A stretch of 64,000 nucleotides of DNA, from the IMG/VR virus record IMGVR_UViG_3300021963_000057, positions 40,627 to 104,626 of that record; one strand, given 5' to 3'. The notes beneath the pieces were generated by a model. That model was not told the origin of the DNA, did no database searches, and worked only from the letters and a program-made list of their open reading frames with translations. This document shows positions 1 through 64,000 of this stretch, in pieces (positions within the stretch are counted from its first letter, which is position 1; each line of letters opens with the position of its first letter). The position numbers and the translations under genes are program-made. The stretch is from a virus.

Positions 1-1
1 G

Positions 2-715
2 TTGGAAGACGTTAAATACTTTCAAAAGAAACTGTATGGTGCCTTGTGTGTTCCAATCTCCAGGTTAGAACCTAATCAAGGATTCTCACTTGGTCGTTCA
101 TCAGAAATTACACGTGATGAATTGAAGTTCTCTAAGTTTGTGGACAGACTAAGAAACAAATTCTCCGATGTATTCAACCAAGCCTTGCGTGTACAGTGTG
201 TACTAAAAGGTATCTGTACAGATGAAGAATGGGAATTGTTTAGAGAAAACATTCATTATGATTTCATCAAAGATAATAATTTCTCCGAATTAAAAGAAGC
301 GGAATTAATTTCACAACGATTATCTCTACTTCAATCGGTTGATCCATATACTGGTCGTTACTTCTCACAAAAATGGATTCAACAAAATGTGTTGCGTCTA
401 ACAGATGATGAGATTGCTGAAATGGATTCAGAGATTGAAAAAGAAAAAGAAATGGGTCTTGGATTACCAGTCTCAGTAACAAATGATGTTGCACAACAAC
501 AAATGATGGGACAAGTTCAGACCGACCAAATGGTACAACAATCAGAATTAATGCCTGATAATGCACCGACTGGTGGTTCCAGTTCTGGTGGTGATACTTC
601 ATCATCAAAAAGTAAACCAAAAGAAAAAAGTTCCAGTGGATCAAAATCAGTTAAAGGTGACCTCAGCTTAGAAGAAGTTGAAACAACGTTTACTAGATTA
701 AAACGTATTTTATAA
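2..715 (+). CDS. gp20: Portal vertex protein, C-terminal part (5' truncated by window)
   Basis: T4 gp20-like motifs (SEITRDELKFSKFVDRLRNKF, YDFIKDNNFSELKEAE); upstream of gp21-22-23. Confidence 0.93.
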   Translation: MEDVKYFQKKLYGALCVPISRLEPNQGFSLGRSSEITRDELKFSKFVDRLRNKFSDVFNQALRVQCVLKGICTDEEWELFRENIHYDFIKDNNFSELKEAELISQRLSLLQSVDPYTGRYFSQKWIQQNVLRLTDDEIAEMDSEIEKEKEMGLGLPVSVTNDVAQQQMMGQVQTDQMVQQSELMPDNAPTGGSSSGGDTSSSKSKPKEKSSSGSKSVKGDLSLEEVETTFTRLKRIL

Positions 716-728
716 TTAGGAGATAAAA

Positions 729-941
729 ATGCCAACAGCAAGAGAAATCATAGATTATGCAGAAACAGACAATGCGGTTGAAATGCGTGATGCATTATAT
801 GCTGCACTACATGATAGAGTTATGTCTCATATCGAAACACATAAAGCAGAAGTTGCAAAACAACTGATGAATCCAGAAGGTGCAACCGCTGAAGATGAAG
901 TTGTGTATGCATCAGAACCTGCCGCAACAGAAGCAGAATAA
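729..941 (+). CDS. Small acidic protein in prohead core position
   Basis: AGGAGA RBS; acidic 70 aa between portal and protease. Confidence 0.6.
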   Translation: MPTAREIIDYAETDNAVEMRDALYAALHDRVMSHIETHKAEVAKQLMNPEGATAEDEVVYASEPAATEAE

Positions 942-953
942 TTTTGACACTGG

Positions 954-961
954 TATAAATA
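954..961 (+). promoter_or_regulatory. T4-type late promoter TATAAATA
   Basis: Exact gp55 consensus upstream of ORF 988. Confidence 0.75.
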
Positions 962-987
962 TTATTCAAACATAACAGGAATTACAA

Positions 988-1509
988 ATGTCAAATTCAT
1001 TTACATATCAAGTAATAAAGGATACCACAGAACATACAGTTATTAAATTAACCGGTTCTTTTGATGGTACAGGCCAAGAAGCCAATGCTGTTCGTATTCA
1101 AGCAAATACACTATACGGTGCAATGGATACTTCTAAAGGTAACTTACTTTCTTCTAGTGCAAATACAGGTGCATTAGATTTTTACGGTTTATCTGTATAT
1201 CGTTTATGGTATGACTGTGCATCTGGTGGTGACGTAACACTTTCTTGGAACGCAGCAACACCATTGCCTATATTTGTAATGAATGGTAACGGTGAATATG
1301 ATTCTGCTGGTAACTGGGTAACAATACCAAACAACGCAAAAGGTACCACCGGATGCAAAGGTGATATTGCTGTTACAACTAGAGGTATGGCAGCAAATGA
1401 TAGTTACACAATGATTTTGGAATTACGTAAAGACAACGAACATTATCAACGTGGTCATTTGAGTGATCCAGCTGCGTTTAACTATGGCCCATATGCCATG
1501 AAACCATAA
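988..1509 (+). CDS. Hypothetical, probably virion structural protein
   Basis: Late promoter, head module location. Confidence 0.55.
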   Translation: MSNSFTYQVIKDTTEHTVIKLTGSFDGTGQEANAVRIQANTLYGAMDTSKGNLLSSSANTGALDFYGLSVYRLWYDCASGGDVTLSWNAATPLPIFVMNGNGEYDSAGNWVTIPNNAKGTTGCKGDIAVTTRGMAANDSYTMILELRKDNEHYQRGHLSDPAAFNYGPYAMKP

Positions 1510-1519
1510 GGTAACAATA

Positions 1520-2164
1520 ATGAAACTCATACGAGAACTTACCGAATCGGTACAATACTTAACGGAAGAAAAAGATGGAAAGAAAACACTTTACATCGAA
1601 GGTCCGTTTCTAGTAGCAGAAGCAGTTAACAAAAACAAACGCATGTACAAAGAAGAAACAATGCGTAATGAAGTTAACCGTTACAACGAAGAATACATTT
1701 CTAAAAATCGTGCCTTTGGTGAACTGGGACATCCAGACACCCCATCCATTAATCTTGACCGTGTATCACACTTAATTGTTGGTCTGCGTCAAGAAGGAAA
1801 TGCTTGGATAGGCAAAGCAAAAATTCTTGAAACCCCTATGGGTAACATTGCAAGAAATCTTATTGAAGGTGGGGCACAACTTGGTGTATCATCTAGAGGT
1901 ATGGGTTCTCTTAAAATGGAAAACGGCATCAATGTCGTTCAAGGAGACTTTCATCTGGCCACAGCGGCAGATATTGTAGCAGACCCTTCTGCACCTGGTG
2001 CTTTTGTGCAAGGTATTATGGAAGGTAAGGAATGGATGTTAGTTAATGGTATCTGGACAGAACAACATTACGATGTTGCTAAACAGGAAATCAAACAAGC
2101 ATCAAGCAAAGATATTGAAGCAGTAAGCTTAAAAATCTTTGAAAACTTCCTTAAAAAACTTTAA
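1520..2164 (+). CDS. gp21: Prohead protease
   Basis: GELGHP, GVSSRGMGS, DIVADPSAPGAFV motifs. Confidence 0.96.
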   Translation: MKLIRELTESVQYLTEEKDGKKTLYIEGPFLVAEAVNKNKRMYKEETMRNEVNRYNEEYISKNRAFGELGHPDTPSINLDRVSHLIVGLRQEGNAWIGKAKILETPMGNIARNLIEGGAQLGVSSRGMGSLKMENGINVVQGDFHLATAADIVADPSAPGAFVQGIMEGKEWMLVNGIWTEQHYDVAKQEIKQASSKDIEAVSLKIFENFLKKL

Positions 2165-2165
2165 A

Positions 2166-2173
2166 TATAAATA
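2166..2173 (+). promoter_or_regulatory. Late promoter TATAAATA
   Basis: Exact consensus upstream of gp22. Confidence 0.75.
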
Positions 2174-2201
2174 TCCAATATAAATCAAGGAGATTCTCAA
2201 A

Positions 2202-3464
2202 ATGGGAAAATTTAATCTGACAGACGCCGCTAAAGCAATTCTAACAGAAGGTGCAAAAGAAAATTTTGAAGCTTCTGTAAGCCGTGGCCACAAAGACGGT
2301 CCTTCAAAGTTGCCTACATCTGTTGCTTATGGCACTAAAGATGTTGGTGAAGTTGCAGGCGAAATCAAGAAGCAAGACGATGAGACTGGTGACTACACAA
2401 AAGGTACACCAACAGCAACACCTCCAGGTGCAACACCACCAGTTGGTTCACAACCTGCACAGAAGTTGTCTGGTCCTGCTGACTCACAAGGTTCTGAACA
2501 CAAAGCTGTTCAAGCTGCAGCAACTGATTACAACGCAATTCGTGACCGTATCAAAGCTAAACTTGCTCCACAAATGATGCAAGCAAATCCAGGTGCAACA
2601 TTCCAATCTTATGCTGAAGAAGCAGAAGAAGAATCTGATGATGTTGTTGCTGAAGAAAAAGAAGGTCATGAAGACTCAGCCGAAGACAAAAAAATGATTA
2701 AGGCCATGATGAAGAAACAAAAGATGAAAGAACAAATGGACCAAGACGTAGGTGCATTGCTTTCAGGTGAAGACCTTTCAGAAGAATTCAAATCAAAAGC
2801 TACTACAATTTTCGAATCTGCCGTTGTTGCTCGTTCACAATCTATCATGGAAGAAGTTGAAGAAGCATTGTACGAAGAATTCGAAGTTGCTGTTGAAGCA
2901 GTTAAAGAAGATTTGGCTAAGAAGTTGGATGACTACATCAACTACATGGCTGAAGAATGGTTCAAAGAAAACCAATTGGCAATCGAAAAAGGTCTACGTG
3001 CCGAAATCGTTGAAGATTTCATCCGTGGTCTAAAAGGTCTATTCGAAGAACACTATATTGACATTCCAGAAGAAAAAGTGGATGTTGTGGAAGAATTGAC
3101 AACTAAGGTTGAAGAATTGGAATCTTCTATCAACGAAGAAATTTCACGTAACGTTGAAATGAAGAAACAAATTAACGAGTTTAAAAAGAATGAGGCTATA
3201 CATGCAGTATGTGAAGGCCTAACGCAGACACAAGTAGAGAAACTTAAATCACTCGCAGAGAGCGTTGAGTTTACTACTGAAGAAGAATTTGGTCGCAAAC
3301 TAGAAACATTGGTAGATTCATACTTCCAACAATCAGTTAAAGCACCAGTTAGTTCTGCCCTGAACGAAGCTGTTGAAGTTGAGGACGAAAAAGCACCATC
3401 GGCTGCTGTTGATCCTGCAATTGCACAGTACGCACAAATCATCTCTAAATCATTGGTTAAATAA
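2202..3464 (+). CDS. gp22: Prohead core scaffolding protein
   Basis: Acidic coiled coil, LSEEFKSKATTIFESAV and LDDYINYMAEEW; position before MCP. Confidence 0.92.
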   Translation: MGKFNLTDAAKAILTEGAKENFEASVSRGHKDGPSKLPTSVAYGTKDVGEVAGEIKKQDDETGDYTKGTPTATPPGATPPVGSQPAQKLSGPADSQGSEHKAVQAAATDYNAIRDRIKAKLAPQMMQANPGATFQSYAEEAEEESDDVVAEEKEGHEDSAEDKKMIKAMMKKQKMKEQMDQDVGALLSGEDLSEEFKSKATTIFESAVVARSQSIMEEVEEALYEEFEVAVEAVKEDLAKKLDDYINYMAEEWFKENQLAIEKGLRAEIVEDFIRGLKGLFEEHYIDIPEEKVDVVEELTTKVEELESSINEEISRNVEMKKQINEFKKNEAIHAVCEGLTQTQVEKLKSLAESVEFTTEEEFGRKLETLVDSYFQQSVKAPVSSALNEAVEVEDEKAPSAAVDPAIAQYAQIISKSLVK

Positions 3465-3504
3465 ATAAAATTTACCAACAAAAGATACTTACAAGGAGAC
3501 ACTC

Positions 3505-4851
3505 ATGTATCTAACAGAAGAACTACAAAAGAAATGGGCACCAGTGCTTGAGCACGAAGGCCTAGAGTCTATCAAAGACCCATACAAGAAAGCTGTTACA
3601 GCACTTGTTTTGGAAAACCAACAACGTGAAATGGCTGCTGCTGCACAACAGTTGAATGAAACTGCTGTTTCTGCTGCACCAACAAACGTTACAGGTTCTG
3701 GCATTTCTAACTACGATCCAATCTTGATTAGCTTGGTTCGCCGTGCATTGCCTAACTTGATTGCTTATGACGTTGCTGGCGTTCAGCCAATGACAGGACC
3801 TACAGGTCTTATCTTCGCAATGCGTGCTCGTTACGACACACAATCAGGTGGTCCATCAAATACAAACGAAGCATTCTTCAACGAAGCAAATACAGAATTC
3901 TCTGGTGCATTGTCTACATCTAACCCATACGGTTTTCGTGGTAACAACGCAACTGACATCCGTACAAGCCCTGTTCAAGACTTGACTGCTAACCACTATA
4001 CAACTGGTATCGCAATGACTACAGCAACTGCTGAAGCTTTGGGTGCTGATACAGATAGTCCTTTCAAACAAATGGCATTCTCAATTGAGAAAGTTACTGT
4101 TACTGCACAATCACGTGCTTTGAAGGCTGAATACTCTCTAGAACTTGCACAAGACTTGAAGGCAATTCATGGCTTGGACGCAGAAACAGAGTTGTCAAAC
4201 ATCCTTTCTACAGAAATTTTGTCTGAAATCAACCGTGAAGTTATCCGTACAATCTATACAACTGCTGTTGCAGGTGCTCAATATGGTACCACAACTGCTG
4301 GTGCATTTGACTTGGACACAGACTCTAACGGTCGTTGGTCAGTTGAACGTTTCAAAGGTTTGATTTTCCAAATCGAACGTGATGCTAACGTTATTGCAAA
4401 ACAAACTCGTAGAGGTAAAGGTAACGTGATGATTGTATCATCTGACGTTGCTTCCGCTATGGCTATGGCTGGTGTTCTACAGTACACTCCTGCATTGTCT
4501 GCTGACTTGCAAGTTGATGACACTGGTAACACATTTGCTGGTATGTTGCACGGTCGTATCAAGGTCTACATCGACCCATACTTCGGTGGTTACACATCTA
4601 ACCAAGAATTGGTTACAATCGGTTATAAGGGTTCTTCTCCTTATGACGCTGGTCTATTCTACTGCCCATACGTTCCTCTACAAATGGTTCGTGCAGTTGA
4701 CCAGTACACATTCCAACCAAAGATTGGTTTCAAGACTCGTTACGGCATGGTTGCAAACCCATTCGCAAACGGTCTTGCATCTGGCAACGGTGCATTGAAC
4801 CCACGTACAAACGTGTACTACCGTATCTTCCAAGTTAAAAACTTGATGTAA
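3505..4851 (+). CDS. gp23: Major capsid protein
   Basis: GVQPMTGPTGLIFAMR, SRALKAEYSLELAQDLKAIHGLDAE, FQPKIGFKTRYG. Confidence 0.99.
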   Translation: MYLTEELQKKWAPVLEHEGLESIKDPYKKAVTALVLENQQREMAAAAQQLNETAVSAAPTNVTGSGISNYDPILISLVRRALPNLIAYDVAGVQPMTGPTGLIFAMRARYDTQSGGPSNTNEAFFNEANTEFSGALSTSNPYGFRGNNATDIRTSPVQDLTANHYTTGIAMTTATAEALGADTDSPFKQMAFSIEKVTVTAQSRALKAEYSLELAQDLKAIHGLDAETELSNILSTEILSEINREVIRTIYTTAVAGAQYGTTTAGAFDLDTDSNGRWSVERFKGLIFQIERDANVIAKQTRRGKGNVMIVSSDVASAMAMAGVLQYTPALSADLQVDDTGNTFAGMLHGRIKVYIDPYFGGYTSNQELVTIGYKGSSPYDAGLFYCPYVPLQMVRAVDQYTFQPKIGFKTRYGMVANPFANGLASGNGALNPRTNVYYRIFQVKNLM

Positions 4852-4880
4852 GATAAAAAGTCACCGCAGAGTGATATTTT

Positions 4881-4908
4881 AAGACCACCTTCGGGTGGTC
4901 TTTTTTTT
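4881..4908 (+). terminator. Intrinsic terminator after gp23
   Basis: AAGACCACC-TTCG-GGTGGTCTT followed by U-run. Confidence 0.9.
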
Positions 4909-4937
4909 GGCTCCTAAATACTGATAGAGGAGATAAA

Positions 4938-5450
4938 ATGACAGCACTAAACAGAAGTCCTGAAAATACAAACCTATTACAACCAACAAAGTTTTTGTTG
5001 ACATTTGACAGAATTAGAACCACACAATATTTCTGCCAAACAGTTAATCTTCCTGGTGTAAGTTTGGGTGAAGTAAGTAGGGCAACACCATTCTTGGATA
5101 TGTTTTCACCTGGCACTAAACTAACATACGATCCATTGGTCGTAGAGTTTATATTGGATGAAGAATTGCAAGGATGGAAAAATTTGTATGATTGGTTCTT
5201 GTCTATGGCTGATCCAAATGGTTTTGAAAAACGTGACGGTAGTAGAGAACTACAAATGAATAAACATTTTTCGGATGCTACTTTAACTGTGTTGAGTGGA
5301 TTAAATAATCCTTTGTTGAGAATACAATATGTTAACGTATTTCCATTGAGTATTGGAGATATTAGATTTGATACCACACAATCTGCGGATACAATATTGA
5401 CCGCAACGGCAACATTTAGATATCAATCATATACATACTTGACAGTTTAA
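4938..5450 (+). CDS. gp3: Tail tube terminator / tail completion protein
   Basis: YFCQTVNLPGVSLG, YDPLVVEFILDEEL, SDATL; conserved position after gp23. Confidence 0.85.
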   Translation: MTALNRSPENTNLLQPTKFLLTFDRIRTTQYFCQTVNLPGVSLGEVSRATPFLDMFSPGTKLTYDPLVVEFILDEELQGWKNLYDWFLSMADPNGFEKRDGSRELQMNKHFSDATLTVLSGLNNPLLRIQYVNVFPLSIGDIRFDTTQSADTILTATATFRYQSYTYLTV

Positions 5451-5467
5451 TCATTTTGTGTTATAAT
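5439..5467 (+). promoter_or_regulatory. Sigma70-type promoter for uvsY
   Basis: TTGACA-N17-TATAAT. Confidence 0.8.
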
Positions 5468-5534
5468 GTTTTGAATAGATAGAATGACATTAAGTTGTTG
5501 ATTCTAAAGAATAATTTGATATATTTGAATAGAT

Positions 5535-5969
5535 ATGGAAACACTTGAACAAGTTTTAAAAATGTGGGAATCGGATGCGGTTATAGACCAAACCGAGCCA
5601 TCTAAAGAACTACTAAACATTCCCAAATATCATAGTAAGTATCTTGGCATTCTTACTAAACATAAAATTGCATCAAAGAAAGCACACTTTGATTATCTAC
5701 GTATGCGTAAAGTAAAATGGGAATACTTTACTGGCAAAATGTCCGAAGAAGAATTGGAACAATACGGTTGGGAACCATTCCAGTTTGCACTCAAATCGGA
5801 TATCAATACTTACCTAGAAGCAGACAAAGACCTTATCAAGTTGCTTGAGAAGAAGGTCTACCACGAAGAAGTTATTTCTGTAATCGAATCCGTGTTAGCA
5901 GAACTTAAACAAAGAACGTGGCAGTTAAGAGATTTTATTTCTTGGGAGAAATTCGTTGCCGGACAATAA
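5535..5969 (+). CDS. uvsY: Recombination mediator UvsY
   Basis: IPKYHSKYL, WEYFTGK, YLEADKDL; upstream of uvsW. Confidence 0.9.
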   Translation: METLEQVLKMWESDAVIDQTEPSKELLNIPKYHSKYLGILTKHKIASKKAHFDYLRMRKVKWEYFTGKMSEEELEQYGWEPFQFALKSDINTYLEADKDLIKLLEKKVYHEEVISVIESVLAELKQRTWQLRDFISWEKFVAGQ

Positions 5970-6126
5970 TATACTATCAATTTCAATTGATACATTAAAC
6001 CTTTTTTCTTTTATGGTTGGCATGTTTTTTGCTGCAACCATGTGGAGAACTAGGGCTTTATATTATGTCGTTTTTTATTTTGTGTGTTTGGCATTATATT
6101 ACGGTTTGAGATATCATTATGGTTGA
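5956..6126 (+). CDS. Small membrane protein, 56 aa (not in ORF track)
   Basis: GGGAGA RBS, TTG start, MPDNNILSISIDTLNLFSFMVGMFFAATMWRTRALYYVVFYFVCLALYYGLRYHYG; fills the uvsY-uvsW gap. Confidence 0.6.
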   Translation: MPDNNILSISIDTLNLFSFMVGMFFAATMWRTRALYYVVFYFVCLALYYGLRYHYG

Positions 6127-7606
6127 ACACATTACAATAACAAAAGTAAATGAGGTGTACGGCAAAGTGGTCTGTGAACGCCACGTTGCAAGGGAACTGT
6201 CAGAATACTTCACGTTCTTTGTACCTGGTTATCAGTTCGTTCCAGCCTATCGGAATCGCATTTGGGATGGTAAGATTCGTCTATTCAATCTACAGACCAG
6301 TCAACTATATCTTGGATTGATTCCATATCTTACAGAGTTTTGTGATGAACGTGAGTATGCATACTCGCATGACCTGATTGAAGATGAATATTCTGTGTAT
6401 CATGCACACAAGTTCTTTGATACTTTGAATCTACATTCAAATGGTAAACCAATCGGTGTCAGAGAACATCAACAAAATGCGTTTATTGAAGCAATACAGA
6501 AACGTAGAACCTTATTGTTGTCACCAACCGCATCAGGCAAATCACTTATCATATACTTGTTGTTTAGACAATTATTGGATTATCAAGACCTGAAAGGTTT
6601 AATTATTGTACCGACAACATCATTGGTAGAACAGTTGTACACAGACTTCCAAGATTATTCAAGTGAAAATGGTTTTGATGTTGAAGATAATGTACACAGA
6701 ATCTACCAAGGTAAAGATAAAGTAACTGATAAAAAACTTACAATATCCACTTGGCAATCATTGTACAAACTTCCACCAGAGTATTTTCAACAGTTCGATT
6801 ATGTGATTGGTGATGAGGCACACCTATTCAAGGCACAGTCTTTAACATCTATACTGACAGCCTGTGTTAATGCCAAATACCGAGTTGGTCTTACTGGAAC
6901 TTTGGACGGAACCAAAACACACAAACTGGTATTAGAAGGTTTATTTGGCCCAACTAAAAAGGTTATCACCACCAAAGAGTTGATTGATAAGAAACAATTA
7001 TCTCCATTTAATATCAAGTGTTTGGTGTTGAAACATTCTGATGAGATTTGTCAAGAAATGAAAGACAAGTCTTATCCAGATGAATTGAAATTTTTAATTG
7101 AATCTGAAAATCGAAATCGTTTTATTCGTAACTTAGCCGTAAGTTTGAACAAGAACACGTTGGTGTTGTTTCAAATGAAGAAGCATGGTAAGTTACTTTA
7201 CGAAATGATTAAAGAAAAGGCAATTGGCCGAAATGTATTCTTTGTTGACGGTGACGTTGAAACGGATGTCAGAGAAGAAATACGCAGACTCATGGAGATA
7301 TCCGAAAACGCCATCTTTGTGGCATCGTTTGGTACAACAAGTACCGGTATCAACATCAAAAACTTACACAATATCATATTCACATCGCCGTCAAAATCGA
7401 GAGTTAGAAATTTACAATCTATTGGCCGTGGATTAAGGCAATCTGATAACAAAGAGATTGCAACACTTTATGATATTGCAGACGACTTAAGAATCAAAAA
7501 ACACACAAACTTTACTTTACAACACTTCGTTGAAAGAGTGAAGATATATAATGAAGAACAGTTCTCTTTTAAGATTTACAATATAGGACTAAAAAATGGC
7601 AGTTAA
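6119..7606 (+). CDS. uvsW: SF2 DNA helicase UvsW
   Basis: SPTASGKS, DEAH, GLTGT, QSIGRGLR. Confidence 0.96.
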   Translation: MVEHITITKVNEVYGKVVCERHVARELSEYFTFFVPGYQFVPAYRNRIWDGKIRLFNLQTSQLYLGLIPYLTEFCDEREYAYSHDLIEDEYSVYHAHKFFDTLNLHSNGKPIGVREHQQNAFIEAIQKRRTLLLSPTASGKSLIIYLLFRQLLDYQDLKGLIIVPTTSLVEQLYTDFQDYSSENGFDVEDNVHRIYQGKDKVTDKKLTISTWQSLYKLPPEYFQQFDYVIGDEAHLFKAQSLTSILTACVNAKYRVGLTGTLDGTKTHKLVLEGLFGPTKKVITTKELIDKKQLSPFNIKCLVLKHSDEICQEMKDKSYPDELKFLIESENRNRFIRNLAVSLNKNTLVLFQMKKHGKLLYEMIKEKAIGRNVFFVDGDVETDVREEIRRLMEISENAIFVASFGTTSTGINIKNLHNIIFTSPSKSRVRNLQSIGRGLRQSDNKEIATLYDIADDLRIKKHTNFTLQHFVERVKIYNEEQFSFKIYNIGLKNGS

Positions 7607-7946
7607 AATTTTACGTTTAAAAGATGGTCTGGATATAATCTGTGACTGCATTTTTGAAAAAGATAACAAAGTGGTGATTGACAATCCCATGTTGTTTGAA
7701 CTCAGAGGCATGAATCTGGTATTGCAATACTGGTTACCAATGGCCGTAATGAAAGGTGAATCTGTTGAGATGAGAATGGATAACATTCTCTGCACGATGG
7801 ATCCAACCGATGATTTTGAAGAATACTATTCAATGTCTGTTATTAGATTGAAAGACTCTGAGAGAAAAGAAAGAGAAGTGGATCTCAACGATGAGATACT
7901 AGCAGCTTTCGAAGAAAAGGAAATTGGTAAATCCTTAATACATTAA
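7596..7946 (+). CDS. Conserved-position hypothetical protein (possibly Sm-like fold)
   Basis: Between uvsW and gp55; KILRLKDGLDIIC start. Confidence 0.6.
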   Translation: MAVKILRLKDGLDIICDCIFEKDNKVVIDNPMLFELRGMNLVLQYWLPMAVMKGESVEMRMDNILCTMDPTDDFEEYYSMSVIRLKDSERKEREVDLNDEILAAFEEKEIGKSLIH

Positions 7947-7967
7947 TATCATAGGGGGACACCGTGG

Positions 7968-7996
7968 ACTATATCACATGTCAAGCCCTTTGTCAA
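7968..7996 (-). promoter_or_regulatory. Antisense sigma70-type promoter
   Basis: Minus strand TTGACA-N17-TATAGT. Confidence 0.55.
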
Positions 7997-8018
7997 CAAC
8001 TTTTTATGGTACATTTGA

Positions 8019-8564
8019 ATGAGTAAACAGAAACATTATATAAACAATGCAGACTTCCTAAAGGCACTTGTCGATTACAAGACCAGATGCGTAGAGGCCG
8101 AACAGGCTGGCAAACCAAAACCAAACATTCCCAATTACATTGGTGAATGCTTTATGAAAATTGCCGAAGGTCTATCACACAAACCAAACTTCATCAACTA
8201 CACTTACCGTGACGAAATGATTTCCGATGGTATTGAAAACTGCTTGATGTACTTTGAGAACTTTGACCCGTCTAAGTCTAACAATCCATTTGCCTATTTT
8301 ACACAAGTTATCTACTTTGCATTCCTACGTAGAATACAAAAAGAAAAGAAACAACTATACGTCAAGTACAAGGCCACAGAGATGTATGGTATTCTGGATG
8401 AATTTGAAATGTTAGAATCGGAAGATGGTAGTACCAAACAATTCGAACTATATGAAAATATTGCAGAGTTCATTGAAACATATGAAGATGCCAGAAAAAC
8501 TAAGAAGGCTGGCAAAGACGCTGCAAAGAAACCAAAAGGGCTTGAAAAATTTATTGAGGAGTGA
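8019..8564 (+). CDS. gp55: Late transcription sigma factor
   Basis: HYINNADF, YTYRDEMISDGIENC, NPFAYFTQVIYFAFLRRI. Confidence 0.97.
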   Translation: MSKQKHYINNADFLKALVDYKTRCVEAEQAGKPKPNIPNYIGECFMKIAEGLSHKPNFINYTYRDEMISDGIENCLMYFENFDPSKSNNPFAYFTQVIYFAFLRRIQKEKKQLYVKYKATEMYGILDEFEMLESEDGSTKQFELYENIAEFIETYEDARKTKKAGKDAAKKPKGLEKFIEE

Positions 8565-8568
8565 TATA

Positions 8569-9009
8569 ATGAAAGTTGGATTTACTTGTTCCACTTTTGA
8601 TTTGTTTCATGCTGGGCATATTATAATGCTCAAGGAAGCCAAACAACAGTGTGATTATCTTATAGTTGGATTACAAACTGACCCCACTATTGATAGACCA
8701 AAAGAAAAGAACAGACCGGTTCAAAGCATTTTTGAAAGGTATGTACAACTACAGGCCTGCAAATATGTGGATGAAATTGTGGTTTATGCCACGGAAAAAG
8801 ACCTGTTGGATATATTGCTTTCTTTTCCAATTAATGTTAGAATCTTAGGTGATGAGTATGAAAGCAAAACCTTTACTGGTAGACAAGAGTGTATGAATAA
8901 AGGTATAAAATTTTACTTTAATAAACGTGAACACACCTTCTCAACAACAGAGTTGAGGCAAAGAGTTGTGGATGCGGAAGCAGAAAAGTTGATGAAAAAT
9001 ATAGTATGA
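8569..9009 (+). CDS. Cytidylyltransferase (TagD/glycerol-3-phosphate CT-like)
   Basis: STFDLFHAGH, GLQTDP, FSTTELR; ATG 8569 after GAGGAG RBS. Confidence 0.88.
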   Translation: MKVGFTCSTFDLFHAGHIIMLKEAKQQCDYLIVGLQTDPTIDRPKEKNRPVQSIFERYVQLQACKYVDEIVVYATEKDLLDILLSFPINVRILGDEYESKTFTGRQECMNKGIKFYFNKREHTFSTTELRQRVVDAEAEKLMKNIV

Positions 9010-10073
9010 AAGTTGCGATAATTACCGACCAACATTTTGGTGCCAGAAACGATTCAACATTGTTTTTGGATTTCTTTGAGAAGTTTTATAAAGAGACTTT
9101 CTTTCCGGCCTTGGTAAAAGAAAAAATTGATACCGTACTTATTCTTGGTGATACGTTTGACCGTAGAAAGTATGTTAACTTCTTCTCATTGAAACGTGCC
9201 AAACAAATGTTCTTTGACCCGTTGTTTGACTTGGGCATTCAAGTGCATATGTTGGCCGGTAACCACGACACATACTTTAAAAATACCAACGATGTTAATT
9301 CTGCCGACTTGTTGTTAGGTGAATACGGTATTACACTAAATGTTATTGACCATCCAACCGAAATATATGTTGGACCACATAAGATTTGTATGATGCCTTG
9401 GATTTGTCCCGAGAATTATGAAGATTCTTTAGAGACATTGAAAGAGACCGATGCAAAGTTTTGTATGGGTCATTTTGAAATTGCAGGCTTTGCCATGTAT
9501 CGTGGTATGCCATCTGAAGGAGGGTTAGACCGTGGTATTTTTAGGAAGTTTAGTCACACTTTTAGTGGTCATTACCATCACAAATCTTCTAGTGATGATA
9601 TCTACTATTTGGGCAATCCATACGAACTTACTTGGCAGGATTATAATGACCCTCGGGGTTTTCATTTGTTTGACTTGGATACTCACCAACTTGAATTCAT
9701 AGAAAATCCAAATAAAATGTTCCATCGTATTATTTACGATGACAAAGAACAATCTATCAAAGAGATTGACGGTAAAGATTTAAAACCATACACAAACACA
9801 TATGTTAAAGTGGTTGTAATTAATAAAAACAACCCGTATTTGTTTGACAAATTCATGAATAACCTGTATAATGTAAACCCTGCTGATATTACTATTGCAG
9901 AAGATTTTACAGAATTAGAAGATGGTGATGAAGCGATTGATGAAGCCGAAGACACACTCACCATATTAAACAAGTATGTTGATGGTATTACGGAAGAAAG
10001 TATTGACAACGACAAGTTGAAAACATTATTGAAAGAACTCTACGTAGAGGCATTGAATACTGAACAAGCATGA
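9006..10073 (+). CDS. gp47: Recombination endonuclease subunit (Mre11/SbcD-like)
   Basis: TDQHFG, GDTFD, GNHD, SGHYH. Confidence 0.95.
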   Translation: MKVAIITDQHFGARNDSTLFLDFFEKFYKETFFPALVKEKIDTVLILGDTFDRRKYVNFFSLKRAKQMFFDPLFDLGIQVHMLAGNHDTYFKNTNDVNSADLLLGEYGITLNVIDHPTEIYVGPHKICMMPWICPENYEDSLETLKETDAKFCMGHFEIAGFAMYRGMPSEGGLDRGIFRKFSHTFSGHYHHKSSSDDIYYLGNPYELTWQDYNDPRGFHLFDLDTHQLEFIENPNKMFHRIIYDDKEQSIKEIDGKDLKPYTNTYVKVVVINKNNPYLFDKFMNNLYNVNPADITIAEDFTELEDGDEAIDEAEDTLTILNKYVDGITEESIDNDKLKTLLKELYVEALNTEQA

Positions 10074-11788
10074 TTTTATTCCAAAAGATTAAGTGGAAGA
10101 ATTTTCTATCCACTGGAGCACACTTTACTGAAATTGATTTTACCAAGTCCAATAACACATTGATTATTGGTCACAATGGCGCAGGCAAGTCCACAATTTT
10201 GGATGCATTATGTTTTGGATTGTTTGGTAAACCTTTTCGTAAGATTAACAAGCCACAATTACTCAACTCTGTCAACGGCAAAGAAGCCGTTGTAGAAGTT
10301 CATTTCAATATTGGACAAAAAAGATACAAAGTAATTCGTGGTATTAAACCAAATGTATTTGAAATTTATCTGAATGATGTATTGCTGAACCAAGATGCAG
10401 CTGCAAAAGACTATCAAGAGATACTAGAGAATAATATTCTCAAACTAAATTACAAGTCCTTTACGCAGGTTGTCATTCTTGGTTCAGCATCATTTGTTCC
10501 GTTCATGCAGTTATCGGCATCTGACCGTAGAGCAATCATTGAAGACCTACTAGACATTCAAATTTTTTCCTCAATGAACAATGTTATCAAGGAGAAGAAC
10601 TCGGCCATCAAAGAAGAATTGAATAAAACCAAGTATGCAATTTCTCTTACCGAAGAAAAGATAACTCTACAAAAACAAAACATCGAAGAACATAAAAAGA
10701 ACCATGATGCAGAAATTAAACGCAAACAGGAAGAAATAGAAAAATCAAAAACTCAAATGAGTACATTGCAAAGTGATATTCAGTTGATTAATAAACATAT
10801 TGCGGTATTACAGAATAGGGTTGGTGATAAGAAAGAGAAGCTGGATAAAAAATCCAAGAGTCTATTTCAAATCAAAGGTAAAGTGCAAACTAATATTGAC
10901 CGAAACCAAAAGGAGATTGACTTCTATGAAAACAACCACGATTGTCCAACTTGCAAACAGTCTATCACACCTGAGTGGAAAGATTCTCAAGTACAAGAAA
11001 AGTCAGAGAAAATCACTACACAAAAAACTGGATTGGTTGAGATTGAACAGGAACTAACCAAAGTAACTGCCGAAATCAAATTAATAACAGATATACTTTC
11101 GCATATCAGTGAACATAATGGTGAAGTTATTAAACATACTTCTACCATATCAGCAATAAACAACTACATCACCAAGTTGAATACTGAGATTGATGAGTTG
11201 ACTAAGAAACAAACCAACACAGAAGGTAGTGACCAAAAGTTAACTGAATTGAATACTGCACTGGAAGAACACCGTAAAGCTTATGAAGTGAGTTTGACCG
11301 AAAAACATTACCATGAATTTGCAGGTACTTTGTTGAAAGATGGCGGCATTAAGACACGTATCATTAAACAATATTTGCCAATTATGAATAAGTTGATTAA
11401 CAAGTACCTGAAAGCCATGGACTTCTTTGTCAACTTTAACATCAACGAAAACTTTGAAGAAACAATTAAGAGTAGACACCGTGATGACTTCTCTTATGCC
11501 AATTTTTCGGAAGGTGAAAAAATGCGTATTGATTTGGCACTATTGTTTACTTGGCGACAGATTGCCAAACTAAAGAATAGTACGAATACAAATTTGTTGA
11601 TACTTGATGAAGTGTTTGATTCTAGCCTTGATACCGTAGGTACTGAAGAATTTCTGAAGTTGATACAAGAAATGGGTGCAGATACGAACGTGTTTGTTAT
11701 CTCACATAAAGGCGACCAACTGTTCGATAAGTTCCGTTCGGTTATTAAATTTGAAAAGAAAAATAATTTTTCAAGGATTGCAAAATGA
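10070..11788 (+). CDS. gp46: Recombination ATPase subunit (Rad50/SbcC-like)
   Basis: GHNGAGKST, CPTC hook, FSEGEK, LDEVFD. Confidence 0.96.
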   Translation: MILFQKIKWKNFLSTGAHFTEIDFTKSNNTLIIGHNGAGKSTILDALCFGLFGKPFRKINKPQLLNSVNGKEAVVEVHFNIGQKRYKVIRGIKPNVFEIYLNDVLLNQDAAAKDYQEILENNILKLNYKSFTQVVILGSASFVPFMQLSASDRRAIIEDLLDIQIFSSMNNVIKEKNSAIKEELNKTKYAISLTEEKITLQKQNIEEHKKNHDAEIKRKQEEIEKSKTQMSTLQSDIQLINKHIAVLQNRVGDKKEKLDKKSKSLFQIKGKVQTNIDRNQKEIDFYENNHDCPTCKQSITPEWKDSQVQEKSEKITTQKTGLVEIEQELTKVTAEIKLITDILSHISEHNGEVIKHTSTISAINNYITKLNTEIDELTKKQTNTEGSDQKLTELNTALEEHRKAYEVSLTEKHYHEFAGTLLKDGGIKTRIIKQYLPIMNKLINKYLKAMDFFVNFNINENFEETIKSRHRDDFSYANFSEGEKMRIDLALLFTWRQIAKLKNSTNTNLLILDEVFDSSLDTVGTEEFLKLIQEMGADTNVFVISHKGDQLFDKFRSVIKFEKKNNFSRIAK

Positions 11789-12378
11789 ATACAGAAGATA
11801 TTGTCTTATATAACACAGAAGAAACGATTAAGGTTGCACCGACAGCCGAAAAGGTTGAAACGTTTGACTTGGTACCGCCAGACCATCCAGCACTTTACAA
11901 AGTCCTACCAGAGTTTGATTTTGAAAATGCACCAATCAATCCAAATAGTTTTGCATCTACATTGGTGGAGACTTGTAGAAAACATCATGGTATTGGTCTA
12001 TCTGCAAATCAATGTGGTTTTGAATACCGTGTTTTTGTTATGGGTGCCGGTGAAGAATATGTGGCATATTTCAATCCAAAAATCATTTCATCAAGTGGCG
12101 AAAAACACATGGAAGAAGGATGCCTTTCATTTCCTTTCTTAAATCTCCACATTACCAGACCAGAAACTGTAGAGGTTGAATACCAGGATTTCACAGGTGA
12201 GAAACGTACCAAAACTTTTAATGGCATATCTGCAAGATGTTTTCTTCATGAGCTTGACCACATGAACGGGATAGTGTATACTAGTCGTGTAAAACCACTT
12301 GCGTTACAATTTGGTTTGAAAAAGTTGGATAAAATTAGACGCAAGTACTTTAACCCTAAGAAAACCAAAAGAACTTAA
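11785..12378 (+). CDS. def: Peptide deformylase
   Basis: GIGLSANQ, EGCLS, HELDH. Confidence 0.95.
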   Translation: MNTEDIVLYNTEETIKVAPTAEKVETFDLVPPDHPALYKVLPEFDFENAPINPNSFASTLVETCRKHHGIGLSANQCGFEYRVFVMGAGEEYVAYFNPKIISSSGEKHMEEGCLSFPFLNLHITRPETVEVEYQDFTGEKRTKTFNGISARCFLHELDHMNGIVYTSRVKPLALQFGLKKLDKIRRKYFNPKKTKRT

Positions 12379-13643
12379 TGGCCACACCTATAGATTATGT
12401 TGATGCTCAGTGGGAAAAATGGCAGGTACTAAATGATCCTGAACGTTTCGAACACATTGACACTGAGCAATTGAAAGAGATATTGATTAAGGACCTTACG
12501 TATGCCTCACAAATGGATGTACGTGAGTATACCTTATATCAAAAGTGGTTAGAGGTGCATGAGAAATATCCAACCAGAACAATCAGTACACTCTTTGATG
12601 AAGAAGTGCAATTGGTAGATGTTACACAAAAGAAACTGGTTGAGAAAGTCAAAAAAAACTTTTGGATGCCAGAAGGTCCAGATGACTATGAAAAATTAAA
12701 GCCAAGATTAGTCTTATCTAACGGACCTTTGGCAGAAACATGGAATACAGTACGTACATTTTCTTCTACGATGAAGAATAACTCCAACATTGGCCGCAAT
12801 CTTTATTACACTGTGGTTGATGAAAACACCGACAAGTATCTTGGTGTTATCTGTATATCATCTGACTTCTTGGACTTGACTCCAAGAGATACCGCAATTG
12901 GTTGGCCACGTGATGTTAAGACACAACAAGGCATGATTAATCATACAGCAATTGGTTCTACAATCGTTCCACTACAACCACTTGGTTTCAATTATATGGG
13001 TGGTAAATTGTTGGCATTGTTGTGTCTTGCTGATACCGTACAGAATGATTGGAAAAGACAATATGGAGACGTTCTTGTTGGAGTTACAACTACTTCCCTT
13101 TATGGCAACACTAAGTCCAATGGTCTATCTCAGTATGATGGTCTTGAACATTGGAACAAAATGGGTTTCTCTAGTGGTTCGGTTGCTTTTGAACCGTCCA
13201 GAAAAACCAGAGCAATGATTTATGATTGGGTAAAAGAGAATCACACACGTAAATATTTTGAGTGGTGGGAAGCCAAGAATCAAAAAGGTTTGCCACTTAA
13301 ACGTGACCACAAAAATCGTACATTAAATTTTGCGTATGGTAAGTTGGGTATTCCAAAAGAACTTATCCGTACAGAGCATCAGAGAGGCATCTATTTCTCA
13401 CCTCTCTATAACAACACCAATGAATATCTTAGGAAAGAAATTGGTGATGAACAACTGGTCAAATCATTTGATACCAGTGAAGAAACCTTGACGCAAATTT
13501 GGAAAACCAAATATGCCAAAGGTCGTATATCAATGTTGAAGAAAAAGAATAATGTATCTTATGAATCATTATTTTATGATGACTTGATATACCTGTCTTG
13601 GGAAGAAACCAAGGCTAAGTATCTACCACAAGTTGGCAGATAA
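12378..13643 (+). CDS. DUF4338 / DruA-like protein (copy 1)
   Basis: PLGFNYMGGKLLA and TTTSLYG..SQY motifs recalled for this family. Confidence 0.65.
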   Translation: MATPIDYVDAQWEKWQVLNDPERFEHIDTEQLKEILIKDLTYASQMDVREYTLYQKWLEVHEKYPTRTISTLFDEEVQLVDVTQKKLVEKVKKNFWMPEGPDDYEKLKPRLVLSNGPLAETWNTVRTFSSTMKNNSNIGRNLYYTVVDENTDKYLGVICISSDFLDLTPRDTAIGWPRDVKTQQGMINHTAIGSTIVPLQPLGFNYMGGKLLALLCLADTVQNDWKRQYGDVLVGVTTTSLYGNTKSNGLSQYDGLEHWNKMGFSSGSVAFEPSRKTRAMIYDWVKENHTRKYFEWWEAKNQKGLPLKRDHKNRTLNFAYGKLGIPKELIRTEHQRGIYFSPLYNNTNEYLRKEIGDEQLVKSFDTSEETLTQIWKTKYAKGRISMLKKKNNVSYESLFYDDLIYLSWEETKAKYLPQVGR

Positions 13644-13664
13644 AAAAGTATACCGCCAATATAC

Positions 13665-13693
13665 TTGACACACACACTAAGTAATAGTATAAT
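13665..13693 (+). promoter_or_regulatory. Sigma70-type promoter
   Basis: TTGACA-N17-TATAAT. Confidence 0.8.
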
Positions 13694-13750
13694 GTGAATA
13701 CTTGCGAAATGCAAGACTTTTGTTTTTAACTTTGTCATTAGGAGATTATT

Positions 13751-14023
13751 ATGACTACCAAAATTTCTGCGAAAGAAAAAATCCTCAATTATTTGAGCAA
13801 GACTGAGGGTTACAACACCCTTTCCACAGCACAAGCACGTGCTCGTTTCGGAATCCAAAATGTTTCCGCACGTATTGATGAGTTGCGCCAAGAAGGCCAC
13901 TGCATCTACACCAACACCAAAACACGTGGTGATGGTTCTAAGGTATCTGTATACCGTTTGGGTACACCAACTAAAGCAATGGTTCGTACCGCACTTAAAG
14001 CTGGTTACAGCTTCAGCGCTTAA
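13751..14023 (+). CDS. Small winged-helix DNA-binding protein
   Basis: ARARFGIQNVSARIDELRQEG HTH-like pattern; own promoter and terminator. Confidence 0.7.
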   Translation: MTTKISAKEKILNYLSKTEGYNTLSTAQARARFGIQNVSARIDELRQEGHCIYTNTKTRGDGSKVSVYRLGTPTKAMVRTALKAGYSFSA

Positions 14024-14033
14024 TTATTAAGCT

Positions 14034-14063
14034 AATAGGGATCCATGCCGGATCCCTATTTTT
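14034..14063 (+). terminator. Intrinsic terminator
   Basis: AATAGGGATCC/GGATCCCTATT hairpin plus U-run. Confidence 0.8.
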
Positions 14064-14077
14064 GTTTTGGAGAGAAA

Positions 14078-14896
14078 ATGGAAATTTCAATTAAAAAAGA
14101 AGAACTTCAGAAGAAAAGCATTTTCGTTGCTACACCTATGTACGGCGGCATGAATCATGGACTTTATGCCAAGGCATGTCTTGATTTACAAGCACTCTGT
14201 ATGCAATATGGTGTTACAGTGAAATTCTCATTTCTTTTCAATGAGTCTTTAATTACACGTGCTAGAAATTATCTTGTTGATGAATTCTTGCACCGTTCAG
14301 ATTGCACACACATGTTGTTCATTGATGCTGATATTCACTTCAATCCACAAGATGTTATTGCCTTGTTGGCCTTAGACAAGGATGTTATTGGTGGTCCTTA
14401 TCCTAAGAAAGCGATTAAGTGGTCGTCAGTTAAGAAAGCATTGGCTAAAAATCCAGATATGGAAGCAAGTGCTTTAGATAAAGTTACTGGTGATTATGTT
14501 TTCAATCCAGTAAGAGGCACAGATAAATTTAGTGTTGCCGATCCACTTGAAGTGTTGGAAATCGGTACCGGTTTTATGATGGTTAAACGTGAAGTTTTCC
14601 CTAAGTTTGCAGAAGCATTCCCACATCTACGTTACAAACCAGACCACGTTGGCCAAGCCAACTTTGATGGTTCACGTTACATTCATGCGTTCTTTGATAC
14701 GTTGATTGACACCAAAGATTCTCCAACAGGCGGTGGTTCAGACCGTTACTTGTCAGAAGATTACATGTTCTGTCAACTGTGGCGTAAGATTGGTGGTTCT
14801 ATTTGGTTGTGTCCTTGGATGCGAGCAGACCACATTGGTACCTATCACTTTAAAGGTGATATGCCAGCAGTAGCAAATTACGTTGGAGAAATGTAA
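14078..14896 (+). CDS. GT-A fold glycosyltransferase-like protein
   Basis: FIDADI DxD motif, GTGFMMVKR, LSEDYMFC. Confidence 0.75.
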   Translation: MEISIKKEELQKKSIFVATPMYGGMNHGLYAKACLDLQALCMQYGVTVKFSFLFNESLITRARNYLVDEFLHRSDCTHMLFIDADIHFNPQDVIALLALDKDVIGGPYPKKAIKWSSVKKALAKNPDMEASALDKVTGDYVFNPVRGTDKFSVADPLEVLEIGTGFMMVKREVFPKFAEAFPHLRYKPDHVGQANFDGSRYIHAFFDTLIDTKDSPTGGGSDRYLSEDYMFCQLWRKIGGSIWLCPWMRADHIGTYHFKGDMPAVANYVGEM

Positions 14897-15558
14897 TGAT
14901 TGTTGGTTTACTTGGATTCATTGGTTCAGGTAAAGGCACTGCCGGTGACATTCTTAAAGACCTTGGCTTTACTCCTGTGAGTTTTGCCAAAGGTGTTAAA
15001 GATGTTGCCGCAGAAATGTTTGGTTGGCCACGACACCTATTAGAAGGTGATACTGAACAGTCCAGACAATGGCGTGAACAACCAGATAAATTCTGGTCAG
15101 AAGAATTTGGTCGTGAGTTTACACCAAGACTAGCACTACAATTAATGGGTACAGAAGTTGGTCGTGAAGTTTTTCACTCTGATTTTTGGATCATCAAATT
15201 GAAAAATTATATACAAAAAAATCCAAATCAAGATTATGTTATTACTGATGTACGTTTTCAAAATGAAATTGAATTCGTTCATCAGAACAAAGGCATTCTC
15301 ATAGAGATACAACGTGGTACTACACCACATTGGTATGAGATTGCATCCAAGGCCAATCGTGGTGACTGGAAAGCGGAAGAATTTATGTTGAAGCAATCTG
15401 GTGTACATGAATCTGAATGGCGTTGGATTGGTGGTTACGTTGACCATCACATTGACAACCAAGGTTCTTTGGAAGAATTAAAGAACAAATTGATTAAATG
15501 CTTGACAACCTCTTATGGTCCAGGTATAATGAGTGAATTGAAACAAGGAGTATCGTAA
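14896..15558 (+). CDS. gp1: Deoxynucleoside monophosphate kinase
   Basis: GFIGSGKGT, TPRLALQLMGTE, ITDVRFQNE, HESE. Confidence 0.9.
   Translation: MIVGLLGFIGSGKGTAGDILKDLGFTPVSFAKGVKDVAAEMFGWPRHLLEGDTEQSRQWREQPDKFWSEEFGREFTPRLALQLMGTEVGREVFHSDFWIIKLKNYIQKNPNQDYVITDVRFQNEIEFVHQNKGILIEIQRGTTPHWYEIASKANRGDWKAEEFMLKQSGVHESEWRWIGGYVDHHIDNQGSLEELKNKLIKCLTTSYGPGIMSELKQGVS
15502..15530 (+). promoter_or_regulatory. Sigma70-type promoter for gp45
   Basis: TTGACA-N17-TATAAT. Confidence 0.75.
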
Positions 15559-16235
15559 TGAAATTATCTAATGAGACCTTAACGGTTCTTAAAAACTTTG
15601 CCAACATTAATCCTGGTATTGAGTTTAAGACTGGTAAGAAATTGACAACTATTTCCGCAACAAAGACTGTCTTGGCAAAGGCAGGCATCAAAGATGACTT
15701 TCCACAGGATTTCTGCATCTATGATTTGAACCAGTTTTTGTCCGTACAATCTCTGTACAAAGATGGTGAAATTGATTTTGATGACAAACATGTTATCTTC
15801 AAAGTTGGTCGTAAGAAACTAAACTATCGCAAAACTGCAAAGAGCATGATTGTGACACCACCAGATAAAGAATTAACATTGCCTTCTGTTGATGTGTCAT
15901 TCACATTGAAAGAAGAAGAACTTGCTTCTATCCTAAAGACTGCGAGCATCCTACAATCACCTAACATTGCCATCATGTCTGATGGTGAAAAGATTTCTAT
16001 CACAACCTGTGATGCAAAAGATAACTCTGCACATACCGATTCAACAGAAATTGCTGATGGTAACGGCAAGAAGTTTAAGGCTTTGTTTTTGACAGAGAAC
16101 TTTAAAATGATTTCTGGTTCTTATGAAGTACAAATTTCATCTAAAGGTTTGTCATACTTCAAGAACACTAAAGAAGATATGGAATACTGGATCGCCATCG
16201 AAGCCAAAGAATCTGACTTGTCGTTCGGAGAATAA
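15558..16235 (+). CDS. gp45: Sliding clamp
   Basis: MKLSNETLTVLKNFANIN, IYDLNQFL, YWIAIE. Confidence 0.95.
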   Translation: MKLSNETLTVLKNFANINPGIEFKTGKKLTTISATKTVLAKAGIKDDFPQDFCIYDLNQFLSVQSLYKDGEIDFDDKHVIFKVGRKKLNYRKTAKSMIVTPPDKELTLPSVDVSFTLKEEELASILKTASILQSPNIAIMSDGEKISITTCDAKDNSAHTDSTEIADGNGKKFKALFLTENFKMISGSYEVQISSKGLSYFKNTKEDMEYWIAIEAKESDLSFGE

Positions 16236-16236
16236 T

Positions 16237-16512
16237 ATGACTAAAGTAAATACACTATTTGGTTCTTTTGATGAAGACCAACTGAAAAAACTTAAAGGTT
16301 ATGTTGATGAAATGGTTCTACACATGAACCGAAATCAATCAAACAACGATGCAATGAAAGACATTGTAGATGTTGCCAATGAAGAATTAAAAGTGCCTAA
16401 GAAGATTATCAAGCGTATGGCAAAAACACAATTTAAAAACTCATTTCAAACTGAAGTGGCAGAATCAAAAGAATTTGAAGCCTTGTTTGAAAGTATGAAT
16501 GGAGTTAAATGA
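16237..16512 (+). CDS. Putative dsDNA-binding protein (T4 DsbA-like)
   Basis: Size and helical pattern (KKIIKRMAKTQFKNSF...EFEALFE). Confidence 0.55.
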   Translation: MTKVNTLFGSFDEDQLKKLKGYVDEMVLHMNRNQSNNDAMKDIVDVANEELKVPKKIIKRMAKTQFKNSFQTEVAESKEFEALFESMNGVK

Positions 16513-16709
16513 TGGGTGAAATACGCACATGGATTGATAAAGAACAGTACATTGCTGTACTTGAAAAAGAAATCAGTGTATTACAATCCAGATATGATCC
16601 AAGTCAAGAAGGCACTGGTCATTACAATACAGCAATTCATGTATTGCAAAATAGAGTCGCTGAACTTGAACTAGAAATGATTTGGCCATTTCCAGATGCA
16701 ACAAATTGA
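16509..16709 (+). CDS. Hypothetical protein
   Basis: RBS and overlapping start/stop coupling. Confidence 0.6.
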   Translation: MMGEIRTWIDKEQYIAVLEKEISVLQSRYDPSQEGTGHYNTAIHVLQNRVAELELEMIWPFPDATN

Positions 16710-17046
16710 AATACCATTCTTCTATCCACTAACGGAACAAACTTCGTTGGAGTTAGATTTTACTCCAAGTGAACAATGGATTGCAGAGTGGCGAAACAAA
16801 CAATGGAGTCCTGTCACCAGTGGCAGTTACTTAATTAGTAATGGTGGTGTTGGTATTGGAACAATCGCAGCATCATGGTCACAACCAACAACCGAGTTTG
16901 TTATAAGACCTAGTGAAAAGAATGTTGGTAAGTGGGAAATCACAAGCGGAATGTTTGTGTATAGACCCACTAAGCCAAATACAGTCGTAAGATTTTTTGC
17001 CAAGTTACTGCTTGGCTTTAAATGGCACGATGAAATTCAATCGTAA
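16696..17046 (+). CDS. Hypothetical protein
   Basis: ORF in operon. Confidence 0.55.
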   Translation: MQQIEIPFFYPLTEQTSLELDFTPSEQWIAEWRNKQWSPVTSGSYLISNGGVGIGTIAASWSQPTTEFVIRPSEKNVGKWEITSGMFVYRPTKPNTVVRFFAKLLLGFKWHDEIQS

Positions 17047-17153
17047 AAAATTGGATATAGTATTGAAACAATAATTATTGTTTCATTTTTAATTAGAGTT
17101 CGTGTCTTGTTAAGGTTTTCTTACAGCACCTACTTATTTTATAAGGAAAAATC

Positions 17154-18167
17154 ATGTTCGATACAAAAACTATCGACCCTAATAAGGTCACGTTTACACA
17201 AATCAAATCTCCAGGCATACGATTCAAAGACCGTGTCCGCATTAAATTCTCGGAGATAAATTCCCCTGCTTTTAAAACTGGTAATCCTGTTAGGATGAAA
17301 GGTAAAAACGTTTCTCATATTCAACGATTGGAAATTTCATTTGCTCAAGGTATTGATTACACCCAAATGCCTCCTTCGGTGATTGAAAAATCCAATAATG
17401 ACGGTGGAATTATCACAAAGTATGAATTAATTACAGGCAACCATAGTTTCGAAGCCATGAAAAATATTGGTTTCGATGAATGGGTGTTTGATATCTATGA
17501 ATTAATTCCAAATTCTGGATATGGATATGAAGATGCTATTCGTACATTCCAATTAAAAGAAAACAATGAATCTCCAAAGTTAGGTTCTTGCGAGGAAGAT
17601 GTTGTAAATATTATTTGTCGATTGATAGACCATGCTTCAAAATTGGTTGAAGCAAAAGAGGATAGTATTAAATCTTATGTTGATTCTGTTTGCACATACA
17701 TGCACTGGCAAACAAGATCCAAAATTGTGAGAGATACGATTCGTAAACTATCAAAGAGTGGTAAAAACCCATACAGAGATTATATCACTTATACTGCAAG
17801 TGATGTGGGTGAATTTTTGCAAAAAAATACAGACCTTGTTGCTTTTGGTGAATTTGATATGACTCGACAAAAAACTGGTTGGTCAATTTTAGAGGGATAT
17901 GAATATGAAATTTTGATGAATGCTATTAAAAAATATCATTCTGAAAAACGTGAATCCTACTTCACACTACATACAGGAAGTTTAACGGACAAACTATCAA
18001 CTGCCAAAGAGAAACGTCAGAAGATGGTTAACAATCTAAGCAACCTCGAAAACTCTTTGTTGAGTGTTTTTGAATATTATCAATTAAATGGAAAATTTCC
18101 ATGGCATACTATGGGTGCTTTGCCACAAGATGTCCGTGGTGGTGAACAAGATTATATCTATTTCTAA
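17154..18167 (+). CDS. Hypothetical protein with ParB/sulfiredoxin-like N-terminal domain
   Basis: PPSV...YELITGNHSFEA resembles the ParB/Srx G(N/H)HR motif; AAGGA RBS. Confidence 0.55.
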   Translation: MFDTKTIDPNKVTFTQIKSPGIRFKDRVRIKFSEINSPAFKTGNPVRMKGKNVSHIQRLEISFAQGIDYTQMPPSVIEKSNNDGGIITKYELITGNHSFEAMKNIGFDEWVFDIYELIPNSGYGYEDAIRTFQLKENNESPKLGSCEEDVVNIICRLIDHASKLVEAKEDSIKSYVDSVCTYMHWQTRSKIVRDTIRKLSKSGKNPYRDYITYTASDVGEFLQKNTDLVAFGEFDMTRQKTGWSILEGYEYEILMNAIKKYHSEKRESYFTLHTGSLTDKLSTAKEKRQKMVNNLSNLENSLLSVFEYYQLNGKFPWHTMGALPQDVRGGEQDYIYF

Positions 18168-18172
18168 GTGAC

Positions 18173-18201
18173 TTGACATGGCCTTCGGGCCATGTTATAA
18201 T
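18173..18201 (+). promoter_or_regulatory. Sigma70 promoter for gp44 overlapping a TTCG hairpin
   Basis: TTGACA-N17-TATAAT; ACATGGCC-TTCG-GGCCATGT spans it. Confidence 0.75.
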
Positions 18202-18227
18202 TTTATTTTATATTATGGAGAATTTGA

Positions 18228-19160
18228 ATGTCGCACATTTTATGGGTCGAAAAGTATCGTCCTAAAACTATTGAAGATTGTATTCTTCCTGATGGTATCA
18301 AAGCAACATTTCAGGAGTATGTAAACCGCAAAGAGATTCCTAACCTCTTGTTGTCTGGTTCTGCTGGTGTTGGTAAAACTACAATTGCAAAAGCACTTTG
18401 TGAAGAAGTCGGTTGCGATTACATTATGATTAACGGTTCAGACGAATCGGGTATTGATGTTCTACGGAACAAAATCAAGAACTATGCATCATCTATGTCC
18501 CTGTCAGGCGGCCGCAAGGTCGTTATCATTGACGAAGCGGACTATCTAAATCCAAATTCAACTCAACCTGCCATGCGTGGTGCGATTGAGGAGTTTGCAT
18601 CTAACTGTTCTTTCATCTTCACATGTAACTTTAAAAACAGAATCATTGACCCAATTCATTCTCGTTGTACCGTTGTTGATTTTAAAATCAATGGCAGTAA
18701 ACAAAAGATGGCAGCTGCCTTCTTCAAACGTGTTGAGTGGATTCTTGAACAAGAAGGAGTTACTTATGATAAGCAAGTGGTTGCTGCCGTTATCACGAAA
18801 CATTTTCCTGATAATCGCCGTGTTCTCAACGAGCTTCAGCGTTATAGTGTTAGCGGCACAATTGACAAAGGTATTCTTGCATCAGTTTCCGATGTGCAGC
18901 TAAATGAGTTGGTGACTTCACTTATGAACAAAGACTTTGCTTCTTGTCGTAAATGGGTCACAAACAACCTTGATAATGATATCACCAGAATCTTTAGAAA
19001 TATCTATGATGGTTTGTATGAGAAGTTGAAACCAAATTCTGTGCCACAAATGGTACTAATCTTGGCAAAGTATCAATATCAATCAGCCTTTGTTGCAGAC
19101 CATGAAATCAATTTGATTGCCTGTCTGACAGAAATTATGGTCGAATGTGAATTCAAATGA
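18228..19160 (+). CDS. gp44: Clamp loader large subunit
   Basis: WVEKYRP, GSAGVGKTT, IIDEAD, SRC. Confidence 0.97.
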   Translation: MSHILWVEKYRPKTIEDCILPDGIKATFQEYVNRKEIPNLLLSGSAGVGKTTIAKALCEEVGCDYIMINGSDESGIDVLRNKIKNYASSMSLSGGRKVVIIDEADYLNPNSTQPAMRGAIEEFASNCSFIFTCNFKNRIIDPIHSRCTVVDFKINGSKQKMAAAFFKRVEWILEQEGVTYDKQVVAAVITKHFPDNRRVLNELQRYSVSGTIDKGILASVSDVQLNELVTSLMNKDFASCRKWVTNNLDNDITRIFRNIYDGLYEKLKPNSVPQMVLILAKYQYQSAFVADHEINLIACLTEIMVECEFK

Positions 19161-19546
19161 GTCCGTTCGATTATGCCGATTACATCCTGAGAAAGAAGGT
19201 GCCGGATGGTGAATTGGACTTCAAAGATTATGCACCTTTTCTAATCAATAGGTCTTTGTCCAACCATTTAGATTGTGTCTTGTACGCCAACGACATGAAC
19301 CTCTGGCCAGGAATCGACAAGGACATGCAATACCAGTATCTTCTAAATAGTATCAGGCCTATGAAACGTAAGTTCGTTCCATGGCAAAAGGCCGATTCTG
19401 AGAAGGATATTGAGTGCGTGAAAACCTATTTTGGGTATTCAAACTCCAAGGCTAAAGAAGCCCTACGTATCCTCACCGATGAACAAATCGCTGATATAAA
19501 AACAAAAATAGATACAGGCGGAGTGAAGAATAATGATAGAAATTAA
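19157..19546 (+). CDS. gp62: Clamp loader small subunit
   Basis: PFLINRSLS, YFGYSNSKAKEAL. Confidence 0.92.
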   Translation: MSPFDYADYILRKKVPDGELDFKDYAPFLINRSLSNHLDCVLYANDMNLWPGIDKDMQYQYLLNSIRPMKRKFVPWQKADSEKDIECVKTYFGYSNSKAKEALRILTDEQIADIKTKIDTGGVKNNDRN

Positions 19547-19940
19547 AGACTTAGTTGAAGTGACGTTGGATGACAAAGATGATTTTTTAAAGGTACGTGA
19601 GACACTGACCCGTATTGGTGTTGCCTCTAAGAAAGACCAGACACTGTACCAATCTTGCCACATTCTCCACAAGCGTGGACAATACTATGTGGTACATTTC
19701 AAAGAACTATTTGCCTTAGATGGCAAACCAACCGACATTACCGAAAACGACCTATCACGTAGGAATGCCATTGCAAACCTATTGGAAGATTGGGGTTTGG
19801 TAAAGATTGTCAACAAAAAACAAACCGAGGTGCCACCACCTATCTTCTTGTCACAGATTAAAATATTGTCACACAAAGAAAAGAATGACTGGCAACTTAC
19901 ACCAAAGTATAATATTGGTAAAAAACCGAACGGTTCTTGA
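19533..19940 (+). CDS. regA: Translational repressor RegA
   Basis: DFLKVRETLTRIG, QSCHILHKRGQYYVVHFKELF. Confidence 0.97.
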   Translation: MIEIKDLVEVTLDDKDDFLKVRETLTRIGVASKKDQTLYQSCHILHKRGQYYVVHFKELFALDGKPTDITENDLSRRNAIANLLEDWGLVKIVNKKQTEVPPPIFLSQIKILSHKEKNDWQLTPKYNIGKKPNGS

Positions 19941-19965
19941 CAACTAGTATAAATACTGATATAAT
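19937..19965 (+). promoter_or_regulatory. Nested sigma70 and late promoters upstream of hsp20
   Basis: TTGACA(19937)-N17-TATAAT(19960) with TATAAATA at 19948 inside the spacer. Confidence 0.75.
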
Positions 19966-20116
19966 AGTCCCATTCGGGATGGGAAAAAAGGTGCTCCACC
20001 TACCTTAGGAGCGTACTAAAACGGGCAAACGTATTGTCACTGGAGAACGTAACCAGTACCTCAACCGATACGCCTTCGGGGTATCAATTTTTTAATCTCG
20101 CTTTTAGGAGAAACAC

Positions 20117-20572
20117 ATGACAAATCTTATGAAAGATTTTTTCACGGCCGACAAAATGTTCAGCCAAATTCAACCATTCAGTGTAGGATTCAACGACACG
20201 TTGGAACTTATGCGTGAAGCAGCAGCGGCCGCTGCATCTAAAGCCGTAGCATATCCTCCATACAACATCAAACAGGTAAAAGAAAACAAGTACGTCATTG
20301 AAATGGCAGTTGCTGGTTTTGCTAAGTCCGATATTGAGATGACTTTGGAAGGAAATAAACTTGTAATTAAAGCTGCATCTAAAGAAGATGATTCTGAGGA
20401 ATATCTATACAAAGGTATTGCCAACCGTGCATTTGAACGCACCTTTACTCTCGCAGATAAAGTAGAAATCAAAGATGCAGAAATGATGAATGGCATGCTT
20501 AAAATTTGGTTAGAAAACATGGTCAAAGTTCAAGATGCCGTTAAGAAAATTACTATTAAGGACAGCGAATGA
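20117..20572 (+). CDS. Small heat shock protein Hsp20 (IbpA-like)
   Basis: YPPYNI, EMAVAGF, YKGIANRAFERTF, NGML. Confidence 0.95.
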   Translation: MTNLMKDFFTADKMFSQIQPFSVGFNDTLELMREAAAAAASKAVAYPPYNIKQVKENKYVIEMAVAGFAKSDIEMTLEGNKLVIKAASKEDDSEEYLYKGIANRAFERTFTLADKVEIKDAEMMNGMLKIWLENMVKVQDAVKKITIKDSE

Positions 20573-20634
20573 ATTGGTGGCCTGTCTCCGATGAGGAGTG
20601 GGAACAACTGAATTATCCAGAAAAGTTCCGGTAA
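20569..20634 (+). CDS. Possible 21 aa micropeptide MNWWPVSDEEWEQLNYPEKFR
   Basis: ATGA overlap with hsp20 stop, AAGGA upstream. Confidence 0.35.
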   Translation: MNWWPVSDEEWEQLNYPEKFR

Positions 20635-20684
20635 TAGTAAAGAGGTTGCTTGACAACCTCTTTTTTTACCTGTATAATATCACT

Positions 20685-20867
20685 ATGAAAACTGAAAAAC
20701 AATACATCAAAAAAGTTCGTGTTAAAACCACGTTGGAGAATTACTACGTGTGTTCACCAGAGACTAAAGAGATTGATGGTGTTCAATTCGTTTACGTAAT
20801 TAAGAACATTGGTATTAGGGAAACACCTAAACTAATGAGGAAAGAATCATTAGAATACGTCAAATAA
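20685..20867 (+). CDS. Hypothetical protein, probably leaderless
   Basis: TTGACA(20650)-N17-TATAAT(20673); ATG 6 nt after the -10 box. Confidence 0.65.
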   Translation: MKTEKQYIKKVRVKTTLENYYVCSPETKEIDGVQFVYVIKNIGIRETPKLMRKESLEYVK

Positions 20868-20942
20868 GGGCCTATAGCTTAATGGTAAAGCAGTGAACTC
20901 ATAATTCATTGAGTCTAGGTTCAATTCCTAGTGGGCCCACCA
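20868..20942 (+). tRNA. tRNA-Ile2/Met (CAT)
   Basis: Cloverleaf, loop CTCATAA, encoded CCA; GGGCCTA acceptor suggests Ile2. Confidence 0.9.
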
Positions 20943-20960
20943 TTTTTATTAAGGAGTATC

Positions 20961-21410
20961 ATGTCGATTACAATTAAAAATCTTGAGAGTGCATTGGCTG
21001 GAGAAAGTCAGGCACATATCAAATATCGTTACTTTGCTAAGATTGCTCGTGAAGAAGGTCACGAAGAAATTGCAAAACACTTTGAACACACAGCTGACCA
21101 AGAATTGCTTCATGCATGGGGTCATTTGGAGTTGTTGATTGGTAAACCATCAACCAAAGAATGTTTGGAGAAAGCAATTGAAGGTGAAACATATGAGTTC
21201 ACACAGATGTATCCAAATATGAAAGCAGAAGCAGAGTTAGAAGGAAATCAGGAAGCTGTTCGTGAAGCTGCACATCAAATTGCAGAATCACAAACTCACG
21301 CTGAAGAATTCCGTGCAGTACTTGCTAAGGCAGAAAAACGTTTCGCTGCTTTGACTAAGATTGAAAAACGCCATGCAGAAGCATATCAACAAAAATTGGG
21401 AGAACTATAA
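20961..21410 (+). CDS. Rubrerythrin (ferritin-like di-iron domain only)
   Basis: ALAGESQA..KY..FA..A..EG, ELLHA, GETYE..MYP, ESQTH. Confidence 0.92.
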   Translation: MSITIKNLESALAGESQAHIKYRYFAKIAREEGHEEIAKHFEHTADQELLHAWGHLELLIGKPSTKECLEKAIEGETYEFTQMYPNMKAEAELEGNQEAVREAAHQIAESQTHAEEFRAVLAKAEKRFAALTKIEKRHAEAYQQKLGEL

Positions 21411-21544
21411 TGAGTGAAATACATGTGTGCGTAGTTTGTGGACATGAACATGATGAAGCAACAGAAGGTGCATGGAACACATTGCCTGATGACTTTATTT
21501 GTCCTGAATGTGGATGTGGTAAAGAAGATTACGAGGTCCTGTGA
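21410..21544 (+). CDS. Rubredoxin, 44 aa (not in ORF track)
   Basis: MSEIHVCVVCGHEHDEATEGAWNTLPDDFICPECGCGKEDYEVL: CxxCG and CPxCG. Confidence 0.92.
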   Translation: MSEIHVCVVCGHEHDEATEGAWNTLPDDFICPECGCGKEDYEVL

Positions 21545-21969
21545 AACAAAAATTTCGTGATGCGTATATGAAAGTGGCTGAGACATTCGCAGAATTGTCC
21601 TCGGCTGTTAGACTTCATGTTGGTGCCATTGTAGTCAAAGATGACAGAATTATTTCAATTGGTTACAATGGTATGCCCTCAGGTTGGGATAACAACTGTG
21701 AGTATGAAGAAGGTGATGAGTTAGGTGGTTATTATTTAAAAACTAAACCTGAGGTGTTACATGCTGAAACAAATGCGATTGCCAAGTTGGCTAAATCTAA
21801 CGAATCTGGTATGGGTGCTACTATGTTTATTACCCATGCTCCATGTTTGGACTGTGCCAAACTTATCTACCAAAGTGGTATTAACCATGTTTTATACCGG
21901 AACTCTTATCGGAGTGATGATGGTATCAAGTTTTTGGAAAAAGCCTTAGTCACTGTGGAAAAAATCTAA
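21541..21969 (+). CDS. cd: dCMP deaminase
   Basis: IGYNG, HAETNA, PCLDC. Confidence 0.95.
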   Translation: MKQKFRDAYMKVAETFAELSSAVRLHVGAIVVKDDRIISIGYNGMPSGWDNNCEYEEGDELGGYYLKTKPEVLHAETNAIAKLAKSNESGMGATMFITHAPCLDCAKLIYQSGINHVLYRNSYRSDDGIKFLEKALVTVEKI

Positions 21970-22012
21970 TCATCTAAATAACTAAGGGTAATGTCGCCCT
22001 TAGGAGACCAGG

Positions 22013-22531
22013 ATGATTATTCGTGTGGTTAACTGTCCGGATAGAGACTTCAAACCCTTTATAGAAAGGGCAGCACAGTTTTACGCCAAGGAACTAATAC
22101 CCAATACACGCATAAGAAACAACTGTACAACAGAAATAAAGTTCTGTACAAAGATTAATGAATATGGTTTTGCAAGTATTGAAGATTACAATACCAGAAA
22201 ACAACCTCGAAAATTCTTAATAGAGATTCATCCCAACCTTGGTTCAAGAAGAATACTGGAAACACTGGCACATGAAATGGTTCATGTGAAACAATACATC
22301 GAAGGTGAAACCAATGATGAATTGACCAGATGGAGAGGTAAGAGAGTTGATCCAGACAAAATTGATTATTGGGTTCAGCCATGGGAGATAGATGCTTATG
22401 GTCGTGAACCAGGATTACTTACAAAGTTTGCAATATCGGAACATTTGTGGGAAGTATTTGATGATTTTGTTGATCCTTCCGGTCCAATAAATTGTTATCC
22501 TATTGCATGGAAATTAAAGAATGTCAGTTGA
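22013..22531 (+). CDS. HExxH zinc metallopeptidase-like protein
   Basis: TLAHEMVHVKQ and PWEIDA. Confidence 0.75.
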   Translation: MIIRVVNCPDRDFKPFIERAAQFYAKELIPNTRIRNNCTTEIKFCTKINEYGFASIEDYNTRKQPRKFLIEIHPNLGSRRILETLAHEMVHVKQYIEGETNDELTRWRGKRVDPDKIDYWVQPWEIDAYGREPGLLTKFAISEHLWEVFDDFVDPSGPINCYPIAWKLKNVS

Positions 22532-23060
22532 AGCGGATAGATTTACTTACGGCCAAGGTAACATAAAGATTGTTACAAATTTTCCAGGAAAAAAAGTCAA
22601 GTTAGGAAAATATTGTTCAGTTGCAGCAGATGTTCAAGCTTTTCTTGGTGGTAATCACAGAGTTGATTGGATAACAACGTTTCCTTTTGGTCACATAAGC
22701 ACAAGCGAAATCAATGTATCTAAAGTAGATGGACATCCAGGTACAAATGGTGATATCATTATTGGCAATGATGTTTGGTTAGGAACAGGATGTGTCTTAA
22801 TGTCTGGTATAACAATTGGTGATGGTGCTGTCGTTGCTGCACATTCTCATGTTGTTAAAGATGTTGCACCTTATACTCTTGTTGGTGGAAATCCAGCAAA
22901 GCCAATCAAACTTAGATTCGAACAACATATTGTTGATGCATTAATGGAATTAAAATGGTGGGATTTAGATGTTGATGTGGTAAAGTTAATCGTTCCGGTC
23001 TTGTGTGCTGAACCAAATTATGATACAATCCAAGACTTAATACAAAAATATAAAAAATAA
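22521..23060 (+). CDS. Hexapeptide-repeat O-acetyltransferase (CatB/Vat family)
   Basis: LGKYCSVA, GGNHRVDWITTFPF, IGNDVWLG, VGGNPAK, LKWWD. Confidence 0.9.
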   Translation: MSVEADRFTYGQGNIKIVTNFPGKKVKLGKYCSVAADVQAFLGGNHRVDWITTFPFGHISTSEINVSKVDGHPGTNGDIIIGNDVWLGTGCVLMSGITIGDGAVVAAHSHVVKDVAPYTLVGGNPAKPIKLRFEQHIVDALMELKWWDLDVDVVKLIVPVLCAEPNYDTIQDLIQKYKK

Positions 23061-23074
23061 TTTCAAAAAACCGC

Positions 23075-23103
23075 TTGCCGAGGCTTAAAAGTTCCTATAT
23101 AAT
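23075..23103 (+). promoter_or_regulatory. Sigma70 promoter for leader peptide / tRNA operon
   Basis: TTGCCG-N17-TATAAT, ATG 6 nt downstream. Confidence 0.7.
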
Positions 23104-23109
23104 AACACT

Positions 23110-23223
23110 ATGAAAAATATTAAACACATATCCTTATCGTTGCAGCCGGAGTATCGCACATTTAATTGCGCTGATAGCTCATGGGCGATTACGACCGGGT
23201 TTTGTGTAAAGATGGAGAACTAA
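23110..23223 (+). CDS. Putative attenuator leader peptide, 37 aa
   Basis: MKNIKHISLSLQPEYRTFNCADSSWAITTGFCVKMEN; its 3' codons pair with the terminator 5' arm. Confidence 0.65.
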   Translation: MKNIKHISLSLQPEYRTFNCADSSWAITTGFCVKMEN

Positions 23224-23253
23224 TACAGAAGTTCTAAAAAAGACTCCAAACAC

Positions 23254-23286
23254 AAAACCCTAGACCTAAAAAATCTAGGGTTTTTT
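23254..23286 (+). terminator. Intrinsic terminator (attenuator)
   Basis: AAAACCCTAGA/TCTAGGGTTTT plus U-run. Confidence 0.85.
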
Positions 23287-23290
23287 GTTT

Positions 23291-23341
23291 GTTGTTTCAA
23301 TACAACGTAGTGGTTGCCAGAATCTTTGGTTCTGTTACAAT
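23291..23341 (+). promoter_or_regulatory. Palindromic operator plus promoter (copy 1)
   Basis: GTTGTTTCAATACAAC, 7 nt, TTGCCA-N16-TACAAT with extended TG. Confidence 0.55.
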
Positions 23342-23347
23342 ACACAC

Positions 23348-23373
23348 TGTTCTTTAAAAATTTGTTGTAGTTT
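23348..23373 (+). promoter_or_regulatory. boxA-like antitermination element (copy 1)
   Basis: TGTTCTTTAAAAATTTGTTGTAGTTT, identical at 24231. Confidence 0.65.
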
Positions 23374-23377
23374 ATGT

Positions 23378-23453
23378 TGGGGTTTCGCCTAGTGGCCTAA
23401 GGCAACGGTCTTTGAAATCGTCATCATCAGTTCGAATCTGATAACCCCTGCCA
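23378..23453 (+). tRNA. tRNA-Gln (TTG)
   Basis: Cloverleaf, loop CTTTGAA, CCA. Confidence 0.92.
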
Positions 23454-23530
23454 TATAAAAACACACTGCTACAATAGCAGGCGAAAGTCCTACGCTAGAA
23501 GTTAAAACTAGGTAGTGTGTTTCTATATGG
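23451..23530 (+). ncRNA. Structured RNA closed by AAAACACACT/AGTGTGTTT stem (copy 1)
   Basis: 17-bp closing stem with one mismatch and small internal hairpins; related element at 29916. Confidence 0.45.
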
Positions 23531-23535
23531 TTAAT

Positions 23536-23627
23536 GGAAGATGATGCAGCGGGGATGGTCCTGCGACTGGCCTTGAAAACCAGGTTCTCAGAAATGGGAT
23601 GGGGTTCGACTCCTCCGTCTTCCGCCA
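23536..23627 (+). tRNA. tRNA-Ser (TGA), 8/4 acceptor/T-stem configuration
   Basis: GGAAGATG/CGTCTTCC 8 bp, GGGG/CCTC 4 bp T stem, long variable arm, GCCA end. Confidence 0.85.
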
Positions 23628-23632
23628 AACAT

Positions 23633-23720
23633 AGAAGGTTGCCCGAGTGGTTAAGGGAGCAGTTTGCTAAACTGTCGTTGCGAAAGCGGCGCATCGGTTC
23701 GAATCCGATACCTTCTGCCA
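23633..23720 (+). tRNA. tRNA-Ser (GCT)
   Basis: Loop TTGCTAA, long variable arm, GCCA. Confidence 0.93.
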
Positions 23721-23726
23721 GTAAAT

Positions 23727-23818
23727 GCCAGCGAGACTGGGTAGTCAGAGAGGTCTTATACACCTTTTAGCGCCAGATTAGCGTTCTTGAGTGAGTTCGA
23801 GTCTCACCGCTGGTACCA
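23727..23818 (+). tRNA. Atypical tRNA, anticodon TAT (Ile?), short D arm and long variable arm
   Basis: GCCAGCG/CGCTGGT, loop CTTATAC, T arm GTGAG-TTCGAGT-CTCAC, ACCA. Confidence 0.7.
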
Positions 23819-23833
23819 AATGAAAGAGAAGTT

Positions 23834-24073
23834 ATGTGGAATATTAAAATTGAAAATGGAATGATATTAAATGCAAGTCCAACTTTGGACGATGCAATGA
23901 AGTTTGCAAAAGGTTACAACAAGTTTGTAACCATCACCGATGGCACTACAGAGATTGTAGGTAAGTTTGGTGTTGATGCAGTAGAAGAAAAAGTTTTACC
24001 AGATGGTGGAACATACGATTGGACTATGCGGCGTGATGAAACACACCGTAGTTCAAGGAAGAAATTAATGTAG
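23834..24073 (+). CDS. Hypothetical protein
   Basis: 79 aa ORF within tRNA array. Confidence 0.65.
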   Translation: MWNIKIENGMILNASPTLDDAMKFAKGYNKFVTITDGTTEIVGKFGVDAVEEKVLPDGGTYDWTMRRDETHRSSRKKLM

Positions 24074-24145
24074 GTGTGACCCGAAAGGCTAGGGAACGGA
24101 TTGCAACCCCGTTTTATGCAGGTTCGATTCCTGTCACCTACTCCA
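24070..24145 (+). tRNA. tRNA-Cys (GCA)
   Basis: Loop TTGCAAC, U73, CCA. Confidence 0.9.
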
Positions 24146-24150
24146 AACAC

Positions 24151-24202
24151 GTTGTAGAAATACAACACACTGGTTGACAATGATTCATGGTTGTGTTATA
24201 CT
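24151..24202 (+). promoter_or_regulatory. Palindromic operator plus promoter (copy 2)
   Basis: GTTGTAGAAATACAAC, 7 nt, TTGACA-N17-TATACT. Confidence 0.75.
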
Positions 24203-24230
24203 TCATCTATGAATTGAGAAATCAATCAAA

Positions 24231-24256
24231 TGTTCTTTAAAAATTTGTTGTAGTTT
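24231..24256 (+). promoter_or_regulatory. boxA-like antitermination element (copy 2)
   Basis: 26-nt exact repeat of 23348-23373. Confidence 0.65.
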
Positions 24257-24259
24257 TTT

Positions 24260-24334
24260 GCACCTATCGTCTATCGGTTAGGACGCTGCCCTTTCAAGGC
24301 GGAAAGAGGAGTTCGATTCTCCTTAGGTGTACCA
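24260..24334 (+). tRNA. tRNA-Glu (TTC)
   Basis: Loop CTTTCAA, CCA. Confidence 0.92.
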
Positions 24335-24459
24335 TTTGTTTTGCTGATGTAAGCCACAGCAGAAACGTTCAATGCTGAGTAACTATGTATATAAACGGTC
24401 AGTTCTAGCTAGCAATCCCGTTGAGCATAGCAAATAGTGCGTCAGCAAAACAAATGGTA
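24330..24459 (+). ncRNA. Candidate structured RNA with ~20-bp closing stem
   Basis: TACCATTTGTTTTGCTGATG pairs with CGTCAGCAAAACAAATGGTA. Confidence 0.45.
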
Positions 24460-24465
24460 AGATAT

Positions 24466-24540
24466 GGGGGTATAACTTAACGGCTAAAGTATCTGGCTTT
24501 TAACCAGGAAATCAGAGTTCGATTCTCTGTGCCCCTACCA
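24466..24540 (+). tRNA. tRNA-Lys (TTT)
   Basis: Loop CTTTTAA, CCA. Confidence 0.92.
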
Positions 24541-24548
24541 AAAAATTT

Positions 24549-24634
24549 GGAGATGTAGGAAAATTGGTAACCCCAGTGGACTGTAAATCCGCCGCCCCTG
24601 TGCATTGTGTGTTCAAGTCACACCGTCTCCACCA
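24549..24634 (+). tRNA. tRNA-Tyr (GTA)
   Basis: Loop CTGTAAA, variable arm, CCA. Confidence 0.9.
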
Positions 24635-24639
24635 AATTT

Positions 24640-24714
24640 GGTCCTGTCATATAGTGGCTATTATACCGGCCTGTCTAGTCGGATATCGGGGTTCGATTCC
24701 CCGCAGGATCGCCA
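24640..24714 (+). tRNA. tRNA-Asp (GTC)
   Basis: Loop CTGTCTA (U37), GCCA. Confidence 0.9.
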
Positions 24715-24787
24715 GAGCAAATGGCTAGGTACCTAGTCCAACGGTTGTAAGTGACGATGGGTGATATCGGAACTTTCAAGATTTTAT

Positions 24788-24862
24788 TCCACAGTAGCAC
24801 AGCGGTAGTGCAGTTGACTGTTAATCAATTGGTCGTAGGTTCGATCCCTGCCTGTGGAGCCA
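24788..24862 (+). tRNA. tRNA-Asn (GTT)
   Basis: Loop CTGTTAA, GCCA. Confidence 0.94.
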
Positions 24863-24867
24863 TTTTT

Positions 24868-24929
24868 AGGATCGGTTCAGCAATAAACAAGCTAACTTTG
24901 GATGTCTAGCGACAAAAACGATCCTGTTG
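24868..24929 (+). ncRNA. Scaffold RNA copy 1 (Pro-like anticodon hairpin)
   Basis: AGGATCG-N3-CAGCA ... CGATCCTGTTG; inner hairpin loop TTTGGAT. Confidence 0.65.
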
Positions 24930-24935
24930 TATTTT

Positions 24936-25009
24936 CTCGGTGTAGTGAAATGGTATCACCCGTGCTTTGGGAGCATGTAGCGCAAGTTCGATTCTTGCCA
25001 CCGAGACCA
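24936..25009 (+). tRNA. tRNA-Pro (TGG)
   Basis: Loop TTTGGGA, CCA. Confidence 0.92.
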
Positions 25010-25017
25010 GTATTTTT

Positions 25018-25092
25018 GGGCTGATGGTATAATTGGGAACACAGTGGCCTTGCAAGTCACAGTTGGGGGTTCGATTCCCCCTCGGTCCACCA
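25018..25092 (+). tRNA. tRNA-Ala (TGC)
   Basis: G3:U70, loop CTTGCAA, CCA. Confidence 0.9.
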
Positions 25093-25097
25093 AATTT

Positions 25098-25172
25098 GGT
25101 TCAGTAGCATAGTGGCAGTGCAGCATCTTCATACGGTGCCTTGTGTGAGTTCGATTCTCACCTGAACCACCA
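25098..25172 (+). tRNA. tRNA-Met (CAT), elongator-like
   Basis: Loop TTCATAC, CCA. Confidence 0.88.
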
Positions 25173-25178
25173 GATTAT

Positions 25179-25254
25179 GGGTCTTTAGCTCAGTGAACAG
25201 AGCTCTTGGCTACGAACCAAGAGGTCGGGGGTTTGAATCCCTCAAGACCCTCCA
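25179..25254 (+). tRNA. tRNA-Arg (ACG)
   Basis: Loop CTACGAA, CCA. Confidence 0.9.
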
Positions 25255-25260
25255 TGATTT

Positions 25261-25334
25261 TCCCGGATAGTTAAATGGCATAACAATCGGCTGATAACCG
25301 GTCATCGCAAGTTCGATTCTTGCTCTGGGAACCA
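25261..25334 (+). tRNA. tRNA-Ile (GAT)
   Basis: Loop CTGATAA, CCA. Confidence 0.9.
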
Positions 25335-25339
25335 TTTTT

Positions 25340-25403
25340 AGGATAGTAACAGCAACTAAAATACTTCAAACTTGTAACTTGAAAAGTAAAATCTATCCTG
25401 TTG
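25340..25403 (+). ncRNA. Scaffold RNA copy 2 (Thr TGT anticodon hairpin)
   Basis: AGGATAG-N3-CAGCA ... CTATCCTGTTG; inner loop CTTGTAA. Confidence 0.68.
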
Positions 25404-25409
25404 TATTAT

Positions 25410-25483
25410 ATCTCGATAGTGTAATGGCAGCATACCAGTCTCCAAAACTGTTGGTCGGGGTTCGAGTCCCTGTCGGGATGCCA
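25410..25483 (+). tRNA. tRNA-Trp (CCA)
   Basis: Loop CTCCAAA, GCCA. Confidence 0.92.
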
Positions 25484-25512
25484 GTGTTAGTAAAAAAAGA
25501 AAGGTGATTGAT

Positions 25513-26001
25513 ATGAAAAAGTTCGACATACAAGAAGTTAAGCAATTCCTTGCAAGTCAAGGACCAGATACGAAAGTATATTTGGGTGCTGACTCAGAAC
25601 GTATCCGTGTAAACGGTGTATGGTATGCAGACTATGCTTTGGCTGTCGTAGTTCATATTGATGGCCGCCATGGTTGTAAGATTTTTGGTTTCGTTCAACG
25701 TGAGTTGGACTATGACCACAAGAAAAGTAAACCTGCAATGCGGTTAATGACCGAAGTGTATAAGGTTTCAGAATTGTTCCAAGACTTGGCTGATGTATTA
25801 GAAGATTTCCATGTTGAAGTTCATTTGGACTTAAACAAAGATGACTTGTACGGAAGTTCATGTGTTGTACAACAAGCGATTGGTTATATCAAGGGTACAT
25901 GTAACATGACACCTATGGTTAAACCAGACGCACCAGCTGCAAGTTTCTGTGCTGACAGATTGAAAAGAATCTTGGCAGAACAAGAAGCTTTGCAGGTCTA
26001 A
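25513..26001 (+). CDS. RNase H-like YkuK (DUF458) family protein
   Basis: VYLGADS, RLMTEV..., EVHLDL, KPDAPAASFCADR. Confidence 0.8.
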   Translation: MKKFDIQEVKQFLASQGPDTKVYLGADSERIRVNGVWYADYALAVVVHIDGRHGCKIFGFVQRELDYDHKKSKPAMRLMTEVYKVSELFQDLADVLEDFHVEVHLDLNKDDLYGSSCVVQQAIGYIKGTCNMTPMVKPDAPAASFCADRLKRILAEQEALQV

Positions 26002-26049
26002 CAGACCCCCGTGAATAAACACGGTTAAAAATTCCAAAGTTTACTTTGG

Positions 26050-26124
26050 GGAGATATTAGTTTAGTGGCAAAACCACGGGTTGTGATTCCGTTATCATGA
26101 GTTCGATTCTCATATATCTCCCCA
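26050..26124 (+). tRNA. tRNA-His (GTG)
   Basis: G-1:C73, loop TTGTGAT, CCA; flanked by TTTACTTTGGG/CCCAAAGTAAA. Confidence 0.92.
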
Positions 26125-26137
26125 AAGTAAATTTTAT

Positions 26138-26212
26138 GCCTCGTTAACTCAGCGGTAGAGTAACTCTTTTACACGGAGAAGGTCGGCAGTTCAATCCTGT
26201 CACGAGGTACCA
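26138..26212 (+). tRNA. tRNA-Val (TAC)
   Basis: Loop TTTACAC, CCA. Confidence 0.9.
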
Positions 26213-26215
26213 AGT

Positions 26216-26382
26216 TTTGTAAGTGTAGATGTTGAGAAAGTTTTTGTAGGCATACAAGAATGAGGATAGTGCTTTGCCGATGCCAAGTATCAACTATTAC
26301 TACGTACCTCTATACAGTCGGCCGCTTCAAAGAAAATACTGTTAAAATGGTGAGAAATAAGCGAGGTCTCATTACTTACAAA
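26216..26382 (+). ncRNA. Candidate ~165-nt ncRNA between tRNA-Val and tRNA-Phe
   Basis: Ends pair (TTTGTAAGT/ACTTACAAA, TGAGA/TCTCA); no ORF in the track. Confidence 0.35.
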
Positions 26383-26390
26383 TTCATTAT

Positions 26391-26466
26391 GCTGCTTTAG
26401 CTGATGTGGTCATAGCAGGGGTCTGAAGAACCTCGGAAAGTAGTTCGATTCTACTAGGCAGCACCA
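26391..26466 (+). tRNA. tRNA-Phe (GAA)
   Basis: Loop CTGAAGA (G37), CCA. Confidence 0.9.
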
Positions 26467-26472
26467 AGTTTT

Positions 26473-26573
26473 AGGATAGGTTCAGCAAAAAATTCACATG
26501 CGAATGGTTCGCAATTTGCCTTTTAAGCAAACCTTGTGGGTTCAATTCCCACTGTAAAAAAACTATCCTGTTG
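26473..26573 (+). ncRNA. Scaffold RNA copy 3 (tRNA-Lys TTT mimic without full acceptor stem)
   Basis: AGGATAG-N3-CAGCA ... CTATCCTGTTG enclosing D-like hairpin, TTTGC-CTTTTAA-GCAAA, GTGGG-TTCAATT-CCCAC. Confidence 0.75.
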
Positions 26574-26578
26574 TATAT

Positions 26579-26655
26579 ACCCAAGTGACGGAATTGGTAT
26601 ACGTACTTGTCTCAAACACAAGGTTATGTGGGCTCGAATCCCACCTTGGGTACCA
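26579..26655 (+). tRNA. tRNA-Leu (CAA), short variable loop
   Basis: Leu-type D loop GGAATTGGTATAC, loop CTCAAAC, ACCA. Confidence 0.85.
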
Positions 26656-26658
26656 TAT

Positions 26659-26733
26659 GGGTTGTAAGCTTAAGTGATGAAGCAACCGGCTCTTAACCGG
26701 AAGAACAGAGTTTGATTCTCTGACGACCCACCA
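26659..26733 (+). tRNA. tRNA-Lys (CTT)
   Basis: Loop CTCTTAA, CCA; non-standard D/T loops. Confidence 0.82.
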
Positions 26734-26738
26734 ATCAT

Positions 26739-26812
26739 GCTCTTATAGGTAAATGGCATACCACATCCATGGTAAGGATGTATTCTAAGTTCGATTCTTA
26801 GTAGGAGCACCA
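26739..26812 (+). tRNA. tRNA-Thr (GGT)
   Basis: Loop ATGGTAA, CCA. Confidence 0.88.
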
Positions 26813-27009
26813 ACTTGTTTTAATGTTGTTAAGACAAACTCTTTTTCTTGTTGAATATATAATTCATCATCTATGAAAGATTTTTTCTCAGTAACATATG
26901 ATTCGATGAAATCAGATTCAATACAGTAATAAGCATGAGGCACATATTTTTGGTGTGCGAATAGTTTATAAAATATTTGTACTGTAGGTTTTTGTTCGTA
27001 AGGTATCAT
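26785..27009 (-). CDS. Hypothetical protein antisense to tRNA array
   Basis: 74 aa from ATG 27009; ATAAATA just upstream on minus strand; fills a 210-nt gap. Confidence 0.45.
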   Translation of the reverse strand: MIPYEQKPTVQIFYKLFAHQKYVPHAYYCIESDFIESYVTEKKSFIDDELYIQQEKEFVLTTLKQVGAPTKNRT

Positions 27010-27022
27010 ATGAGTATTTATT

Positions 27023-27099
27023 GCCCCGGTGACGGAATTGGTATACGTGTTGGTCTTAGAAGCCAAATTTTAGGAGTTCGAGTCTCCTCTGGGGCACCA
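27023..27099 (+). tRNA. tRNA-Leu (TAG), short variable loop
   Basis: Loop CTTAGAA, ACCA. Confidence 0.87.
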
Positions 27100-27105
27100 A
27101 ACATT

Positions 27106-27180
27106 CCGGCGTTAGTATAATGGATAATACAGCGGTCTTCTACACCGTGAATGTGGGTTCGATTCCTGCACGCCGGACCA
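27106..27180 (+). tRNA. tRNA-Arg (TCT)
   Basis: Loop CTTCTAC, CCA. Confidence 0.9.
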
Positions 27181-27198
27181 TTTTTTGAGGAGTTTAAT

Positions 27199-27774
27199 AT
27201 GCCATCAGTATTTCTTACAAGTGACACACACTTTGGTCACGCTGGTGTGTGTAGATTTCTCCGTGATGACGGTGTGACAAAGCTTAGGCCATGGGATAAT
27301 CCAGAAGAAATGGATGAAGAAATGGTGAAGCGTTGGAACGAAACAGTCGGGCCAAATGATAAAGTATATCATCTTGGTGATGTTGTTATCAACCGCAAAG
27401 CACTTAGCATTATGCATAGACTTAACGGTGATAAAGTTCTGATTCGTGGTAACCATGATATCTTCAAAGATGAGGATTATAGACAACACTTCCGTGAGCT
27501 ACGTGCTTATCATGTAATGAACGGAATGATTCTGTCTCATATTCCAATTCATACAGAAAGTCTTGGTCGTTTTGGTGTCAACATTCATGGACATCTTCAT
27601 GCTAACCGTGTGACTATGGGAAATGGATATAGAAGTGTAATCGACACCAGATACCATTGTGTTTGTGTTGAACAAACAGATTTCAGACCGATTCTTTTTG
27701 AGGATGTTATGAAACGAATCAAAGAAGAAGGTGGTGAGGTCGGTTTCCGTAATGGAAACGGACCTGCCATGTGA
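27199..27774 (+). CDS. Calcineurin-like metallophosphoesterase
   Basis: SDTHFGH, HLGD, GNHD, HGHLH; GAGGAG RBS. Confidence 0.92.
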   Translation: MPSVFLTSDTHFGHAGVCRFLRDDGVTKLRPWDNPEEMDEEMVKRWNETVGPNDKVYHLGDVVINRKALSIMHRLNGDKVLIRGNHDIFKDEDYRQHFRELRAYHVMNGMILSHIPIHTESLGRFGVNIHGHLHANRVTMGNGYRSVIDTRYHCVCVEQTDFRPILFEDVMKRIKEEGGEVGFRNGNGPAM

Positions 27775-27775
27775 T

Positions 27776-27859
27776 GCGAGTATGGGGGAATTGGTAGACC
27801 CAGCAGACTTAAAATCTGCCGCCTTGTGCGTACCGGTTCGACTCCGGTTACTCGTACCA
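27776..27859 (+). tRNA. tRNA-Leu (TAA)
   Basis: Loop CTTAAAA, variable arm, CCA. Confidence 0.92.
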
Positions 27860-27879
27860 AATATTTTTTAAAAATATGC

Positions 27880-27908
27880 TTGCCAAGAGATTGAAAAGCA
27901 TATATAAT
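27880..27908 (+). promoter_or_regulatory. Sigma70 promoter
   Basis: TTGCCA-N17-TATAAT. Confidence 0.65.
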
Positions 27909-27919
27909 ACACACATGAT

Positions 27920-27994
27920 GCGGGCGTGGTGCTAGTGGTAACACGTAACCTTGCCAAGGTCAAGTTGCGGGTTCGATTCCCGCCGCCCGCTCCA
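27920..27994 (+). tRNA. tRNA-Gly (GCC)
   Basis: Loop TTGCCAA, TCCA. Confidence 0.93.
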
Positions 27995-28000
27995 ATTTTC

Positions 28001-28074
28001 GCCCTACTAGTATAATGGCATTACACTGGTTTTGTAATCCTGTGATGGCAGTTCGATTCTGTCGTGGGGCACCA
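28001..28074 (+). tRNA. tRNA-Thr (TGT), weak anticodon stem
   Basis: Loop TTTGTAA, two T-T mismatches in stem, CCA. Confidence 0.8.
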
Positions 28075-28080
28075 AACATT

Positions 28081-28132
28081 GTGGTATATTTACAACATAC
28101 CGCTTGACTACAACAAATTTTTGTGTTATACT
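28081..28132 (+). promoter_or_regulatory. Palindromic operator plus promoter (copy 3)
   Basis: GTGGTATATTTACAAC, 7 nt, TTGACT-N17-TATACT. Confidence 0.7.
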
Positions 28133-28161
28133 ACACAGTATTGAAAGATTGAAAAGGTTTT

Positions 28162-28317
28162 AGGTTAGTTACAGCATTATTCATTAATACTGGACTGTTA
28201 GGTAACTATGGTAAATGCTGGAGGTTTCGACCTTTGAAGGTGTTTATTGAAATAGTCCTAACAAAGGTGAGTTTCGATTTTCTCACTGTAAACAAAAAGT
28301 AGAAAGCTAACCTGTTG
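28162..28317 (+). ncRNA. Scaffold RNA copy 4 (long hairpin plus T-arm-like hairpin)
   Basis: AGGTTAG-N3-CAGCA ... CTAACCTGTTG; TGTTAGG/CCTAACA, GTGAG..TTCGA..CTCAC. Confidence 0.68.
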
Positions 28318-28322
28318 TTTTT

Positions 28323-28442
28323 AGAATACTCACAGCAAACAATTTTTCCGCTTATAACGGAGAGGTTACAGGTTCGAATCCTGTTTTACGCTTCATGCGT
28401 GAATAGCACAATTGGTAGTGCGCTAAAAAATGTATTCTGTTG
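28323..28442 (+). ncRNA. Scaffold RNA copy 5 (circularly permuted tRNA-Ile TAT)
   Basis: AGAATAC-N3-CAGCA ... GTATTCTGTTG enclosing anticodon arm, T arm, loop-closed acceptor, D arm. Confidence 0.78.
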
Positions 28443-28463
28443 TTTTTTTATGAGGAGTAAGTT

Positions 28464-29891
28464 ATGTCAACTTTTGTAGATGCCGTTGTTAATCAAGATG
28501 CCCGTACCGCAAACGGTATGAAGGCTCGTAAGTCCACTGCTAATGCAGTTGTAGATTTGTTCTACAATGCAGGTGCTTCACGTGGTAAAAACATTGTGCC
28601 TGCTTTTGCAGCTGCAATGGCAGAAAACCGTGAACTCGCTTTGCGTGTTGCTGCTTGGTTGCGTGATGCTCGTGGTGGTGCCGGTGAACGTGAATCGTTC
28701 CGTACTATCTTGCGTTATTTGGAAAAGAATGACGTAGAAGCCGCAAAAGCATTGTTGACAAAGGTTCCTGAATTGGGCCGTTGGGACGACATTTTTGTAT
28801 TTGATTCTGACGTTATGAAGTCAGCAGCATTCACTATGTTGGGTGATGCGCTTCGTGCGAAGAATGGATTAGCTGCAAAGTGGACTCCTCGCCAAGGTAA
28901 ACTAGCGGCTGAAATCCGTCAGTTCTTTGGTATGTCCCCAAAGTTTTACCGTAAGTCTTTGGTTGAAATGACCAAAGTAGTTGAAACTCAAATGTGTGCG
29001 AAAGATTGGGATTCCATTAATTTCTCACACGTACCTTCCGTAGCGGCATCCCGTTACAAGAAGGCTTTTAATCGTAACACTCCAACTTATGCAGCTTATG
29101 TTGCTTCGTTGGTTAAGGGTGATAACCCTGAAGTTAAGGTTAATGCAGGTGCTGTGTTCCCATACGATGTGCTGAAAGGCCGTATCGGTGGTTACATTAA
29201 ATTCGACAAGACCGAATTGGACTTGGTGCAAAAACAATGGGAGGCTTTGCCTAACTTTGTTGGTGACGCAAACATTCTACCTTTGGTGGATGTTTCAGGT
29301 TCAATGACCTGCGCTGCAGGTGGTTATGGTTCCAAATCAGGTCTAACCTGTTTGGAAGTAGCAGTCTCTTTGGGACTATACTTGGCAGATAAGAATGAAG
29401 GCAAGTTCAAGGACACCTTCCTAACTTTCTCTGACAAACCAGAATTGTTGCACTTGAAAGGTAACATTAACCAAAAGATTGACCAAATGGTTAAATCTGA
29501 TTGGGGTATGTCTACTAACCTACACAAGGCGTTTGAAAGAATCCTTGATGTAGCAGTAAAAGGTGGCGTGCCACAAGAAGAAATGCCAGCGATGGTATTG
29601 ATTCTGTCAGACATGCAATTTAACGCTTGCGTTAGACATGATGACTCTGCTATGCAGATGATTGCACGTAAGTACAAAGAAGCAGGATATGATTTGCCAA
29701 AAGTTGTATTCTGGAACTTGAATGCCGCATACGGCAACGCTCCAGTAAAGTTCGATACTTCTGGTACTGCATTGGTATCTGGTTTCTCACCAGCAGTCGT
29801 AAAACCACTGTTGGCTGGTGACCTAGAAACCTTTACACCAGAATCTGTGATGCTTAAAACCATCATGGATGACCGTTACAAAGTATTGTGA
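28464..29891 (+). CDS. DUF2828 family, Ro60/TROVE-like protein with C-terminal vWA domain
   Basis: RDARGGAGER, GRWDD, AAKWTPR, MIDAS-like DVSGSM, SDMQF, VFWNL, VSGFSP. Confidence 0.85.
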   Translation: MSTFVDAVVNQDARTANGMKARKSTANAVVDLFYNAGASRGKNIVPAFAAAMAENRELALRVAAWLRDARGGAGERESFRTILRYLEKNDVEAAKALLTKVPELGRWDDIFVFDSDVMKSAAFTMLGDALRAKNGLAAKWTPRQGKLAAEIRQFFGMSPKFYRKSLVEMTKVVETQMCAKDWDSINFSHVPSVAASRYKKAFNRNTPTYAAYVASLVKGDNPEVKVNAGAVFPYDVLKGRIGGYIKFDKTELDLVQKQWEALPNFVGDANILPLVDVSGSMTCAAGGYGSKSGLTCLEVAVSLGLYLADKNEGKFKDTFLTFSDKPELLHLKGNINQKIDQMVKSDWGMSTNLHKAFERILDVAVKGGVPQEEMPAMVLILSDMQFNACVRHDDSAMQMIARKYKEAGYDLPKVVFWNLNAAYGNAPVKFDTSGTALVSGFSPAVVKPLLAGDLETFTPESVMLKTIMDDRYKVL

Positions 29892-29915
29892 TGGTATGGG
29901 GACTCGAAAGAGTCC

Positions 29916-29999
29916 TCATTTTAAAACACACTGCCGAAGTTGGTTCGGTTAGGCAGGCTGCATCCAACAAGCCATGTCCGTGAGTGTGTTTTAAAATGA
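29916..29999 (+). ncRNA. Structured RNA closed by AAAACACACT/AGTGTGTTT stem (copy 2)
   Basis: Perfect 17-bp closing stem; preceded by GGGGACTC-GAAA-GAGTCCTC hairpin. Confidence 0.45.
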
Positions 30000-30016
30000 T
30001 GTATATATAGATATAT

Positions 30017-30090
30017 GCGGGATTAGTTTAATGGCAAAACTAGAGATTTCCAATCTTTCGTCATCAGTTCGATTCTGATATCCCGCTCCA
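30017..30090 (+). tRNA. tRNA-Gly (TCC)
   Basis: Loop TTTCCAA, TCCA. Confidence 0.92.
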
Positions 30091-30096
30091 TTTAAT

Positions 30097-30166
30097 GCGG
30101 CAAACGTAATAACATCACAGGAATGCCCTTCTTGTGACGGCTGTGGAAATCAGTCTTGCCGCTCCA
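30097..30166 (+). tRNA. D-armless tRNA-Gly-like RNA (GCC)
   Basis: GCGGCAA/TTGCCGC-TCCA, 8-bp stem with loop ATGCCCT, T-like arm GGCTG/CAGTC. Confidence 0.6.
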
Positions 30167-30179
30167 CTTTGAGGACACT

Positions 30180-30425
30180 ATGAATATTAAACCATTGCAC
30201 GATAAAGTATTGATTGAACGGCTTGAGAACATCAAAGAGACCGCTTCAGGTATCATCCTAAGACACTCCGAAGAACCTGATAGAGCAAGAGTACTTGCAG
30301 TTGGTCCATTAGTTACTGAGGTGCAGGTTGGTGATGTAGTTCAACCAGATTGGGGTAAAGCTGCAGCAGTGCAAGAATATTTCGTAGTGAAGATTGAAGA
30401 TATTGCTTATATCTACGGAGAGTAA
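30180..30425 (+). CDS. groES: Co-chaperonin GroES
   Basis: IKPLHDKVLI, TASGIIL, VLAVGP, VQVGDVV. Confidence 0.9.
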   Translation: MNIKPLHDKVLIERLENIKETASGIILRHSEEPDRARVLAVGPLVTEVQVGDVVQPDWGKAAAVQEYFVVKIEDIAYIYGE

Positions 30426-30427
30426 AA

Positions 30428-30526
30428 ATGGAAATAGGAATTTTACTGTTAGGTGTGTCGTTTAGTTTAGGAACGATTGGTGCTTTGGCAATTTATATCT
30501 CATACATACTCAATTCCGGAGAGTAA
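30428..30526 (+). CDS. 32 aa membrane micropeptide
   Basis: GGAGAG RBS; MEIGILLLGVSFSLGTIGALAIYISYILNSGE. Confidence 0.55.
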   Translation: MEIGILLLGVSFSLGTIGALAIYISYILNSGE

Positions 30527-30528
30527 AA

Positions 30529-30756
30529 ATGTCAGATGGTGGTAAAGGTTCTAGTCCAAGACCGTTCAGTGTTTCACAAGAAACATTTGGTAATAACTAC
30601 GACAATATTTTTAGAAAACCATCACAAAAAGAAGTAGAACAAGATAAGTACGAACAAGAAGAATTCGATAGAATCTTAGAAGAAAATCGTTTACGTCAAA
30701 AGGCTTTAGAAGCCATGGTCCATGAAAATGAAAGATTGGGCTTATACAAAGATTGA
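30529..30756 (+). CDS. Hypothetical protein
   Basis: RBS; GGKGSSPRP start. Confidence 0.7.
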   Translation: MSDGGKGSSPRPFSVSQETFGNNYDNIFRKPSQKEVEQDKYEQEEFDRILEENRLRQKALEAMVHENERLGLYKD

Positions 30757-30829
30757 TGCGGATTGGTGAAATAGTATCACAGTGGGCTCATAATCCTCAG
30801 TTCCGGTGCAACTCCGTGGTCCGCAACCA
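30757..30829 (+). tRNA. tRNA-Met (CAT), initiator-like, degenerate T arm
   Basis: TGCGGAT/GTCCGCA, GGG-CTCATAA, ACCA. Confidence 0.65.
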
Positions 30830-31603
30830 CTAATCTTTATACACTTCATATATAAATTCCGCTTCAGGAATTCTAGTCTTAGTGTTCTTACTACCAAGAA
30901 CCACAACAATTCTATCACCTTCACTTGTATCTAATAGAAGGGTGATACATCCACCCGATTCATTTATAAATCCAGTTTTACTAACTATGATATTTTGGTA
31001 ATGACCAATCATAGGGTTTGTATTGCGGAAAACAAACCATTTTTTCTTCACTTGTATTTTTATTTCAGACCTACGGCTAGCATAGACAATACTTTCATAT
31101 TCAGCCGCTGCCTTTGTTAATGTTATAAGTTCTCTTGCCGTACTAACATTTCTTTCATCCAGACCAGTTGGTTCATATACTATGGATTTTTCCATGTTTA
31201 ATTTCTTCAACTTGTCATTCATTGCCTTTACACAGGCCGTCATACCACCAGGATAATTTTCACATAAAGTATACGCAGCTCTGTTGTTGCTATGTACTAT
31301 TGTCATCAAAATTAAATTTGACCTACTCACTAATTGGTTCTTTACTGGTAACCTATCACGCAATTTTGTAGTCATTGTCAACATTTGGTTCATATCAGGT
31401 TTTGTGTCCATCACAACCATAACAGTTAACAATTTTGTTATACTAGCGATTGACCTAACCTTATCAACATCTTCGCCATCTATTATGGTACCATTTAAAT
31501 CCGACACAAGCCAGGATTTGGCCGTAAAGAATCCTGCTTGGACTGTTTGTTGGCCAAGAAGTAAGGTAAAAAATAACAGTATAGTAAAAATTCTATATAA
31601 CAA
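30830..31603 (-). CDS. D-Ala-D-Ala peptidase, S11 family (PBP7-like)
   Basis: Signal peptide, SxxK (ASITK), SxN (SNN), KTG. Confidence 0.92.
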   Translation of the reverse strand: MLYRIFTILLFFTLLLGQQTVQAGFFTAKSWLVSDLNGTIIDGEDVDKVRSIASITKLLTVMVVMDTKPDMNQMLTMTTKLRDRLPVKNQLVSRSNLILMTIVHSNNRAAYTLCENYPGGMTACVKAMNDKLKKLNMEKSIVYEPTGLDERNVSTARELITLTKAAAEYESIVYASRRSEIKIQVKKKWFVFRNTNPMIGHYQNIIVSKTGFINESGGCITLLLDTSEGDRIVVVLGSKNTKTRIPEAEFIYEVYKD

Positions 31604-31628
31604 TCGAATGCTCCGTAGGGATTATACA

Positions 31629-31907
31629 TCATGGTGCCTCCACCCTAGATTTACATGCTCTAGCATTGTTTATGGAAGTCGTATGTACAACTTTATTTCC
31701 ACCTCTTGTTGATGGACATTTATATTCACACACTTGTAATCCTTTCGAATCGGTAAAAGTTCTGTCCAGTTTACAGTATTCGGAACTTTGATAAGTGCTT
31801 TTTGTATATATGACAGCATCCGGCATCAAATTTATATTGATGGTCGGATGTGTAACAATTAATGTGGCACTAGTTGTCAACAATGTGAATAGAAGTTTAT
31901 TTTTCAT
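31629..31907 (-). CDS. Hypothetical secreted Cys-containing protein
   Basis: Hydrophobic N-terminus, 4 Cys. Confidence 0.6.
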   Translation of the reverse strand: MKNKLLFTLLTTSATLIVTHPTININLMPDAVIYTKSTYQSSEYCKLDRTFTDSKGLQVCEYKCPSTRGGNKVVHTTSINNARACKSRVEAP

Positions 31908-32167
31908 TTGTTAAAAAAGTCCATGAAAAATTTAAAGAAACGCATTTTTTCGGCATCAAAGTCGTGCGTCAAATCTTCAATTTGTTTATTCTTCCGATCC
32001 AATTCTTCTTTAATATCAATATACAAATAATAAGCAACTAATGAAAAACATAAACTAAATGTAACAATTACAATAATTATGTTTATGAAATCTACCAGTA
32101 AAATAATAAAAACTGGTGAGAGCAGTAGACCAGCAACTATGAGTGCTGATTGGTAATTTGTTTTCAT
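31904..32167 (-). CDS. Hypothetical membrane protein
   Basis: Two hydrophobic segments, coupled overlap. Confidence 0.65.
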   Translation of the reverse strand: MKTNYQSALIVAGLLLSPVFIILLVDFINIIIVIVTFSLCFSLVAYYLYIDIKEELDRKNKQIEDLTHDFDAEKMRFFKFFMDFFNK

Positions 32168-32304
32168 CTTTTAGTATACCACCAAACAAATGTTAGTACA
32201 CCAGCACCAGCCAATAACAGTAAAAGATAAAAGAATAATAAAAATTTAGCTAATCCTAAGTCATCAAATACCCATTCTAAAAATGTGTATCTATTGTTTT
32301 TCAT
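32164..32304 (-). CDS. 46 aa membrane protein (not in ORF track)
   Basis: MKNNRYTFLEWVFDDLGLAKFLLFFYLLLLLAGAGVLTFVWWYTKR; ATGA overlaps on both sides. Confidence 0.7.
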   Translation of the reverse strand: MKNNRYTFLEWVFDDLGLAKFLLFFYLLLLLAGAGVLTFVWWYTKR

Positions 32305-33131
32305 TCTTGATTTGTTATTAACCTCTTATTACTTTCGTAGTTTTGTTCATCCAGATATCTTATTGCATCTTTAATTTTTTGAGCTTCATATCTTTTTTGT
32401 TTCTCCAATTCATTTCGATAGGTTCCACTCCATAATTCTGGATGTCTTTCTCTTGAATCATAGTATAACCAAGTCCAAAATAAACCCATGAAAACAAACA
32501 AAATAAGAAATGCACCAATCATACCAAATTCCATCTTATAGTGTTCAATTCTTTGTGCTCTTCTTTTTGCTTTTTTGGCTTCTTCTTCCATTTGTTTAGC
32601 AACAAGAATTTTTTGTTGAGCACCCAACTCCTTTGTCATATTCTCAACATCAGTATACAAAGCACCAAGTTCAGGTGGACTTTGATATATCATTAGTTCA
32701 CGCAATTCTGTACCCATTTGTTCTAATTGTTTTTTCATTAGAACACGTTGCAAAGCACGTTTTGCTAAACTGTCGCCACCGGTATAGACTTCGGTTTTAC
32801 TACGCTTTTCTTCTTGTTCTAATACTGCCAAACATTTGTAGTAATTGTCATAATATTGCCCAAGGTAATCACCTATCTCTGTATAAATATTGGTGCTTTC
32901 TTCGCTACGTTTATTCAATTCTTTAATACGTGTTTTTTCTTCCTGTAACTGTTTCGCAGCTGCAGGAGGTACAGGTTTACCTTCATATTTTTTGTGGAAC
33001 TGGTCGTCCAAATCCTTGAGGACTGCTTTAACATCCCCAGCGGCACCTTTAATATCTTTGTATAATTGACAACCTTTTTTGACAGCGGCAACTGCACCGT
33101 TGGCCAAGGCGAAAAGTGTGAACGGATCCAT
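32301..33131 (-). CDS. Coiled-coil protein with one transmembrane helix
   Basis: MDPFTLFALANGAV start, TM near C-terminus. Confidence 0.75.
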   Translation of the reverse strand: MDPFTLFALANGAVAAVKKGCQLYKDIKGAAGDVKAVLKDLDDQFHKKYEGKPVPPAAAKQLQEEKTRIKELNKRSEESTNIYTEIGDYLGQYYDNYYKCLAVLEQEEKRSKTEVYTGGDSLAKRALQRVLMKKQLEQMGTELRELMIYQSPPELGALYTDVENMTKELGAQQKILVAKQMEEEAKKAKRRAQRIEHYKMEFGMIGAFLILFVFMGLFWTWLYYDSRERHPELWSGTYRNELEKQKRYEAQKIKDAIRYLDEQNYESNKRLITNQE

Positions 33132-33149
33132 TTTATACCATTTTTTCTA

Positions 33150-33178
33150 TTGACAGCATACTAAAAAAATGATATAAT
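33150..33178 (+). promoter_or_regulatory. Sigma70 promoter for polymerase operon
   Basis: TTGACA-N17-TATAAT. Confidence 0.8.
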
Positions 33179-33220
33179 GTTTGATCCAAATCAACTATAA
33201 TTATTTAGGACAGGACTATT

Positions 33221-33532
33221 ATGAAAATATATGCAATGAAATTAGTAACCGGTGAAGAACTCATTGGTGAAGTTGAATCGGAATATGCTGATGGAATGGT
33301 AATTAAAAACCCATTGGGTATTGCGATTGTACGTGGTAAAGATGGTCAACCAAACGTAGGTTTTGCACCATTTCCAATCCACGCAGAACAAAAATCAGAC
33401 TCAACCATTGACTTGAGGCGTGAACATATTGTATACTACTATGTTCCAGCAGAAGATTTTGTTAAGAACTACGACCAAATTTTTGGTGTAGGCATCATTC
33501 TTCCAGGTCAACAACAAATTATTACAGGTTAA
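33221..33532 (+). CDS. Hypothetical protein (Sm-like) preceding gp43
   Basis: KLVTGEELIG pattern. Confidence 0.7.
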   Translation: MKIYAMKLVTGEELIGEVESEYADGMVIKNPLGIAIVRGKDGQPNVGFAPFPIHAEQKSDSTIDLRREHIVYYYVPAEDFVKNYDQIFGVGIILPGQQQIITG

Positions 33533-36075
33533 TGTCAACTTTTTACACAAATGTTCAATCTCTAGGTGGTAGAATTCTTTACCGTGGTGTCAAAGACGGT
33601 AAAAAAATCAAACTAAAGATTGATTATGAACCACAGTTGTATCTTCCTGCACGTAGTGGCAAAGGTACACACAAATCACTTGATGGTTTAGACCTTGTTC
33701 CAAAACGATTTGATGGCATTCGTGAAGCCAGAGAATACGTCAAACAATATGATGGTCTTCCAGGTGCACCAAAAATCTATGGTAATACCAGATTTGAATA
33801 TGCATTTATCGCCGAACAACATCCAGATATGGTTGATTGGGAACAAGATAAAATCAGCATTGCAATTATCGACATTGAGGTTGGTTCGGAAAATGGTTTC
33901 CCTGATCCATATCTTGCAAATGAACCTATCACCGCCATCGCATTGACATTCTTAAATGGCCACACCTATGTGTTTGGTTGTGGTGATTTTCGTAATGACA
34001 ATCCAGATACAGTAACATACATTAAATGTAAAGATGAATACAGTCTTTGCAATAAGTTTCTTGAGTTGTGGTCTAGAATGTATCCAGATGTTATCACTGG
34101 CTGGAACACCAAGTTCTTTGATATACCATATCTTGTCAATCGTTTTCGCAAGATTCTTGGTGAAGATAAGGCCAAGATGTTATCACCATGGAACTATATC
34201 AGTGAACGTAAAACCAATATCAATGGTCGTTTGTTGATTGCATACAGTTTTGTTGGTATCGAATCACTCGACTACATTGAACTATACAAATGGTATGCGC
34301 CAGGTGGTAAGTCACAAGAATCTTATCGTTTGGATAATATTGCACAAGTGGAACTTGGTGAAGGCAAGATTTCTTATGATGAGTATGAAAACTTACACCA
34401 ACTTTACCGATTGAATTATCAACTGTTTATTGAATACAACATTAAAGACGTTGCGTTGATTATCAAACTTGAAGATAAATTGAAGTTATTGGAACTGGCC
34501 TTAACTCTTGCATATGATACCAAGTGTAACTATGAAGATGTATTTGCACAGACACGTATGTGGGATTCTCTGACATATTCCTATTTGCTGGGTAAAGACA
34601 TTATTGTTCCACCAAAAGAAGTGCAAGACAAAGATGCTGCGTTCGAAGGTGCATATGTCAAAGAACCACAAGTTGGTCTACACAATTGGGTTGCATCGTT
34701 TGACTTGAACAGTTTGTATCCACACTTGATGATGCAATATAACATTTCACCAGAAACGTTGATTGAACCGGAAAACTACACACAAGAAATGCGTGACATT
34801 CTTTCACAAGGTGTTACTGTTGATAAACTCTTGAAAAGACAAATTGACATGTCAAGTTTAGAAGGTGCCACATTAACACCTAATGGTCAATTCTTTCGTA
34901 CAGACATGCAAGGTTTCTTACCTAAGATGATGGTCGAAATGTATGATGACCGTAAGAAATTCAAAAAGATGATGTTGCAGGCACAACAAGAGTATGAAAA
35001 TGAGAAAGATGAATCTAAAAAATATGAAATCGAAAAACGAGTTGCAAGATATAACAACCTACAACTTGCAAAGAAGGTTTCTCTTAACTCTGCTTATGGT
35101 GCTCTTGGTAGCCAGTATTTCCGCTTTTATGATTTACGAATGGCTCTTGGCGTCACTACTGCTGGCCAGTTGTCTATTCGGTGGATTGAAGCTAAGATAA
35201 ATCAATATATGAACAAACTTCTCGGTACAGAAAATGATTATGTTATTGCTTCTGATACCGATTCTATCTATCTCCGTATGAGTGAGTTGATGGATAAGTT
35301 TGTTAAAGACCAAACAGATAAACAGAAAGTCATTTCTGTCATGGATAAAATCTGTGAAGAAAAGATTCAACCATATATCGACAAGTCATACCAAGAGTTG
35401 GCCGATTATGTCCACGCATATGCACAGAAGATGCAAATGAAACGTGAAGGTCTTTCCGACAAAGGTGTATGGACTGCCAAGAAACGTTATATTCTAAATG
35501 TGTATAACAACGAAGGTGTTCAGTATGCCGAACCACACATGAAAGTGATGGGTTTGGAAATGATTAAGTCTTCCACACCATCTGCTATCCGTGAGAAGAT
35601 GAAGGCTGCCATCAAGTTGATGATGACCGGTACAGAACAACAAGTACAAGACTTTATTGCCAACTTCAGGAAAGAATTTAGAACATTGCCTGCGGAAGAA
35701 ATATCTTTTCCACGTGGTCTAAATGGGCTAAATACTTATTCCGATCCAGTGATGTTGTTCAAAAAAGGAACACCTATTCATGTTCGTGGTGCAATCGTAT
35801 ACAACCACAATCTAAAACAACTAGGTCTAACTAAGAAATATCCACTTATTCAAGAGGGTGAAAAACTTAAATTTACCTATCTGAAAATGCCAAATCATTT
35901 TAAGAATGATGTGGTTTCTTTCCCTGGTAGAATACCTAAAGAATTCGAACTTGACAACTATATTGATTATGATGTACAATTCGACAAAGCGTTTCTGGAA
36001 CCAATTGGTGTTATTTTAAAGTGTATGAATTGGTCTGCGGAAAAAACTAATTCTTTAGAGGACTTTTTCGGATGA
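33532..36075 (+). CDS. gp43: Family B DNA polymerase
   Basis: DIEV exonuclease, SFDLNSLYP, KVSLNSAYG, SDTDS, KKRY; C-terminal clamp motif SLEDFF. Confidence 0.99.
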   Translation: MSTFYTNVQSLGGRILYRGVKDGKKIKLKIDYEPQLYLPARSGKGTHKSLDGLDLVPKRFDGIREAREYVKQYDGLPGAPKIYGNTRFEYAFIAEQHPDMVDWEQDKISIAIIDIEVGSENGFPDPYLANEPITAIALTFLNGHTYVFGCGDFRNDNPDTVTYIKCKDEYSLCNKFLELWSRMYPDVITGWNTKFFDIPYLVNRFRKILGEDKAKMLSPWNYISERKTNINGRLLIAYSFVGIESLDYIELYKWYAPGGKSQESYRLDNIAQVELGEGKISYDEYENLHQLYRLNYQLFIEYNIKDVALIIKLEDKLKLLELALTLAYDTKCNYEDVFAQTRMWDSLTYSYLLGKDIIVPPKEVQDKDAAFEGAYVKEPQVGLHNWVASFDLNSLYPHLMMQYNISPETLIEPENYTQEMRDILSQGVTVDKLLKRQIDMSSLEGATLTPNGQFFRTDMQGFLPKMMVEMYDDRKKFKKMMLQAQQEYENEKDESKKYEIEKRVARYNNLQLAKKVSLNSAYGALGSQYFRFYDLRMALGVTTAGQLSIRWIEAKINQYMNKLLGTENDYVIASDTDSIYLRMSELMDKFVKDQTDKQKVISVMDKICEEKIQPYIDKSYQELADYVHAYAQKMQMKREGLSDKGVWTAKKRYILNVYNNEGVQYAEPHMKVMGLEMIKSSTPSAIREKMKAAIKLMMTGTEQQVQDFIANFRKEFRTLPAEEISFPRGLNGLNTYSDPVMLFKKGTPIHVRGAIVYNHNLKQLGLTKKYPLIQEGEKLKFTYLKMPNHFKNDVVSFPGRIPKEFELDNYIDYDVQFDKAFLEPIGVILKCMNWSAEKTNSLEDFFG

Positions 36076-37367
36076 TATTTTTAACCTTACTAACAGCAAT
36101 AGCATTATCGGCCGTTGCTGGTTACTATTCTGTTATTGGTTTAGCAGAAATCTTTCCAGGTTCTTTCTGGCCAGTCATTATTATGGGTTCGATACTTGAA
36201 GCATCGAAACTAGTAACTGTATCTTGGTTGTATAGGAACTGGAAAAAATGTCCAATATTAATCAAATCCTATTTGTCAGTTGCCGTAACGATTTTGATGT
36301 TGATTACTTCCATGGGTATCTTTGGTTTCTTATCAAAGGCCCATCTGGAACATTCATCAGATAATGCACCACTTGTGGATAAAATTGCATTACTGGATGA
36401 AAAGATTAAAACGGAGAAAGAAAATGTCGAAGCAAACCGCAAGGCAATTAAACAGTATGATGAGGTTGTGGACCAAACTATGGGTCGCTCAACTGATGAA
36501 AAAGGTGCCGCAACAGCGCAAGCAATACGGCGTTCCCAACAGAAAGATAGGACTAGAATACTACAAGAAATTCAACAGTCGCAAGCCGCCATTGCCAAAT
36601 ACTCCGAGGAACGTGCGCCTCTATCTACAGAGCTTAAAAAGGTCGAAGCGGATATCGGACCAATCAAATACATTGCAGCCTTGGCGTATGGTACAGAGGC
36701 TTCTACAGATATTATCGACAAAGCAGTAAGACTTGTTATTCTATTGATTATTGTTGTGTTTGATCCATTGGCAATTTTATTGTTGATTGCATACAACATG
36801 TCAATGAAAGAAAAAGAAGGTTACAATGATGTTGAGACATTCTTTAAACGTGCTAGAGAAACTGCCAAAGAATTGGATGAAGAATCTAAAAAAGGTTTTG
36901 TAGCACAAGAGATTGCATCTGTGATACCTGAAGCGGTAATAGAAGAAGAACCTGAAACTGTGTCTGTCAATAGTGAATTGGTTATGGCTCACATGGTGAA
37001 AGCACTTCAAGAATTAAATGAAAAAGTTGATAATCGTGTTGATCCACATGCATACTTAAAGAAACCATTTAAACACTTTGAGAATTTGAAACCAATGGTT
37101 GCACCAGTTAAACAAATACCTGAAGCAATACCTGTTGAACAACCAAAACAAGATACTGTTGAAATTAAAAAAGATAACATGATTGTAATTGATGATGTGA
37201 CTGGTGAAACAATACCACCAATTACACATGAAAAAGTCGAGGTTCATGTGGCACCAGGAATGCATGAAGAACATCATGTACCTATTAAAACACTTGAACC
37301 TAAGTATGATTATGAAGAACCTTATTCGTTCAAAGAAAAAGAAGTTCGTGATGCTGGTAAATTTTAA
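36072..37367 (+). CDS. Membrane-anchored coiled-coil hypothetical protein
   Basis: N-terminal TMs, coiled coil, VVFDPLAI TM, acidic tail. Confidence 0.75.
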   Translation: MIFLTLLTAIALSAVAGYYSVIGLAEIFPGSFWPVIIMGSILEASKLVTVSWLYRNWKKCPILIKSYLSVAVTILMLITSMGIFGFLSKAHLEHSSDNAPLVDKIALLDEKIKTEKENVEANRKAIKQYDEVVDQTMGRSTDEKGAATAQAIRRSQQKDRTRILQEIQQSQAAIAKYSEERAPLSTELKKVEADIGPIKYIAALAYGTEASTDIIDKAVRLVILLIIVVFDPLAILLLIAYNMSMKEKEGYNDVETFFKRARETAKELDEESKKGFVAQEIASVIPEAVIEEEPETVSVNSELVMAHMVKALQELNEKVDNRVDPHAYLKKPFKHFENLKPMVAPVKQIPEAIPVEQPKQDTVEIKKDNMIVIDDVTGETIPPITHEKVEVHVAPGMHEEHHVPIKTLEPKYDYEEPYSFKEKEVRDAGKF

Positions 37368-37377
37368 AGGATGAAAT

Positions 37378-38445
37378 ATGAGTATATTAGATAAAATTAA
37401 AAAGAATAGTAGTATCAAAGATTCTGCTATCTTAGCTAAATCAAAATTCTTCAATGAGAAGGATATGATTCCAACAGCAGTGCCGATTATTAACGTGGCA
37501 CTTTCTGGTAAATTAGACGGTGGTCTAACACCAGGTCTTACAATGTGGGCAGGTCCATCCAAACACTTTAAGACAGCATTTTCCTTATTGATGGCCAAAT
37601 CTTACTTGGACAAATATGAAGATGCAGCACTATTATTCTACGATTCGGAGTTTGGTACTCCGCAGTCTTACTTTGATTCTTTTGGCATCGACACTAACAG
37701 GGTGCTCCATACTCCTCTTACAGATATTGAACAACTCAAATTCGATGTGATGGCACAGTTGACACAATTGGAACGTGGTGATAAATTAATTATCGTCATT
37801 GATTCTATTGGCAACTTAGCATCAAAGAAAGAAGTTGAAGATGCATTGGCGGAAAAATCAGTTGCTGATATGTCACGTGCAAAACAAGTTAAGAGTTTGT
37901 TTCGTATGGTAACACCACACTTGTCTTTGAAAGACATTCCAATGATTGTTGTTAACCATACATACAAAGAGATTGGTATGTTCCCGAAAGATATTGTTGG
38001 TGGTGGTACTGGTTCATACTACTCAGCGGATAATATCTTTATTATTGGTAGACAACAAGAAAAAGACGGTACAGAAGTTACCGGTTACAATTTCATAATT
38101 AACGTAGAGAAAAGTAGATATGTCAAAGAAAAATCTAAAATACCTGTGTCTGTATCTTTTGACGGTGGTATTAGCACTTGGTCTGGTTTGTTGGACCTTG
38201 CTTTGGAATCCAAGCATGTGGTTAAACCAAAAAATGGTTGGTATCAACGTGTTGACGCTGATGGTGTGATTGAAGAAAAGAATTACCGTGAGAAGGACAC
38301 CGATTCCAAAGAGTTCTGGATGCCTATTCTTAAACAGAAATCTTTCCGTGATTTCATTGAGAACAAATACCGTGTGGCCGCCGGAGAAATTATGACAAGT
38401 AATGTCGATGAAACATTTGACATTGAAACTATGAATGGTGCATGA
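37378..38445 (+). CDS. uvsX: RecA-like recombinase UvsX
   Basis: GPSKHFKT, YDSEFG, DSIGNLAS, GGGTG. Confidence 0.96.
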   Translation: MSILDKIKKNSSIKDSAILAKSKFFNEKDMIPTAVPIINVALSGKLDGGLTPGLTMWAGPSKHFKTAFSLLMAKSYLDKYEDAALLFYDSEFGTPQSYFDSFGIDTNRVLHTPLTDIEQLKFDVMAQLTQLERGDKLIIVIDSIGNLASKKEVEDALAEKSVADMSRAKQVKSLFRMVTPHLSLKDIPMIVVNHTYKEIGMFPKDIVGGGTGSYYSADNIFIIGRQQEKDGTEVTGYNFIINVEKSRYVKEKSKIPVSVSFDGGISTWSGLLDLALESKHVVKPKNGWYQRVDADGVIEEKNYREKDTDSKEFWMPILKQKSFRDFIENKYRVAAGEIMTSNVDETFDIETMNGA

Positions 38446-38768
38446 TGGTAGAAGGAATAGATTACTGCTTCATCTATCCAAAGGATGATAAAACAGCAGT
38501 CAACATTAAATTTTTGGAAGGTCCTTACAAAGATACCATCTTCAAATATGGTAAAGTTAAATTTAAGGAAGAAAACGAACAGGTCTATTTACTTTTTGCT
38601 TATGATGTGTTAGAATCACCAGTCAAGAAGCCAGCCAAGCTGGAAAAAGATAGTGACTTTAAAAATTATATTGGTGACTTATTGGTAGAAATAATGTCAT
38701 CTAACATGGAACAGGAAGTGATTGATGAGACTGGAACAAACGATTCTCAAGAATTTAATTTACAATGA
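38442..38768 (+). CDS. Hypothetical protein between uvsX and gp41
   Basis: Coupled ORF. Confidence 0.7.
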   Translation: MMVEGIDYCFIYPKDDKTAVNIKFLEGPYKDTIFKYGKVKFKEENEQVYLLFAYDVLESPVKKPAKLEKDSDFKNYIGDLLVEIMSSNMEQEVIDETGTNDSQEFNLQ

Positions 38769-40116
38769 AGAATACTTACGTAAGGTACTCCCGTTCATCA
38801 AAGAGGATTACTTCCCGGATAGGACCGACAGAGCAATCTTCATTGAGATTTCCAAGTTCACAGAATCTTACAATTCTCCACCAACGATTGAAGCACTTGA
38901 ATTGGCCGTCAAAGAGAGGCGAAATCTCACAGATGATGAAGTGGAGAAGTGCGAGACTAGTCTACAAGAGATTGTTAAATCTAAAGAAGAAATCTCCAAG
39001 ATTGACTGGCTGGTTGATAAAACCGAAAAATTCTGCCAAGAGAAGGCCATATACAATGCTGTATTGGGGTCTATTTCCATCCTTGACGGAAAAGACAAGA
39101 CCCAAGATAAAGGGTCTATACCTAAATTACTTTCCGATGCGTTAGCAATTTCTTTTGATAGTTCGGTCGGTCACGATTACTTGGAAAACTCCGATGAACG
39201 ATATGAATTCTACCACAGACATGAAGAAAGAATTCCTTTTGACCTAGAATTCTTCAACAAGATTACAAAAGGTGGTTTGCCTAACAAAACACTTAACATT
39301 GCTCTTGCGGGTACTGGTGTTGGTAAATCATTGTTCATGTGTCACGTGGCCGCAGGTGCTATGGTACAAGGCAAGAATGTTCTTTATATCACCATGGAAA
39401 TGAGTGAAGAAAAGATTGCTGAACGTATTGATGCCAACTTATTGAACGTCACAGTAGATGACCTTGTGAATTTACCGAAAGATATGTATGATAAAAAGAT
39501 TGAAAGACTTCGTGAAAAGACTGTTGGAAAACTTATCATTAAAGAATATCCAACAGCGTCTGCAAGCAGCACACACTTTCGGACCTTACTCAATGAGCTC
39601 AATCTTAAAAAGTCTTTTGTTCCTGATATTATTTTTATTGATTATCTCAATATTTGTTGCTCATCGAGGATCAAGGCCGGAGCTAACATCAACTCCTACA
39701 CCTACGTCAAGTCCATTGCAGAAGAGCTGCGAGGTCTTGCCGTTGAGTTCGGAGTACCTATTGTTTCTGCGACACAAACAACTAGAGGTGGATTTACTTC
39801 TTCCGATCCCGGACTCGAAGACACAAGTGAGTCTTTTGGTTTGCCCGCTACAGCTGACTTGATGTTTGCTCTTATTTCTTCCGAAGAACTAGAAGAAATG
39901 GGACAGATTATGGTGAAACAGTTGAAGAATCGTTATAATGATCCAACATATTTCAAACGTTTTACACTAGGCATAGATAGAGCAAAGATGAGACTATTTG
40001 ATGTTGAACAATCGGGTCAAGATGGCATTACAGATTCTGGCCAAGATAAACCACTCAACACATTTGGTAACAGAGAGAAACCACAGAAGAAATCATTTGA
40101 TGGATTTAAAGTATGA
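38725..40116 (+). CDS. gp41: Replicative DnaB-like helicase
   Basis: AGTGVGKS, IDYLN, SATQTTR, SESFGLPATAD, KQLKNRY. Confidence 0.97.
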   Translation: MRLEQTILKNLIYNEEYLRKVLPFIKEDYFPDRTDRAIFIEISKFTESYNSPPTIEALELAVKERRNLTDDEVEKCETSLQEIVKSKEEISKIDWLVDKTEKFCQEKAIYNAVLGSISILDGKDKTQDKGSIPKLLSDALAISFDSSVGHDYLENSDERYEFYHRHEERIPFDLEFFNKITKGGLPNKTLNIALAGTGVGKSLFMCHVAAGAMVQGKNVLYITMEMSEEKIAERIDANLLNVTVDDLVNLPKDMYDKKIERLREKTVGKLIIKEYPTASASSTHFRTLLNELNLKKSFVPDIIFIDYLNICCSSRIKAGANINSYTYVKSIAEELRGLAVEFGVPIVSATQTTRGGFTSSDPGLEDTSESFGLPATADLMFALISSEELEEMGQIMVKQLKNRYNDPTYFKRFTLGIDRAKMRLFDVEQSGQDGITDSGQDKPLNTFGNREKPQKKSFDGFKV

Positions 40117-41219
40117 AATTAGAATTTAATGATGCAGTACATTGTGCCAAAGTATTTGAAGATTACTTTGGTAACTTTGACCGTATTGATGAATATATGC
40201 GTGACCAGAAGTTGAATTCTCTGGCTGAACTTCCAGCCAATCCATTGTTTCCAATTGAAGATGAGTTATTTCAAGACTTCACAATGAAACCGGAAGATAT
40301 GGATTTTGAAGTTGTTGAGATTGATACCGAAACATGGACCAATCTATTGAACATCACTTCATCACATGTGAATATTCCACCAGTTGGTCGTAATGTCAAA
40401 GTGGCAGTACGTGAGAAGAACACAGGAAAGTACGTAGGTTTCATCCGTCTTGGTTCACCTGTAATCAACTGTAAACCTCGTAATGAATTGCTTGGACAAG
40501 TGTTTACACAAAAACCTGAGTGGGGTAAACGATTCAACAACTCTGCAATGATGGGTTTTGTTATCGTACCTGCACAACCATTTGGTTATAATTATCTTGG
40601 TGGTAAACTTCTGGCTGCAATCTGTACGTCACATGAAGTACGTGAGATTGTGAATAAGAAGTATGGTATGAATTTATGTTTGTTTGAGACTACCAGTTTG
40701 TATGGTAGTTCTAAGACTGTATCTCAATATGATGGTATGAAACCATATATCAGATATAAAGGTCTGACAGATTCTGATTTTCTGCCGATGATGCACGGTA
40801 AACCTTATTCAGACCTACGTGATTTCGTGCAGGATAAAGTCGGACCTTTGGTTGAAGATGATGCTTCTAGTAAGAAACTAAAAATCTCCATGAAGATTAT
40901 ATCACTTACTAAAGCAGCACTTAAAGGTACACCTGAAGGGGATACATTCTTAGCAACGATTGAGAAGGCCAAGGGGTTGACAGAACAAAAAAGATATTAC
41001 ATTAGTGATTATGGTTTCAGTAACATGGTCGACTATGTAAATTGTAAGACGGACGTGCTTATTCCTGGTGAAAATTATGAGAAACACAATCTGGTAAACT
41101 TGATTGAATGGTGGAGGAAAAAGGCTTGTAATCGGTATGAAACATTGTATAATGAAAACCGTTTGAAGAATGAACTTGAAATTTGGACTTCCGGAAAGGA
41201 GATCCAAATTATAAGATAA
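40113..41219 (+). CDS. DUF4338 / DruA-like protein (copy 2)
   Basis: PFGYNYLGGKLLA, ETTSLYG..SQYDG shared with ORF 12378. Confidence 0.65.
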   Translation: MKLEFNDAVHCAKVFEDYFGNFDRIDEYMRDQKLNSLAELPANPLFPIEDELFQDFTMKPEDMDFEVVEIDTETWTNLLNITSSHVNIPPVGRNVKVAVREKNTGKYVGFIRLGSPVINCKPRNELLGQVFTQKPEWGKRFNNSAMMGFVIVPAQPFGYNYLGGKLLAAICTSHEVREIVNKKYGMNLCLFETTSLYGSSKTVSQYDGMKPYIRYKGLTDSDFLPMMHGKPYSDLRDFVQDKVGPLVEDDASSKKLKISMKIISLTKAALKGTPEGDTFLATIEKAKGLTEQKRYYISDYGFSNMVDYVNCKTDVLIPGENYEKHNLVNLIEWWRKKACNRYETLYNENRLKNELEIWTSGKEIQIIR

Positions 41220-41240
41220 ATACTTTTTTTGAGGGTTATT

Positions 41241-42317
41241 ATGGCCTATACATTTTTTCCAAAAACAGCAACCGAAATCAAACAAACTTTAAAAGGCGAC
41301 AAAGCAAAGATAGATGATATTATCAATGTCTTTGCTTATTTGAAATCAAAATTTCCAAAAGTCGAAACTCCAATCAATGTTGATCCTGCAGCAATTGCTA
41401 AGATTAATGTTACAAGAGATTTACAAACTGATATTGACCTTGCAAAGATAAAAAGAGAAGCCAAAGTTACAAAAATTACCATGAAATATGGTTCTGGATC
41501 ATCTGGCGGCCGAGGTGTACAGAACAAAGGTAATGCATATGAAGGACAACTTGCAGACGCATTGAGACAATGGTGGAAAGGTGAAAAAATAACTGATCCA
41601 AAATTGTTGCAAGCAGTAGATGATGTAGTTAAACTTCATGATTTAAAAAAATGTAAAAGCCTAGAAGTCAAAGAGGTTGGTGAACTCAACAACAAAAGAC
41701 CTTTCATCTTCTCACCACAAGTTCTCATTTCGTCAAAAATTCCTGTACATGATAATAATTTGGGGCCAGTTGTTACCGACATTACATTGATTTGCGATAA
41801 AAAAGAAATCTATCTAAGTTTGAAAACTGGTGGTACTGTTACATTTTTCAACTCGGGTGTTAGGACTGTTCTTTCTCCGGCCGAAATCAAAACCGGAAGA
41901 ATTGCCAACAAGGATGGTTTGAAAATACTTAATATGTTTAATATTAATGATGCTTTGTTTTGTGACATTTTTAATGGTAAACTTAAACAAGGTTATGTTG
42001 AAGATGTTTGGAAAACAATGTCAGCAAAACAAAAAAGTGAATTGAAAAACTTTTTGATTTCTGGTGTTGGCCATGGATATACGATTGTACATAAACTGAC
42101 GGGTAAAACTGAAGTGTATGAGATTGACAAAAAGTATATGATGGAGGCTGCAACACCTAAATCGTGCAACGTCTACTATGGTGGTAAATCGGGAACAGGT
42201 AAGCGTATTGACATGGAAATAGAAACAGGTCATTACATTCTTAAACTAAACATACGTGATACACAAGGTGGTGATGGTTATCCTACCCGTATGATGTGTG
42301 ACTACTCTTACATTTAA
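41241..42317 (+). CDS. Putative PD-(D/E)xK-type nuclease
   Basis: GNAYE ... TDITL ... YLSLK pattern. Confidence 0.45.
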   Translation: MAYTFFPKTATEIKQTLKGDKAKIDDIINVFAYLKSKFPKVETPINVDPAAIAKINVTRDLQTDIDLAKIKREAKVTKITMKYGSGSSGGRGVQNKGNAYEGQLADALRQWWKGEKITDPKLLQAVDDVVKLHDLKKCKSLEVKEVGELNNKRPFIFSPQVLISSKIPVHDNNLGPVVTDITLICDKKEIYLSLKTGGTVTFFNSGVRTVLSPAEIKTGRIANKDGLKILNMFNINDALFCDIFNGKLKQGYVEDVWKTMSAKQKSELKNFLISGVGHGYTIVHKLTGKTEVYEIDKKYMMEAATPKSCNVYYGGKSGTGKRIDMEIETGHYILKLNIRDTQGGDGYPTRMMCDYSYI

Positions 42318-42318
42318 A

Positions 42319-42621
42319 ATGGCACTAACTGATTTCGATAAAATTTTAAAAAGTTACGAAGATACTGAAAATGATTTCGGTTTCTCCGCTATATCTGAAC
42401 ATGAATACAACTCTACAATCAAAGAGAGTGTGCAGACTGTTGAGAATTACAAAGTCAATTTGTCTGAAACGGAAAGACGTTTGGCTGAAGTGGAGAAGAT
42501 GATTATCCCTTTCCTAAAGAAACTACATAGTACAGGAGATAAAGAATATATCTACTGGCCTAATCGTAAACCAGCAATTGAAAAACAGATTGAGGCAATT
42601 TTAAAATTAACTAGAGGATGA
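42319..42621 (+). CDS. Hypothetical protein
   Basis: DFGFS ... EYIYWPNR. Confidence 0.7.
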   Translation: MALTDFDKILKSYEDTENDFGFSAISEHEYNSTIKESVQTVENYKVNLSETERRLAEVEKMIIPFLKKLHSTGDKEYIYWPNRKPAIEKQIEAILKLTRG

Positions 42622-42627
42622 TAAATT

Positions 42628-43347
42628 ATGAAGCCGTTAGTGACTGTGATTACACCTACAACAGGTGCACCGTATCTACGCCAAGCGATAGAGTCGGTTA
42701 AAAATCAAACTTATGATAACATTCAACACTTAGTTGTTGTAGATGGACAACCAAAAGGTCGTGTGATTGCTAGAGAATATCCACACCTTGATGTAATCGA
42801 CCTCCCATACCCAACAGGAACCGACCGGTTCAACGGACACCGAATCTATGGTGCATCAGTCTACCTTGCAAAAGGTGACTTGGTTTGTTTCTTGGATGAA
42901 GATAACTACTATGATTACACACATATTGAATCTCTTGTGGATGTAATTCAAAGAGGTAATGATTGGGCTTATTCTTTACGTAAGATTGTAGACAAAGATG
43001 GTAATCATGTCTGTTTGGATGATTGTGAATCATTAGGTAAATGGGAATCTTGCATTGGTGATTATTTTGTTGACGTTGGTTGTTTCTTTTTACCAAAGAT
43101 GATTGCAATTCAAACAAGTCCAATCTGGTACCGTAAGGCAAGAGAACCAGGAGTACCAGAAGTTGATAGAATGTTGACTCACGTATTGAGAAACAACAAC
43201 TTGAAATACGACACTAATGCAAATTACAGTTTGAACTATCGTACAGGCAACACCCATTTGTCTGTACAATCTGAATTCTTCTTACAAGGAAATAAGAAGA
43301 TGCTTGAAAAATATAATGGAGATTTACCATGGAACAAAAAGACCTAA
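42628..43347 (+). CDS. Glycosyltransferase family 2
   Basis: VTVITPT, SVKNQTY, VVDG, FLDED. Confidence 0.9.
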   Translation: MKPLVTVITPTTGAPYLRQAIESVKNQTYDNIQHLVVVDGQPKGRVIAREYPHLDVIDLPYPTGTDRFNGHRIYGASVYLAKGDLVCFLDEDNYYDYTHIESLVDVIQRGNDWAYSLRKIVDKDGNHVCLDDCESLGKWESCIGDYFVDVGCFFLPKMIAIQTSPIWYRKAREPGVPEVDRMLTHVLRNNNLKYDTNANYSLNYRTGNTHLSVQSEFFLQGNKKMLEKYNGDLPWNKKT

Positions 43348-44189
43348 TCATAGGCGCATTTAAAAACTATAACTACGAACAAGTCAAGCCTTGGATTGAA
43401 TCAATCAATGAGTGTGGTTTCAAAGGCGATAAAGTACTGATTGCAATTGACGCAACACAAGAAACAATCAACAAGATTACACAAGCCGGATTCATTGCTA
43501 TATCAGCAAAATCTATGTCTGGTGCAATGTTTCATATGGAACGTTTCATTCACATCTATGACTATCTGAAAAAACATCGTGATGAATATCGTTATGTTGT
43601 TAGTACGGATGTGCGTGATGTAATCTTTCAAAAAGACCCTATGGAATATTTGTCACATATCATTACCAGAAATTCTGGTTATGAATTGATTGGTGTTTCG
43701 GAGTGTATCAAAATTAAAGATGAACATTGGAACCGTGATAACATTTTAAAGTGTTTTGGTCAATATTTTTATGAAGATATTAAAGACTATGAAGTTTTAA
43801 ATGTTGGTACATTGGCCGGTCTTTCTCATGTTGTTTGTGATTTGTGTGGTATGTTATATCAGTTATCCATGAATAGAGCAGATTGGGTTGCTGACCAAGC
43901 TGCATATAATGTATTGACAAGTTGGTATCCATACATTGACAAAATTTATATCAGTGGTTTGAATGATGGTTTCTGTTGCAACTTACACGTTACTAACAAA
44001 CCAGTTGAGAAAGAACACTTCGCACCATTTATTACGGAAAAACATCCAATCTTTGAGGATGGTGTGATGAAAACCGGTGATGGTCAACCATACTACATTG
44101 TACACCAATATGACCGTGATCCAGAATTGAAGAAATTTTATCATGATAAGTATAAGGTTGAAGAATTAATTACTTTTAGGACAATATAA
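43329..44189 (+). CDS. Glycosyltransferase-like protein
   Basis: TDVRDV, LNVG, DQAAYN, VHQYDR. Confidence 0.7.
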   Translation: MEQKDLIIGAFKNYNYEQVKPWIESINECGFKGDKVLIAIDATQETINKITQAGFIAISAKSMSGAMFHMERFIHIYDYLKKHRDEYRYVVSTDVRDVIFQKDPMEYLSHIITRNSGYELIGVSECIKIKDEHWNRDNILKCFGQYFYEDIKDYEVLNVGTLAGLSHVVCDLCGMLYQLSMNRADWVADQAAYNVLTSWYPYIDKIYISGLNDGFCCNLHVTNKPVEKEHFAPFITEKHPIFEDGVMKTGDGQPYYIVHQYDRDPELKKFYHDKYKVEELITFRTI

Positions 44190-44992
44190 TGATTACTATC
44201 GTTACTGCTTTTTATGACATTGGCCGTGGTGAATGGACACCAGATAAGGGACTGCCACATTATCTACAGAGAACTACTGATACATACATCGAGCGTTTTT
44301 CACATATGGCTCAGATGGAAAACGAAATGGTTGTATTCTCTACACCGGATATTATTGAGAAACTGAAACCTTTGCGTGGTGATAGACCAACAAAATTTGT
44401 TTCATTTGATATATTTGATAAGTATAAAGATTTGATTAGAGATGTACACAACATTCAAAAGACTGATGCATTTCAGAATCTAATCATTCCACAACAACGA
44501 GCAAATCCTGAATATTGGAATGCACACTATGTTGTTGTCAACTTTCTCAAGTCTGTGTTTGTAAATTTAGCAATCAGACACAATATGGTTAGTAATGAAT
44601 TGGTTTCTTGGTTGGATTTTGGTTACTGTCGTACAGCAGATAAAGTTCCCGCAAGTAAAAAATGGTCTTATGATTTTGATGTTAATAAAATGCACTTATT
44701 CAATTACAAAGAATATGATGGTAAACCGATACATGAGATAATTGCAACAAACGATGTTTATATTCTTGGTGCAAAGATTGTTGGTGGTGTAACAGCATGG
44801 CCTAAATTTGAATCTGCAATGAAAGAGAATTTGGTTGACTTGGGCACGAACGGTTTAATTGATGACGACCAGACACTTATGTTAATGTCAACAATTAGAT
44901 ATCCAGAATTGTTTGAACTACACAAGATTCCAGACCACCAACTCGGTCTTGATCCGTTTGTTATTTTTAGTGACTTTAATAAAGAGGTATAA
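44189..44992 (+). CDS. HtrL/WlaTC-like glycosyltransferase
   Basis: TIVTAFYDIGR, WLDFG, DDDQ. Confidence 0.8.
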   Translation: MITIVTAFYDIGRGEWTPDKGLPHYLQRTTDTYIERFSHMAQMENEMVVFSTPDIIEKLKPLRGDRPTKFVSFDIFDKYKDLIRDVHNIQKTDAFQNLIIPQQRANPEYWNAHYVVVNFLKSVFVNLAIRHNMVSNELVSWLDFGYCRTADKVPASKKWSYDFDVNKMHLFNYKEYDGKPIHEIIATNDVYILGAKIVGGVTAWPKFESAMKENLVDLGTNGLIDDDQTLMLMSTIRYPELFELHKIPDHQLGLDPFVIFSDFNKEV

Positions 44993-44993
44993 T

Positions 44994-45560
44994 ATGAGTG
45001 ATGTAATTAAATTTAATACTGAAACACAAGCATTTGGTGTGCAACGTGCAGTAGCCAAGTGTTCCGGTTACGGACTTGGTGAATTGACAAAAGGTATGAA
45101 ACGTGGTTTAGAAATTGGATGTTCTGAAGCTCACACATCAAAGTTTCTACTTGATACTAATCCAGAATTGACACTATATTCAATCGACCCATATGTTCTA
45201 TATACAGATTGGAACGGTAATGTATTGAATGATAGACAAGAGTTCTTTGAACGTGTTACAAAAGAAATGGCTGTCTATGGTGATAGGTTTATTTTGATTA
45301 GAGATTTCTCGGACAATGTTTTTGGCCGTTTTGAGGATGGCGAATTTGACTTTATCTTTATTGATGGATTGCACACCTACGAACAATTAACAAAAGATTG
45401 TCACAACTACTATTCTAAAGTTAAAGTTGGTGGAATCTTCTCTGGTCACGACTATGAGGTTATTCCTGGTGTGAATCGAGCAGTAAAAGAGTTTGCACCA
45501 ACCAAAACTGACAAAGTTCTTACAACTGAATGTGATGTTTGGTACTGGTATAAAAAATGA
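44994..45560 (+). CDS. Class I SAM-dependent methyltransferase
   Basis: LEIG, IDP, FIFIDGLHTYE, GGIFSGHDY. Confidence 0.9.
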   Translation: MSDVIKFNTETQAFGVQRAVAKCSGYGLGELTKGMKRGLEIGCSEAHTSKFLLDTNPELTLYSIDPYVLYTDWNGNVLNDRQEFFERVTKEMAVYGDRFILIRDFSDNVFGRFEDGEFDFIFIDGLHTYEQLTKDCHNYYSKVKVGGIFSGHDYEVIPGVNRAVKEFAPTKTDKVLTTECDVWYWYKK

Positions 45561-46231
45561 AATCCATTTTTATCGTAACTTCATGTTTGCGACCAGCAAT
45601 CGGTGTCTTTAGTCCTGATGAACGTTTGAAACAAACATTAGAAACTATTGATTCCATTAGAAAAAAATCTCCAGATTCATTCATCATATTGTCTGATATA
45701 TCAATAGAACCACTGATAGAAATATATGGAGAGTTGATTTCTAAAGTGGACCTATTCTTAAATTTGAATCAAGTTGATTATCTATTACACTTCACTAAAA
45801 ATGGAATGAAAAGCCAAGGTGAATGTGCTATGATGCATGTTGTATTGAACTACCTAAAACAAAATACACAATTATTGGAAGGTGTTGACCGCATTTTTAA
45901 AATAACTGGTCGACTGCAACTTGATGATGGTTTTGATGTGAAAGAGTATGAAGGACTTAATGGTAAATATGTATTTAAGAAACGTATACCAACTTGGATG
46001 ACTGAACCAATTTATGGTGCAACACACGTTTTTGATACTAGACTGTGGTCAATGTGTACATCCTTGATTGAAACTCACACGCAAGCACTAGAAAAAGTGT
46101 TTCCCCTATTAGGTCCAATCGACCTGGAACACGCATACTTCACTGTTTTAGATAAAGAAAAAGTGGTAGAATTTGACAAAGTGCATTGTCGGGGCCAAGT
46201 GGCATCTACCGGTGAATGGAAATTTGACTAA
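45557..46231 (+). CDS. Hypothetical, glycosyltransferase-associated
   Basis: ERLKQTLETIDSI, FKITGR; cluster context. Confidence 0.6.
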   Translation: MKSIFIVTSCLRPAIGVFSPDERLKQTLETIDSIRKKSPDSFIILSDISIEPLIEIYGELISKVDLFLNLNQVDYLLHFTKNGMKSQGECAMMHVVLNYLKQNTQLLEGVDRIFKITGRLQLDDGFDVKEYEGLNGKYVFKKRIPTWMTEPIYGATHVFDTRLWSMCTSLIETHTQALEKVFPLLGPIDLEHAYFTVLDKEKVVEFDKVHCRGQVASTGEWKFD

Positions 46232-46260
46232 TTTAGTTCACTATATATCGAAGCCAAGAT

Positions 46261-46301
46261 TTGACAGTTTTGTGAATCTGTGGTATAATCCATTATAAAT
46301 A
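46261..46301 (+). promoter_or_regulatory. Tandem sigma70 and late promoters
   Basis: TTGACA-N17-TATAAT then TATAAATA at 46294. Confidence 0.75.
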
Positions 46302-46345
46302 ACCCTACGGACAACCAAAGTGTGTTGTATTTCAATAGGTAGACA

Positions 46346-47548
46346 ATGTTATCTTTCAAATCGTTTTTAACAGAGCAAGAGGATCCTGAAGAAGGCGCCA
46401 GTCGTCAGATTAAACACTTGACGCATGTGGAAGACCGTCCTCTCCAAACAGGTGAAAAAGGTGCAAAGCACGCTATTGCTTCATTATCGGCCGCAGCAGA
46501 ACACATCAAGTCTGGTAATAAATCCTCTGAACTGACCACAAAATATGATGGCTCACCCGCACTTGTTTATGGTCACCACCCAAAGACAGGTAAGTTCTTT
46601 GTTGCATCTAAATCTGCTTTCAACAAAACACCAAAGATTAACTACACACCAAAAGATGTAGATATGAATCATGGCCATGCACCTGGTCTGGCCGCAAAAC
46701 TAAAAGATGCACTGACACATTTACCTAAGATTGCACCTAAAAAGGGTGTTTATCAAGGTGATATGATGTTTGGTACAGACAAAGAAGATAAGAAAAGTGA
46801 AAAGGGTGGTGGTACATCATTTCATCCTAATCCATCCGGTCTAACATACACTGCACATGGAACTCACGAAGGTTCTGTTAAAAAAGCAAAGATTGGTGTT
46901 GTGACACACTTATCCTACCATGGTAAAGATGCAGCAAGTCTAAATGCGTCACATGAAGTCGACCACGAAAACTTCAATAAACATTCGGATGTATTCTCTG
47001 TTGACCCAAGAATGGACACATCAAAAGTACATTTCAGTCCAGAAGAACAGAAGAAATTCAACAAACATATTACAGCAGCTCAAGCAGTACACGATACTCA
47101 TGGTGATGATATGTATGCTGGTACCAGCGCACACCACGGAATTGGCGGTTCATTAGAAACATATATGAATCACACTGTACGTACAGGTGAAGAAGCAAAT
47201 CACAAAAACTTTAAGAATTGGTTGGAAACCAAAAAGAATAAAGATATTGATAAACTTAAAGTTGAAAAGAATAGAAAAACAAAACAAGCCGAACTTAAAG
47301 ATGAACTAGGCAAGATTGAACGTAACAAGAAACATTACAATAATCTTTTCAAAATGCATGGTGAATTACAAAAAGCCAAAGATACACTCATTGGTGTTAT
47401 GAATCAACACCAAGAATTCCAACACACACATGGCGGCGAATCTGCGAATCCTGAAGGATATGTTTTCCATCACGGTAAAGAATCTGATAAATTTGTTAAT
47501 CGTGCGGAATTCTCACGTAGAAATTTTGCTGGAATAAGAAACATATGA
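46346..47548 (+). CDS. Putative ligase-fold nucleotidyltransferase with capsid-targeting-like N-terminus
   Basis: KYDG (motif I), QGDMMF, EGYV..K; starts MLSFKSFLTE. Confidence 0.6.
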   Translation: MLSFKSFLTEQEDPEEGASRQIKHLTHVEDRPLQTGEKGAKHAIASLSAAAEHIKSGNKSSELTTKYDGSPALVYGHHPKTGKFFVASKSAFNKTPKINYTPKDVDMNHGHAPGLAAKLKDALTHLPKIAPKKGVYQGDMMFGTDKEDKKSEKGGGTSFHPNPSGLTYTAHGTHEGSVKKAKIGVVTHLSYHGKDAASLNASHEVDHENFNKHSDVFSVDPRMDTSKVHFSPEEQKKFNKHITAAQAVHDTHGDDMYAGTSAHHGIGGSLETYMNHTVRTGEEANHKNFKNWLETKKNKDIDKLKVEKNRKTKQAELKDELGKIERNKKHYNNLFKMHGELQKAKDTLIGVMNQHQEFQHTHGGESANPEGYVFHHGKESDKFVNRAEFSRRNFAGIRNI

Positions 47549-49326
47549 AAAAGTTTTTAGAAAAATTACACGAAGATGCACAGACCCACACACCTGTGGT
47601 GATGGCATTTGGTCGCATGAATCCACCAACTATTGGCCATGAAAAATTGGTTGATAGAGTAAAACAATTGGCCAAAGACTATAAAGCACCACATCACATT
47701 ATTGTGTCACATTCTATGGACGCAAAGAAGAATCCATTGGAACTTGCAAGTAAAATCAAACACGCAAAAAGATTCTTTCCTGGTGCAAACATTACTGGTT
47801 CAAGTAAAGAGAAACCAACATTTCTACAACACGCAGCTGCATTACATCAAGCAGGTCACGACCACTTGATAATGGTTGCAGGTTCGGATCGTATACCAGA
47901 ATATGAACAAAAACTAAACCAATACAATGGCGAAGGTCCAGGTAAACTATTCAACTTCAAGAAAATTGAAGTCAAGTCTGCTGGCCAACGTGACCCTGAT
48001 GCTGAAGGTGCGGAAGGTATGTCTGCTTCTAAGATGCGTGAACACGCAAAGAGTGGTGATTTTAACTCCTTCAGACAAGGTGTTCCATCACATGTTCCAG
48101 AAAAACATGCGAGAGAATTGTTCCGTGATGTTCGTAAAGGCATGGGACTAAATGAAGATTATAACCGTGGTCTATTCAAAGCAATATTTGTGACTGGTGG
48201 ACCAGGTTCAGGTAAAGATGTTATCATCCGTGAAGCAATTGCTGAAAGTAAAGCAGTTGAACTAAACTCAGTACAAGCATTTGACTTATTAATGGACAAA
48301 CAAAAATTGTCCGAAAAAACAACCGACTATCGTAGAGAAGCTATTCGTAATCGTAGTCCACTAATCATTAACGGTCCTGCTGATGACCACACAAGAATTA
48401 TTACCATCAGAGAAGAACTAGAAGAATTTGGTTATGAAACTGTAATGGTGTTTGTTGATACAACTAACGAAGCCAGTAAAGAACGCAATGAGAAGTTGAC
48501 CAAGTCAATTTCAGAATCAGTTAGATATGACAAGTGGCAATTAGCACAAACTTCAAAAGAAGCATATCGTCAGAATTTTTCCAACTTTATAGATTTCAAT
48601 AATAGTTCATCTTTTGAAGAAATTCAAGAGGATATTAGTGATACTTATGGAAAAATAAATAGGTTCATCGAGGACAAAAATTACAATGAAATTGCGTTCT
48701 CTTGGTTGTCAAGTCGTGGTAAAATTAGTATCACATCATTATTTAAGGAAAATGAAAATGTTAAGAAAAATTCTAGATTTTTTGAAAGTTACAAAACCAA
48801 GCGCACCAGCGGAAGTCCAAGTCTCAACACCGGCACCGGTCCAAGAGCAGACGGTCCAGGAGACAGCACCCCAGATAATCGTGCAGGAGACTCCAACGCA
48901 GACAACATCAAGTGGGACAGAAACAGTAAGCGAGGAAGTTACACCTTCAAAACCTACAGTGAAGAAGGCCCCAGCCTCAAAGTCAGCCCAATCCCCAAAG
49001 AAAGCAACTTCTCCAAGGACAAAGAAAAAGTAAAGCGTAATCGTTTTACCGACTCACCAACTGTTAATCAACGTATGAGAAACATATCGACAGTTGGTCC
49101 AGAATTCGATACACGCCAACAGGGAACAGTATACCCTATGTCTGGTCTAGGCGATGTAACATATAGAGAACATGTAGATTTTAAGAATTTTAGGGAATCA
49201 CATAATGATCCTTCTGATTCAGAAATGGGTGTTTATGGTGTTTTAGGTGGTTCTTCAAATAAAGAACCGATGGAAAACCCAAAAGATAAATTTGGTTCTA
49301 GTTCAATAAAGAAGAAAAAGAAATGA
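47545..49326 (+). CDS. Cytidyltransferase-like domain fused to P-loop kinase-like domain
   Basis: FGRMNPPTIGH, GSDR, MSASKMR; GGPGSGKD. Confidence 0.8.
   Translation: MKKFLEKLHEDAQTHTPVVMAFGRMNPPTIGHEKLVDRVKQLAKDYKAPHHIIVSHSMDAKKNPLELASKIKHAKRFFPGANITGSSKEKPTFLQHAAALHQAGHDHLIMVAGSDRIPEYEQKLNQYNGEGPGKLFNFKKIEVKSAGQRDPDAEGAEGMSASKMREHAKSGDFNSFRQGVPSHVPEKHARELFRDVRKGMGLNEDYNRGLFKAIFVTGGPGSGKDVIIREAIAESKAVELNSVQAFDLLMDKQKLSEKTTDYRREAIRNRSPLIINGPADDHTRIITIREELEEFGYETVMVFVDTTNEASKERNEKLTKSISESVRYDKWQLAQTSKEAYRQNFSNFIDFNNSSSFEEIQEDISDTYGKINRFIEDKNYNEIAFSWLSSRGKISITSLFKENENVKKNSRFFESYKTKRTSGSPSLNTGTGPRADGPGDSTPDNRAGDSNADNIKWDRNSKRGSYTFKTYSEEGPSLKVSPIPKESNFSKDKEKVKRNRFTDSPTVNQRMRNISTVGPEFDTRQQGTVYPMSGLGDVTYREHVDFKNFRESHNDPSDSEMGVYGVLGGSSNKEPMENPKDKFGSSSIKKKKK
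48752..49033 (+). CDS. Possible overprinted gene in +1 frame
   Basis: AAGGA RBS, MLRKILDFLK helix, P/T/E linker, Lys-rich tail. Confidence 0.5.
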   Translation: MKMLRKILDFLKVTKPSAPAEVQVSTPAPVQEQTVQETAPQIIVQETPTQTTSSGTETVSEEVTPSKPTVKKAPASKSAQSPKKATSPRTKKK

Positions 49327-49535
49327 AAAAATTCACAGAATTTGTAAAAGAATCCACACCAGAAACGGCACACCACGATGCTCAAGAAATCAAACGTCAA
49401 AAGAAACATTTGATGGATAAAGCAAAAGAGTATGGTGACCAAGCTGATAGAGAAAAACAATTCGGTCACGGCGGCGCCGCACAAGCTAAAGGTGAAACTA
49501 TGGCTGCAGCTGCAAAAAATATCAAAGGAGCATAA
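49323..49535 (+). CDS. Putative internal head protein
   Basis: MKKFTEFVKE N-terminus like T4 capsid-targeting sequence. Confidence 0.6.
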   Translation: MKKFTEFVKESTPETAHHDAQEIKRQKKHLMDKAKEYGDQADREKQFGHGGAAQAKGETMAAAAKNIKGA

Positions 49536-50321
49536 ATGATTAACTTAAAAAAACAAGATCCTATTGCTGATGCAGTAAAAGAAATTTTACAACAAGAGGC
49601 ACTAAAGGGCAATCAACATAAAATTGATAAAAACAAGAATAACAAAATTGATGCGGAAGACTTTAAACTTCTACGCAAAGAAGAAAATGTTGATGAAGCT
49701 CTGAAAGGCAATCAACATAAGATTGACAAGAATAAAAACAATAAGATTGATGCAGAAGATTTCAAAATTCTTCGTAAAGAAGAAACTGTTGAAGAAGGCA
49801 TCAAAGACATTGCTAAGAAAGCATTCAAAGCTTTGACTGGTGGTTCAGACGAAGACCAACGTAAAGACCTACAACGTAAGATGGGTCTACCACAAACTGG
49901 TCAGAAACCAACTCAAAAAGAAGAAGTTGAACAGATTGATGAACTATCAAAATCAACTTTAGGTTCTTATGTAAAAGGTGCAGCAAGAGATGTTGGTGTT
50001 TCTCGTAAACTTAGTGCTGACTTTGAGAATAAGGCAGATAAGTCTAGAAATGCTAGCTCAAAGACAGCAAATTCTAGTATTTCCAAAAGATTCAATGACA
50101 TAGCCAAAAAGCGTCAGGCAGGCATTGGCCAAGCAGTTGAACGATTAACAAAGGAAGAAGTCATGCCAAAAACATTGAAACAATTCAAAGAAAATGCATT
50201 TGACTGGAAAAAGAAACCAGAACCAACACCAAACGGTGGTTCAGGTGTAAAACAAGGCACACGTTATGGTGGTTCCAAACAAAAAGATGTACCTGAAAAG
50301 GATACTGACGAAAAAAAGTAA
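49536..50321 (+). CDS. Putative internal head polyprotein with tandem repeat; probable -1 frameshift extension to 50467
   Basis: Duplicated EALKGNQHKIDKNKNNKIDAEDFK; A_AAA_AAG before stop. Confidence 0.7.
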   Translation: MINLKKQDPIADAVKEILQQEALKGNQHKIDKNKNNKIDAEDFKLLRKEENVDEALKGNQHKIDKNKNNKIDAEDFKILRKEETVEEGIKDIAKKAFKALTGGSDEDQRKDLQRKMGLPQTGQKPTQKEEVEQIDELSKSTLGSYVKGAARDVGVSRKLSADFENKADKSRNASSKTANSSISKRFNDIAKKRQAGIGQAVERLTKEEVMPKTLKQFKENAFDWKKKPEPTPNGGSGVKQGTRYGGSKQKDVPEKDTDEKK

Positions 50322-50367
50322 ATGAGGCAAAGGGACCAACCAGTCAAGAGGACGGTCCTTTTGTCTC
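50312..50367 (+). promoter_or_regulatory. Programmed -1 frameshift signal
   Basis: A AAA AAG, 5-nt spacer, 14-bp stem GAGGCAAAGGGACC/GGTCCTTTTGTCTC. Confidence 0.72.
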
Positions 50368-50476
50368 TAGTATCAACGATACACACGATTTAAAGCCATT
50401 GAACCACGCAAGGTACTTAGCCAAACAATCGTTAGATAAAGTTCAAAAAGATATGATGAACAAATAAGGCACAATA

Positions 50477-51922
50477 ATGAGCAAAGCACAAACATTAAAA
50501 TCTATAATCAAAAAGGGTGGCGCAGAAAAGTCAACCTTTGGAACCAATCCTTGGGATCCATGGTCCGCAAAAGCAAACATTGCGGAAGATGCTGCTTTGG
50601 ATCAATATTTGACTTCTAGAGGTATCAATCCAAAACATGTCACTAAAGACCAAAAGGTTGCACATTCTAAGATGGGTCAGTTCCTAAAATGGAAAAGAGA
50701 CCATATGTCGGAAGCTGTGGATAGAAAAGACACTATCACTTTTGATATTCCCTTATTGATTCGTGTTTTGGAATTTACTAGAGAAGATTTGAAGTCTGAT
50801 ATCAACCTACACAAGATGGTTGAAAGATTATTGAATATTCGTGGTAAAGGCACATTGACCATGAAAGAATATGGTAGAATTGTCAAAGAAGAATATTCAG
50901 AAGAAGAAGTTGAACAGATTGTTGAAATAACAACTACTGGTTATCACGCAGCTGCTATTAAGAGCAGAAATGATGCTGCTGTTAAAGTCATGTCTAGTAT
51001 GGGTAAAGACAAGGAAGCAAAAACAAAACTTGATGCTCGCAACAGAGGTCTTAAAAGACTAAGTGACAGGACACATGCTGATATGAAGAAGGCCAATTCT
51101 GGTCCACAAAAACCTATAGAACACAAACCAAGTAGCATGAGTTCTCCACAGGCATACTATGCATCCAAGAAACCAGGTGAATATACTGGTGACTCTGTTC
51201 AGTATTCAGATGACACAAATGTTATTTCCGAAATCAGTAGTGCAACTTTAGATAGTTACAAAGAAAAGGCTAAGAAGTCTGCTGATGAATTGTCAGCAAA
51301 AGGTCAATATAGAAAATCTACAAACCGTTGGGGTAACATTATGAAAGCCACCGGTAAACAGATTGATAAAACAACTGCTGATATCAAGAAGTCTTTGAAT
51401 AAAGAAGAAACTGTTTCGGAAGTTGCACCTCCAGGTTTTGAAGGCACTGTTAAAGCCATGAAGAAATACAAGGGTATTGATAATCCTTGGGCACTTGCAT
51501 GGTCTATGAAGAACAAAGGTTACAAGTCTCACAAGAAGTCAGACGGTACACCTAAGAACGAAAATTACCAAGACCCAATGGCCGCTTCGTCAATGCCTTG
51601 TGATTGTGCAAACAGTCCTGATGATGTGGAACCAAAAGATAAGAATAAAAAATTGATTCAAATGTCCAAGTCTGCTCGAATTATTAAAAACCTTTACAAA
51701 AAGAAAGGTATGAAAGAGGAAACTTACGACCATGAAAAGGAAGACAAATCTGTTGCAACATATGGTAAAAAACCAAAAATGCAACAGGTTAGTACAAGTT
51801 TAGAGGAACCAAAAGCCGCAGCGGTCCTAACAGGCGGTACCACCATGACTGGTGAAAAGCGTGATACCATCGAAATCGACCCTATGATGAAGATGCGTAA
51901 ACCAATTTCTGGAAAAAGATAA
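50477..51922 (+). CDS. Putative internal head polyprotein
   Basis: Basic modules separated by acidic (I/V)xE sites. Confidence 0.65.
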   Translation: MSKAQTLKSIIKKGGAEKSTFGTNPWDPWSAKANIAEDAALDQYLTSRGINPKHVTKDQKVAHSKMGQFLKWKRDHMSEAVDRKDTITFDIPLLIRVLEFTREDLKSDINLHKMVERLLNIRGKGTLTMKEYGRIVKEEYSEEEVEQIVEITTTGYHAAAIKSRNDAAVKVMSSMGKDKEAKTKLDARNRGLKRLSDRTHADMKKANSGPQKPIEHKPSSMSSPQAYYASKKPGEYTGDSVQYSDDTNVISEISSATLDSYKEKAKKSADELSAKGQYRKSTNRWGNIMKATGKQIDKTTADIKKSLNKEETVSEVAPPGFEGTVKAMKKYKGIDNPWALAWSMKNKGYKSHKKSDGTPKNENYQDPMAASSMPCDCANSPDDVEPKDKNKKLIQMSKSARIIKNLYKKKGMKEETYDHEKEDKSVATYGKKPKMQQVSTSLEEPKAAAVLTGGTTMTGEKRDTIEIDPMMKMRKPISGKR

Positions 51923-51957
51923 ATACAAAGATAACCCTCGGTTAAAAGGAGAAAAAC

Positions 51958-52635
51958 ATGTCATCTTGGGGAAATAACGATAACGCAGCTAACGCACCAT
52001 ATTGGGCCGTTAACTCAACAATAGTCAATGCAGCTGACGTAAAAGCAGTTGCAGCTGCGCCTACCGCAGCAAACGTTGAATTACTTTATGGTAATACAAC
52101 TGCTGATGTTTATACAACAGGTCAAACTATTGGTTTGTTTGCTGTTGATACACAAGAAGCTTCAGCAACAAATAGAGTACATTCTGGTTGGGTACTAAGA
52201 ACTACTGGTTCTGGCGGCCGTGCCAACCGTGTACAAGAAGAAGTTTTGGTAGCATTAAGTGGTTTGTCTGCTGATGGTGTTGATGGTGATGCACAAGCTT
52301 ACGCTAACGTAACAATCACATTGTCTGGCCCATCTAGTGCATCAATTGTTGCAAATACAGACTACGCAAACTTGGTATCATTCAGTGTAACACCTACATT
52401 GGACGGAAACACCGCTGCAACATTGACATATCAGTGGCAATACAATGCAGGTTCAGGTTGGGCAAACATTCCTGCAAACACAGTGCCAATTCAGTACAAC
52501 GGCGCAACGTCAGCAACATTGTTCGCAAGACCAAAGACTACAGCAAATACAGGAACAGTATATCGTGTTACCGTTACTGCTGCAGACCAAGGTGTGTCAG
52601 CAACATCTGCAAACGCAACTATCACTATAACCTGA
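51958..52635 (+). CDS. Virion structural protein with Ig-like C-terminal domain
   Basis: TYQWQY..YRVTVT..SANATITI; ATAAATA upstream, strong RBS. Confidence 0.7.
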   Translation: MSSWGNNDNAANAPYWAVNSTIVNAADVKAVAAAPTAANVELLYGNTTADVYTTGQTIGLFAVDTQEASATNRVHSGWVLRTTGSGGRANRVQEEVLVALSGLSADGVDGDAQAYANVTITLSGPSSASIVANTDYANLVSFSVTPTLDGNTAATLTYQWQYNAGSGWANIPANTVPIQYNGATSATLFARPKTTANTGTVYRVTVTAADQGVSATSANATITIT

Positions 52636-52639
52636 TAGA

Positions 52640-52660
52640 AGGGGCTTCGGCCCCTCTTTA
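52640..52660 (+). terminator. Intrinsic terminator
   Basis: AGGGGC-TTCG-GCCCCT followed by CTTT. Confidence 0.65.
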
Positions 52661-52662
52661 AT

Positions 52663-53049
52663 ATGTTTGATGATTTGAATGAAGACAATTTTATGATGTA
52701 TGCTATGAAATGCTATACGTCACCACATTGTATTATGTCGGAATTTGAGGGAGATATCAAAAGAACAAAATACCTGAAAAGGTTGTTTCGTAGATACAAG
52801 GTAACTAAATCCCTCAAAGAACGACTAATTCTAAACCATATCATTTTATTGAATAATGTTTTTGGTACGGAAGCAACCGCAAGAATATTGTTCTATAAGA
52901 CTGATGAACGAGATTATGATATTCTAAAAACTTTTTTAGATTACCTTGACATTATGCCCGACTTTGTTTATGGAATTAATGGAAAAACTATATCATCATC
53001 CGATTTACCACTAGATATGAATGTCGCAGAGATATTAAGAAACATATGA
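52663..53049 (+). CDS. Conserved T4-like hypothetical protein
   Basis: LKERLILNHIILLNNVFG. Confidence 0.75.
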   Translation: MFDDLNEDNFMMYAMKCYTSPHCIMSEFEGDIKRTKYLKRLFRRYKVTKSLKERLILNHIILLNNVFGTEATARILFYKTDERDYDILKTFLDYLDIMPDFVYGINGKTISSSDLPLDMNVAEILRNI

Positions 53050-53699
53050 AAAAATTCAACGAATACATCAACGAAGTAAAAGAACCAACAGGTGACTTAA
53101 AAAAGGCTTGTTGGACTGGTTATACTGCTGTCGGTACAAAAAAGAAAAACGGTAGAACCGTTCCTAATTGTGTTCCGGAAGAAGTTGAAATAGACGAAAA
53201 CCATATTGCCATCGCCATGGGTAAAGAGATGGATGATGAAGGTAGTATGATTATGAATCAGTTGGATCAAATGGAACGTTCCATCAACATGTTGCGTGGA
53301 GTCGTTAAGGATCCAAACATGCAAGTACCTGCATGGGTTCAGTCTAAAGTTACATTAGCAGCAGATTACATCGAAACTGTTGCTGGTTATATGTCTAGTA
53401 AAAACGAAGAAGTTGACCTAGAAGAAACTGCTGCATGGCAACGCAAAGAAGGTAAGAGTGAATCTGGTGGTTTGAATGCCAAAGGTGTTGCAAGTTATCG
53501 TAGAGAGAATCCAGGTTCTAAACTAAAAACAGCTGTCACAACTAAACCATCAAAATTAAAACCAGGTTCTGCTGCTGCAAATCGCCGTAAATCATTCTGT
53601 GCTAGAATGTCTGGTATGAAGAAAAGATTAACTTCAGCAAAAACTGCTAATGATCCAGATTCACGTATCAATAAGTCTCTACGTAAGTGGAATTGCTAA
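53046..53699 (+). CDS. Putative internal head polyprotein
   Basis: MKKFNEYINE; CWTGY..VPNCVP; AWQRKEGK..SFCARM modules. Confidence 0.7.
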   Translation: MKKFNEYINEVKEPTGDLKKACWTGYTAVGTKKKNGRTVPNCVPEEVEIDENHIAIAMGKEMDDEGSMIMNQLDQMERSINMLRGVVKDPNMQVPAWVQSKVTLAADYIETVAGYMSSKNEEVDLEETAAWQRKEGKSESGGLNAKGVASYRRENPGSKLKTAVTTKPSKLKPGSAAANRRKSFCARMSGMKKRLTSAKTANDPDSRINKSLRKWNC

Positions 53700-53944
53700 T
53701 GGTAACATTCAAAGAATTTATTACAGAAAAGGGTAGATGTTGGACTGGTTACAAACCTGTTCCTGGTAAAAAACCATATTCTGACGGCAGCTGTGTGAAA
53801 GAAGATGGTATGGCCGGTGCACCAGCAAATGCTGTGGGTGGTGGAAACATTGCTGGTTCAGGCGGAGCTGGCGGAGAACCTGGAGTTTCTAAGAAAAGAA
53901 ATCCAGTAATGTCATTCTTCAAACGTAAACAGCAAAAGATGTAA
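53699..53944 (+). CDS. Putative internal head protein
   Basis: MVTFKEFITE; CWTGY..SC module. Confidence 0.6.
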   Translation: MVTFKEFITEKGRCWTGYKPVPGKKPYSDGSCVKEDGMAGAPANAVGGGNIAGSGGAGGEPGVSKKRNPVMSFFKRKQQKM

Positions 53945-53945
53945 T

Positions 53946-54401
53946 ATGTGGATATTGGAATGGTTGCCTAATTGGATTTTCTACGCCGTCTTATTAGCCG
54001 GCGTTTTTGGTTTGGTTGTTACGTATCTAATTCGATTCTTAAGTTTTATTCCTTTCCTTTACGTCTATAAGACTCCCATACAACTCATTTCTATTGCAGC
54101 AATTGCAATCGGCACTTTCATGGCCGGTGCTATACATGATAATGAATCGTGGGAAGCAAAAGTTCGTGAAATGGAAGAAAAAGTTGCCGCAGCAGAAGCA
54201 CAATCAAAAGAAGAAAATATTAAGATAGTTGAGAAAGTGGTAAACAAAGTACAAATAGTCAAGACCCGTGGTCAAGACATTGTTAAATATGTAGATAGAG
54301 AAGTGGTCAAATACGACACAAAATTTGCACCTGGAGGTGTCTGTGAGATACCTAAAGAGTTTATCAAAGCACATAATGATGCAGCAGAGGCACCAAAATG
54401 A
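53946..54401 (+). CDS. Rz-like inner-membrane spanin
   Basis: N-terminal TMs, coiled coil, C-terminal Cys; overlaps lipoprotein gene. Confidence 0.65.
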   Translation: MWILEWLPNWIFYAVLLAGVFGLVVTYLIRFLSFIPFLYVYKTPIQLISIAAIAIGTFMAGAIHDNESWEAKVREMEEKVAAAEAQSKEENIKIVEKVVNKVQIVKTRGQDIVKYVDREVVKYDTKFAPGGVCEIPKEFIKAHNDAAEAPK

Positions 54402-54658
54402 AATATTTGTTTATCATATTACTATTGGCTGGTTGTTCAACTACTGTTCCAGTTACAGCAAAGTTTCCTGATGCACCAGGTAATGTGGCAATGACTGCTT
54501 GTCCACAATTACAAAAATTAAATGAAGATGCCAAGTTAAGTGATATTAGTAAAACTGTGTCTGTAAACTATGGTACATACTATGAATGTGCTGTAAAAAC
54601 AGATGCATGGATTGAATGGTATCAAATACAAAAACGTATTTTTGAAGGTGTAAAATGA
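54398..54658 (+). CDS. Rz1-like outer-membrane lipoprotein spanin
   Basis: Lipobox LLAGC, Pro/Cys pattern. Confidence 0.7.
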   Translation: MKYLFIILLLAGCSTTVPVTAKFPDAPGNVAMTACPQLQKLNEDAKLSDISKTVSVNYGTYYECAVKTDAWIEWYQIQKRIFEGVK

Positions 54659-55176
54659 CAGAAGAACAAGAAGTTACAAAAGAACGCACTGGTTGGATTA
54701 TCACATTTTTGGCTGCACTACTGGCCATCACATCACTTTTAGATGGTGGTAATTCATCACAAATTTTGGATAATACAATCGAAGCAAACAATGTTTGGTC
54801 GTTCTATCAAGCAAAAAGTATTAAACAATCGTTAGCTGAAATATCATATGATAATGCAGTTCGTAATGGTGACAAGAAAAAGGCTGAAGTTATGAAAGCC
54901 AAAATTGCACGTTATGAATCAGAACCTTCAACTGGTGAAGGTAAAAAGGAATTGTTGGAAAAGGCTCGTGCAATTGAAGCAGAGAGAGCAGAAGCGGAAC
55001 TAAGAAGTCCGTGGTACACATACTCAAATGCTTTCTATCAAATTGCAATTGTTATATTAGCTGCATCTATGTTGACATTGAGTAAGAGAATGTATTGGAT
55101 CGGCATCGGCCTCGGTGTTTTTGCAGTATTGTTGATGACTCAAGGTGCTTTGTTATGGTTACCGATAACATTATAA
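54655..55176 (+). CDS. DUF4337-like membrane protein
   Basis: WSFYQAKSIK, QIAIVILAA. Confidence 0.7.
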   Translation: MTEEQEVTKERTGWIITFLAALLAITSLLDGGNSSQILDNTIEANNVWSFYQAKSIKQSLAEISYDNAVRNGDKKKAEVMKAKIARYESEPSTGEGKKELLEKARAIEAERAEAELRSPWYTYSNAFYQIAIVILAASMLTLSKRMYWIGIGLGVFAVLLMTQGALLWLPITL

Positions 55177-55185
55177 GGACTGAAA

Positions 55186-55809
55186 ATGGAATTAACAAAA
55201 GAACAATTAAAACAATTACTTCCAAAAAACCCATACATTGACCACTGGCACCATGCCTTGTCAATTTTATTACCTGATTATGAAATCAATACACCTCAGA
55301 GAATGGCGGCTTTCATAGCACAATGTGCTCATGAGTCTGGTGGTTTCATGGTTCTCAAAGAGAATCTAAATTACAAAGCAGCATCACTACGCAAGTTATT
55401 TGGTAAGTATTTTCCAACAGATGAACTTGCACAACAATATGCATCAAAACCAAACAAACAAGAAGCAATTGCAAACCGCATCTATGCATCACGTATGGGT
55501 AATGGTGATGAATCTTCTGGTGATGGTTACAAGTTTTGTGGTCGTGGTTTGATTCAATTGACTGGTCGTGACAACTATACTTTTTTTGCAGGTTCACTAG
55601 GCATCTCTGTTGAGGAAGCATCTGAGTATCTACAAACATTTGAAGGTGCAGCACAATCAGCATGTTGGTTTTGGGAAACAAATAACTTGAACCAATGGGC
55701 AGACAAAGGTGATATCGTTACATTAACAAAACGCATCAATGGTGGTACCATTGGACTTGAGGATCGTATTAAACATTATGAACATGCACTTCACGTTTTT
55801 GGAGTGTAA
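55186..55809 (+). CDS. Glycoside hydrolase family 19 endolysin
   Basis: AQCAHESGG, GRGLIQLTG, TKRINGGTIGL. Confidence 0.95.
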   Translation: MELTKEQLKQLLPKNPYIDHWHHALSILLPDYEINTPQRMAAFIAQCAHESGGFMVLKENLNYKAASLRKLFGKYFPTDELAQQYASKPNKQEAIANRIYASRMGNGDESSGDGYKFCGRGLIQLTGRDNYTFFAGSLGISVEEASEYLQTFEGAAQSACWFWETNNLNQWADKGDIVTLTKRINGGTIGLEDRIKHYEHALHVFGV

Positions 55810-55811
55810 TC

Positions 55812-56087
55812 ATGTCTGATAGAAAACTATTATATGTAGCAGTTGCAATGCTGCTTTTACCATTATCATTAGCCTTTTTTGGTGGTGATAGATTCCGTTA
55901 TCCATGCCAGGATCCAGATAATTGGGACAAAGAGTTTTGTAAAATGCCGAAGTGTGATGTGACAAGAACTTGTCCTGAACACATTTTTAAAGGACAACGT
56001 GATCCAAGATTAGGACCAGATGTACCTAAGATTGCGACACCAGCACAATGTACTACACCAACACAAGGAGCGAATTGTGGAAAATAA
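55812..56087 (+). CDS. Exported Cys-rich small protein
   Basis: TM then RYPCQDP..C..C...CP. Confidence 0.7.
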   Translation: MSDRKLLYVAVAMLLLPLSLAFFGGDRFRYPCQDPDNWDKEFCKMPKCDVTRTCPEHIFKGQRDPRLGPDVPKIATPAQCTTPTQGANCGK

Positions 56088-56547
56088 TAATAATTTCATG
56101 TACACCGAAGAACAGTTGATGGCTCGACTGAAATTCTTTATTGGTATTTGTTTGGCATTAACATTGACAGGTATTGTATTTGTTGTGTTATACTCCATCA
56201 TCTTTGTAACTCAACCATTAAATGCTATCAGTCCAATTGACCAAAAGTTTTTTGAGTTAATTATTCCGATTGCAACATTTTTAACTGGTACTTTATCTGG
56301 TATTATGTTGGCTGGTAACGATAAAGACCTGAGAGCAAAAGCACTAGAAGCAGCCAATAAACCTCCAGTAGTTTCAGGACCACCACCAAATGCGCCTTCA
56401 ACAAATACACCAAGCAACAATGTTACATTTGGAACGTCAACGCCAAATGCAACAACACCACAAGCAGCAGCTGCACCAACAGCACAAGTCATCACAGGCT
56501 TTGGCGGCAAACCAGCACCTGCACCAGCCCCACAACCAGAAATCTAA
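56077..56547 (+). CDS. Two-TM membrane protein (holin candidate)
   Basis: GTG after AAGGAG; 2 TMs, Pro-rich tail; lysis module. Confidence 0.55.
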   Translation: MENNNNFMYTEEQLMARLKFFIGICLALTLTGIVFVVLYSIIFVTQPLNAISPIDQKFFELIIPIATFLTGTLSGIMLAGNDKDLRAKALEAANKPPVVSGPPPNAPSTNTPSNNVTFGTSTPNATTPQAAAAPTAQVITGFGGKPAPAPAPQPEI

Positions 56548-56551
56548 ATAA

Positions 56552-56770
56552 ATGAACTTCTTAACAAGTATGTTAACGGATGGTGTCAATGGCACCATTT
56601 CAAGCAAAAGAGTAGTTACACTATCAGCTTTCTTATTGTGTGCTTTAGCATTTGTTTGTGAACTTATATATGGGCTTGATGTGAAACGAGAAACTTTTGA
56701 TTCAATGATGTATATTGTGATTGCGGGTTTGGGTTTTACAGCTTCGGAAAAATTTACCAAAAAGGATTAA
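56552..56770 (+). CDS. Small two-TM protein (holin candidate)
   Basis: SSKR..2 TMs..EKFTKK. Confidence 0.55.
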   Translation: MNFLTSMLTDGVNGTISSKRVVTLSAFLLCALAFVCELIYGLDVKRETFDSMMYIVIAGLGFTASEKFTKKD

Positions 56771-56772
56771 AA

Positions 56773-56970
56773 ATGAAAAAGATTTTATTGGCCGTTGGCC
56801 TATGTGTATCATTGTTTGCACATTCAGCAGAAACAACTAAAGTGTGTGTTGATGTTAAAGACAAAGCAGGTCAAGTTGTTAAGGACAAAAAAGGTAATGT
56901 GAAACAAAATTGCAAAGAAATGAAAGTCCATAAAAAACTTGATGGCACGAAAGTACCTGAGAAAAAATAA
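56773..56970 (+). CDS. Small secreted basic protein
   Basis: Signal peptide AHSA, two Cys in mature part. Confidence 0.65.
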
Positions 56971-57278
56971 TGTTAACAGTAACTGAGGCCGCCAACGAAC
57001 AGATAAAAGAAATTCTGTTGGGAGAACAATCAAAGTATGTTAGAGCCTTTGTAGAAGGCGGTGGTTGTTCTGGCTTCAATTATGGATTCATGTTGGATGA
57101 TGTGGTGAATGAGGATGATTTTCAGTTGTCAGAACATCTAATTGTAGATTCTATGAGTATGCAATATTTAACCGGTGCAACAATTGACTATAAGGTGGAA
57201 CTTATGGGTGCAAATTTTGTTGTAAACAATCCAAATGCCAAATCTACCTGTGGATGTGGCAGCAGTTTTAGTGTATAA
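56970..57278 (+). CDS. A-type Fe-S carrier (IscA/ErpA, HesB family)
   Basis: [23 protein letters not shown]. Confidence 0.95.
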
Positions 57279-57289
57279 GAAAGAAATAA

Positions 57290-57592
57290 ATGGCAACCAC
57301 AGTAGAAAGAATCGGCATCGTTGAAACTAAGGTAGAGAACCTTAGTGAAAAAATGGATGAATTAAAGGTTGATGTTAAAGAGATGCATGATTGCCTTGAT
57401 AAAACAAGGGACGGTTTACTGGAAAAATTGGATGAAATGTATGGTGCATCATGTGCCCAACATGCCGAACTTGCCAAAAAGCTTGGTGAACTGGAAAAAG
57501 TCAGACAAAAGATTGTCTGGATGGTTGCCGGTGCCGTTGCGGTACTCGGAATACTTTCTGGTCACTTGAAAGAGATACTTGCATTTTTATGA
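57290..57592 (+). CDS. Coiled-coil protein with C-terminal TM
   Basis: Heptads plus hydrophobic tail. Confidence 0.7.
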   Translation: MATTVERIGIVETKVENLSEKMDELKVDVKEMHDCLDKTRDGLLEKLDEMYGASCAQHAELAKKLGELEKVRQKIVWMVAGAVAVLGILSGHLKEILAFL

Positions 57593-57639
57593 TAATTAGT
57601 GTATAATCTAGTTTCTTGTAAACTCCACACTATTTTGTT

Positions 57640-58653
57640 ATGTCCGTTTTTATTGATAGAACCTTTTTGCTGAGGGTATCCCCGAAGCTTCAAAAATTCA
57701 CACAGAAGAAAGATAACCTGTATAATTTCAGGTGTCCACTCTGTGGCGATTCAAGCAAGAACAAAACCAAAGCCCGTGGTTATGTTTACGAAAAAAAGAA
57801 CAACTATTTCTATATGTGCCACAATTGTGGTGCATCCACTTCCTTTTACAATTTCCTGGAGAAGGTAGATTCAACCCTAGTTAAAGAATATGCACTTGAG
57901 AGGTATAAAAATGGTGAGCAAGGCCGTGATAACTACGTCAAACCGACTTTCGAGGAACTTCACACGGAAGTACCTAAATTTAAGAGGTCTTTGGGAATCC
58001 CATCGGTCCACTCTCTACCAGAAGAACATTATGCTAAAGTGTATGTTAAGTCACGCAAAATACCCGAGAGATTTCATTCGGATTTATACTTTGCAGAAGA
58101 TTTCAAGAGTTTCGTGGAATCGCTCAAAATTGAAAAAGAAGGACTCAAAGAGGATGATCCACGGCTTGTAATTCCTTTCTATGACGAAGATAAGAACCTT
58201 GTGGCATTTCAAGGTCGTGCTTTAGGTGAATCTAAACTAAGATATATCACCGTAAAGACAGACAAAGATAATCACAAGTTATTCGGGACTGACCGGATCG
58301 ACACGGAACAGATGATTTATGTTGTGGAAGGTCCTATTGACTCTATGTTCTTGGAGAATGCCGTAGCGACTGCGGATTCTAATCTGATGGCTGCATCCAA
58401 ACACTTTGATAAGTCTAAAATTGTCTTGGTGTATGATAATGAACCACGGAACAAAGAACTACATAAACAGATGGACAAGGCTATCGAGGAACACTACAAC
58501 GTGGTAATCTGGCCAGAAATGATTGAAGAAAAAGATATAAATGACATGGTTTTGAATGGATTCTCACCAGATGAAATTCAAGATATCATAAGTAAACATA
58601 CCTTTGTGAATTTGAGAGCAAAGATGGAATTTATTAATTGGAAAAAAACTTGA
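57640..58653 (+). CDS. gp61: DNA primase
   Basis: CPLCGDS, CHNC, EGPIDS, DNEPRN, KDIND. Confidence 0.97.
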   Translation: MSVFIDRTFLLRVSPKLQKFTQKKDNLYNFRCPLCGDSSKNKTKARGYVYEKKNNYFYMCHNCGASTSFYNFLEKVDSTLVKEYALERYKNGEQGRDNYVKPTFEELHTEVPKFKRSLGIPSVHSLPEEHYAKVYVKSRKIPERFHSDLYFAEDFKSFVESLKIEKEGLKEDDPRLVIPFYDEDKNLVAFQGRALGESKLRYITVKTDKDNHKLFGTDRIDTEQMIYVVEGPIDSMFLENAVATADSNLMAASKHFDKSKIVLVYDNEPRNKELHKQMDKAIEEHYNVVIWPEMIEEKDINDMVLNGFSPDEIQDIISKHTFVNLRAKMEFINWKKT

Positions 58654-58668
58654 AATGGAGATTTTGTT

Positions 58669-59319
58669 ATGCAGGTAAAATTAATATCATACACACAGGG
58701 AACAGACGGTAAGAATTTGTTAGAACAGGTTGCTTTTGCAGCCAGAGTCTCAAATCCTGCCAATCAAAATAATACCGAAACATCTGAAAAGTTAGTTCGG
58801 TATCTTATCAAAAATCAACATTGGTCACCACTAGAAATGGTGAGTATTTGTTTAGAGATAGACACTACAAGAGATATTGCAAGACAGATTTTAAGGCATC
58901 GTTCTTTTTCCTTTCAGGAATTTAGTCAGCGGTATGCTGATGCGTCCCAATTAGGATTTGAAATGAAAGAAGCAAGACTACAAGACTTAAAGAATCGTCA
59001 GAATAGTATTGCTACTGATAATCTTGCATTACAGGCCTGGTGGGAAGAACGCCAAAAGAGAGTTATTGAAGAATGTAAAAATGCTTATGAATGGGCATTA
59101 ACGAATGGTATTGCTAAAGAACAAGCGAGAGCAGTTCTACCGGAAGGTATGACCGGTTCACGTTTGTATATGAACGGAACGCTTCGTAGTTGGGTTCACT
59201 ATATACAACTCCGTAGCGCAAACGGAACACAGAAAGAACATCAAGATGTTGCATTAGCCTGTGCTGATGCCATTGAGCCAATTTTCCCTATGATTAAGGA
59301 GTACACCAATGGACAGTAA
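58669..59319 (+). CDS. thyX: Flavin-dependent thymidylate synthase
   Basis: HWSPLE, RHRSFSFQEFSQRY. Confidence 0.97.
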   Translation: MQVKLISYTQGTDGKNLLEQVAFAARVSNPANQNNTETSEKLVRYLIKNQHWSPLEMVSICLEIDTTRDIARQILRHRSFSFQEFSQRYADASQLGFEMKEARLQDLKNRQNSIATDNLALQAWWEERQKRVIEECKNAYEWALTNGIAKEQARAVLPEGMTGSRLYMNGTLRSWVHYIQLRSANGTQKEHQDVALACADAIEPIFPMIKEYTNGQ

Positions 59320-59668
59320 GAATGATGTAAGAATCTTTATGGATGCATGTGACCAAAAAGCAAGAGATTTCGGTCCACAAGCAGAACTCTACATGGACTT
59401 GATTATGGAAGAATTTAAGGAACTCGTTACTGCTTATGGCAGTCGGAACCTTGTAGAAATTGCAGACGCAACTGCGGATTTAAAATGGGTCATTGAAGGC
59501 CTTGAACACACACTCAACATTCCACAACAAGAAGTTTGGGACGAAGTTGCACGTAGCAATTTGGCCAAAATTTCTGAAGGTGGAAAAGTATTAAAAAGAG
59601 AAGATGGCAAAGTGTTAAAACCAGAAGGTTGGACGCCACCTAATATTAAAGCAATTATAAGAAAGTAA
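59309..59668 (+). CDS. MazG-like NTP pyrophosphohydrolase
   Basis: EEFKE, EIADATADL, SNLAK, DGKVLKP. Confidence 0.88.
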   Translation: MDSKNDVRIFMDACDQKARDFGPQAELYMDLIMEEFKELVTAYGSRNLVEIADATADLKWVIEGLEHTLNIPQQEVWDEVARSNLAKISEGGKVLKREDGKVLKPEGWTPPNIKAIIRK

Positions 59669-59672
59669 AAAT

Positions 59673-61463
59673 ATGGAATACATGGGTGTCAAAATAGACT
59701 TAGAAAAAGATAAACTATTTGATGAATTAGGAATCAAAAGATTACAAGAATCTTATATGCGTGATGATGAAACATCACCACAACAGAGGTTTGCATATGT
59801 ATCATCGTCATTTGGAAGTAATACTGAACATTCTCAGCGCCTTTACAATTACGCCTCTAATCATTGGCTTAGTTATAGTACTCCAATTCTTAGCTACGGT
59901 CGTTCTAAGCGTGGGATGCCTATTTCATGCTTTCTTAACTATATTGAAGACACTGCGGAGGGTCTAGTTGATAATCTTAGCGAAACTAATTGGCTTTCTA
60001 TGCTTGGCGGTGGTGTTGGTATTGGCTTTGGTATACGTAGTGCAGACGACAAGAGTACTGGCGTTATGCCGCACCTCAAAATTTACGATGCTTCATCTCT
60101 TGCTTATCGTCAGGGTCGTACTCGCCGTGGAAGTTATGCTGCTTATCTTGATATCAGTCATCCCGATATTATACCATTTTTAGAAATGCGTAAACCAACA
60201 GGTGACCCCAACGTGCGTTGTCTGAATCTACATCATGGTATTAACATCACTGATAATTTTATGCACTTGATTGAAAACTGTATGTTGGATCCAGAAGCCG
60301 ATGATTCATGGCCTTTGATTGATCCAAAGTCGGGAGAAGTAAGAGAAACAGTTTCTGCCAAACATCTATGGCAACAAATCTTGGAATTGCGTATGCACAC
60401 AGGTGAACCTTACATTCACTTCATTGATACCAGTAACAATATGTTACCACAATTCTTAAAAGATAAAGGATTGAAAATTCATCAATCAAATCTTTGTTCT
60501 GAAATTATTTTACCAACAAATGAAGAAAGAACAGCTGTATGTTGCCTATCATCTTTAAATTTGGAGTACTATGATGAATGGAAGAATGACTCTTTATTCC
60601 TTAGGGATGTTGCTGAAATGCTCGATAACGTTCTGGAGTTTTTTATTACTAATGCACCTGATACCATTTCCAGGGCTATATACTCTGCTAGCCGTGAGCG
60701 TTCTATTGGCATTGGTGCCTTAGGATTCCATGCATATTTACAGAAAAACAATATTGCATTTGAAGGTGTGATGGCCAAGGTTGCCAACAATCAAATTTTT
60801 AAACACATCAGAGAAAGGCTAAATGATGCCAATCAATATCTCGGAAAAACTAGAGGTGAGGCTCCTGATGCTGCTGGCACTGGCCAGCGGTTCAGTCACC
60901 TTATGGCTATTGCTCCAAATGCTTCTTCGTCTATCATTATGGGAAATACTAGCCCTAGCGTTGAGCCTTATCGTGCTAATGCGTACCGTCAAGATACTCT
61001 TTCGGGAGCTTTTCTAAACAAGAATAAGTATCTAGACAAAATCATTCAGAAACACGCTGAGATTCATCCCGAAGGATGGGCAGATGAAGTATGGAGTAGT
61101 ATCATTGCAAATGATGGTTCTGCACAACATTTAGAATGGTTGGATGAAAATGAGAGAGCAGTATTCAAAACATCCATGGAAATCGACCAACGTTGGGTTA
61201 TTGAGTTGGCTGCTGACCGCCAACACTATATTGACCAAGCACAATCATTGAATTTGTTCTTCCGTCCAGATGCACACATTAAATACATTCACGCCATTCA
61301 TTTCATGGCATGGAAAAAAGGATTAAAAACTCTTTACTATTGCCGTTCAGAAAAAATTGGTAAGGCCGACAAAGTTTCCAAGAAAATTGAACGTCAAGTG
61401 ATTAAAGAATTGGACATGGTCCAAGTAGCACAAGGAAATGATTGTATCGCATGTGAAGGATAA
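59673..61463 (+). CDS. nrdA: Ribonucleotide reductase class I alpha subunit
   Basis: ISCF, SNLCSEI, IAPNASSS, TLYY, C-terminal CIACEG. Confidence 0.97.
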   Translation: MEYMGVKIDLEKDKLFDELGIKRLQESYMRDDETSPQQRFAYVSSSFGSNTEHSQRLYNYASNHWLSYSTPILSYGRSKRGMPISCFLNYIEDTAEGLVDNLSETNWLSMLGGGVGIGFGIRSADDKSTGVMPHLKIYDASSLAYRQGRTRRGSYAAYLDISHPDIIPFLEMRKPTGDPNVRCLNLHHGINITDNFMHLIENCMLDPEADDSWPLIDPKSGEVRETVSAKHLWQQILELRMHTGEPYIHFIDTSNNMLPQFLKDKGLKIHQSNLCSEIILPTNEERTAVCCLSSLNLEYYDEWKNDSLFLRDVAEMLDNVLEFFITNAPDTISRAIYSASRERSIGIGALGFHAYLQKNNIAFEGVMAKVANNQIFKHIRERLNDANQYLGKTRGEAPDAAGTGQRFSHLMAIAPNASSSIIMGNTSPSVEPYRANAYRQDTLSGAFLNKNKYLDKIIQKHAEIHPEGWADEVWSSIIANDGSAQHLEWLDENERAVFKTSMEIDQRWVIELAADRQHYIDQAQSLNLFFRPDAHIKYIHAIHFMAWKKGLKTLYYCRSEKIGKADKVSKKIERQVIKELDMVQVAQGNDCIACEG

Positions 61464-61464
61464 A

Positions 61465-61707
61465 ATGTTAGATTATATCGTAACATTTTTAGCAATCGCA
61501 ATTTTGGATGTTGTTTATACGTACTACTTAAGATGTGTGCAAAACAATCAAGCAATGGCTGCAAGTTTATGGGCTGTTGCTTGTTATGTCTTAGGTAGTA
61601 TTGCTGTTATTAATTATACGCAAAATAATTGGTTAATGTTACCTGCAATGGCAGGAGCATTTTTTGGAACATATGTCGGAATGATACTAAAAAGAAATGA
61701 CAAATGA
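61465..61707 (+). CDS. Small membrane protein
   Basis: Three hydrophobic segments. Confidence 0.65.
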   Translation: MLDYIVTFLAIAILDVVYTYYLRCVQNNQAMAASLWAVACYVLGSIAVINYTQNNWLMLPAMAGAFFGTYVGMILKRNDK

Positions 61708-62342
61708 AACCTACAATCGCTTTATTCTTACACCAACCAAAATGTTCAGTGCAATCTGGCAACGGAATAATTAAAGCACTAGAATCACATTATAATTTTA
61801 AAATATTCACAAGACACGAACTGGAAAATGACTTCTTTGATAATGTCGATATTGTTGCTTTTCCTGGCGGTTTGGGTGACAGCGATAGTTTTGATTATTT
61901 GTTTAAAGATAATTGTAACCGCATTTCTGATTTTTTTCATAATGGCGGTCGTTACCTGGGAATTTGTATGGGTGCTTATTGGGCTGGCAATCACTATTTT
62001 AATTTTTTGGATAATGTGAGTGTTGAACAATACATAACAAGACCAAATACAGACACACGTAGGCCTCATGCAAAAAACTTAAAGGTTGAGTGGCTAGGTA
62101 AAGAAGAAAAAATGTTCTTTTATGATGGTTGTGCTTTTGGTCCAGGTCAGTATGATATAATTGCAAAGTATATGAATGATGATCCAATGGCTATTATTCA
62201 AAATAGAGTGGGATTAATTGGTTGTCATCCTGAAAGTCAACCACATTGGTATGAGTCTTATAGTTGGATGAAAGGCCACTATCATGATGGCAAACAACAC
62301 AAATTATTATTAAATTTTGTAAACGAATTAATGGAGAGATAA
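61704..62342 (+). CDS. Class I glutamine amidotransferase-like (BPL_N-type) protein
   Basis: FPGG, YLGICMGAY, HPE triad. Confidence 0.8.
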   Translation: MKPTIALFLHQPKCSVQSGNGIIKALESHYNFKIFTRHELENDFFDNVDIVAFPGGLGDSDSFDYLFKDNCNRISDFFHNGGRYLGICMGAYWAGNHYFNFLDNVSVEQYITRPNTDTRRPHAKNLKVEWLGKEEKMFFYDGCAFGPGQYDIIAKYMNDDPMAIIQNRVGLIGCHPESQPHWYESYSWMKGHYHDGKQHKLLLNFVNELMER

Positions 62343-62585
62343 ATGAAGATATTAAGATTTACCGCATCATGGTGCCAACCATGCAAATCATTGGCAAAGA
62401 ATTTAGAAGAAGCAAACTTATCACTACCAATTGAGGTGGTTGATATTGATGTTCAATCTGATATTGCAGTTGAGTATGGTATTCGTGGTGTACCAACCTT
62501 GGTGTTGACTGATGGCACAGTTGAAATTAAACGCTTAGTTGGTTCTAAGACTGTCACAGAATTAAAAGAATGGGCAACAACATGA
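62343..62585 (+). CDS. Thioredoxin
   Basis: WCQPC, GVPT. Confidence 0.93.
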   Translation: MKILRFTASWCQPCKSLAKNLEEANLSLPIEVVDIDVQSDIAVEYGIRGVPTLVLTDGTVEIKRLVGSKTVTELKEWATT

Positions 62586-63568
62586 TTAAGAAAGTCGATT
62601 CTAGACTTACAGATGAAAGAAACAGTTTCAAACCTTTCAACTATCCATGGGCATATGATGCTTGGCTAAAACATGAACAGTCGCATTGGCTCCACACAGA
62701 AGTTCCAATGATGGAAGACGTTAAAGATTGGAAGAAAAAACTAACTAAAGAAGAAAAACAATTTCTTACACACATCTTCCGTTTCTTCACACAAGGTGAT
62801 ATTGACGTTGCTGGTGGTTATGTGAAGAATTATCTTCCATACTTTCCTCAACCAGAAGTTCGTATGATGTTGTTAGGTTTTGCTGCTCGTGAAGCATTAC
62901 ACGTTGCTGCTTATTCACATTTAATCGAAACACTTGGTCTACCAGAAACAACATATAACCAATTCTTAGATTACCAAGAAATGAAAGACAAACATGATTA
63001 TGTGTTGGATATTTCTTCTAAGAATGGTGATGCCGCTTCAACTGCAACCCACATCGCCGTGTTCAGTGCTTTCACTGAAGGGATGCAGTTGTTCAGTTCT
63101 TTCATTATGTTATTAAACTTCCCTCGCATGGGTAAAATGAAAGGTATGGGACAAATCGTTACTTGGTCTATCGTTGATGAAACTATGCACGCTGAATCAA
63201 TGATTAAATTGTTTCGTACCTACATAGAAGAAAATAAAGAGATATGGAATGACGAACTCAAATCACGAATCTACACCATCGCCGAAAAAATGGTCGAACT
63301 GGAAGATAAGTTTATTGACCTCGCCTTTTCTATGGGCGCTATGGACGGTCTTTCTAGTGAAGATGTCAAAAAGTATATCCGTTATATTGCTGATAGGCGT
63401 CTTATATCTCTTGGCCTTAAGGGTATTTTTAAAGTAAAGAAGAACCCACTACCATGGGTTGAGGAAATGATTAACGCACCAACACACACCAACTTCTTTG
63501 AGAACCGTGCAACCGATTATGCCAAGGGTGCATTGTCTGGAGATTGGGGTGATGTGTGGGCACATTAA
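62582..63568 (+). CDS. nrdB: Ribonucleotide reductase class I beta subunit
   Basis: FFTQGD, EALHVAAY, EGMQLFSSF, DETMH, NFFENRATDY. Confidence 0.97.
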   Translation: MIKKVDSRLTDERNSFKPFNYPWAYDAWLKHEQSHWLHTEVPMMEDVKDWKKKLTKEEKQFLTHIFRFFTQGDIDVAGGYVKNYLPYFPQPEVRMMLLGFAAREALHVAAYSHLIETLGLPETTYNQFLDYQEMKDKHDYVLDISSKNGDAASTATHIAVFSAFTEGMQLFSSFIMLLNFPRMGKMKGMGQIVTWSIVDETMHAESMIKLFRTYIEENKEIWNDELKSRIYTIAEKMVELEDKFIDLAFSMGAMDGLSSEDVKKYIRYIADRRLISLGLKGIFKVKKNPLPWVEEMINAPTHTNFFENRATDYAKGALSGDWGDVWAH

Positions 63569-63577
63569 AGGAAAAAT

Positions 63578-63766
63578 ATGTCAACAAGAACAATAACAGC
63601 GGAGTGCAGTAGTTGTGAATCCAGCTACGATGTAATTTATATGGAAGAACTAGTATCAGAAGATTTACCAGAGTTTTGCCCTTTTTGTGGTGAACCCATT
63701 GATTCATTATCCGAAGATGAATATATAGAGGATGATGAACTTGATGATGATGATAAATGGGACTGA
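63578..63766 (+). CDS. Zinc-ribbon protein with acidic tail
   Basis: CSSC..CPFCG. Confidence 0.75.
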   Translation: MSTRTITAECSSCESSYDVIYMEELVSEDLPEFCPFCGEPIDSLSEDEYIEDDELDDDDKWD

Positions 63767-64000
63767 ATTGGACATATAAAAATAAAGACTTTACGGAAGA
63801 ATTGATTGGTGACAATTATGGATTTGTGTATCTTATAACCAACAATGTAACAAATAAAAAATACATTGGTAAGAAATTTTTCTACTCCTCAAAGACGAAA
63901 CAAGTAAAAGGTAAGAAGAAACGTTTCAAAGTTTCCTCAGACTGGCAAACTTACTACGGAAGTAATGAGGAATTGAAAAAAGATGTTATAATGCATGGAC
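63757..64000 (+). CDS. GIY-YIG endonuclease (3' truncated by window)
   Basis: MGLNWTY..GFVYLITN..KKYIGKK..YYGS. Confidence 0.85.
   Translation, partial: MGLNWTYKNKDFTEELIGDNYGFVYLITNNVTNKKYIGKKFFYSSKTKQVKGKKKRFKVSSDWQTYYGSNEELKKDVIMHG

Follow-up and report, generated by a model that had tools for sequence, protein, structure and literature searches.

A candidate leader-peptide transcription attenuator at the head of a phage tRNA array

In the viral record IMGVR_UViG_3300021963_000057 (positions 40,627 to 104,626; this whole stretch of 64,000 nucleotides is called the window here, and all coordinates refer to it) a tRNA array covering all 20 amino acids extends to 30829 and is preceded by a compact unit made of a promoter, a short open reading frame and an intrinsic terminator, after which a second promoter and the first tRNA gene follow. 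The following features were located:

23075-23103, plus strand: promoter P1 of the sigma-70 type, TTGCCG (23075-23080), 17-nt spacer, TATAAT (23098-23103)
23110-23223, plus strand: leader ORF of 37 codons plus TAA, probably leaderless
23149-23184, plus strand: frozen core, GAGTATCGCACA ... TCATGG, codons E-Y-R-T ... S-W, bases invariant in relatives
23197-23207, plus strand: segment 2, the predicted antiterminator 5' strand, inside ORF codons 30-33, exact 11-nt complement of 23250-23260
23216-23235, plus strand: small hairpin AGAACT/AGTTCT enclosing the stop codon, taken from the MFE fold
23250-23260, plus strand: segment 3, the predicted antiterminator 3' strand, complementing segment 2
23254-23286, plus strand: intrinsic terminator with stem and T6 run, 9-nt loop and an A4/T4 extension from 23254
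23314-23341, plus strand: promoter P2, TTGCCA, 16-nt spacer, TACAAT, extended -10 TG, taken from the promoter listing
23348-23359, plus strand: boxA-like element TGTTCTTTAAAA, located within the P2 transcript leader
23378-23453, plus strand: tRNA-Gln(UUG), the first gene of the array, taken from the tRNA calls

A preliminary description of this DNA had pointed out P1 with an ATG 6 nt further on, a 37-codon ORF of unusual content and its pairing with a terminator, and all of these parts could be confirmed. The hexamers of P1 show 10 of 12 consensus matches in the promoter listing of the window, the ATG at 23110 follows TATAAT after 6 nt, and the ORF indeed covers all 20 amino acids with 31 distinct codons, including four for Ser (TCC, TCG, AGC and TCA), three for Thr (ACA, ACG and ACC), ATA and the rare TCG, CCG, CGC, GCG, ACG and GGG. 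The perfect complementarity is exact, GGGTTTTGTGT at 23197-23207 being the reverse complement of ACACAAAACCC at 23250-23260, and segment 3 overlaps the terminator as described, its last three nucleotides (CCC, 23258-23260) being the first three of the terminator stem. In this stem CCCTAGA (23258-23264) pairs with TCTAGGG (23274-23280), followed by six T at 23281-23286. A consensus terminator scan missed it solely because of the loop being longer than 8 nt, and the same terminator was called in the relative L148, a locus without the second promoter. The folding z-score is -5.1.

Following two independent routes, the neighbouring acetyltransferase and DNA motifs, we compiled 73 copies of the unit with 59 distinct peptides from IMG/VR viral contigs, their carriers being a group of uncultured T4-like phages. 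As the whole arrangement is found again in 73 related loci, it appears to be more than chance. Both P1 hexamers are kept among the relatives, and in one clade a T4-late-like TATAAATA motif replaces P1. The gene upstream of the unit differs among the members and a tRNA gene (Gln or Pro) comes next wherever the downstream sequence suffices, in most members 86-132 nt after the T-run; in two clades it lies 3-10 nt past the T-run with no promoter in between. Searching 50,697 phage records by megablast and blastn with the unit plus flanking sequence revealed no leader homologue in cultured phages, and the matches obtained there were rejected as tRNAs, acetyltransferase or terminator-like chance matches. 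In 596 Gb of prokaryote genomes the core pattern gave 61 matches, fewer than expected by chance and none with the family features. We found no publication on leader-peptide attenuators ahead of phage tRNA arrays. Of the runs with part of the stretch, 11 are recorded as RNA, and among the sequences of four of these, contigs of relatives span the leader, some of them crossing the terminator; these are assembled contigs with possible DNA carry-over, from which RNA ends, strand and level are unreadable.

Translation of the leader ORF is well supported by the comparison of the family members. Their indels are in frame only, the gap lengths in the core being 15, 18, 21, 24 or 27 nt, ATG is the start codon in 25 of 25 leaderless members, and the 35 members with a leader resembling a Shine-Dalgarno (SD) sequence start with GTG, ATG or TTG. 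Close relatives swap between leaderless and SD-led initiation with the frame unchanged. Start-codon logic and in-frame indels together thus show that the ORF is meant for translation. The sequence of the peptide is only weakly constrained: identity among relatives drops to about 27%, the crude dN/dS-like ratio outside the core is 0.4-0.7, and searches of Pfam and PHROGs with six diverse peptides of the family returned nothing better than E = 0.13. Across the family the motifs EYRT, SW and G-x-C are kept.

These data also bear on the idea that the unit is an ordinary small gene with the peptide of 31-44 amino acids as its product, perhaps one that modulates translation or tRNA metabolism, located ahead of the array by synteny only. 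Such a gene would explain the conserved ORF with its in-frame indels and proper starts, the conserved motifs, the dN/dS-like ratio below 1 and the own promoter and terminator that are followed by P2. It would explain neither the low identity outside the motifs and the missing relationship to any protein family in Pfam and PHROGs, nor the two clades with a promoter-free tRNA gene directly behind the T-run. Furthermore, its conserved residues are frozen at the nucleotide level, and a plain gene has no use for a covarying helix that breaks up its terminator and is not the stable state of the full-length RNA. We therefore regard an ordinary gene as improbable.

The frozen core is unchanged over 12 nt even at synonymous sites and a block of 6 nt is also invariant. 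The same bases are found in loci identified without using the core as query, and with a fully degenerate back-translated pattern all 32 loci found carry the exact core bases. EYRT and SW were consequently rejected as evidence for a functional peptide, as their codons are frozen at synonymous sites. Judged by comparison of the members, the core shows that the strongest selection acts on something besides codon content. An internal hairpin is possible within it (CGC with GCG/GTG, and TATC/GATA on either side), three pairs of which are predicted by RNAalifold, and no covariation support was obtained for a wider 5' domain. The core might possibly be a pause or timing hairpin, a role that we infer.

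Since the 12-nt and 6-nt blocks are invariant beyond any coding need, the core hairpin could also bind a protein, a small molecule or, following a T-box-like logic, a tRNA, and the bound factor would choose between antiterminator and terminator, with the ORF being secondary; speculatively, the UGG of the core could in principle pair with the CCA at the 3' end of a tRNA. Against such a factor-controlled switch, Rfam searches of positions 22900-24300 yielded no family at threshold, T-box (RF00230) giving no match with E up to 1, and the Thr_leader (RF00506) reached 26.7 bits compared to a gathering threshold of 55 and covers only 23228-23289, that is the terminator. All indels in the core region are multiples of three, the start codons obey the rules of translation and segment 2 is always located inside the ORF. 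As a pure RNA-ligand switch requires neither a preserved frame nor translation-rule starts, we consider this explanation decidedly improbable.

The pairing between segments 2 and 3 (2:3 helix) received the clearest comparative signal. In alignment A2, 92% of the cells are paired, compared to 27-53% in slid controls, 8 of the 14 pairs show changes on both sides, and none of 500 shuffles reaches the observed score. Cognate 2:3 duplexes have a mean energy of -18.3 kcal/mol, non-cognate ones -13.9 and shuffled ones -8.1 kcal/mol (0 of 5000 permutations), and RNAalifold recovers the helix unaided. In 64 of 65 members the best partner of segment 3 falls within the final 45 nt of the ORF, and in all 65 the helix uses 3-6 nt of the terminator 5' arm. 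From this covariation we conclude that the predicted antiterminator helix is real and selected. The terminator itself is present in 72 of the 73 members as a G+C-rich stem of 7-10 bp with a T-run, and its stem shows compensatory changes as well (e.g. CCCTAGA/TCTAGGG versus CCCGAGA/TCTCGGG). Comparison thus shows the two predicted structures to be mutually exclusive. In folding snapshots the 2:3 helix is the MFE state before the terminator 3' arm exists (63 of 65 members), whereas in the fold of the full-length RNA the terminator beats it, and being unstable there the helix must act during transcription.

A third element of classical attenuators, the anti-antiterminator, pause or 1:2 helix by which an untranslated leader is made to terminate, is possible in the MFE fold but has no covariation support among the family members: 225 of 500 shuffles reach its score, and cognate duplexes (-18.4 kcal/mol) hardly differ from non-cognate ones (-17.6 kcal/mol). 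The strong predicted structure (the z-score given above) and the nucleotide conservation that continues beyond the stop codon, with the 3' arm AAGTTCT of the small hairpin kept in the near clade, would also suit a leader RNA of about 180 nt which is itself the product, namely a stable trans-acting sRNA with a vestigial or dual-use ORF, in the manner of rnTrpL or of the small RNAs from the T4 tRNA region; sRNAs derived from attenuators are reported in PMC6614838. Such an sRNA would be compatible with attenuation as well, it has no known target, the reading frame and start signals are retained, and the covarying helix is absent from the stable fold of the full-length RNA, so that we hold this reading to be highly improbable. 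A type I toxin or sRNA suggested by a weak ohsC match on the minus strand was rejected, the match being the terminator palindrome only.

The content of the leader peptide is unusual. All 20 amino acids are present in 42 of the 59 peptides (31-44 aa), with about 0.03-0.6% expected by chance, while 17 peptides (29%) are without one to three of them; complete sets are found in 0.07% of the 37-aa windows in the phage's own proteins, in 0.24% of random peptides and in 4.4% after pooled shuffling, and shuffling within columns inside clades lowers the complete fraction from 0.80 to 0.58 and from 0.61 to 0.33, with 6 and 2 of 3000 shuffles reaching the observed value, all of these statistics ignoring the shared ancestry of the members. 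Amino acids move their position between relatives but stay present; for A, C, H, V, P and L the column that provides the residue varies from member to member. Most amino acids are represented by one or two residues (H, Q, W and Y by exactly one in 83-91% of the peptides) and codon runs for sensed amino acids are absent; without clustered regulatory codons the element is a variant of the leader-peptide attenuators. At least 31 distinct codons are reached by 0.17% of 37-codon gene windows, the codon rarity of the leader falls into a 0.09% tail, and rare codons occur in 62 of 62 leaders. Rare and diverse codons are spread throughout the ORF, also beyond the helices. The check proposed in the preliminary description, that homologous leaders should keep codon diversity and stem covariation instead of the peptide sequence, was thereby carried out and agrees with it: both are retained as the peptide drifts to about 27% identity.

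The idea that an amino acid missing from a peptide corresponds to a tRNA missing from the array was rejected, as the tRNA gene is present at the five informative full-array loci (L121, L102 and L181 have full tRNA sets with peptides lacking A, V and A, respectively, and in L063 and L149 the missing tRNA differs from the missing amino acid), most other loci being too short to judge. This lack of correspondence, together with the 29% of incomplete peptides, would fit a general coupling sensor without any amino-acid census, which reports whether any ribosome trails the polymerase and answers to host shut-off, translation inhibitors or ribosome shortage, the variety of amino acids being a by-product of fitting RNA helices and a frozen core into so short an ORF. 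The strongest constraint acting on the RNA (frozen synonymous sites and covarying helix) and the origin of Gly and Val from the G/U-rich segment 2 point in the same direction. On the other hand, the content of all 20 amino acids is far above the composition-matched nulls, within clades amino acids change columns but persist, and rare, diverse codons are also found outside the helices. A sensor of coupling alone thus seems unlikely to us.

As far as comparison within the family can show, the ORF is kept translatable, the unit goes together with tRNA genes and the full set of amino acids is preserved. Taking this together with the helix evidence, we think it rather likely that the unit is a ribosome-dependent leader-peptide transcription attenuator of the trp type heading the phage tRNA array. 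The RNA from P1 would begin at the first codon of a 37-codon test ORF, and segment 2 in its last codons could pair with segment 3, which overlaps the terminator base. If translation proceeds promptly to the end of the ORF, ribosomes would unwind or cover segment 2 while the polymerase makes the terminator, which could then form and stop the P1 transcript at about 23286-23292. Should the ribosome lag, be missing or stall within about the first two thirds of the ORF, segments 2 and 3 would pair, the terminator stem would lose its bottom 3-6 pairs and the polymerase would read through. Faltering translation would in this way probably lead to read-through into the tRNA genes. As (nearly) every amino acid is used once or twice and many codons are rare, the ORF would report overall decoding capacity, and a lack of nearly any charged tRNA would hold the ribosome back, resulting in negative feedback on the tRNA supply during infection. 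Whether the ORF is indeed a pangram sensor, kept complete by selection and opening the terminator upon shortage, cleavage or non-charging of almost any tRNA, is a more tentative matter, which we regard as possible but still somewhat doubtful. We only infer the sign and timing of the response as well as the link to host defence, and the part concerning anticodon nucleases is pure conjecture.

Two details of the model had to be modified. It had been proposed that a ribosome reaching the stop codon masks the antiterminator, but a ribosome at 23221 would cover only the last few nucleotides of segment 2: the stop codon is located 14 nt beyond segment 2 here and up to 24 nt in some relatives, so that a terminating ribosome would cover little of it, and masking must occur during the passage of codons 30-33. 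Read-through had also been proposed for stalling at any tRNA. The sole Gly and Val codons of the leader in this genome lie within segment 2, where a stalled ribosome would mask this segment itself, and hence the simple model would leave about 18 amino acids, at most, to be sensed.

The preliminary description had also seen the attenuator as controlling the array and had mentioned a weaker promoter at 23314 as a possible bypass. This promoter, P2, is present and conserved but not obviously weaker than P1: its hexamers match at 10 of 12 positions, with an extended -10 TG in addition, and are kept among relatives while the spacer diverges, and it is located about 25-35 nt past the T-run in most members. 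In its transcript leader TGTTCTTTAAAA is invariant in the relatives, with an identical copy at 24231 behind another array promoter, and it may resemble the rrn boxA consensus TGCTCTTTAACAA; boxA elements of the rrn type are found near the start of untranslated stable-RNA transcripts and are bound by NusB/NusE. There are further promoters inside the tRNA array. P2 would thus drive the array independently of the leader, and given P2, the boxA-like element and the promoters within the array, the unit can contribute to the transcription of the array, here and in most relatives, without controlling it. Of the attenuator interpretation, the ribosome-mediated geometry, the translatable ORF and the covarying stem hold, whereas sole control of the array does not. 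Read-through would supplement P2 transcription in this genome, and in the two promoter-free clades, where no source of the first one or two tRNAs other than read-through is visible, the terminator appears to truly gate the tRNA genes.

The proposed element can be compared to several known systems. Among enterobacterial amino-acid operons, the thr leader senses Thr and Ile and the ilvGMEDA leader Ile, Leu and Val. Both share with the phage unit a short translated ORF, an intrinsic terminator, an upstream antiterminator strand within the reach of the ribosome and the sensing of more than one amino acid per leader. They use codon runs for two or three amino acids instead of (nearly) all 20 without runs, precede biosynthetic enzymes and not tRNA genes, and their ORFs stop before the antiterminator strand, whereas the phage ORF passes through it; also unlike them, the unit is phage-borne and its 1:2 helix is without support. 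With E. coli trpL it has in common the promoter, the short ORF, the alternative 2:3 and 3:4 helices, the U-run terminator and a stop codon about 60-70 nt ahead of the terminator end, but it is without the tandem Trp codons in segment 1 and the well-defined 1:2 pause hairpin, and many family members are leaderless, in contrast to the SD-led trpL. A T-box recognises one particular uncharged tRNA by direct binding, for which no translation is required. The unit is likewise a leader RNA that can form either a terminator or an antiterminator and would answer to tRNA status; the features of its ORF point to ribosome sensing and it gave no T-box match.

In mycobacteria, leaderless short polycysteine ORFs are described in a preprint as Cys-responsive attenuators (bioRxiv 10.1101/834739). 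They resemble the phage unit in the leaderless 5' ORF and the translation-dependent control of downstream genes and differ from it in sensing a single amino acid and in being located in cellular operons with protein-coding genes downstream. The trn L-array of Anabaena sp. PCC 7120 is silent until translation is impaired (PMC8421152; the words leader, attenuation and terminator are absent from this text), and PMC10272220 places its control at the promoter level, with the repressor TrcR acting on direct repeats. It shares with the phage array its length and, under the proposed model, the physiological logic of expression rising upon translation trouble, but it is cellular and located on a megaplasmid.

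Leader-peptide attenuation is textbook knowledge, known from operons for the synthesis or charging of one to three amino acids. The element described here would extend it to tRNAs as the regulated genes and to a sampling of the whole amino-acid alphabet, and would offer a testable answer to the question how and why large phages regulate big tRNA arrays. Being compact, modular and equipped with sigma-70 signals, it should be transferable to reporter and cell-free systems and might find use as a general biosensor for translation capacity. The family itself represents a natural experiment with leaderless and SD-led members and with members with and without a downstream promoter. It would also show a virus measuring the decoding capacity of its host in cis with about 180 nt of RNA. 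If the ORF does sense the complete set, it would be the first known whole-alphabet attenuator and the first one gating tRNA genes, and T4-like phages would have closed-loop control over their own full tRNA set, a homeostat of translation capacity that would also answer to depletion of host tRNAs, including that by anticodon nucleases.

Each element of the preliminary description, namely a promoter, an ORF, an 11-nt complementarity, a terminator and a second promoter, was found in its place at the head of the tRNA array. This confirms the observation itself, and the interpretation is partly supported. The RNA of the unit has a folding z of −5.1 and its parts are the following.

Parts of the unit and start of the array (window positions)
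23075–23103: promoter P1 from sequence reading, TTGCCG at 23075, 17-nt spacer, TATAAT at 23098–23103
23110–23223: leader ORF, ATG at 23110 (6 nt past TATAAT), 37 codons, TAA at 23221–23223
23197–23207: segment 2, GGGTTTTGTGT, exact complement of segment 3
23250–23260: segment 3, ACACAAAACCC, exact complement of segment 2
23258–23286: terminator, stem 23258–23264 with 23274–23280, six T at 23281–23286
23314–23341: promoter P2, TTGCCA-N16-TACAAT with extended −10 TG
23378: tRNA-Gln, first gene of an array reaching 30829 and covering all 20 amino acids

The window lies within an IMG/VR contig of 104.6 kb with a completeness rating of 62%. The source is a T4-like phage, though a divergent one: its DNA polymerase shares ~50% identity with cyanomyovirus counterparts and other replication and head genes are consistent with this placement. 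The unit was absent from cultured phages in a BLAST search of the unit and its flanks against 50,697 phage records, and searching 185,579 prokaryote genomes with its pattern gave chance hits only. Related IMG/VR loci were collected by two independent routes, via the upstream acetyltransferase, which led to loci L003–L016, and via DNA motifs from the unit, which led to many more. With chance hits removed, the family comprises 73 members, which between them encode 59 distinct peptides (31–44 residues). The acetyltransferase gene (22521–23060), located directly upstream of P1, resembles Vat-type streptogramin/xenobiotic O-acetyltransferases as judged by the annotation of blastn hits in Streptococcus phages, and is found upstream of the unit in some relatives only.

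The helix between segments 2 and 3, the proposed antiterminator, is under selection. In a MAFFT alignment of 47 members its 14 pairs are 92% paired, compared with 27–53% for partners shifted by one to three columns, and 8 of the 14 pairs have changed on both sides, with scores reached in 0/500 shuffles. Compensatory changes include G-C to A-U in L116 and, in both L102 and L181, U-A/U·G to C-G; in L118 the distal half has been replaced as a whole. RNAalifold finds the helix unprompted. Cognate duplexes reach a mean of −18.3 kcal/mol (0/5000 permutations did so), non-cognate ones, whose two segments come from different members, −13.9 kcal/mol, and shuffled segment 2 with segment 3 −8.1 kcal/mol. 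When the whole leader was searched, the best partner of segment 3 fell within the final 45 nt of the ORF for 64/65 members, and in 65/65 the helix takes 3–6 nt of the 7–10 bp terminator stem. Folding snapshots show it as the MFE state after segment 3 and before the terminator 3' arm in 63/65 members, and the terminator as the MFE state of the full-length RNA. Because the helix covaries but does not belong to the stable final fold, it must act during transcription, which is the hallmark of an attenuator. A helix between segment 2 and an upstream segment 1, a possible anti-antiterminator or pause helix, is unsupported, as 225/500 shuffles reach its covariation score and cognate and non-cognate duplexes differ little.

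Three comparative lines say that the leader ORF is translated. The variable stretch of its core (the frozen EYRT ... SW stretch) measures 15, 18, 21, 24 or 27 nt in 76/76 pattern hits of this size class, and indels elsewhere in the ORF are also in frame. Leaderless initiation requires ATG, and the 25 leaderless members, with the start codon 5–6 nt after the −10 hexamer, always use it; the 35 members with a ~30-nt leader and a purine-rich SD-like motif start with GTG (21), ATG (7) or TTG (7). Finally, the start mode switches between close relatives with the frame kept, as in the window and L066, whose peptides are 84% identical.

The peptide itself is probably not the purpose of the unit. Six diverse family peptides matched no Pfam or PHROG family, and outside the core a crude variant count gives a nonsynonymous-to-synonymous ratio of 0.4–0.7, which we take as weak constraint. 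Relatives had been expected to keep codon diversity and stem covariation while the peptide drifts, and this is what we found, with identity between clades down to about 27% and the helix paired as described. Conservation of the core is at the nucleotide level: when its 14 residues were back-translated with full degeneracy, 32 loci were retrieved, all of them carrying the exact bases GAGTATCGCACA and TCATGG for EYRT and SW, and only three synonymous sites vary. RNAalifold predicts a small hairpin here, and one guess is that it might be a pause or timing signal.

The ORF in the window contains all 20 amino acids, spelled with 31 distinct codons. Each figure falls in the 0.1–0.2% tail of the phage's own gene windows, as does its codon rarity (mean ln RSCU −0.28 vs +0.17 ± 0.12 for gene windows). 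Among the 59 peptides 42 have 20 amino acids, 14 have 19, two have 18 and one has 17. This 72% compares with 4.4% after pooling and reshuffling the variable residues of the family, with 0.025% and 0.6% for random peptides of 31 and 41 residues, and with 0/14,255 31-residue windows of the source phage's proteins. Shuffling residues within columns inside each clade (3000 shuffles) lowered completeness from 0.80 to 0.58, from 0.61 to 0.33 and from 0.80 to 0.34 in clades 1, 2 and 3, the observed values being reached 6, 2 and 58 times, respectively. For A, C, H, V, P, L, I and K the supplying column differs by member and absence is rare. Mean ln RSCU (source phage's codon table) is negative in 62/62 distinct leader ORFs, and one in five leader codons is used for <10% of its synonymous family. 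These statistics are uncorrected for kinship and show a strong tendency, short of proof of selection. Amino acids missing from leaders did not track tRNAs missing from arrays at the five informative loci with full arrays.

The order of promoter, ORF, helix partner, terminator and tRNA gene is constant across the family, and a tRNA gene directly follows the unit in every member with enough downstream sequence. As the gene upstream of P1 varies, it is the tRNA array that the unit travels with, rather than the gene on its upstream side. Two clades have no promoter in the 3–10 nt that separate the T-run from the tRNA gene; in L148 tRNA-Gln and tRNA-Ser(UGA) follow the terminator immediately, and about 800 nt separate the unit from the next downstream promoter-like site (≥10/12 consensus matches). 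In most members tRNA-Gln lies 86–132 nt past the T-run with P2 between, in many together with an invariant element TGTTCTTTAA, which we liken to the rrn boxA. P2, suspected from the outset as a bypass, has the signature of a real promoter, since its hexamers are conserved among relatives while the spacer varies freely. In the two clades lacking an intervening promoter the unit would gate the tRNA genes that follow it; in the source genome P2 and the boxA-like element probably make the array partly independent of it.

An identical boxA-like TGTTCTTTAAAAATTTG occurs at 23348–23363 and 24231–24246, a few bases past two array promoters (P2, at 23314, and a second one at 24174, TTGACA-N17-TATACT), and this repetition suggests that the untranslated tRNA transcripts undergo antitermination of the rrn type. 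The clade of L104 and L145 lacks a sigma-70 −35/−10 pair before its leader and has TATAAATA, the T4 late-promoter motif, 5 nt before the ATG (L145:5064), so that the unit may be expressed late there; a single tRNA-Pro lies between its terminator and the next promoter. Within the array, 23536–23623 is a tRNA-like gene not called by ARAGORN (Rfam tRNA-Sec model 35.5 bits, threshold 47). A tRNA-Ser(UGA) is called at this position in relatives (L009 4992–5081, L148 1483–1570), and the gene is probably of that kind too, class II and unusual in the region of its anticodon stem. The 92-nt ARAGORN tRNA-Ile at 23727–23818 (anticodon UAU, long variable arm) scores in Rfam with the tRNA-Sec model only (29.3 bits), is conserved in L004, L007, L009 and L148, and would be an unusual AUA decoder or a tRNA mimic. 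The tRNA island also encodes a 475-aa protein (28464–29891) that is covered from end to end by a match to PHROG 850, 'RNA-binding protein' (E = 3e-140).

From these comparisons we consider it fairly probable that the unit is a trp-type, ribosome-dependent attenuator. A ribosome reaching the ORF end in step with the polymerase would remove segment 2 and let the terminator form; if it is late, absent or stalled, segment 2 would stay free, the antiterminator would form and the polymerase would read through into the tRNA genes. The proposal that a ribosome at the stop masks the antiterminator fits poorly, because segment 2 and the stop codon are 14 nt apart in the window and up to 24 nt apart in other members; masking would depend on ribosome transit and not on a ribosome parked at the stop. 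A C-terminal GWDG extension, which shifts the stop codon to about 24 nt past segment 2 at most, occurs in two otherwise different clades (L070, L098, L113, L132, L150, L170, L177; GWDE in L082). It may be a module exchanged by recombination, or else a signal, in peptide or RNA form, that works at termination. That the leader senses any tRNA agrees with the presence of all 20 amino acids, but the Gly and Val codons inside segment 2 stand against it, and we regard the full reading, a leader reporting the whole amino-acid alphabet, as tentative and somewhat doubtful. With such an alphabet spelled in rare codons, what the unit gauges would be decoding capacity as a whole, with feedback on the supply of tRNAs.

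The thr and ilvGMEDA leaders are multivalent leader-peptide attenuators, and trpL is the attenuator of the trp operon. The unit is no T-box and no other Rfam family matched at threshold, and a full-text literature search turned up no description of tRNA genes under the control of a leader peptide. In physiology, the closest published case is the trn array of Anabaena, which is switched on by translational stress (PMC8421152) and controlled by the promoter-bound repressor TrcR (PMC10272220), unlike the attenuation proposed here. In its working principle the unit resembles the thr, ilvGMEDA and trpL leaders and would extend this known leader-peptide attenuation, differing from them in that it gates tRNA genes, does so without codon runs and is carried by a phage.

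What the first reader, a model, noticed from the sequence alone, without database searches (positions are those of the whole stretch)
24868..29891. Ro60-like protein with a family of five scaffold RNAs displaying tRNA parts: candidate Y-RNA-like tRNA-decoy system
Seen: five elements (24868, 25340, 26473, 28162, 28323) share a 7-nt arm + N3 + CAGCA at the 5' end and the complementary arm + GTTG at the 3' end. The arms covary (AGGATCG/CGATCCT, AGGATAG/CTATCCT twice, AGGTTAG/CTAACCT, AGAATAC/GTATTCT). Invariant CAGCA can also pair with invariant TGTTG, giving a possible pseudoknot. The cargo differs but is tRNA-like: a Pro-like loop TTTGGAT, a Thr loop CTTGTAA, D+anticodon(Lys UUU)+T arms without CCA, a long hairpin with a T-like arm, and a permuted tRNA-Ile. 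Copies 4 and 5 lie between a promoter and the RBS of a DUF2828 TROVE/vWA-like gene. Established: bacterial Ro60 binds Y RNAs built from a Ro-binding stem plus a tRNA-like domain, and tRNA-Lys(UUU) is the PrrC target. Inference: the protein binds the common scaffold and presents non-chargeable anticodon mimics as decoys or sensors for host anticodon nucleases or modification enzymes. I do not recognise this RNA family, but cannot exclude that it is catalogued.
Basis: partly seen in the sequence, partly recalled or inferred. Interest (0 to 1): 0.95.

Follow-up and report, generated by a model that had tools for sequence, protein, structure and literature searches.

The report
Phage Ro60-like protein's tRNA-mimic RNAs
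This phage's tRNA cluster holds five small RNA genes that share one conserved "handle" but display different tRNA parts, mostly anticodon arms; they are very probably partner RNAs of the adjacent Ro60-shaped protein, a pairing seen in very different phages and found in neither Rfam nor the papers searched.

Summary
Five + strand elements (24868, 25340, 26473, 28162, 28323) each have UUUU, a 7-nt arm, 3 nt, CAGCA(A), a variable cargo, the exact complementary arm and GUU(G).

In 80 related metagenomic loci, the 5' half alone occurs 226 times on the gene strand and 2 times on the other. Of 186 distinct copies, 180 have the exact partner arm (6.5 expected by chance), with 33 arm variants.

The same module lies beside the homologous gene in Aeromonas, Synechococcus, Felixounavirus, Cronobacter, Stenotrophomonas, Mycobacterium, Listeria, Campylobacter and Vibrio phages.

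The 475-aa DUF2828/DUF7788 protein folds like Ro60 (TROVE ring plus vWA).

Cargos are tRNA parts. Short ones are a 5-bp stem with a 7-nt anticodon loop (60 of 85, against 1.2 in shuffles). Copy 3 is a tRNA-Lys-like body. Copy 5 is a YrlA-type tRNA mimic with strong covariation.

Rfam lists none of them as a family; copy 5 scores only 35.7 bits against YrlA (cut-off 69).

The proposed CAGCA:UGUUG pseudoknot is not supported.

Binding to the protein and a decoy role against tRNA-cutting defences are inferred, not shown.

This scan has already reported the same family on other DNA (at least 21 genomes), with the same reading.

The parts
24868..24929 (+). Copy 1 (62 nt). Handle AGGAUCG-GUU-CAGCA ... 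CGAUCCU-GUUG. The cargo is a small bulged hairpin with loop UUUGGAU (Pro UGG-like, but with A37). It starts 5 nt after the CCA of tRNA-Asn, and its 3' arm ends 10 nt before tRNA-Pro.
   Evidence: R1 model 66.3 bits. The same subfamily occurs in L001, L004, L021, L025, L027, L033 and L043.
25340..25403 (+). Copy 2 (64 nt). Handle AGGAUAG-UAA-CAGCA ... CUAUCCU-GUUG. The cargo is an anticodon-arm mimic: UUCAA/UUGAA stem, A.C closing mismatch, loop CUUGUAA (Thr UGU).
   Evidence: R1 model 68.5 bits.
26473..26573 (+). Copy 3 (101 nt). Handle AGGAUAG-GUU-CAGCA ... CUAUCCU-GUUG. The cargo is a tRNA-like body (D arm, anticodon arm with CUUUUAA for Lys UUU, T arm) with a degenerate acceptor stem and no CCA. 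In the 99%-identical relative L004 the cargo is identical except that the anticodon is UCU.
   Evidence: Rfam tRNA 36.3 bits at 26492-26560; not called by ARAGORN.
28104..28132 (+). Promoter-like site TTGACT-17-TATACT with an extended -10 TG, about 30 nt before copy 4. A similar site stands at the same place in relatives.
   Evidence: 10 of 12 matches; relatives. A consensus match only.
28162..28317 (+). Copy 4 (156 nt, long class). Handle AGGUUAG-UUA-CAGCA ... CUAACCU-GUUG. The cargo has conserved blocks (CUAUGGUA, UGGAG, UUGAAGG, the hairpin GUGAGUUUCGAU..CUCAC, and CAAAAAGUAGAAA). What it mimics is not identified.
   Evidence: Alignment A5, where 7 of 18 predicted pairs show compensatory changes. 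It is usually the first RNA of the gene's own transcription unit.
28323..28442 (+). Copy 5 (120 nt, YrlA-like). Handle AGAAUAC-UCA-CAGCA ... GUAUUCU-GUUG. The cargo is a whole tRNA-like fold opened between the D and anticodon arms: anticodon-like hairpin CUUAUAA (Ile UAU), T arm GGUUCGAAUCC, loop-closed 7-bp acceptor stem, D arm. Its 3' arm ends 12 nt before the Shine-Dalgarno sequence of the gene.
   Evidence: Rfam YrlA 35.7 bits, full length, E 5.5e-5, cut-off 69. Alignment A3: 27 pairs, 15 with compensatory changes.
28464..29891 (+). Gene for the 475-aa Ro60-like protein: TROVE-like helical ring plus a vWA domain with an intact MIDAS motif (D276-x-S278-x-S280, T351, D383).
   Evidence: Pfam DUF7788 3.6e-47 and DUF2828 2.1e-20. 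AF2 model pLDDT 92.6, pTM 0.91. The top 12 Foldseek PDB hits are all Ro60 or Rsr, E 8e-9 to 4e-6, TM up to 0.63. Invariant residues.
29898..29924 (+). Terminator-like hairpin GGGGACUC-GAAA-GAGUCCUC followed by AUUUU, closing the unit promoter, copy 4, copy 5, gene.
   Evidence: Read from the sequence. The consensus scan did not list it, because the tail has only 4 U.
25504..26001 (+). RNase H-like protein (Pfam PF04308) inside the tRNA/RNA array. It is a recurrent neighbour of the Ro-like gene; whether it belongs to the system is uncertain.
   Evidence: tblastn finds it within 6-7 kb of the Ro-like gene in 43 of 80 loci and in Synechococcus BUCT-ZZ01, Cronobacter S13 and Vibrio 1.081.O, where it is the next gene.

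Best explanation
The five elements are genes for small non-coding RNAs of one modular family. Each has two parts.

The first part is a constant handle: a 7-8 bp terminal stem whose sequence is free to vary, then 3 nt and a single-stranded CAGCAA on the 5' side, with GUU and a short U-rich tail after the 3' arm. The second part is an exchangeable cargo that copies part or all of a tRNA: an isolated anticodon arm, a tRNA body, or a YrlA-type closed tRNA.

The handle is most likely the binding site of the Ro60-fold protein encoded next door (DUF2828/DUF7788), so the RNAs would be that protein's Y RNAs.

Copies 1-3 sit in the tRNA polycistron with tRNA-like spacing, so RNase P and tRNA 3'-end processing would release them. 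Copies 4 and 5 are made from the protein gene's own promoter. The last copy lies next to the ribosome-binding site, so it may also let the protein regulate its own translation.

The resulting RNP would present anticodon arms that cannot be charged to factors that read anticodon arms. My preferred target is host tRNA-cutting defence nucleases, with the RNP acting as a decoy or inhibitor alongside the phage's own tRNA genes.

Shown here: the RNA structure, the modularity, the anticodon-loop mimicry, the Ro60 fold, and the gene-RNA linkage across distant phages. Inferred: binding, processing, autoregulation and the decoy role. For the decoy role alone I give about 0.3.
For: Structure and family. 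226 5' anchors lie on the gene strand against 2 on the other. 180 of 186 distinct copies have an exact Watson-Crick partner arm, against 6.5 (maximum 14) when arms are dealt at random. There are 33 arm variants. The outer stem has 8 pairs, 5 with compensatory changes, none broken in 83 sequences.

Linkage to the protein. One or two copies end 15-90 nt before the ATG in most loci. The module recurs on the same strand beside homologous genes in nine cultured phage lineages. In whole-record scans of five of them (76-156 kb), 12 of 13 R1 hits lie within 10 kb of the gene on its strand.

Protein. It has the Ro60 fold with an intact MIDAS motif.

Precedent. Y RNAs are encoded next to Ro60 on the same strand in bacteria and phages, there are several per genome, they are modular, and one is a tRNA mimic (PMC4201824). 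Thermus phage phiLo Ro60 binds two upstream Y-like RNAs (PMC12135203).

Mimicry. 60 of 85 short cargos have a stem of at least 5 bp and a 7-nt loop with U33 and R37, against 1.2 in shuffles. 43 of 60 loops are identical to real tRNA anticodon loops. Hairpin stems covary under the same loop. Copy 5's tRNA fold has 15 of 27 pairs with compensatory changes.

Decoy lead. The commonest anticodons are UGU, UCU and UUU. [quoted passage not shown] The Lys mimics keep U39, and some read UAAUCA, whereas 22 of 24 distinct real phage tRNA-Lys(UUU) have C39. A Ro60-like gp130 of phage Bas63 counters the Ppl defence system in a knockout screen (PMC11482910).
Against: No binding, processing or expression experiment exists for any member. 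RNA-library contigs only show that the region is present in metatranscriptomes.

The handle lacks the Ro-binding motifs known so far: GGUCCGA in animals and GNCGAAN0-1G in YrlA.

The mimic stems are A/U-only and marginally stable, at -0.4 to -2.5 kcal/mol.

The displayed anticodons cover many amino acids, more than any one nuclease would explain.

AriB also needs D-loop contacts (PMC12409363), which isolated anticodon arms lack.

U39 in the mimics may simply reflect their A/U-rich stems.

The host, and any defence system in it, are unknown.

Anticodon positions do not change faster than the rest of the cargo in near-identical pairs (0.061 against 0.052 per nt).
Confidence: 0.65

Rival explanations
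1. These are classical Y RNAs that act as a tether or gate. The RNAs bind the Ro-like protein and link it to a host exoribonuclease such as PNPase (a RYPER-like machine) or to another nuclease, redirecting RNA decay during infection. On this view the tRNA-like parts serve only for stability, processing and modification, not as decoys.
For: This is the established mode of Ro60 with Y RNA in Deinococcus and Salmonella, and of phiLo Ro60 with Yrl RNA and PNPase in vitro (PMC4201824, PMC12135203). The protein has the Ro60 fold. An RNase H-like PF04308 gene is a recurrent neighbour.
Against: It does not explain why exact 7-nt anticodon loops of many different tRNAs are kept while their stems drift. 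It also does not explain why one genome needs five to eight different cargos.
Confidence: 0.2
2. This is an RNA-repair or tRNA quality-control platform. The Ro-like ring captures damaged or misfolded tRNAs, and the handle RNAs regulate access or recruit healing and sealing enzymes.
For: Ro60 binds misfolded RNA ends in its cavity (2i91 and 9nf8 are among the top structural hits). A metallophosphoesterase lies in the array. RtcB and RNA ligase genes lie near the homologue in Listeria LP-048, and Rnl2 in Aeromonas LAh_6. ROT/TROVE has been proposed as a repair platform (PMC7824862).
Against: No RtcB, Rnl1 or Rnl2 gene was found in the held part of this record, but the record is only about 62% complete, so this weighs little. 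The idea does not explain isolated anticodon arms.
Confidence: 0.1
3. These are purely cis-acting elements: processing or spacer signals of the tRNA operon and a translational operator in the leader of the Ro-like mRNA, with no trans-acting RNA.
For: The copies are spaced like tRNAs inside the polycistron. The last copy abuts the Shine-Dalgarno sequence, and in L045-L056 the 3' arm is followed directly by GAAAGGAG.
Against: Copies downstream of the gene (Mycobacterium phage Archie, Felixounavirus HY02) and far from any tRNA cannot be operators or tRNA spacers. Conserved tRNA-like and anticodon-arm cargos are not needed for a processing signal.
Confidence: 0.04
4. These are repeat or mobile DNA (MITE-like inverted repeats) or decaying tRNA genes, with no RNA function.
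For: They are short inverted repeats flanking variable inserts, present in many copies per genome.
Against: Strand bias is 226 to 2. The arms differ between copies yet always stay complementary. Single-stranded CAGCAA is invariant across phages of different phyla of hosts. Cargo hairpins covary.
Confidence: 0.01

Closest known systems
Ro60 (Rsr) with bacterial and phage Y RNAs: YrlA, YrlB, Yrn1 (Rfam RF02553; Chen et al. 2014, PMC4201824)
   Same: A ring-shaped TROVE plus vWA protein. Several small RNAs are encoded next to it on the same strand. The RNAs are modular: a terminal stem with a conserved 5'-strand motif and a large internal loop, plus an effector module. One RNA per genome is a tRNA mimic with T arm, D arm and closed acceptor stem, and copy 5 has this architecture.
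   Different: The protein belongs to other Pfam families (DUF2828/DUF7788) and shares about 15% identity with solved Ro60s. The handle motif is CAGCAA after a 3-nt spacer, not GNCGAAN0-1G or GGUCCGA. Copy 5 scores half the Rfam cut-off, and the other four do not match at all. Many cargos are bare anticodon arms or tRNA bodies. There are five to eight or more copies, embedded in tRNA arrays.
Thermus phage phiLo Ro60 with Yrl1 and Yrl2 (PMC12135203; PDB 9KOP, 9L5Y)
   Same: A phage-encoded Ro60-fold protein with two Y-like RNAs directly upstream of its gene. 9kop and 9l5y are among the structural hits.
   Different: The phiLo RNAs were picked by a CGAA motif and show no reported anticodon mimicry. 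Binding is shown there and not here.
Bas63 gp130, a Ro60-like protein next to the tRNA genes of a Felixounavirus (PhageMaP preprint, PMC11482910)
   Same: The gene context matches the DUF2828 gene of Felixounavirus HY02, where I find four handle RNAs in the tRNA region. The authors guessed that some of the 'tRNA genes' are Y RNAs. The knockout loses protection against the Ppl defence system.
   Different: No RNA was defined in that work. I did not verify by sequence that gp130 is the homologue.
Phage tRNA arrays as counter-defence against anticodon nucleases (PMC10264068, PMC11464382, PMC12409363)
   Same: Same genomic setting. The anticodons most often displayed include the known PARIS targets Lys UUU and Thr UGU. 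The phage's own tRNA-Lys carries a change at position 39, as does T5 tRNA-Lys.
   Different: Those are functional, chargeable tRNAs that replace cut host tRNAs. The elements here have no usable acceptor end and would have to act by binding, not by decoding.

Membership tests
YrlA (Rfam RF02553) | Score at or above the curated gathering threshold (69 bits) | tested here: not met
   Copy 5 scores 35.7 bits, E 5.5e-5, aligned full length. Copies 1-4 have no hit at E up to 10. The Mycobacterium phage Archie homologue has no hit at E up to 0.1.
YrlA (Rfam RF02553) | tRNA-like domain: T arm, closed acceptor stem, D arm, V stem-loop | tested here: met
   For copy 5 and 13 relatives: 27 pairs, 15 with compensatory changes; GGUUCGAnUCC T loop and AGCnCAAUUGGUAG D arm. 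Copies 1-4 do not meet it.
YrlA (Rfam RF02553) | GNCGAAN0-1G motif near the 5' end (proposed Ro60 contact; PMC4201824) | tested here: not met
   The invariant motif here is CAGCA(A), 3 nt after the 5' arm.
Y RNA (general) | Encoded close to a Ro60 homologue on the same strand | tested here: met
Y RNA (general) | Terminal stem formed by the 5' and 3' ends, plus a large internal loop | tested here: met
   An 8-bp covarying stem, flanked inside by a G-poor 5' strand and an A-rich 3' strand.
Y RNA (general) | Physically bound by Ro60 and dependent on it for stable accumulation | not testable with these tools
   Needs RIP/CLIP, EMSA, or Northern blots in a gene knockout.
Ro60 / TROVE protein | HEAT-repeat ring (TROVE) followed by a vWA domain | tested here: met
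   AF2 model pLDDT 92.6. The top 12 Foldseek PDB hits are Ro60, Rsr or phiLo Ro60, aligned over the full length, TM 0.36-0.63.
Ro60 / TROVE protein | Sequence membership (Pfam TROVE, or a phmmer hit to solved Ro60) | tested here: not met
   Pfam reports only DUF7788 and DUF2828. There is no Ro60 hit by sequence in the PDB.
Ro60 / TROVE protein | MIDAS motif in the vWA domain | tested here: met
   D276, S278, S280, T351 and D383 are invariant in 77 sequences.
tRNA | Cloverleaf with a paired acceptor stem and a free 3' end for charging | tested here: not met
   ARAGORN calls none of the five. Copy 3 has a degenerate acceptor stem and no CCA. Copy 5's acceptor stem is closed by a loop.

The most novel reading that the evidence does not exclude
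The Ro60-like protein and its handle RNAs form a programmable display platform. By swapping the cargo, phages present any host anticodon arm as a non-chargeable bait that traps, inhibits or reports on tRNA-directed immune nucleases (PARIS AriB-like, PrrC/RloC-like and others). That would be an RNA-based anti-defence class working side by side with nuclease-resistant phage tRNAs.
Probability: 0.3. Interest if true: 0.9.

Novelty: new variant of a known kind. Interest (0 to 1): 0.8.

Why it matters
It would give a partner RNA and a testable job to DUF2828/DUF7788. tblastn finds this protein family in 701 phage records, including Felixounavirus, Listeria Pecentumvirus, KVP40-like vibriophages, Fletchervirus and mycobacteriophages of the genus Faithunavirus.

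It would extend the Ro60/Y-RNA system with a new handle motif and a new cargo type: bare anticodon arms.

It would explain odd 'tRNA-OTHER' and over-long tRNA annotations in phage genomes.

If the decoy idea holds, it adds an RNA mimic to the phage answers to tRNA-cutting immunity.

Several cultured phage-host pairs carry the system, so every step can be tested at the bench.

Tried and rejected
1. CAGCA:UGUUG pseudoknot: rejected.
- C11 is invariant, but its proposed partner (the 4th nt after the 3' arm) is G in 114 copies, A in 38 and U in 24.
- CCGCA variants show no compensating change.
- Leader copies replace GUUG with GAAAGGAG.
- The permuted Cronobacter S13 form has no 3' GUUG at all.
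- With no linker between the 3' arm and GUUG, and only 3 nt between the 5' arm and CAGCA, the two helices cannot form together (my own geometric reasoning).

2. Anticodon as a mutational hot spot: not supported. There are two cases of cargos identical except UUU versus UCU (window versus L004; L033 versus L027). Over 33 near-identical pairs, however, the rate is 0.061 per nt at the anticodon against 0.052 elsewhere.

3. Complex prediction of the Ro-like protein with the RNase H-like neighbour gave no verdict (score 0.00). This is not evidence either way.

4. RNA-library contigs from four metatranscriptome runs cover the elements and the gene. One contig spans 28229-28978. Contigs cannot show transcription, ends or strand, and DNA carry-over is possible.

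5. megablast of the region against the phage collection found no match.

6. RtcB, Rnl2 and Rnl1 were not found in the held record, which is about 62% complete. The Rnl1 control also failed, so this is uninformative.

7. The N3 spacer does not pair with the nucleotides before the 3' arm. I found no consistent complementarity by eye in A2.

8. The Sim et al. 2020 review (PMC10870794) is not held.

Full report
**What is in the window.**
The window is the last 64 kb of a 104.6-kb linear IMG/VR virus record, which CheckV estimates to be about 62% complete. Between about 20.8 and 30.8 kb lies a + strand array of 28 ARAGORN tRNA genes, with a few small protein genes among them.

Five elements share one frame, at 24868-24929, 25340-25403, 26473-26573, 28162-28317 and 28323-28442. 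The frame is UUUU, a 7-nt arm, 3 nt, CAGCA, a cargo of 36 to 130 nt, the perfectly complementary arm, GUUG, and a U-rich tail. A pattern for the 5' half finds exactly these five, against 0.28 expected. The rest of the record holds no other perfect copy.

Copies 1-3 start 5-6 nt after the CCA of the preceding tRNA, and their 3' arm ends 10 nt before the next tRNA. RNase P and tRNA 3'-end trimming would therefore release them; this is inference. Copies 4 and 5 lie between a TTGACT-17-TATACT site and the ribosome-binding site of a 475-codon gene (28464-29891). A hairpin plus AUUUU follows that gene.

**Is the shared frame an RNA structure?**
The search for related loci returned 80 IMG/VR loci whose homologous protein is 68-99% identical. 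To avoid circularity I anchored only on the 5' half (TTAG-N5-N3-C[AC]GCA).

- There are 226 anchors on the gene strand and 2 on the other.
- Of 186 distinct copies, 180 have the exact Watson-Crick complement of the five variable arm bases, plus CT, within 320 nt.
- When arms are dealt at random among anchors, the mean is 6.5 and the maximum 14.
- Thirty-three arm variants occur.
- RNAalifold on 83 short copies gives an 8-bp stem with 5 compensatory pairs and no broken pair.

The consensus is UUUU | A-G-R-w-U-n-n | N3 | CAGCAA | about 8 G-poor nt | cargo | about 5 A | arm' | GUU(G/A/U) | U-rich.

The proposed CAGCA:UGUUG pseudoknot fails. Its partner positions vary without compensation. It is absent from leader copies and from a permuted form. 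It is also sterically incompatible with the stem. CAGCAA is better read as a single-stranded recognition motif. It sits where YrlA RNAs carry GNCGAAN0-1G (PMC4201824).

**The protein.**
Pfam finds DUF7788 (3.6e-47) and DUF2828 (2.1e-20). Sequence search of the PDB finds nothing.

An AlphaFold2 model built on 77 diverse homologues has pLDDT 92.6 and pTM 0.91. Its twelve best Foldseek hits in the PDB are all Ro60: Xenopus 2i91, 1yvr and 1yvp; human 9nf8, 9nep, 9nfa and 9nen; Thermus phage phiLo 9kop and 9l5y; and Deinococcus 2nvo. They align over the whole length, with E from 8e-9 to 4e-6 and TM up to 0.63. vWA domains follow further down the list.

The MIDAS residues DxSxS, T and D are invariant. 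The protein therefore has the Ro60 fold but belongs to its own sequence family. tblastn finds that family in 701 phage records, where it is often annotated 'RNA-binding protein' or 'Ro-like RNA binding protein'.

**Linkage of RNA and gene.**
In most of the 80 loci, one or two copies end 15-90 nt before the ATG.

I built a covariance model from the short copies (R1) and also ran a generic scan for stem plus N3 plus CAGCA. Both find the module on the gene's strand in cultured phages whose protein is only 32-48% identical:

- Aeromonas LAh_6: eight copies, five of them in tandem before the gene.
- Synechococcus BUCT-ZZ01.
- Felixounavirus HY02: four copies in the tRNA region, with arms AGACCnn.
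- Cronobacter S13.
- Stenotrophomonas DLP_6.
- Mycobacterium phage Archie: three copies just downstream of the gene, one of them YrlA-like with a CUGUUAA hairpin.
- Listeria LP-048: three copies upstream.
- Campylobacter CP30A: two copies upstream.
- Vibrio phage 1.081.O.

Whole-record scans of five of these genomes (76-156 kb) put 12 of 13 R1 hits within 10 kb of the gene and on its strand.

In Cronobacter S13, two genes annotated as tRNAs of 121 and 113 nt carry the module in permuted form. A hairpin-closed stem followed by AUU-CAGCA is inserted at the anticodon position of an otherwise normal tRNA with CCA. The recognisable unit is therefore a helix followed by N3 and CAGCA.

**The cargos.**
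The cargos fall into four length classes.

Class i (about 50-70 nt; copies 1 and 2):
- 60 of 85 distinct cargos form a stem of at least 5 bp with a 7-nt loop carrying U at position 2 and a purine at position 6. This is anticodon-arm geometry. Shuffled cargos give 1.2, with a maximum of 5.
- 43 of the 60 loops are identical to a real tRNA anticodon loop in the same data.
- Loops are kept while stems covary. For example, CUUCUAA sits on UUAGA/UCUAA, UUUGA/UCAAA, UUCGA/UCGAA and UCAAA/UUUGA.
- Over all classes, the commonest anticodons are UGU (17), UCU (13), UUU (10), UGA (9) and GGA (9).

Class ii (about 95-110 nt; copy 3): tRNA bodies lacking a usable acceptor end. Copy 3 matches Rfam tRNA at 36.3 bits.

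Class iii (about 113-122 nt; copy 5): anticodon-like hairpin, T arm, loop-closed acceptor stem and D arm, entered between the D and anticodon arms. Fifteen of 27 pairs show compensatory changes. It gives a full-length but sub-threshold YrlA match.

Class iv (about 150-190 nt; copy 4): conserved blocks, and a GAGUUUCGA hairpin followed by CAAAAAGUAGAAA. It is usually the first RNA of the gene's own unit. I could not identify what it mimics.

**Is it catalogued?**
Rfam 15 gives no match at these places, even at E up to 10, apart from the weak YrlA and tRNA matches above. It gives none for the Archie, Listeria or Campylobacter copies.

Full-text searches turned up related work but no description of this handle or of anticodon-arm cargos:
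- Y RNAs near TROVE-annotated Ro60 in 254 bacteria and 22 phages (PMC4201824).
- phiLo Ro60 with Yrl1 and Yrl2 (PMC12135203).
- A remark that the Ro60-like gp130 of Bas63 may use some 'tRNA genes' as Y RNAs, and that gp130 counters the Ppl defence system (PMC11482910).

The library lacks most subscription journals, so prior description cannot be excluded. Earlier follow-ups of this same scan reached the same reading on other genomes: 26 notes in at least 21 genomes.

**How it most likely works.**
The comparative evidence makes the handle the probable binding site of the Ro60-like protein. The cargo would then be an effector module, as in known Y RNAs.

The cargos are faithful anticodon arms or whole tRNA shapes that cannot be charged. 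Their natural clients are therefore proteins that read anticodon arms. Three features point, weakly, to tRNA-cutting defence nucleases.

1. The elements live inside phage tRNA arrays, which are known counter-measures (PMC10264068, PMC11464382).
2. The most displayed anticodons include the PARIS AriB targets Lys UUU and Thr UGU. The minor target Asn GUU also occurs (PMC12409363).
3. AriB depends on U36AAUC|A41, and T5 escapes by changing position 39. Here 22 of 24 distinct real tRNA-Lys(UUU) have C39. The Lys mimics keep U39, and several read UAAUCA on a UUUGA/UCAAA stem. From memory, that stem resembles E. coli tRNA-Lys.

There are caveats. The A/U-only stems would give U39 anyway. AriB also needs the D loop. 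The anticodon range is broad. The host is unknown.

The main alternative is a classical Y-RNA tether to a ribonuclease, or an RNA-repair platform. An RNase H-like PF04308 gene is a recurrent neighbour: it occurs in 43 of 80 loci, and also in cyanophage, T4-like and KVP40-like phages. A metallophosphoesterase, and in other phages RtcB and RNA ligase genes, lie nearby. Contact between the Ro-like and RNase H-like proteins could not be assessed.

**Verdict.**
The elements are a modular Y-RNA-like family linked to a Ro60-fold protein across very distant phages. The protein-RNA binding and the decoy function remain to be shown. I rate it a new variant of a known kind (Ro60 with Y RNA), of high interest because it is widespread, sharply defined and directly testable in cultured phages.

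Noticed in passing
L084:8895-9137 (Cronobacter phage S13, NC_028773.1 132703-132945): Two genes annotated as tRNA-Ser (121 nt) and tRNA-OTHER (113 nt) are normal tRNA bodies with CCA. Each has an insert at the anticodon position: GUAGAAAAA, then a hairpin-closed 7-bp stem, then AUU-CAGCA. This is a circularly permuted version of the handle.
   Followed up: partly
window 25504-26001; L089:6483-7001; L083:3682-4143; L084:12745-13155: An RNase H-like protein (Pfam PF04308) recurs near the Ro-like gene in 43 of 80 metagenomic loci and in three distant cultured phages. It may be a third component of the system.
   Followed up: partly
window 26473-26573 versus L004:3547-3647; L033:4258 versus L027:3703: Two pairs of tRNA-body cargos are identical except for the middle anticodon base (UUU for Lys versus UCU for Arg). 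Short copies show the same UUU/UCU alternation on identical stems. Overall, however, the anticodon does not change faster than the rest of the cargo.
   Followed up: yes
window 28162-28317 and alignment A5: The long class keeps UGGAG opposite UUGAAGG, flanking a variable hairpin. By eye this could form tandem G.A pairs with a 3-nt bulge (K-turn-like). It also keeps a GAGUUUCGA hairpin and CAAAAAGUAGAAA. What the class mimics is unknown.
   Followed up: no
window 27151-27774: A calcineurin-like metallophosphoesterase gene lies inside the tRNA array. Phosphoesterase genes also lie near the Ro-like gene in Stenotrophomonas DLP_6, Cronobacter S13, Mycobacterium phage Archie and Listeria LP-048. 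It may be an RNA end-healing enzyme.
   Followed up: partly
window 26659-26730, 23536-23623 and 23727-23818: Rfam finds a tRNA at 26659-26730 (49.7 bits) that ARAGORN missed. ARAGORN's tRNA-Ile(tat) at 23727-23818 is 92 nt long; like 23536-23623, it matches only the tRNA-Sec model, and weakly. These may be further unusual tRNA-like genes.
   Followed up: no
window 29920-29997: After the gene's hairpin, a long-range inverted repeat (uuuuaaaacacac ... gugugugUUUUAAAA) encloses about 50 nt of GC-rich sequence, just before tRNA-Gly. It may be another structured RNA.
   Followed up: no
L087:3469-4020 (Listeria phage LP-048): A ROOL RNA (RF03087) match at 90 bits, just under the cut-off of 99.1, lies in the tRNA region about 1 kb upstream of the handle RNAs.
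   Followed up: no
L083:2737-3137 (Synechococcus phage BUCT-ZZ01): A phage-encoded two-piece (permuted) tmRNA lies 4 kb upstream of the Ro-like gene: RF04321 at 111.9 bits and RF01850 at 94.5 bits.
   Followed up: no
window 28447 (loose end in run X15): A metatranscriptome contig from a relative continues after copy 5 with AGAUUGG-GUU-CAGCAA. That relative therefore carries a further handle RNA before the gene.
   Followed up: no

What the first reader, a model, noticed from the sequence alone, without database searches (positions are those of the whole stretch)
28323..28442. Circularly permuted tRNA-Ile(UAU) directly upstream of the Ro-like gene
Seen, in order: anticodon arm TCCG-CTTATAA-CGGA, AGGTT, T arm ACAGG-TTCGAAT-CCTGT, acceptor 3' strand TTTACGC, loop TTCAT, acceptor 5' strand GCGTGAA, TA, D arm GCAC-AATTGGTA-GTGC. 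This is a full cloverleaf opened between the D and anticodon arms, with the acceptor closed by a loop and no CCA. Established: YrlA-type Y RNAs have a loop-closed acceptor with T and D arms but no anticodon arm. Inference: either an uncharged mimic or a precursor matured by ligation; it could also regulate the RBS about 10 nt downstream.
Basis: partly seen in the sequence, partly recalled or inferred. Interest (0 to 1): 0.85.

Follow-up and report, generated by a model that had tools for sequence, protein, structure and literature searches.

The report
Phage Y-RNA carrying a whole-tRNA mimic
Just upstream of a phage gene for a Ro60-shaped RNA-binding protein lies a small RNA that is a complete tRNA in re-ordered, sealed (unchargeable) form mounted on a conserved docking stem; it is most likely that protein's partner RNA, a new variant of the known tRNA-mimicking Y RNAs that, unlike them, still displays an anticodon loop.

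Summary
In detail: 28323-28442 holds every arm of a cloverleaf in permuted order, with the acceptor stem capped by a 5-nt loop and no CCA. It is not a stray: it is one of five RNAs in this window, and hundreds in related phages, that share a handle (7-bp covarying stem, 3 nt, CAGCAA, cargo, A-rich linker, stem, GUU). A handle unit ends 11-28 nt before the start codon in 72 of 74 related loci. The downstream protein (DUF2828/DUF7788) models as a Ro60 ring plus vWA domain. Covariation in 20 diverse homologues supports all arms and refines the topology: the chain is opened inside the 5' strand of the anticodon stem (between nt 28 and 29), not between the D and anticodon arms. The loop keeps the tRNA signature (U33, A37, A38) while the triplet varies. 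Closest known: YrlA Y RNAs, which lack an anticodon loop. Best reading: an uncharged tRNA mimic presented by a Ro60-like particle, probably as bait or tether for a tRNA-reading factor in phage-host conflict; function is inferred. A ligation-matured true tRNA is unlikely. New variant of a known kind. Earlier notes of this scan report the same handle family on other DNA (at least 52 genomes).

The parts
28104..28132 (+). Sigma-70-type promoter TTGACT-17-TATACT with TG, likely driving both upstream handle RNAs and the Ro60-like gene
   Evidence: 10 of 12 matches, extended -10; consensus match only
28163..28312 (+). Sibling handle RNA with a 150-nt complex cargo (includes hairpin GTGAG-TTTCGATTTT-CTCAC)
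   Evidence: same stem/CAGCA/GUU frame; cargo conserved in many related loci
28323..28329 (+). Handle stem P1, 5' strand AGAATAC
   Evidence: 73 distinct P1 sequences with compensating 3' strands among units with GTT tail
28333..28338 (+). Invariant handle motif CAGCAA, 3 nt after P1; proposed docking site for the Ro60-like protein
   Evidence: (5 matches in window, 0.2 expected); analogous in position to the CGAA bulge motif of Ro60-bound Y RNAs (PMC4201824, PMC12135203)
28348..28362 (+). Anticodon stem-loop mimic: C29 C30 G31, loop CTTATAA (triplet TAT 28353-28355), C39 G40 G41 A42 G43
   Evidence: lower stem covaries; loop U33 26/29, A37 25/29, A38 28/29
28363..28367 (+). Variable loop AGGTT (nt 44-48); U48 pairs with A15
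   Evidence: 15:48 covariation (A:U 25, G:C 14, U:A 5 of 52)
28368..28384 (+). T arm ACAGG-TTCGAAT-CCTGT
   Evidence: 100% paired, 3 of 5 pairs with double changes
28385..28403 (+). Acceptor stem, 7 bp, closed by cap loop TTCAT (28392-28396); no discriminator-CCA
   Evidence: cap is TTCG in L004 and L005
28404..28424 (+). U8 A9, D arm GCAC-AATTGGTA-GTGC, G26, then C27 U28 that pair with G43 A42
   Evidence: 27:43 and 28:42 paired in 18 of 20, four to five pair types; permutation mean 3.5, max 11 against 18 observed
28425..28431 (+). A-rich 3' linker AAAAAAT, a conserved feature of the handle
28432..28449 (+). Handle stem P1 3' strand GTATTCT, conserved GTT(G) tail and T run
   Evidence: tails GTTG 95, GTTA 69, GTTT 56
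28464..29891 (+). Ro60-like protein gene (DUF2828 + DUF7788; HEAT-repeat ring plus vWA with DxSxS MIDAS)
24868..24925 (+). Handle RNA, short hairpin cargo
25340..25399 (+). Handle RNA, hairpin cargo with CTTGTAA-type loop
26473..26569 (+). Handle RNA whose cargo is an anticodon-type hairpin TTTGC-CTTTTAA-GCAAA plus a T arm, without acceptor or D arm
   Evidence: weak Rfam tRNA hit 26492-26560

Best explanation
The element is a non-coding Y-RNA-like partner of the Ro60-like protein encoded 25 nt downstream. Shown: it consists of a conserved handle (terminal 7-bp stem, CAGCAA, A-rich linker, GUU tail) and a cargo that is a complete tRNA cloverleaf in circularly permuted order, acceptor end sealed by a short loop. 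The chain leaves and re-enters the body through a nick in the 5' strand of the anticodon stem: nt 1-28 come from the 3' segment, nt 29-72 from the 5' segment. Inferred: the handle docks on the outer face of the Ro60-like ring, as stem-plus-CGAA bulges do on Ro60 of animals, bacteria and Thermus phage phiLo; the RNA is cut out of the leader of the Ro-like mRNA; the cargo folds into the tRNA L-shape and stays uncharged. Inferred function: the particle presents a tRNA look-alike, including a genuine anticodon loop, to a protein that reads tRNAs. I favour bait or decoy for a host factor that attacks or inspects anticodon loops (about 0.35), over the classical Y-RNA role of tethering a tRNA-binding enzyme to the ring (about 0.3). 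The confidence given is for the identity (Ro60-like partner RNA with an uncharged tRNA-mimic cargo), not for the sub-mechanism. The permuted order is what a junction between two tandem tRNA copies gives, as proposed for the origin of YrlA.
For: Anatomy and fold. Covariation of lower anticodon stem, T and D stems and of 27:43/28:42 on a structure-blind alignment of 20 homologues: against the all-hairpin alternative; Python permutation test. Tertiary 15:48 covariation, A14 51/52, GG in D loop 49/52, U8 in 51/52. Family: five handle units in the window, over 200 in fetched loci with 73 different P1 stems. Linkage to the gene: unit ends 11-28 nt before the start codon in 72 of 74 related loci; the same RNA type lies beside or near the homologous gene in E. 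coli phage SUSP2 and mycobacteriophage DyoEdafos and, with inverted topology, in Citrobacter phage Ci1. Protein is Ro60-shaped: pLDDT 92.8, Foldseek top 12 hits all Ro60/Rsr/phage Ro60, TM up to 0.65, E 2e-7. Rfam YrlA is the best family match. Precedent: Ro60 with tRNA-like YrlA (PMC4201824); phage phiLo Ro60 binds two upstream Y-like RNAs through a stem and a CGAA bulge (PMC12135203); a Ro60-like protein next to the tRNA genes of coliphage Bas63 counters the Ppl defence (PMC11482910). Loop is read, not just structural: in bare-hairpin cargos the loop CTTGTAA stays fixed while its stem (TTCAA/TTGAA to TACAA/TTGTA) and the handle stem change.
Against: No expression, end-mapping or binding data. 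Rfam YrlA score is half the gathering score and the published Ro-binding motif GNCGAA is replaced by CAGCAA. The protein is only about 14% identical to solved Ro60s; sequence profile hits to them are marginal (E 0.04). For the window's own sequence U27'.G43 and U28'-A42 from the 5' segment could replace C27-G43 and U28-A42, so the 28|29 nick rests on the family, and a subclass (L080 clade, L022, L138) closes the stem from the 5' segment alone. The triplet differs between near-identical relatives (TAT here, TTG in L001/L002), which could mean drift rather than function. Most of the 74 linked loci are related phages, so linkage is partly inherited synteny. No RNA ligase or RtcB was found, but the record is only 62% complete.
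Confidence: 0.72

Rival explanations
1. A true circularly permuted tRNA-Ile(UAU) gene: the transcript is circularised or ligated at the 28/29 junction, opened at the acceptor cap by RNase P and a 3' nuclease, given CCA, charged and used in translation.
For: All tRNA identity positions are present and the re-joined sequence is called tRNA-Ile(tat). [quoted passage not shown]
Against: The junction lies within a helix and has no bulge-helix-bulge motif; bacteria lack the splicing endonuclease (established knowledge). Cap is a UUCG tetraloop in close relatives. No encoded CCA, unlike the phage's tRNAs. The same handle carries cargos that can never be tRNAs. The triplet changes between near-identical phages.
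Confidence: 0.04
2. A purely cis-acting leader: the two structured elements in the 5' UTR serve only to let the Ro60-like protein (or a tRNA-binding factor) autoregulate translation or stability of its own mRNA.
For: Promoter at 28104-28132 puts both units in the leader of the gene; a unit sits 11-28 nt before the start codon in 72 of 74 loci.
Against: Three more units in this window lie 2-3.5 kb upstream among tRNA genes; in SUSP2, DyoEdafos and Ci1 the unit is downstream of the gene; no pairing with the Shine-Dalgarno sequence. Autoregulation may coexist with a trans role.
Confidence: 0.08
3. The handle is unrelated to the Ro60-like protein: it is a processing or punctuation signal (for example an RNase E or RNase III site) or a selfish repeat that spreads within phage tRNA arrays, and the tRNA-like cargo is a decaying tRNA remnant.
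For: Units are scattered through tRNA arrays and flanked by U-rich single-stranded spacers; tandem tRNAs give such junctions easily.
Against: Decay would not keep compensatory changes in four helices plus the 15:48 tertiary pair and the U33/A37/A38 loop signature across distant phages. The handle follows the Ro60-like gene in T4-like, Felix-like and mycobacterial phages.
Confidence: 0.1

Closest known systems
YrlA-type Y RNAs bound by bacterial and mycobacteriophage Ro60/Rsr (Rfam RF02553; Chen et al. 2014, PMC4201824; Wang et al. 2018, bioRxiv 10.1101/312249)
   Same: Encoded next to a Ro60-type gene on the same strand; terminal stem with a short conserved motif beside it; T arm, loop-closed acceptor-like stem, then D arm, in that order; tRNA tertiary nucleotides kept, 15:48 covaries; best Rfam match.
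   Different: Published YrlA 'lacks the anticodon loop': its anticodon-like stem runs on into the Ro-binding stem. Here a 5-bp stem with a 7-nt U33...A37A38 loop is kept and the chain exits through a nick at 28|29. Motif is CAGCAA, not GNCGAA. Score 35.7 against a gathering score of 69; Rfam YrlA does not detect the DyoEdafos homologue at all. Chen et al. describe a poorly conserved 'V' stem-loop upstream of the T arm and read it as a variable arm; it may be the same hairpin, which I could not check because figures are not held.
Yrl1 and Yrl2 of Thermus phage phiLo with its Ro60 (PMC12135203; PDB 9KOP, 9L5Y)
   Same: Phage Ro60-type protein with two Y-like RNAs encoded just upstream; 5'-3' stem flanking a bulge with a 4-nt motif needed for binding; the window's protein model matches 9kop and 9l5y (TM 0.54-0.57).
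   Different: phiLo RNAs are described as simple stem-bulge-stem RNAs with CGAA, without a tRNA-like body.
Circularly permuted tRNA genes of the red alga Cyanidioschyzon merolae and some green algae (from my own knowledge; not checked in a paper here)
   Same: 3' part of the tRNA precedes the 5' part, with a short linker joining the acceptor strands.
   Different: Those are matured through a circular intermediate made at a bulge-helix-bulge motif and yield working tRNAs; no such motif, CCA or enzyme context here.
Class I RNAs of dictyostelid amoebae (Rfam RF01414; Kjellin et al. 2021, PMC7919456)
   Same: Short covarying stem joining the ends, a conserved motif containing ACAGCAA right after the 5' strand, variable remainder, 3' end CUGU.
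   Different: Eukaryotic, 42-65 nt, own promoter element; Rfam score here 15.2 against 41.5, E 5.7, so statistically not a match; no known link to a Ro60-like protein.

Membership tests
YrlA Y RNA (RF02553) | Encoded near a Ro60-type (TROVE + vWA) gene on the same strand | tested here: met
   Stem ends 25 nt before the ATG; protein model matches Ro60, Rsr and phage Ro60; 72 of 74 related loci
YrlA Y RNA (RF02553) | T arm, loop-closed acceptor-like stem and D arm in that order, with tRNA tertiary nucleotides | tested here: met
YrlA Y RNA (RF02553) | GNCGAAN0-1G motif near the 5' end (PMC4201824) | tested here: not met
   CAGCAA stands in the equivalent place
YrlA Y RNA (RF02553) | Rfam gathering score 69 bits | tested here: not met
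   35.7 bits, E 3.2e-6
YrlA Y RNA (RF02553) | Anticodon-like stem continues into the Ro-binding stem; no anticodon loop (bioRxiv 10.1101/312249) | tested here: not met
   Closed 7-nt loop with U33, A37, A38; nick at 28|29
YrlA Y RNA (RF02553) | Bound by the Ro60 protein in cells | not testable with these tools
   needs immunoprecipitation or EMSA
Permuted tRNA gene giving a working tRNA | 3' part upstream of 5' part | tested here: met
Permuted tRNA gene giving a working tRNA | Bulge-helix-bulge or other ligation signal at the outer junction | tested here: not met
   P1 is an uninterrupted 7-bp helix set off by 17-nt and 7-nt linkers
Permuted tRNA gene giving a working tRNA | Discriminator and CCA, or a trailer fit for processing | tested here: not met
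   4-5-nt cap, UUCG in L004/L005; own tRNAs end in CCA
Permuted tRNA gene giving a working tRNA | Mature ligated, charged product | not testable with these tools
   needs RNA from infected cells
Ro60 / TROVE-vWA protein (downstream gene) | HEAT-repeat ring followed by vWA domain with MIDAS DxSxS | tested here: met
   Full-length Foldseek matches to 2i91, 1yvr, 2nvo, 9kop; invariant D276, S278, S280; Pfam calls DUF2828 + DUF7788, not TROVE
Dictyostelid Class I RNA (RF01414) | Rfam gathering score 41.5 bits | tested here: not met
   15.2 bits, E 5.7; resemblance of stem, ACAGCAA and CUG only

The most novel reading that the evidence does not exclude
The handle RNAs are a modular 'anticodon display' system: a Ro60-like ring carries interchangeable cargos, from bare anticodon hairpins to whole sealed tRNAs, each showing a particular anticodon loop, to soak up or trap host defence enzymes that cut or sense specific tRNAs; cargos are renewed by recombination with the phage's own tandem tRNA genes. 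This would give Y RNAs of this class a concrete job and explain why they sit in phage tRNA arrays.
Probability: 0.3. Interest if true: 0.85.

Novelty: new variant of a known kind. Interest (0 to 1): 0.66.

Why it matters
What the tRNA-like domain of bacterial and phage Y RNAs binds has been open since 2014. A branch of the family that keeps a true anticodon loop, in many versions and with loops conserved while stems change, points to an anticodon-reading partner and makes the question testable in cultured phages (E. coli phage SUSP2 and Felix-like phages carry the same RNA and gene, and a homologous protein in Bas63 already has an anti-defence phenotype). It also gives a natural example of a tRNA fold assembled from two strands through a nick in the anticodon stem, and an intermediate that fits the proposed origin of YrlA from tandem tRNA transcripts. 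Practically, these genes are unannotated or mis-called as pseudo-tRNAs in public phage records.

Tried and rejected
blastn of 28080-28470 against 50,697 phage records: no match, so relatives had to be reached through the protein. Rfam at gathering thresholds: only tRNAs. phmmer of the protein against PDB sequences: nothing; profile search: only marginal Ro60 hits; the fold search settled it. The search for homologous proteins listed only relatives of 82% identity or more. Pseudoknot between invariant CAGCA and UGUUG: rejected as unsupported, since the tail varies (GTTG, GTTA, GTTT) and the CCGCA variant keeps GTTG, with no compensation. A helix between the U run before nt 29 and the A-rich 3' linker: possible in the window but not kept in L059, L035 and others (read output). 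The minimum-free-energy fold's extension of the anticodon hairpin to 10 bp is not supported by homologues. Reading the hairpin as a class II variable arm: rejected, because 4-5 nt separate it from the T stem, none from the stem above it, and its loop has the anticodon signature. Origin as a recent copy of one of the window's tRNAs: best identity 49 of 72. Search for RtcB and T4 Rnl1 in the phage record: none, but the record is 62% complete and the Rnl1 control rang nowhere.

Full report
Observation. The minimum-free-energy fold returns these hairpins (z = -3.45). ARAGORN and Rfam's tRNA model do not call it, as expected for a permuted order. When I joined the two segments in tRNA order in a script, ARAGORN called a regular 72-nt tRNA-Ile(tat) (ACCA was appended for the test). 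It is not a recent copy of any tRNA in the window (best 49 of 72 identical).

Context. The window is part of a 104.6-kb, about 62% complete record of an uncultured phage with about 29 tRNA genes between 20868 and 30829. The gene that starts 25 nt after the element (28464-29891) matches Pfam DUF2828 and DUF7788. An AlphaFold2 model built on 82 diverse relatives has mean pLDDT 92.8. Its twelve best Foldseek matches in the PDB are all Ro60, Deinococcus Rsr or the Ro60 of Thermus phage phiLo, over the full length (TM up to 0.65, E 2e-7). The vWA MIDAS residues are invariant. tblastn finds homologues in 701 phage records, among them mycobacteriophage genes annotated 'Ro-like RNA binding protein' and Felix-like coliphages. 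'Ro-like' is therefore right.

A family, not a singleton. Upstream regions of 80 related IMG/VR loci showed one repeated frame: a 7-bp stem (mostly AGGNUNN), 3 nt, CAGCAA, a variable insert, an A-rich linker, the complementary strand, then GUU. A script found five such units in the window (24868, 25340, 26473, 28163, 28323). The pattern AGRWTNNNNNCAGCAA occurs 5 times against 0.2 expected (four of the five are these units, unit 28163 has CAGCAT, and 53625 was not examined). Across fetched loci there are over 200 units with 73 different stem sequences, each compensated. A unit ends 11-28 nt before the start codon of the Ro60-like gene in 72 of 74 loci. Inserts range from bare hairpins to whole tRNA-like bodies. 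Of 80 short units, 50 carry a 5-bp stem with a 7-nt loop of the form (C/U/A)U-NNN-(A/G)N.

Structure from homologues. A pattern scan of viral contigs and a covariance model built from ten close and distant copies gave 52 non-redundant tRNA-like units. They fall into two topologies: 'anticodon-open' bodies like published YrlA, and 28 bodies with a closed anticodon-type hairpin like the window's. In the second class the loop is C/A/U32, U33 (26 of 29 rows counted, one row being a false hit on real tRNAs), A37 (25), A38 (28), with 16 different triplets. The variable loop has 5 nt (21) or 4 nt (8).

The unexpected result is where the chain opens. The two nucleotides that follow nt 26 form Watson-Crick pairs with nt 43 and 42 in 18 of 29, in five dinucleotide versions. 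Permuting the 3' segments gives a mean of 3.5 and a maximum of 11 in 20,000 trials, and shifting the register gives none. On a MAFFT alignment made without any structure (A5, 20 sequences including a mycobacteriophage), 27:43 and 28:42 are paired in 18 of 20 with four to five pair types. The alternative, in which the 5' segment supplies these two pairs, holds in only 15 and 13 of 20, largely through G-U. T and D stems are 100% paired with double changes, and the lower anticodon stem covaries. The tertiary 15:48 pair covaries too (44 of 52 compatible; permutation maximum 33).

So the body is a tRNA whose nt 1-28 and 29-72 are separate strands, joined at the acceptor end by the cap and leaving through a nick in the anticodon stem towards the handle. 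In the window both versions of the top two pairs are possible (C27-G43 and U28-A42, or U.G and U-A). A subclass (L080 clade, L022, L138) uses the 5' segment alone.

Reach. The model finds the same RNA, unannotated, in E. coli phage SUSP2 within the tRNA array after the homologous gene (L201:5921-6044, 47.8 bits). It also finds it about 110 nt after the 'RNA-binding protein' gene of mycobacteriophage DyoEdafos (L202:4028-4159, 49 bits), again with the CG/CG swap pairs. Rfam's YrlA model misses the latter. In Citrobacter phage Ci1 two RNAs after the gene have the opposite arrangement: a normal tRNA outline ending in CCA-like tails, with a roughly 50-nt insert carrying ACAGCAA or UUCAGCA in place of the anticodon loop. 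One is annotated tRNA-Pseudo. The motif thus travels with the protein in three topologies.

Comparison with the literature.
- Chen et al. 2014 (PMC4201824) found YrlA next to Ro60 in over 250 bacteria and 22 phages. YrlA has T, acceptor-like and D stem-loops, a GNCGAA motif, and in many a weakly conserved 'V' stem-loop before the T arm, read as a variable arm.
- In M. smegmatis, YrlA has a 7-bp acceptor stem and is cut by RNase P and receives CCA.
- Wang et al. 2018 state that YrlA 'lacks the anticodon loop' and cite a model of origin from dimeric tRNA transcripts. The window's RNA is exactly the junction of two tandem tRNA copies trimmed at nt 29 and nt 28, with the anticodon arm of the first copy retained.
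- The phiLo study shows a phage Ro60 binding two upstream Y-like RNAs through a stem and a CGAA bulge (PMC12135203).
- The PhageMaP preprint reports that a Ro60-like protein next to the tRNA genes of coliphage Bas63 counters the Ppl defence, and guesses that some 'tRNAs' there are Y RNAs (PMC11482910).
- I found no paper or Rfam family describing the CAGCAA handle or an anticodon-bearing YrlA.

Mechanism. Shown: the anatomy, the covariation, the gene linkage and the Ro60 fold. Inferred: that the handle docks on the protein, that the RNA is released from the leader transcribed from the promoter at 28104-28132, and that the sealed mimic is not charged. The loop looks functionally read. In the commonest bare-hairpin cargo the loop CTTGTAA is fixed while its stem and the handle stem change with compensation. 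This points to a partner that inspects anticodon loops. I favour a decoy or bait for a host tRNA-targeting factor, and rank next the classical tether role. Against a working permuted tRNA: no CCA, UUCG caps in relatives, a nick inside a helix with no ligation motif, and sibling cargos that cannot be tRNAs. Against RBS control: GAGGAG lies 13 nt beyond the stem, with no complementarity.

Verdict. This is a new variant of a known kind (YrlA-type Y RNA with a phage Ro60-like protein). Earlier notes of this scan describe the same handle family in at least 52 other genomes. I used them as leads only. The 28|29 nick differs from one earlier description that placed the opening between the D and anticodon arms.

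Noticed in passing
window 26473-26569: Handle RNA whose cargo is an anticodon-type hairpin TTTGC-CTTTTAA-GCAAA (Lys UUU-like loop) followed by a T arm GTGGG-TTCAATT-CCCAC, with no acceptor or D arm; Rfam calls it a weak tRNA (36.3 bits at 26492-26560).
   Followed up: partly
window 24868-24925 and 25340-25399: Two short handle RNAs between tRNA genes; the second carries TTCAA-(A)CTTGTAA(C)-TTGAA, the Thr UGU-like loop that recurs in many related phages while stems change.
   Followed up: partly
window 28163-28312: Handle RNA with a 150-nt cargo conserved across many loci (CTGGAG...TTTGAAGG and hairpin GTGAG-TTTCGATTTT-CTCAC); no Rfam match; fold and role unknown.
   Followed up: no
window 53625-53640: Fifth match to AGRWTNNNNNCAGCAA (AGATTAACTTCAGCAA) far from the tRNA island; not checked for a closing stem or coding context.
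   Followed up: no
window 23727-23818: ARAGORN calls a 92-nt tRNA-Ile(tat) with a long extra arm that Rfam's tRNA model does not report; may be another tRNA-like RNA rather than a decoding tRNA.
   Followed up: no
window 27151-27774: Calcineurin-like metallophosphoesterase gene inside the tRNA island (Pfam E 3.7e-5); enzymes of this fold heal RNA 2',3'-phosphate ends in bacterial Pnkp, so it could belong to a tRNA repair or protection set.
   Followed up: no
L081:4391-4505 and L081:4512-4625 (Citrobacter phage Ci1, OR515478.1): Two tRNA-shaped RNAs after the DUF2828 gene with normal topology and a roughly 50-nt insert bearing ACAGCAA / UUCAGCA in the anticodon loop; the second is annotated tRNA-Pseudo-AAC.
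   Followed up: partly
L201:5921-6044 (E. coli phage SUSP2) and L202:4028-4159 (mycobacteriophage DyoEdafos): Unannotated handle RNAs with whole-tRNA cargo (loops CTGGTAA and ATGATAA) near the homologous genes; useful cultured systems.
   Followed up: partly
window 28324-28439 against Rfam RF01414: The handle resembles Class I RNAs of Dictyostelium: short covarying terminal stem, ACAGCAA right after it, variable middle, CUG(U) at the 3' end. The Rfam score is not significant (15.2 bits, E 5.7). Whether dictyostelids have a DUF2828 protein was not testable here.
   Followed up: partly
closed-loop units in L001-L202: Position 36 of the displayed triplets is mostly U (15 of 29) or A (8), always followed by A37 A38, the contexts that in real tRNAs are the sites of t6A37 and i6A37 modification; this may only reflect A+T-rich sequence.
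   Followed up: no
L080, L050, L133, L180, L197: In this clade the acceptor cap is a conserved 6-8-nt loop containing TTGGTC, unlike the short variable caps elsewhere.
   Followed up: no
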